From: a virus | Taxonomy: Duplodnaviria; Heunggongvirae; Uroviricota; Caudoviricetes | Virus record (IMG/VR): IMGVR_UViG_3300005715_000012 | Coordinates: 1-4,342 of that record | DNA: 4,342 nucleotides | Reading direction: 5' to 3' (one strand) | Part shown: one piece after another, positions 1-4,342 of the stretch | Numbering within the stretch: the stretch's first letter is position 1 | Layout of the letters: each line of letters begins with the position of its first letter | Notes under the pieces: model-generated | The model's database searches: none | Told to the model about the DNA's origin: nothing | Seen by the model: only the letters and a program-made list of their open reading frames with translations | Program-made: the position numbers and the translations under genes

Positions 1-34
1 AGAAAAGCAGCCTAAAAAGCCTAGTCGAAAACCT

Positions 35-38
35 AAGG
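35..38 (+). promoter_or_regulatory. Shine-Dalgarno for gene 4-like CDS
   Basis: AAGG lies 9 nt upstream of ATG 48. Confidence 0.5.
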
Positions 39-47
39 CGGCATCAG

Positions 48-548
48 ATGAACCTGACAACGAAGGGTGATTTAGTCCTTGCGGCATTACGTAAGCTCGG
101 TGTGGCATCAAATGCCACGTTAACCGATGTCGAACCGCAGTCTATGGAAGACGGCGTCAATGACCTTGAAATGATGATGGCTGAATGGCTTGGCGGTGAT
201 GCGTCACCTGGTATCAACGTTGGCTACATTTTTGCTGATGCAGATGTCGCTCCAGATCCGGGCGATGAGCACGGTTTATCAAATAACGCTATCAATGCCG
301 TCATTTTTAACCTTGCCTGCCGCATTGCTCCAGATTATGCGCTGGAAGCTTCTGCAAAACTTATAACCACTGCCAGATACGGGAAAGAGCGACTCGTCAA
401 ACTGCCTGCAATGGACAGAGCAAAAGCCGCTAAATGTAAGTCCGGTTATCCAAACCGTATGCCTGTTGGTAGTGGTAATCAGTTGGCGAAGTGGAACGGT
501 TGGAATTACTTCCACCGGAAGGAACCTTGCGATAACGGGAGCGAATAA
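48..548 (+). CDS. 4: Head-completion / portal-binding tail adaptor protein, homologue of P22 gp4 (166 aa)
   Basis: Complete ORF ATG 48 to TAA 546-548. AAGG at 35-38 lies 9 nt upstream of the start. The 166-aa length equals what I recall for P22 gp4, and the N-terminal motif [27 protein letters not shown] matches my memory of gp4. Sits immediately upstream of a gp10-like gene, as in P22. Not confirmed by search. Confidence 0.85.
537..541 (+). promoter_or_regulatory. Shine-Dalgarno for gene 10-like CDS (within the 3' end of gene 4)
   Basis: GGGAG lies 7 nt upstream of ATG 549. Confidence 0.6.
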
Positions 549-1967
549 ATGCCGATTCAGCAACTTCCGCTTATGAAAGGTGTCGGCAAAGACTTTCGAA
601 ATGCCGACTATATCGACTATCTGCCAGTGAATATGCTGGCTACACCCAAAGAAATCCTGAACAGCAGCGGATATCTTCGCTCATTCCCGGGCATTGCCAA
701 ACGATCTGATGTGAACGGTGTATCTCGCGGAGTCGAGTACAACATGGCGCAGAGTGCTGTTTATCGCGTGTGTGGCGGCAAGCTGTACAAAGGAGAAAGT
801 GAAGTCGGTGATGTTGCCGGAAGTGGTCGTGTATCAATGGCGCATGGTCGGACATCTCAGGCGGTAGGCGTTAATGGTCAACTGGTCGAGTATCGCTATG
901 ATGGCACGGTTAAAACCGTCTCAAACTGGCCTGCAGACAGCGGATTCACGCAGTATGAGTTAGGCTCAGTCCGCGACATTACGCGCTTACGTGGGCGTTA
1001 TGCGTGGTCAAAAGACGGAACTGATTCATGGTTTATCTCTGACCTTGAAGACGAATCGCATCCTGACCGCTACAGTGCACAATATCGTGCCGAGTCTCAG
1101 CCTGACGGAATCATCGGCATCGGAACATGGCGAGACTTCATCGTCTGCTTTGGTTCATCGACTATTGAATATTTCTCCCTGACTGGTGCAACCACTGTTG
1201 GTGCCGCGTTGTATGTCGCACAGCCATCGCTGATGGTGCAGAAAGGCATTGCCGGAACTTACTGCAAAACGCCGTTTGCTGATTCCTATGCGTTCATCAG
1301 CAATCCGGCAACGGGTGCGCCGTCTGTATACATCATCGGCTCCGGTCAGGTGTCACCAATCGCCAGCGCGAGCATTGAGAAAATACTACGCTCCTACACT
1401 GCTGATGAACTGGCTGATGGCGTGATGGAATCGCTGCGATTTGATGCTCATGAGTTGCTGATTATCCACCTTCCGCGCCATGTTCTCGTGTACGACGCAT
1501 CTTCAAGCGCCAATGGTCCGCAATGGTGTGTGTTGAAAACAGGCTTATATGACGATGTGTACCGCGCTATCGACTTCATTTACGAAGGCAATCAGATAAC
1601 GTGCGGCGATAAGCTGGAGTCCGTGACCGGAAAATTGCAGTTCGACATCAGCAGCCAGTATGGGCTACAGCAAGAACACCTGCTGTTTACTCCACTCTTC
1701 AAAGCAGATAACGCCAGATGCTTTGATCTGGAGGTGGAATCATCGACGGGGGTTGCTCAGTACGCCGACCGCCTGTTCCTCTCGGCAACCACTGATGGCA
1801 TCAATTACGGTCGTGAGCAGATGATTGAGCAGAATGAACCGTTCGTTTACGACAAGCGTGTTTTGTGGAAGCGAGTCGGGCGCATCAGGAAAAATGTCGG
1901 CTTCAAATTGCGCGTTATCACGAAGTCACCTGTAACTCTGTCTGGCTGCCAGATAAGGATTGAGTAA
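549..1967 (+). CDS. 10: Tail hub / head-completion protein, homologue of P22 gp10 (472 aa)
   Basis: Complete ORF ATG 549 to TAA 1965-1967. Its start directly abuts the upstream stop (TAAATG), with GGGAG at 537-541. The 472-aa length matches my recollection of P22 gp10. Position between gp4-like and needle genes fits P22-like synteny. Confidence 0.85.
1955..1959 (+). promoter_or_regulatory. Shine-Dalgarno for tail needle CDS (within the 3' end of gene 10)
   Basis: AAGGA lies 7 nt upstream of ATG 1967. Confidence 0.55.
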
Positions 1968-2815
1968 TGGCTGATTCGAATCTCAATGAGCCGGTAATCA
2001 CCCAGGCTACGCGGCTCGATACATCAGTCCTTCCACGCAATATTTTCTCGCAGTCATATCTGCTGTACGTTATCGCACAGGGTACTGATGTTGGTAATGT
2101 GGCTAACAAGGCCAACGAGGCCGGACAGGGCGCTTATGACGCACAAGTCAGGAACGATGAGCAGGATGTGATTCTTGTCGATCACGAAATTCGACTGGCA
2201 TCAGCTGAAGCTAAGATTCAGGACCACGAAACAAGGATCACTAACGCAGAAGCGGCGATAGTCGGCCTTGATTCACGATTAACGACAGCAGAAAACGATA
2301 TTGATTACCTGACGGATGAAGTTGTCGCCATTCAAAACACGCTTTCAGACCATGAAACGCGCATCGATGCTCTGGAGTATGCCACTACTCGCAAGAAGTC
2401 AGAGGTTGTTTACTCTGGCGTATCTGTAACCATCCCGACAGCGCCGACTAACCTTGTTAGCCTGCTGAAAACGCTCACGCCGTCATCCGGAACGTTGGCA
2501 CCATTCTTCGACACCGTTAACAACAAGATGGTTGTGTTCAACGAGAATAAAACGCTGTTCTTCAAGTTGTCTATTGTCGGGACGTGGCCCAGCGGAACCG
2601 CCAACAGATCAATGCAACTAACCTTTTCCGGCTCTGTTCCTGACACACTTGTGAGCAGTCGTAATGTGGCGACAACAACCGATAACATCCTGTTAGCTAC
2701 GTTCTTCAGCGTTGATAAAGACGGCTTTCTTGCCACAAATGGCAGCACGTTAACCATTCAGTCAAATGGTGCGGCGTTTACTGCCACAACCATCAAGATA
2801 ATCGCGGAGCAGTAA
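1967..2815 (+). CDS. 26: Tail needle (cell-envelope-penetrating plug), P22 gp26 family, long form with C-terminal knob domain (282 aa)
   Basis: Complete ORF ATG 1967-1969 overlapping the upstream TAA by 1 nt (TAATG); AAGGA at 1955-1959. N-terminus [38 protein letters not shown] matches the gp26 N-terminal hub-binding domain as I recall it. Central region has a coiled-coil character with a thrice-repeated DHE(I/T)R(L/I) motif. C-terminal ~140 aa is Ser/Thr/Val-rich and beta-like, consistent with an Sf6-type knob. The 282-aa length matches my recollection of Sf6 gp9. Confidence 0.85.
2806..2809 (+). promoter_or_regulatory. Shine-Dalgarno for gene 14-position CDS (within the 3' end of the needle gene)
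   Basis: GGAG lies 5 nt upstream of ATG 2815. Confidence 0.55.
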
Positions 2816-3270
2816 TGATTCAGTTCAAACCAACGCGAAACATCGACCTGATCGAAGCAGTCGGAAATCACCCTGACATTATTGCCGGAAGCAACAACGG
2901 TGATGGATACGACTACAAGCCTGAATGCCGTTACTTTGAAGTGAACGTGCACGGGCAGTTCGGCGGCATTGTTTACTATCATGAGATTCAGCCTCTGACA
3001 TTCGATTGCCACGCCATGTACCTGCCAGAGGTTCGTGGATTCAGCAAGGAAATCGGGCTGGCGTTCTGGCGATACATTCTGACTAACACCACCGTTCAGT
3101 GCGTCACATCGTTCGCTGCACGCAAATTTCGCCACGGTCAGATGTACTGCGCAATGATTGGCCTTAAGCGTGTCGGAACCATCAAGAAATACTTTAAAGG
3201 CGTGGATGACGTGACTTTTTACAGCGCCACACGCGAAGAACTAATCGACTTCCTGAATCACGGGAGATAG
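2815..3270 (+). CDS. 14: Protein at the P22 gene 14 position (poorly characterised virion assembly / infectivity protein), 151 aa
   Basis: Complete ORF ATG 2815-2817 overlapping the upstream TAA by 1 nt; GGAG at 2806-2809. Assignment is by synteny only (between needle and gp7-like genes, as in P22 order 4-10-26-14-7-20-16). I do not recall the gp14 sequence, so homology is unverified. Confidence 0.6.
   Translation: MIQFKPTRNIDLIEAVGNHPDIIAGSNNGDGYDYKPECRYFEVNVHGQFGGIVYYHEIQPLTFDCHAMYLPEVRGFSKEIGLAFWRYILTNTTVQCVTSFAARKFRHGQMYCAMIGLKRVGTIKKYFKGVDDVTFYSATREELIDFLNHGR
3262..3266 (+). promoter_or_regulatory. Shine-Dalgarno for gene 7-like CDS
   Basis: GGGAG lies 6 nt upstream of ATG 3273. Confidence 0.6.
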
Positions 3271-3272
3271 CC

Positions 3273-3965
3273 ATGTTATATGCATTTAAGCTGGGCAGAA
3301 AACTGCGCGGCGAGGAACCTTGGTGCCCTGAAAAAGGCGGGAAAGGTGGTAGCTCTGATAAAAGCGCAAAGTATGCAGCAGAAGCCCAGAAGTATGCTGC
3401 AGACCTGCAAAATCAGCAGTGGCAGACGATCATGAAAAACCTTGCTCCGTTCACGCCGCTTGCGGAGCAGTATGTTAACCAGCTTCAGAATCTTTCCAGT
3501 TTAGAAGGTCAGGGGCAGGCACTTAATCAGTATTACAATTCTCAGCAGTATAAAGACCTTGCAGGTCAGGCGCGTTACCAGAGTCTTGCTGCTGCGGAGG
3601 CTACGGGAGGACTTGGTTCGACAGCCACAAGCAATCAACTGGCTACGATCGCGCCGACTCTCGGTCAGTCTTGGTTATCAAACCAGATGAGCAATTACAA
3701 CAATCTGGCAAACGTTGGGCTTGGTGCTCTGCAAGGTCAGGCAAACGCCGGGCAGACGTACGCCAACAACATGAGCAGCATTGCACAGCAAAGCGCAGCT
3801 CTTGCCGCTGCTAATGCCAACAAACCATCAAGTCTTCAGACAGCAATTAGCGGCGGAACGTCCGGTGCGATTGCCGGTGCAGGTCTTGCCAGCCTTTTGG
3901 GAACATCAACACCTTGGGGCGCTGGCATTGGTGCTGGTATCGGATTGCTTGGCTCGTTGTTTTAA
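3273..3965 (+). CDS. 7: Ejection (injection / E) protein, homologue of P22 gp7 (230 aa)
   Basis: Complete ORF ATG 3273 to TAA 3963-3965; GGGAG at 3262-3266. N-terminus MLYAF.LGRKLRGEEP..PEKGGKGGS matches my memory of the P22 gp7 precursor. Has a Q/N/A-rich body and a Gly/Ala/Leu-rich hydrophobic C-terminus. Synteny supports the call. Confidence 0.85.
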   Translation: MLYAFKLGRKLRGEEPWCPEKGGKGGSSDKSAKYAAEAQKYAADLQNQQWQTIMKNLAPFTPLAEQYVNQLQNLSSLEGQGQALNQYYNSQQYKDLAGQARYQSLAAAEATGGLGSTATSNQLATIAPTLGQSWLSNQMSNYNNLANVGLGALQGQANAGQTYANNMSSIAQQSAALAAANANKPSSLQTAISGGTSGAIAGAGLASLLGTSTPWGAGIGAGIGLLGSLF

Positions 3966-3969
3966 GGGG
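3965..3969 (+). promoter_or_regulatory. Shine-Dalgarno for gene 20-like CDS
   Basis: AGGGG lies 5 nt upstream of ATG 3975, overlapping the last base of the gene 7 stop codon. Confidence 0.55.
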
Positions 3970-3974
3970 TAATC

Positions 3975-4342
3975 ATGGCTACTTGGCAAGGATCAAATGG
4001 CGGATTGTTGGCTGGTATCGGCGGCGTCAACTCAAACGCTCCGAGCGTAAATGGCATCGGCAACACGCTTCAGCTTATCAGGCAGAACAATGATATTGAG
4101 CGTTCAGGCGCTAACAATGTTGGGCTGACAGCTTTGCAAGGTCTTTCTGGTATTGCGGGTGTTTTTCAGCAGAAAAAGCAGGCTCAGCGGCAGAAAGAAT
4201 TTCAGCAGGCATACGCTAATGCTTATGCGTCTGGTGATCGCGGTGCTTTGCGTCAGTTGGCTACTCAATATCCAGACCAGATTGAATCTGTTCGTAAAGG
4301 CATGGGATTCATTGATGAAGACCAGCGCACTTCTATCGGCAC
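3975..4342 (+). CDS. 20: Ejection protein, homologue of P22 gp20, 5' partial (first ~122 codons; continues beyond window end)
   Basis: ATG at 3975-3977 preceded by AGGGG at 3965-3969. Frame is open with no stop to the window end (translation MATWQGSNGGLLAGIGGVNSNAPSVNGIGNTLQLIRQNND...). Absent from the ORF track only because it has no stop in the window. Assignment is by position downstream of the gp7-like gene; sequence homology is unverified. Confidence 0.75.
   Translation, partial: MATWQGSNGGLLAGIGGVNSNAPSVNGIGNTLQLIRQNNDIERSGANNVGLTALQGLSGIAGVFQQKKQAQRQKEFQQAYANAYASGDRGALRQLATQYPDQIESVRKGMGFIDEDQRTSIG

Follow-up and report, generated by a model that had tools for sequence, protein, structure and literature searches.

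Positions 2387 to 2812 (plus strand) of the stretch of DNA analysed here (the window, 4,342 nucleotides) almost certainly code for the knob at the C-terminus of a tail needle of the Sf6 type, from a temperate P22-like (Lederbergvirus-type) phage or prophage that inhabits Escherichia or Shigella; the role of this domain would lie in the kinetics of DNA delivery. The needle gene, which is homologous to gene 9 of Sf6 and to gene 26 of P22, comprises 282 codons and a stop (1967 to 2815, +; open reading frame list), and positions 2387 to 2812 correspond exactly to aa 141 to 282 of its product, in agreement with the original prediction of a 282-aa needle with a gp26-like N-terminus and a Ser/Thr-rich, beta-sandwich C-terminal domain. 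The full protein (aa 1 to 282) matches PHROG 1030, "tail needle knob" (E = 1.5e-132), and aa 109 to 282 belong to the Pfam family PF16532 Phage_tail_NK, "Sf6-type phage tail needle knob", with a score of 361 bits (E = 1.1e-108) against a family cutoff of 27 bits and with positions 2 to 175 of the 175 profile positions covered. Furthermore, aa 131 to 282 are identical at 150 of 152 residues to the Sf6 gp9 knob structure (PDB 3RWN, E = 9e-90) and at 151 of 152 to the HS1 knob structure (PDB 4K6B). Judged by this near-identity, aa 141 to 282 are predicted to form a TNF-like jelly-roll (beta-sandwich) knob in place of a P22-type tip.

The window adds no more than one new allele to a very common gene, and needles of this type have already been described, structurally solved and found in hundreds of E. 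coli genomes. The crystal structure of the Sf6 knob dates to 2011, and the primary paper on this knob is that of Bhardwaj et al. The proper label of the gene is "tail needle protein, Sf6-type knob", and the value of the present analysis is little beyond this correct annotation. Mildly new, and incidental, are a shaft cassette exchanged in phase, the tip variants V234 and A270 and the occurrence of knob needles in a wider set of hosts than reported in 2013.

Gene order and genomic context

The genes of the window form one block of P22-like late genes, all pointing the same way on the plus strand, in the order gp4-gp10-needle-gp14-gp7-gp20, in which the needle sits between the gp10 and gp14/gp7 homologues, the position that it has in the P22-like late operon. 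Upstream of the needle we identified a gp4-type head-tail adaptor (tail accessory factor) of 166 aa (48 to 548, +; PF11650 P22_Tail-4, E = 2.5e-58) and a gp10-type tail hub (head closure protein) of 472 aa (549 to 1967, +; PF11134, E = 1e-299), the protein whose channel is plugged by the needle (PMC9728967). Downstream follow a gp14 homologue (DUF2824) of 151 aa (2815 to 3270, +; PF11039, E = 8e-53), a gp7-type ejection protein of 230 aa (3273 to 3965, +; PF25688 P22_gp7, E = 4.6e-134) and the 5' part of a gene for a gp20-type ejection protein (3975 to 4342, +), which leaves the window end after its first 122 codons. The latter has a match, at E about 1e-60, to PHROG 2534/917 ("released from the phage upon host infection"), and its position matches that of Sf6 gene 12. 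The needle gene is coupled to its neighbours on both sides, its ATG overlapping the gp10 stop codon (TAATG) and its stop codon overlapping the gp14 ATG (TAATG).

No Rfam family matched within the window, and promoter-like and terminator-like sites were no commoner in it than in shuffled sequence. Two long open reading frames, 2410 to 2757 (-, 115 aa) and 2758 to 3135 (-, 125 aa), run antisense to the sequences that code for the knob and gp14; they were judged to be spurious chance frames because neither has a PHROG match and both are wholly contained within the sense genes.

The similarity of the window to its relatives changes along its length. In the gp4 gene (positions 1 to 543) nucleotide identity is 93-100% to phage Dewey and to a prophage of E. 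coli EC32, and only about 40-70% to Sf6, HK620 and P22-MSU, whereas from about position 543 (gp10 start) Dewey, EC32, Sf6, HK620 and P22-MSU are all at least 90% identical to the window, so that the mosaic changes abruptly where gp4 meets gp10. Between about 3421 and 4342, in the C-terminal half of gp7 and the beginning of gp20, identity is about 95-100% to Sf6, Dewey and EC32 and goes down to 55-85% for HK620 and P22; this drop thus marks another module boundary within the gp7 gene.

Three modules of the needle

The N-terminal module (aa 1 to 62; 1967 to 2152, +) is the gp26-like virion-binding or plug domain. Its aa 3 to 64 match the P22 gp26 N-terminal fragment 8EAP_B (62 aa; E = 3.8e-27), and over aa 1 to 70 the protein is 97% identical to Sf6, 94-96% to HK620 and Dewey and 79% to P22-MSU gp26, as expected from the gp26-like N-terminus proposed originally. 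In needles of this group the N-terminal domain is the channel plug (PMC3741392, PMC9728967).

Aa 63 to 140 (2153 to 2386, +) form a putative trimeric coiled-coil shaft, recognised by its heptads and by a predicted helix. It contains 11 unbroken heptads, with a/d positions running from N63/Q66 to T140, and one register places hydrophobic residues at 17 of 23 a/d positions, compared with 4 to 10 in the other registers. Eleven heptads are also found in the Sf6 and P22 needles (PMC3741392). The original prediction made no mention of this shaft of roughly 78 aa between the N-terminal domain and the knob.

The third module is the knob proper, the predicted TNF-like jelly-roll domain (aa 141 to 282; 2387 to 2812, +). 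Together with the last two shaft heptads it makes up a conserved stretch (aa 127 to 282; 2345 to 2812, +) that is identical to Sf6 at 154 of 156 residues. Salmonella phage S9-5 and Aeromonas phage 4_4512, whose knob needles are divergent, also conserve these two heptads. Serine and threonine make up 27.5% of aa 141 to 282 versus 13.6% of aa 1 to 140, so the compositional bias noted earlier is real. An AlphaFold2 model, computed from the single sequence as a monomer and of low confidence (mean pLDDT 59.8), has one helix over aa 65 to 140 (pLDDT 75-94 over aa 71 to 130 of the shaft), followed by beta strands over aa 144 to 281. In a Foldseek search with this low-confidence model the best PDB matches were 4K6B and 3RWN (E about 1e-18; TM 0.71 on target), and proteins of the TNF family ranked after them. 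Because the confidence of the model is so low, the fold assignment depends on the near-identity to the crystal structure, and the model is a secondary check.

Needle lengths among the relatives step by whole heptads: 212 aa in P22-MSU, 233 aa in HK620 and Dewey, 282 aa in Sf6 and in the window, 288 aa in S9-5 (seven residues more in the shaft and one fewer in the N-terminus) and 317 aa in Gally and HS1. The gp26 of the P22 strain MSU record, at 212 aa, thus lacks 21 aa (three heptads) relative to PDB 2POH, which has 233 aa.

Mosaic map of the needle gene

The needle of the window and Sf6 gp9 are of equal length and align without gaps, and 39 of their 41 amino acid differences fall within aa 71 to 126. 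This shaft cassette (2176 to 2342, +) has about 50% nucleotide and 34% amino acid identity to Sf6, with length and heptad phase kept, and at the nucleotide level it appears as a dense block of mismatches to Sf6 gene 9 (gene nucleotides 210 to 376) between flanks that are 93-100% identical. Identity to Sf6 is therefore 97% over aa 1 to 70, 34% over aa 71 to 126, 100% over aa 127 to 140 and 99% over aa 141 to 282, and the corresponding values for HK620 and Dewey are 94-96%, 25%, 14% and 11%. The domain identities bear out the mosaic nature of the needle that had been proposed; the part of that proposal which placed the junction at the knob boundary does not hold, as the exchange relative to Sf6 occupies aa 71 to 126. 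On these alignments the mappable exchange is the shaft segment, and it preserves both length and heptad phase.

When the P22-type needles of Dewey and HK620 are used for comparison, DNA similarity ends near positions 2170 to 2190 (aa ~70 to 74), far upstream of the knob. Among 5,426 complete E. coli genomes, no needle with a P22-type tip shared the shaft cassette of the window, all 60 genomes that matched it having knob-type needles; these sequences therefore do not locate the junction of the tip swap. A DHExR[IL] motif marks each end of the cassette (aa 72 to 77 and aa 128 to 133). These motifs may have acted as crossover sites, an idea that nucleotide-level repeats do not support: at the DHETRI motifs the search within the needle gene returned just one 13-nt two-copy match, which lies inside the knob and is probably due to chance.

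The map illustrates a published pattern in which the knob is nearly invariant and the shaft varies in sequence and by whole heptads. Between HS1 and Sf6 the N-terminus is 98% identical, the shaft, with 16 heptads, 67% and the knob 99% (PMC3741392). In the knob of the window the sole differences from Sf6 are V234 and A270. Codon 234 (2666 to 2668) encodes valine in the window, serine in Sf6 and HS1 and alanine in EC32, Gally and S9-5, and codon 270 (2774 to 2776) encodes alanine in the window and HS1, serine in Sf6 and threonine in EC32. It is conceivable, though in our estimation unlikely, that the shaft cassette swap and the residues at positions 234 and 270 reflect selection that tunes needle stability or release and ejection kinetics to each host envelope, and not neutral mosaicism. 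If this were true, needle alleles would contribute, below the level of the tailspike, a subtle second tier of adaptation to the host.

Distribution of knob-type needles and state of the prophage

Matches that cover 80% or more of the needle gene were present in 314 of the 5,426 complete E. coli genomes, and the shaft cassette was present at 94-99% in 60 of them, always in genes annotated as "tail needle knob protein". The best match to the whole window is a P22-like prophage of E. coli EC32, which is collinear with it at 95.7% nucleotide identity, has a needle counterpart annotated "tail needle knob protein" and adjoins a tRNA-Arg gene. The best overall matches among isolated phages were Dewey, IME10, Sf6, phiKp_30 and Gally, with 93-95% identity over the aligned parts.

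A rival reading is that the needle gene belongs to a degraded prophage remnant and has fallen out of use. More than 100 E. coli genomes carry a P22-like remnant of several genes that includes an Sf6-type needle gene (Leavitt et al., PMC3741392), the best matches of the window are chromosomal E. coli prophages and not isolated phages, and an exact copy was absent from the collections scanned: the exact-protein look-up found no record of the 282-aa needle protein, and an exact 36-nt pattern across the V234 codon occurred neither among the viral contigs of IMG/VR nor among the species-representative genomes of GTDB. The state of the genes argues the other way, since all six in the window are intact and of full length (with the gp20-type gene leaving the window end) and their stop and start codons are coupled. 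Moreover, the codon differences from Sf6 are mostly synonymous in the conserved parts of the needle gene (11 synonymous to 2 non-synonymous over aa 1 to 70; 21 to 2 over aa 127 to 282), an excess that is consistent with purifying selection, and the closest relative, in EC32, belongs to a complete-looking prophage that extends from terminase to tailspike and integrase. We regard a disused remnant as improbable.

A survey of 2013 recorded a knob for 69 of 164 P22-like genomes; these 69 came without exception from Escherichia or Shigella, with a divergence of at most 4.9% (PMC3741392). In the collections searched here neither this confinement nor this limit of divergence holds any longer. Knob needles were found in Salmonella phage S9-5 (a Lederbergvirus with S. 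Typhimurium as host; 2363 to 3229 in the retrieved locus), Aeromonas phage 4_4512 (2126 to 2968 in the retrieved locus) and Shewanella phage ZP9 (2096 to 2941 in the retrieved locus), with knobs 77%, 70% and 69% identical, respectively, to that of the window, and all three have a P22-like gene order with the needle gene at the equivalent position. In addition, phage phiKp_30 (LC768498.2), with Klebsiella pneumoniae as its recorded host, carries the gp10 to gp20 block at 95% nucleotide identity, including a "tail needle knob protein". This may be a further sign that the module is not bound to Escherichia and Shigella, or the recorded host may need checking.

The knob, host range and DNA delivery

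In the Sf6 knob, residues that contact three bound L-glutamates and an S-R-N triad that holds a phosphate are described (PMC3741392). By alignment, the knob of the window keeps all six L-glutamate-contact residues (E146, K200, S248, D250, L255 and K277 in Sf6 numbering) and has the distal-tip triad S231-R232-N233 at the same positions as Sf6. The knob is described as a TNF-like trimer of roughly 45 Å with bound glutamate. Position 234, one of the two at which the window differs from Sf6, directly adjoins the phosphate-binding triad at the distal tip.

The knob could be a receptor-binding domain that sets the host range, for example through an outer-membrane protein of Escherichia or Shigella, and its subtype would then predict the host, as the original prediction had suggested. 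The knob sits at the far end of the virion, and the fold class serves receptor binding in the adenovirus fibre knob and in PRD1 P5 (PMC3741392). Furthermore, all 69 knob-type needles known in 2013 came from Escherichia or Shigella phages, and Leavitt et al. left open a specific function of the knob in the infection of Shigella by Sf6 (PMC3741392). Experiments with chimeras speak against such a role, as P22 carrying the Sf6 or HS1 knob, or even a foldon tip, infects Salmonella (PMC3741392); P22 with the Sf6 shaft and knob, or with the HS1 knob alone, gave normal yields and plaques on this host (PMC3741392). The mutations that expand the host range of Sf6 are all in the tailspike, its OmpC-binding region included (PMC9400499), the knob is nearly invariant (99%) among prophages that differ in their other modules, and a knob-type needle is present in Salmonella phage S9-5. 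We thus consider it very unlikely that the knob determines the host, and the proposed use of its subtype as an indicator of host range has to be abandoned. The needle knob is unsuitable for host-range prediction; the informative gene is that of the tailspike, which lies outside the window.

A role of the knob in the kinetics of DNA delivery agrees better with the experimental record, the best evidence being its effect on ejection kinetics (PMC3741392). Release of K+ was slowed in the hybrids with the HS1 knob and with the foldon tip and was near normal in the hybrid with both shaft and knob of Sf6, and Leavitt et al. concluded that the tip is unlikely to act in host specificity and that it influences the kinetics of DNA delivery (PMC3741392).

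From the experiments on P22, Sf6 and HS1 we infer by homology that the product of this allele, too, is a homotrimer that closes the tail channel until infection triggers its release, with the same kinetic role (needle release and plug function: PMC3741392, PMC9728967, PMC9400499). The N-terminal domain (aa 1 to about 62) would insert into the channel of the gp10 hub and plug it, keeping the packaged DNA in. At the outermost tip, the trimeric knob would bind three L-glutamates at its subunit interfaces and a phosphate at its distal end. During adsorption the tailspikes would first work through the O-antigen, after which the needle would meet the surface and be released. Its expulsion would open the channel for the DNA and for the ejection proteins, homologues of gp7, gp20 and gp16 whose genes follow directly downstream, and these proteins, having left the virion, would build a conduit that takes the DNA across the envelope. 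The tip domain would affect the speed of this delivery and not the choice of host.

Comparison with known needles

The label "Sf6/HK620-type" given to the knob in the original prediction stands for Sf6 and fails for HK620. HK620 gene 26 encodes a 233-aa needle that ends in ...GARQTGWTAATGT...LRLHGLID, a P22-type tip, and HK620 is the type of P22-type tip subtype A (Leavitt et al. 2013, PMC3741392). Aa 141 to 282 of the window needle do not have the subtype A sequence (...GARQTGWTAATGT...HGLID). The P22/HK620 gp26 structures (2POH, 3C9I, 5BU5 and 8EAP) align only to the N-terminal 137 to 153 residues of the window needle, with 5BU5, which has the HK620 needle sequence, matching over aa 1 to 153 only and those of P22 gp26 over no more than aa 1 to 137 or 144. 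That the C-terminus is a divergent helical tip of the P22 type and no knob is therefore ruled out, given the P22 gp26 structural alignments ending at aa 144, a best blastp E-value of only 1.4 for aa 141 to 282 against the tips of HK620, Dewey and P22-MSU, the beta strands predicted from aa 144 onwards (low-confidence AlphaFold2 model) and the 361-bit match to PF16532; with neither a full-length alignment to P22 gp26 nor a continuous helix found, the observation of an Sf6-type knob is confirmed.

The 233-aa needle of phage Dewey (CDS0010, 2266 to 2967 in the retrieved locus) is annotated "tail needle knob" although it has no knob, its tip being of the P22/HK620 type (...GARQTGWTAATGT...LHGLID). 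This label is probably an annotation error inherited from a profile that matches the shared N-terminus.

Among the named relatives, the closest is the needle of the E. coli EC32 prophage (WP_105453493.1), which has the same N-terminus, a shaft cassette 96% identical in amino acids and a knob 99% identical, and which differs by a handful of substitutions, e.g. at positions 12-13, 96, 120, 234 (A) and 270 (T); about 60 complete E. coli genomes carry needles of this allele group. The Sf6 gene 9 needle (282 aa; 3RWN) shares with that of the window its length, the three-module plan, the glutamate contacts and the S-R-N triad, as well as its neighbours, gp10 upstream and the gp14, gp7 and gp20 homologues downstream; it differs in the shaft at aa 71 to 126 (34% amino acid identity), in the knob residues 234 and 270, V and A in the window and both serine in Sf6, and in its surroundings, where the upstream gp4 gene of the window (positions 1 to 543) is of another type than Sf6 gene 7. 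The 317-aa needles of HS1 (4K6B) and phage Gally are similar in the knob (99%) and in the N-terminus (96-98%), and HS1 also shares A270 with the window, whereas their shafts are divergent in sequence and longer by 35 aa, with 16 heptads versus 11, that of Gally being 38% identical to the shaft of the window over the aligned part. Finally, the gp26 needles of P22 and HK620 (233 aa; PDB 2POH, 3C9I and 5BU5) resemble the needle of the window in the N-terminal plug domain (79-94% over aa 1 to 70), in the trimeric coiled-coil shaft, in genomic position and presumably in their plug-and-release role, but end in a wholly unrelated helical tip of about 93 aa (residues 141 to 233), where the needle of the window has a predicted TNF-like knob of 142 aa.

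Follow-up and report, generated by a model that had tools for sequence, protein, structure and literature searches.

Among the three ejection proteins of P22-like phages, gp7 is described in the P22 and Sf6 literature as the smallest, and it is ejected ahead of the DNA at infection. About 12 copies of gp7 are present per virion, and the leader of the protein is taken off before assembly (Wu et al., PMC4992974). The P22 RefSeq record states for gene 7 [quoted passage not shown], and the N-terminus of a packaged P22 gp7 fragment was sequenced as Lys-Gly-Gly-Lys-Gly (Leavitt et al., PMC8402733). When P22 gp7 is made without its 20-residue leader, the burst is still ~60%, and residues 21-154 suffice for incorporation into the particle (PMC8402733). 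The amber fragment 21-154 is packaged, yet the mutant that makes it was obtained and employed as a non-permissive amber of gene 7 (PMC8402733), which argues for an essential post-assembly function in the last 75 residues of P22 gp7. The trans-envelope channel formed by gp7* (the mature form), gp20 and gp16 is about 50 nm long, and gp7 is regarded as its virion-proximal, outer-membrane part (P22/Sf6 literature). It was suggested that gp7 extends from gp10 (PMC10461980), and a preprint describes gp10 as the template for the assembly of gp7*, gp20 and gp16, gp7* being the first of the three (PMC13622523). Sf6 gp7 substitutes for P22 gp7 at full titre (PMC10461980); as Sf6 gp11, the protein has been listed as "gp14-like (OM)" (PMC8954989). 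Similarly, gp7 has been treated as an outer-membrane pore analogue of T7 gp14, and P22 gp7 is said, at second hand, to partition into lipid nanodiscs (PMC11445570).

The stretch of DNA analyzed here (the window; 4,342 nucleotides of a caudoviricete record in IMG/VR) comes from the late operon of a podovirus or prophage of the P22-like (Sf6-like) type; six co-directional genes were recognized in the window from open reading frames, Pfam and PHROG (Table 1). Their order, gp4-gp10-gp26-gp14-gp7-gp20, is the canonical P22-like order and is the one found in P22 and Sf6. The closest nucleotide matches of the window are the E. coli and Shigella phages Dewey, IME10 and Sf6, with 94-96% identity, and 1283 out of 5426 complete E. 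coli genomes carry P22-like late-operon DNA matching it, nearly always in the chromosome. No Rfam family was found in the window; between positions 3100 and 4100 there were no promoter-like sites, and terminator-like sites were no more frequent there than by chance. Short antisense and out-of-frame reading frames in and around the gp7 gene were considered and rejected as lacking support.

Table 1. Genes of the window and sequence features within and around the gp7 gene (positions of the window; codons of the gp7 gene).
Feature	Positions	Strand	Codons	Basis or remark
gp4 adaptor	48-548	+		ORF, Pfam/PHROG
gp10 tail hub	549-1967	+		PF11134, E 1.1e-299
gp26 needle with Sf6-type knob	1967-2815	+		ORF, Pfam/PHROG
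gp14 homologue (DUF2824), upstream neighbour of the gp7 gene	2815-3270	+		PF11039, E 8e-53; position as in P22 and Sf6
Shine-Dalgarno-like GGGAG	3262-3266	+		6 nt before the gp7 start codon; read from the sequence
gp7 / Sf6 gp11 ejection ("DNA transfer") protein gene	3273-3965	+	230 aa and stop	ORF, PF25688, PHROG 598
Leader MLYAFKLGRKLRGEEPWCPE	3273-3332	+	1-20	predicted OpdA/PrlC cut between E20 and K21; length and junction as in P22 gp7
KGGKGGSS linker, Gly/Lys-rich, flexible; would-be mature N-terminus	3333-3356	+	21-28	motif conserved in 102 representatives; P22 mature end KGGKG
Ala/Gln/Asn-rich helical body, the family's conserved core	3357-3827	+	29-185	composition, AF2, Pfam profile matches of distant homologues
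AEATGGLGSTATSNQLATIAPTLGQ, the family's most conserved motif	3594-3668	+	108-132	A110, G112, I126, P128, L130 invariant or near-invariant
First glycine zipper G194xxxG198xxxG202, uncharged	3846-3902	+	192-210	conservation in 102 representatives
TSTPW, probable turn between the zippers	3903-3917	+	211-215	Pro; alignment indels; position 210 tolerates Glu
Second glycine zipper G216xxxG220xxxG224xxG227 with near-invariant SLF end	3918-3962	+	216-230	conservation; best Wimley-White interface score
gp20 homologue, 5' part (second ejection protein), downstream neighbour, running past the window end	3975-4342	+		PF16928 Inj_translocase, E 1e-38; PHROG "released from the phage upon host infection"

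The gp7 reading frame consists of 230 codons between its ATG at 3273 and a TAA ending at 3965. The TAG stop codon of the gp14 homologue occupies 3268-3270, and the start codon of gp7 follows 2 nt after it, so that gp14 and gp7 are closely coupled. The frame differs from Sf6 gene 11 in 14 synonymous and 3 non-synonymous codons, which confirms both the reading frame and purifying selection on it. Residues 1-230 match positions 1-230 of the PF25688 (P22_gp7) profile with 445.9 bits (E 4.6e-134; the cut-off of the family is 28 bits), and the protein matches PHROG 598, "DNA ejection", with E 3.6e-100. NCBI already lists an identical protein of 230 aa, named "DNA transfer protein" and assigned to E. 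coli, whose cluster counts 1595 sequences. Sf6 gp11, also of 230 aa, is identical at 227 of 230 positions (98.7%; 97.4% nucleotide identity of the genes) and is flanked alike, by the gp14 homologue (gene 10) upstream and the gp20 homologue (gene 12) downstream. The three substitutions by which it differs are W17Y, G210E and G227S, the last two of which lie in the tail at positions tolerating change. P22 gp7 is 83% identical over its full length; it shares both glycine zippers and the C-terminal GLLGSLF with the window protein, which is one residue longer owing to an extra Ser in the linker and otherwise shows scattered substitutions. Taken together, the profile matches, the identity to the P22 and Sf6 proteins and the synteny uphold the initial reading of the frame as a gene-7-like ejection protein, and the conclusion that it encodes the P22 gp7 / Sf6 gp11 orthologue is firmly supported. 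The sequence strings quoted in the first-pass annotation (MLYAFKLGRKLRGEEPWCPE at residues 1-20, KGGKGGSS at 21-28 and ISGG...GSLF at 192-230) were all exact. It should be kept in mind that the processing, copy-number and ejection data belong to P22, and the window protein is known from its sequence.

Most of the protein is a body of unusual composition. Residues 31-190 comprise 19% Ala, 15% Gln, 11% Leu and 11% Asn. Against typical proteomes this is an enrichment of roughly 3-fold for Gln and Asn and roughly 2-fold for Ala, and the Leu content is ordinary; the enrichment of the centre in Gln, Asn and Ala noticed at first sight was thus real, and that in Leu was not. An AF2 monomer model built with 34 close homologues had a mean pLDDT of 40 and was unusable. 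With 49 sequences including distant members, the mean rose to 64.5, and only the helical core was confident: helices were drawn at residues 28-75, 77-88, 91-111 and 117-183, with pLDDT >90 at residues about 80-130. Part of this region is taken up by the motif AEATGGLGSTATSNQLATIAPTLGQ, whose conservation was judged in alignments of 45-49 sequences, some of them at 23-36% identity to the window protein. Searches for known structures gave little: phmmer against the PDB returned chance matches to ricin-type lectins alone (E >= 0.27), and Foldseek against the PDB with the second AF2 model found no match at E < 1.

The gp7 family is small; at 50% identity it makes up 197 clusters in a set of 1.84 billion representatives. 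One of the more remote relatives, P0169 (34-38% identical to the window protein), is still encoded within a P22-like module, between gp10-like and gp16-like genes. The distant members (22-36% identical) match the PF25688 profile only from position about 22-28 on and lack the charged leader. Instead, residues 1-20 of these proteins hold 0-3 charges, average about -0.1 to +1.7 in hydropathy (at least +0.6 in most) and show many small-xxx-small spacings. Their C-terminal tails measure 20-36 residues in most cases, versus 39-46 in the P22-like group. Only the P22-like subgroup has the ~20-residue leader and its E|KGG junction. This distribution suggests that the gp7 family may contain two layouts of one kind of small-residue hydrophobic element.

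The tail of the window protein (residues 191-230) contains no charged residue and is 30% Gly. The GxxxG/AxxxG spacing noted there by the first-pass annotation was confirmed and is strengthened by conservation: it comprises two GxxxGxxxG runs whose glycines are 93-100% conserved. Among 102 cluster representatives, G198, G202, G216, G220 and G224 are 100% conserved, G227 and F230 each 99%, and G194 93%. The off-register glycines vary, with 41% for G195 and 54-68% across alignments for G218 (68% in the 102 representatives). The segment 191-214, its zipper glycines aside, varies more than any other part of the protein, and within the tail conservation is highest over the last 15 residues, with a majority fraction of 0.88. 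On a helical wheel, the conserved glycines of each zipper cluster within 80 degrees. Shuffling the tail of this single sequence places the spacing barely above what composition gives (p=0.044 for small-xxx-small and p=0.13 for GxxxG); it is the conservation of the glycines at i, i+4 and i+8, while their neighbours vary, which indicates that the spacing is more than chance. Position 210 is Glu in 25% of the representatives and in Sf6, and alignment indels fall in the following residues, so that 211-215 fits a turn between two short helices. The AF2 model assigns the tail a pLDDT of 39-47 and draws a short, low-confidence helix at 216-226. Compared in isolation with the Pfam family Gly-zipper_YMGG (PF13441), the tail reached 16.8 bits (E 0.0056), a weak match below the gathering threshold of 28.9 bits, and its membership of a Pfam Gly-zipper family was rejected.

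The maximum of the tail's 19-residue Kyte-Doolittle average is 1.28, and no segment of the protein attains the threshold of 1.6. On the translocon scale the tail scores about +4.4 to +5 kcal/mol, on the Wimley-White octanol scale a marginal -0.6, and on the Wimley-White interface scale -4.0, the best of any segment in the protein; the numbers on these three scales are approximate. A first suggestion had been to look for a transmembrane or amphipathic helix at residues 190-230, and the outcome is divided: the region falls short of a classical transmembrane helix (1.28 versus 1.6), and it is the most interface-active segment of the protein. We infer a membrane or oligomerization role of the tail from its sequence in qualified terms, since the classical thresholds are failed and the interface score alone is the best. 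Such a membrane role fits the nanodisc partitioning and the outer-membrane placement of gp7 in the literature. The most specific form of the proposal is that the double glycine zipper at 192-230 is a hairpin that would insert into, or seal against, the outer membrane as ~12 copies of gp7 assemble on gp10, within a family of two alternative layouts: the distant members would carry the small-residue hydrophobic element N-terminally together with a short C-tail, and the P22-like subgroup would have swapped it for a charged, protease-removable leader and a longer C-tail. In this combined form the proposal is doubtful.

It is quite possible, although on balance not what we expect, that the tail is no membrane element at all and serves purely in protein-protein packing or docking, within the gp7 ring or on gp10 or gp20, or that it is a flexible, low-bulk tail easing passage through the portal and tail channel. 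The transmembrane thresholds that the tail does not reach speak for this, as does the strong conservation of its last 15 residues, which is expected with a fixed protein partner. It has also been argued that gp7 varies little because it touches the highly conserved gp10 and not the cell envelope (PMC10461980), and templating by gp10, as described in the preprint cited above (PMC13622523), points in the same direction. However, no segment other than the tail is entirely free of charge, none partitions so readily to the interface, and the gp7 protein reportedly partitions into nanodiscs (PMC11445570). Packing between subunits, moreover, overlaps with the oligomerization half of the reading preferred here and does not exclude it.

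Much less probable is an arrangement, modelled on the C-terminal signal of outer-membrane proteins, in which WGAGIGAGIGLLGSLF, the final 16 residues with Phe at the end, would be an amphipathic beta-strand whose one side is lined by Gly and which contributes to a beta-barrel-like or amyloid-like outer-membrane pore. Gly does occur at every second position from 216 to 224 in the window protein, the terminal Phe is among the most conserved residues of the tail, and many distant members also end in aromatic or hydrophobic residues (GLF, GGF, NWI, GYI). However, the i+2 glycine G218 is variable when compared to the set at 216, 220 and 224, and AF2 drew the short helix mentioned above. With the i+4 glycines invariant and the i+2 glycine not, the helical register is favoured over the strand. 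The C-terminal beta-signal of outer-membrane proteins follows the pattern polar-x-G-x-x-hydrophobic-x-aromatic. The IGLLGSLF end does not fit this pattern, and a beta-signal is disfavoured there: the terminal Phe is present, but Ser stands at -3 and Leu at -6.

At the other end of the protein, the leader has 4 K/R and no acidic residue within its first 13 residues, and 4 K/R and 3 E across residues 1-20. The description of the N-terminus as basic thus holds for the first 13 residues, and over the whole leader the character is only weakly basic. The mean Kyte-Doolittle value of the leader is ~ -0.5, and 7 of its 20 residues are charged. A Sec-type signal peptide was ruled out on these grounds, as the hydrophobic core of ~10 or more uncharged residues that it needs behind a basic N-region is missing. 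In both AF2 models the leader has pLDDT <50, and in the second the low values cover residues 1-26. The [K/G]GG[K/G/S] motif begins after 17-22 residues in 102 of 102 cluster representatives, and the leaders preceding it in these close relatives are of several unrelated kinds (MLYAFK..., MLIFQI..., MLVLSE..., MHFAMT..., MAIGNI...). The statement in the first-pass annotation that about 20 residues are removed in an OpdA-dependent step is right for P22 (RefSeq record; PMC8402733; PMC4992974), and the alignment with P22 gp7 that it called for shows the leader length of 20 residues and the junction PE|KGGKGG to be the same in both proteins. Since both match the sequenced P22 site, cleavage of the leader in this phage is strongly indicated by homology, at the level of sequence. 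It is hardly credible that the leader stays on in this phage and host as a functional segment or as a signal for secretion or membrane targeting: the unrelated leader types among close relatives mean that processing need not be universal, but the junction is identical to the sequenced one, the leader is not Sec-like in charge, hydropathy or core, and the OpdA orthologue PrlC is present in E. coli and Shigella. The nearly identical Sf6 protein, in addition, functions in P22 grown on Salmonella (PMC10461980).

Considering the above, the following sequence of events can be proposed for the window protein. The host oligopeptidase OpdA/PrlC would trim residues 1-20 from the precursor before assembly, and the disordered leader and Gly-rich linker would let the enzyme reach the scissile bond. 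Mature gp7, in ~12 copies, would be packaged into the procapsid via the region corresponding to residues 21-154, a step for which the tail would be dispensable. At infection gp7 would be ejected first and would then oligomerize on gp10, where the tail would be needed for channel function. The tail would fold as a helix-turn-helix, and the glycine faces of this zipper hairpin would pack helices tightly between subunits and/or sit at or in the outer membrane. We put the probability of the account as a whole, namely a gp7 orthologue of a Lederbergvirus-type, Sf6-like phage or prophage of E. coli or Shigella, acting by the steps known from P22 and Sf6 and by those proposed here, at roughly 85%.

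The gp7 gene of the window is thus a correctly recognized, well-characterized and ordinary phage gene; neither the protein nor its role nor the clipping of its leader is new. The term "glycine zipper" was not found in the searchable literature naming both P22 and gp7. In the full text of the 2026 preprint on the in situ structure of P22, "transmembrane" occurs six times and "outer membrane pore" four times, and "glycine" does not occur (PMC13622523). The zipper description of the tail hence adds, at most, a small point of annotation. The leaderless distant members with a hydrophobic, small-residue-rich N-terminus are a minor addition and slightly new. The conserved glycine register of the tail offers precise mutagenesis targets for the channel-forming step, and the in situ structures now appearing for the P22 channel may be easier to read with the distinction between the leader-bearing P22-like members and the distant, N-terminally hydrophobic ones in mind.

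Beyond P22 and Sf6, two known systems invite comparison. T7 gp14 (internal virion protein B, the outer-membrane pore of the T7 ejectosome) is a helical protein of 196 aa, versus 230 aa for the window protein, and in the literature it is the functional analogue of gp7 (PMC8954989; PMC11445570). Like gp7, it is encoded by the first of three consecutive ejection-protein genes; the window protein is likewise small and has gp20 directly next to it, as in T7 gp14-like three-gene ejection clusters. Demonstrable homology was rejected on profile comparison, as matching T7 gp14 to the profile of the gp7 family in hhalign gave a probability of 0.2%, and a structural match of the gp7 model to T7 gp14 was not recovered. 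The functional analogy from the literature can be kept, and given that neither sequence nor structure matches, the likeness is a functional and positional one and not demonstrated common ancestry. The second comparison is with transmembrane glycine-zipper motifs and the Pfam Gly-zipper families of the YMGG, OmpA and Omp types. The gp7 tail differs from these in being insufficiently hydrophobic for a classical transmembrane helix. It resembles them in its GxxxGxxxG runs with conserved glycines on one face, of which gp7 has two, parted by a turn within an uncharged segment.

At least five unrelated leader sequences are found among the close relatives of the gp7 orthologue (at least 70% overall identity), e.g., in the database homologues P0045, P0058, P0077, and P0099. 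Every leader type of these close relatives has a length of 17–22 residues and is followed by a KGG/GGG motif. Judged from sequence, the gp7 leader looks like a swappable module, in which the length and the junction are conserved but the sequence is not. The leader of the window protein also contains the sole cysteine of this protein, Cys18, placed in the context PWCPE, and the predicted leader processing would take it away. Residue 18 is variable across gp7 relatives, being Cys, Tyr, Phe, Trp, His, or others.

The charged leader is absent from gp7-family members that are 22–36% identical to the window protein (P0169, P0191, P0196, P0204, and others; alignment A4 with distant homologues). Their N-terminus is an uncharged hydrophobic segment rich in Gly, Ala, Ser, and Val, and their C-tails are mostly shorter, frequently ending with GLF, GGF, NWI, or GYI. 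One of the distant members (locus L003, 6001–6672) is located within a P22-like module, coat-gp4-gp10-gp7-gp16. In several other database entries (P0003, P0059, P0067, and P0084), the C-terminal part of gp7 is fused to pieces of other proteins, namely the N-terminal part of a needle, the coat domain of P22, gp14, or a replication protein; such fusions probably stem from prophage decay or from errors in assembly or gene calling.

Coordinates of the features discussed (window positions)
Feature	Position	Observation
gp4 gene region	1-542	No match in Sf6
Start of blastn alignment to Sf6	543	
gp4/gp10 junction	548/549	Genes directly adjoin
gp10/gp26 junction	1967	Stop/start codons overlap by one base
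Needle gene (gp26)	1967-2815	Mosaic
P22 similarity in needle gene	~2169; ~2813	Ends; restarts
gp26/gp14 junction	2815	Stop/start codons overlap by one base
gp14 homologue (DUF2824 gene)	2815-3270	Next to gp7 gene
gp14/gp7 junction	3270/3273	Gap of 2 nt
Region corresponding to leader types of close relatives	3273-3356	MLYAFK..., MLIFQI..., MLVLSE..., MHFAMT..., MAIGNI...
Cys18 codon	3324-3326	

The late genes follow one another with almost no spacer, which suggests that their translation is coupled along the operon. Concerning the gp14 homologue, the term “gp14” does not appear in the full text of the 2026 P22 preprint (PMC13622523); the abstract of this preprint mentions four ejected internal proteins for P22 and names only gp7* (mature gp7), gp20, and gp16 as channel components.

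The tail-needle gene has a mosaic structure relative to P22: similarity to P22 is interrupted within it, and the C-terminal part corresponds to the Sf6-type knob (PF16532), not to the P22 needle tip. The gp4 gene region lacks a counterpart in Sf6, whereas it does match phages Dewey and IME10, which marks the place where gp4 meets gp10 as a junction in the mosaic.
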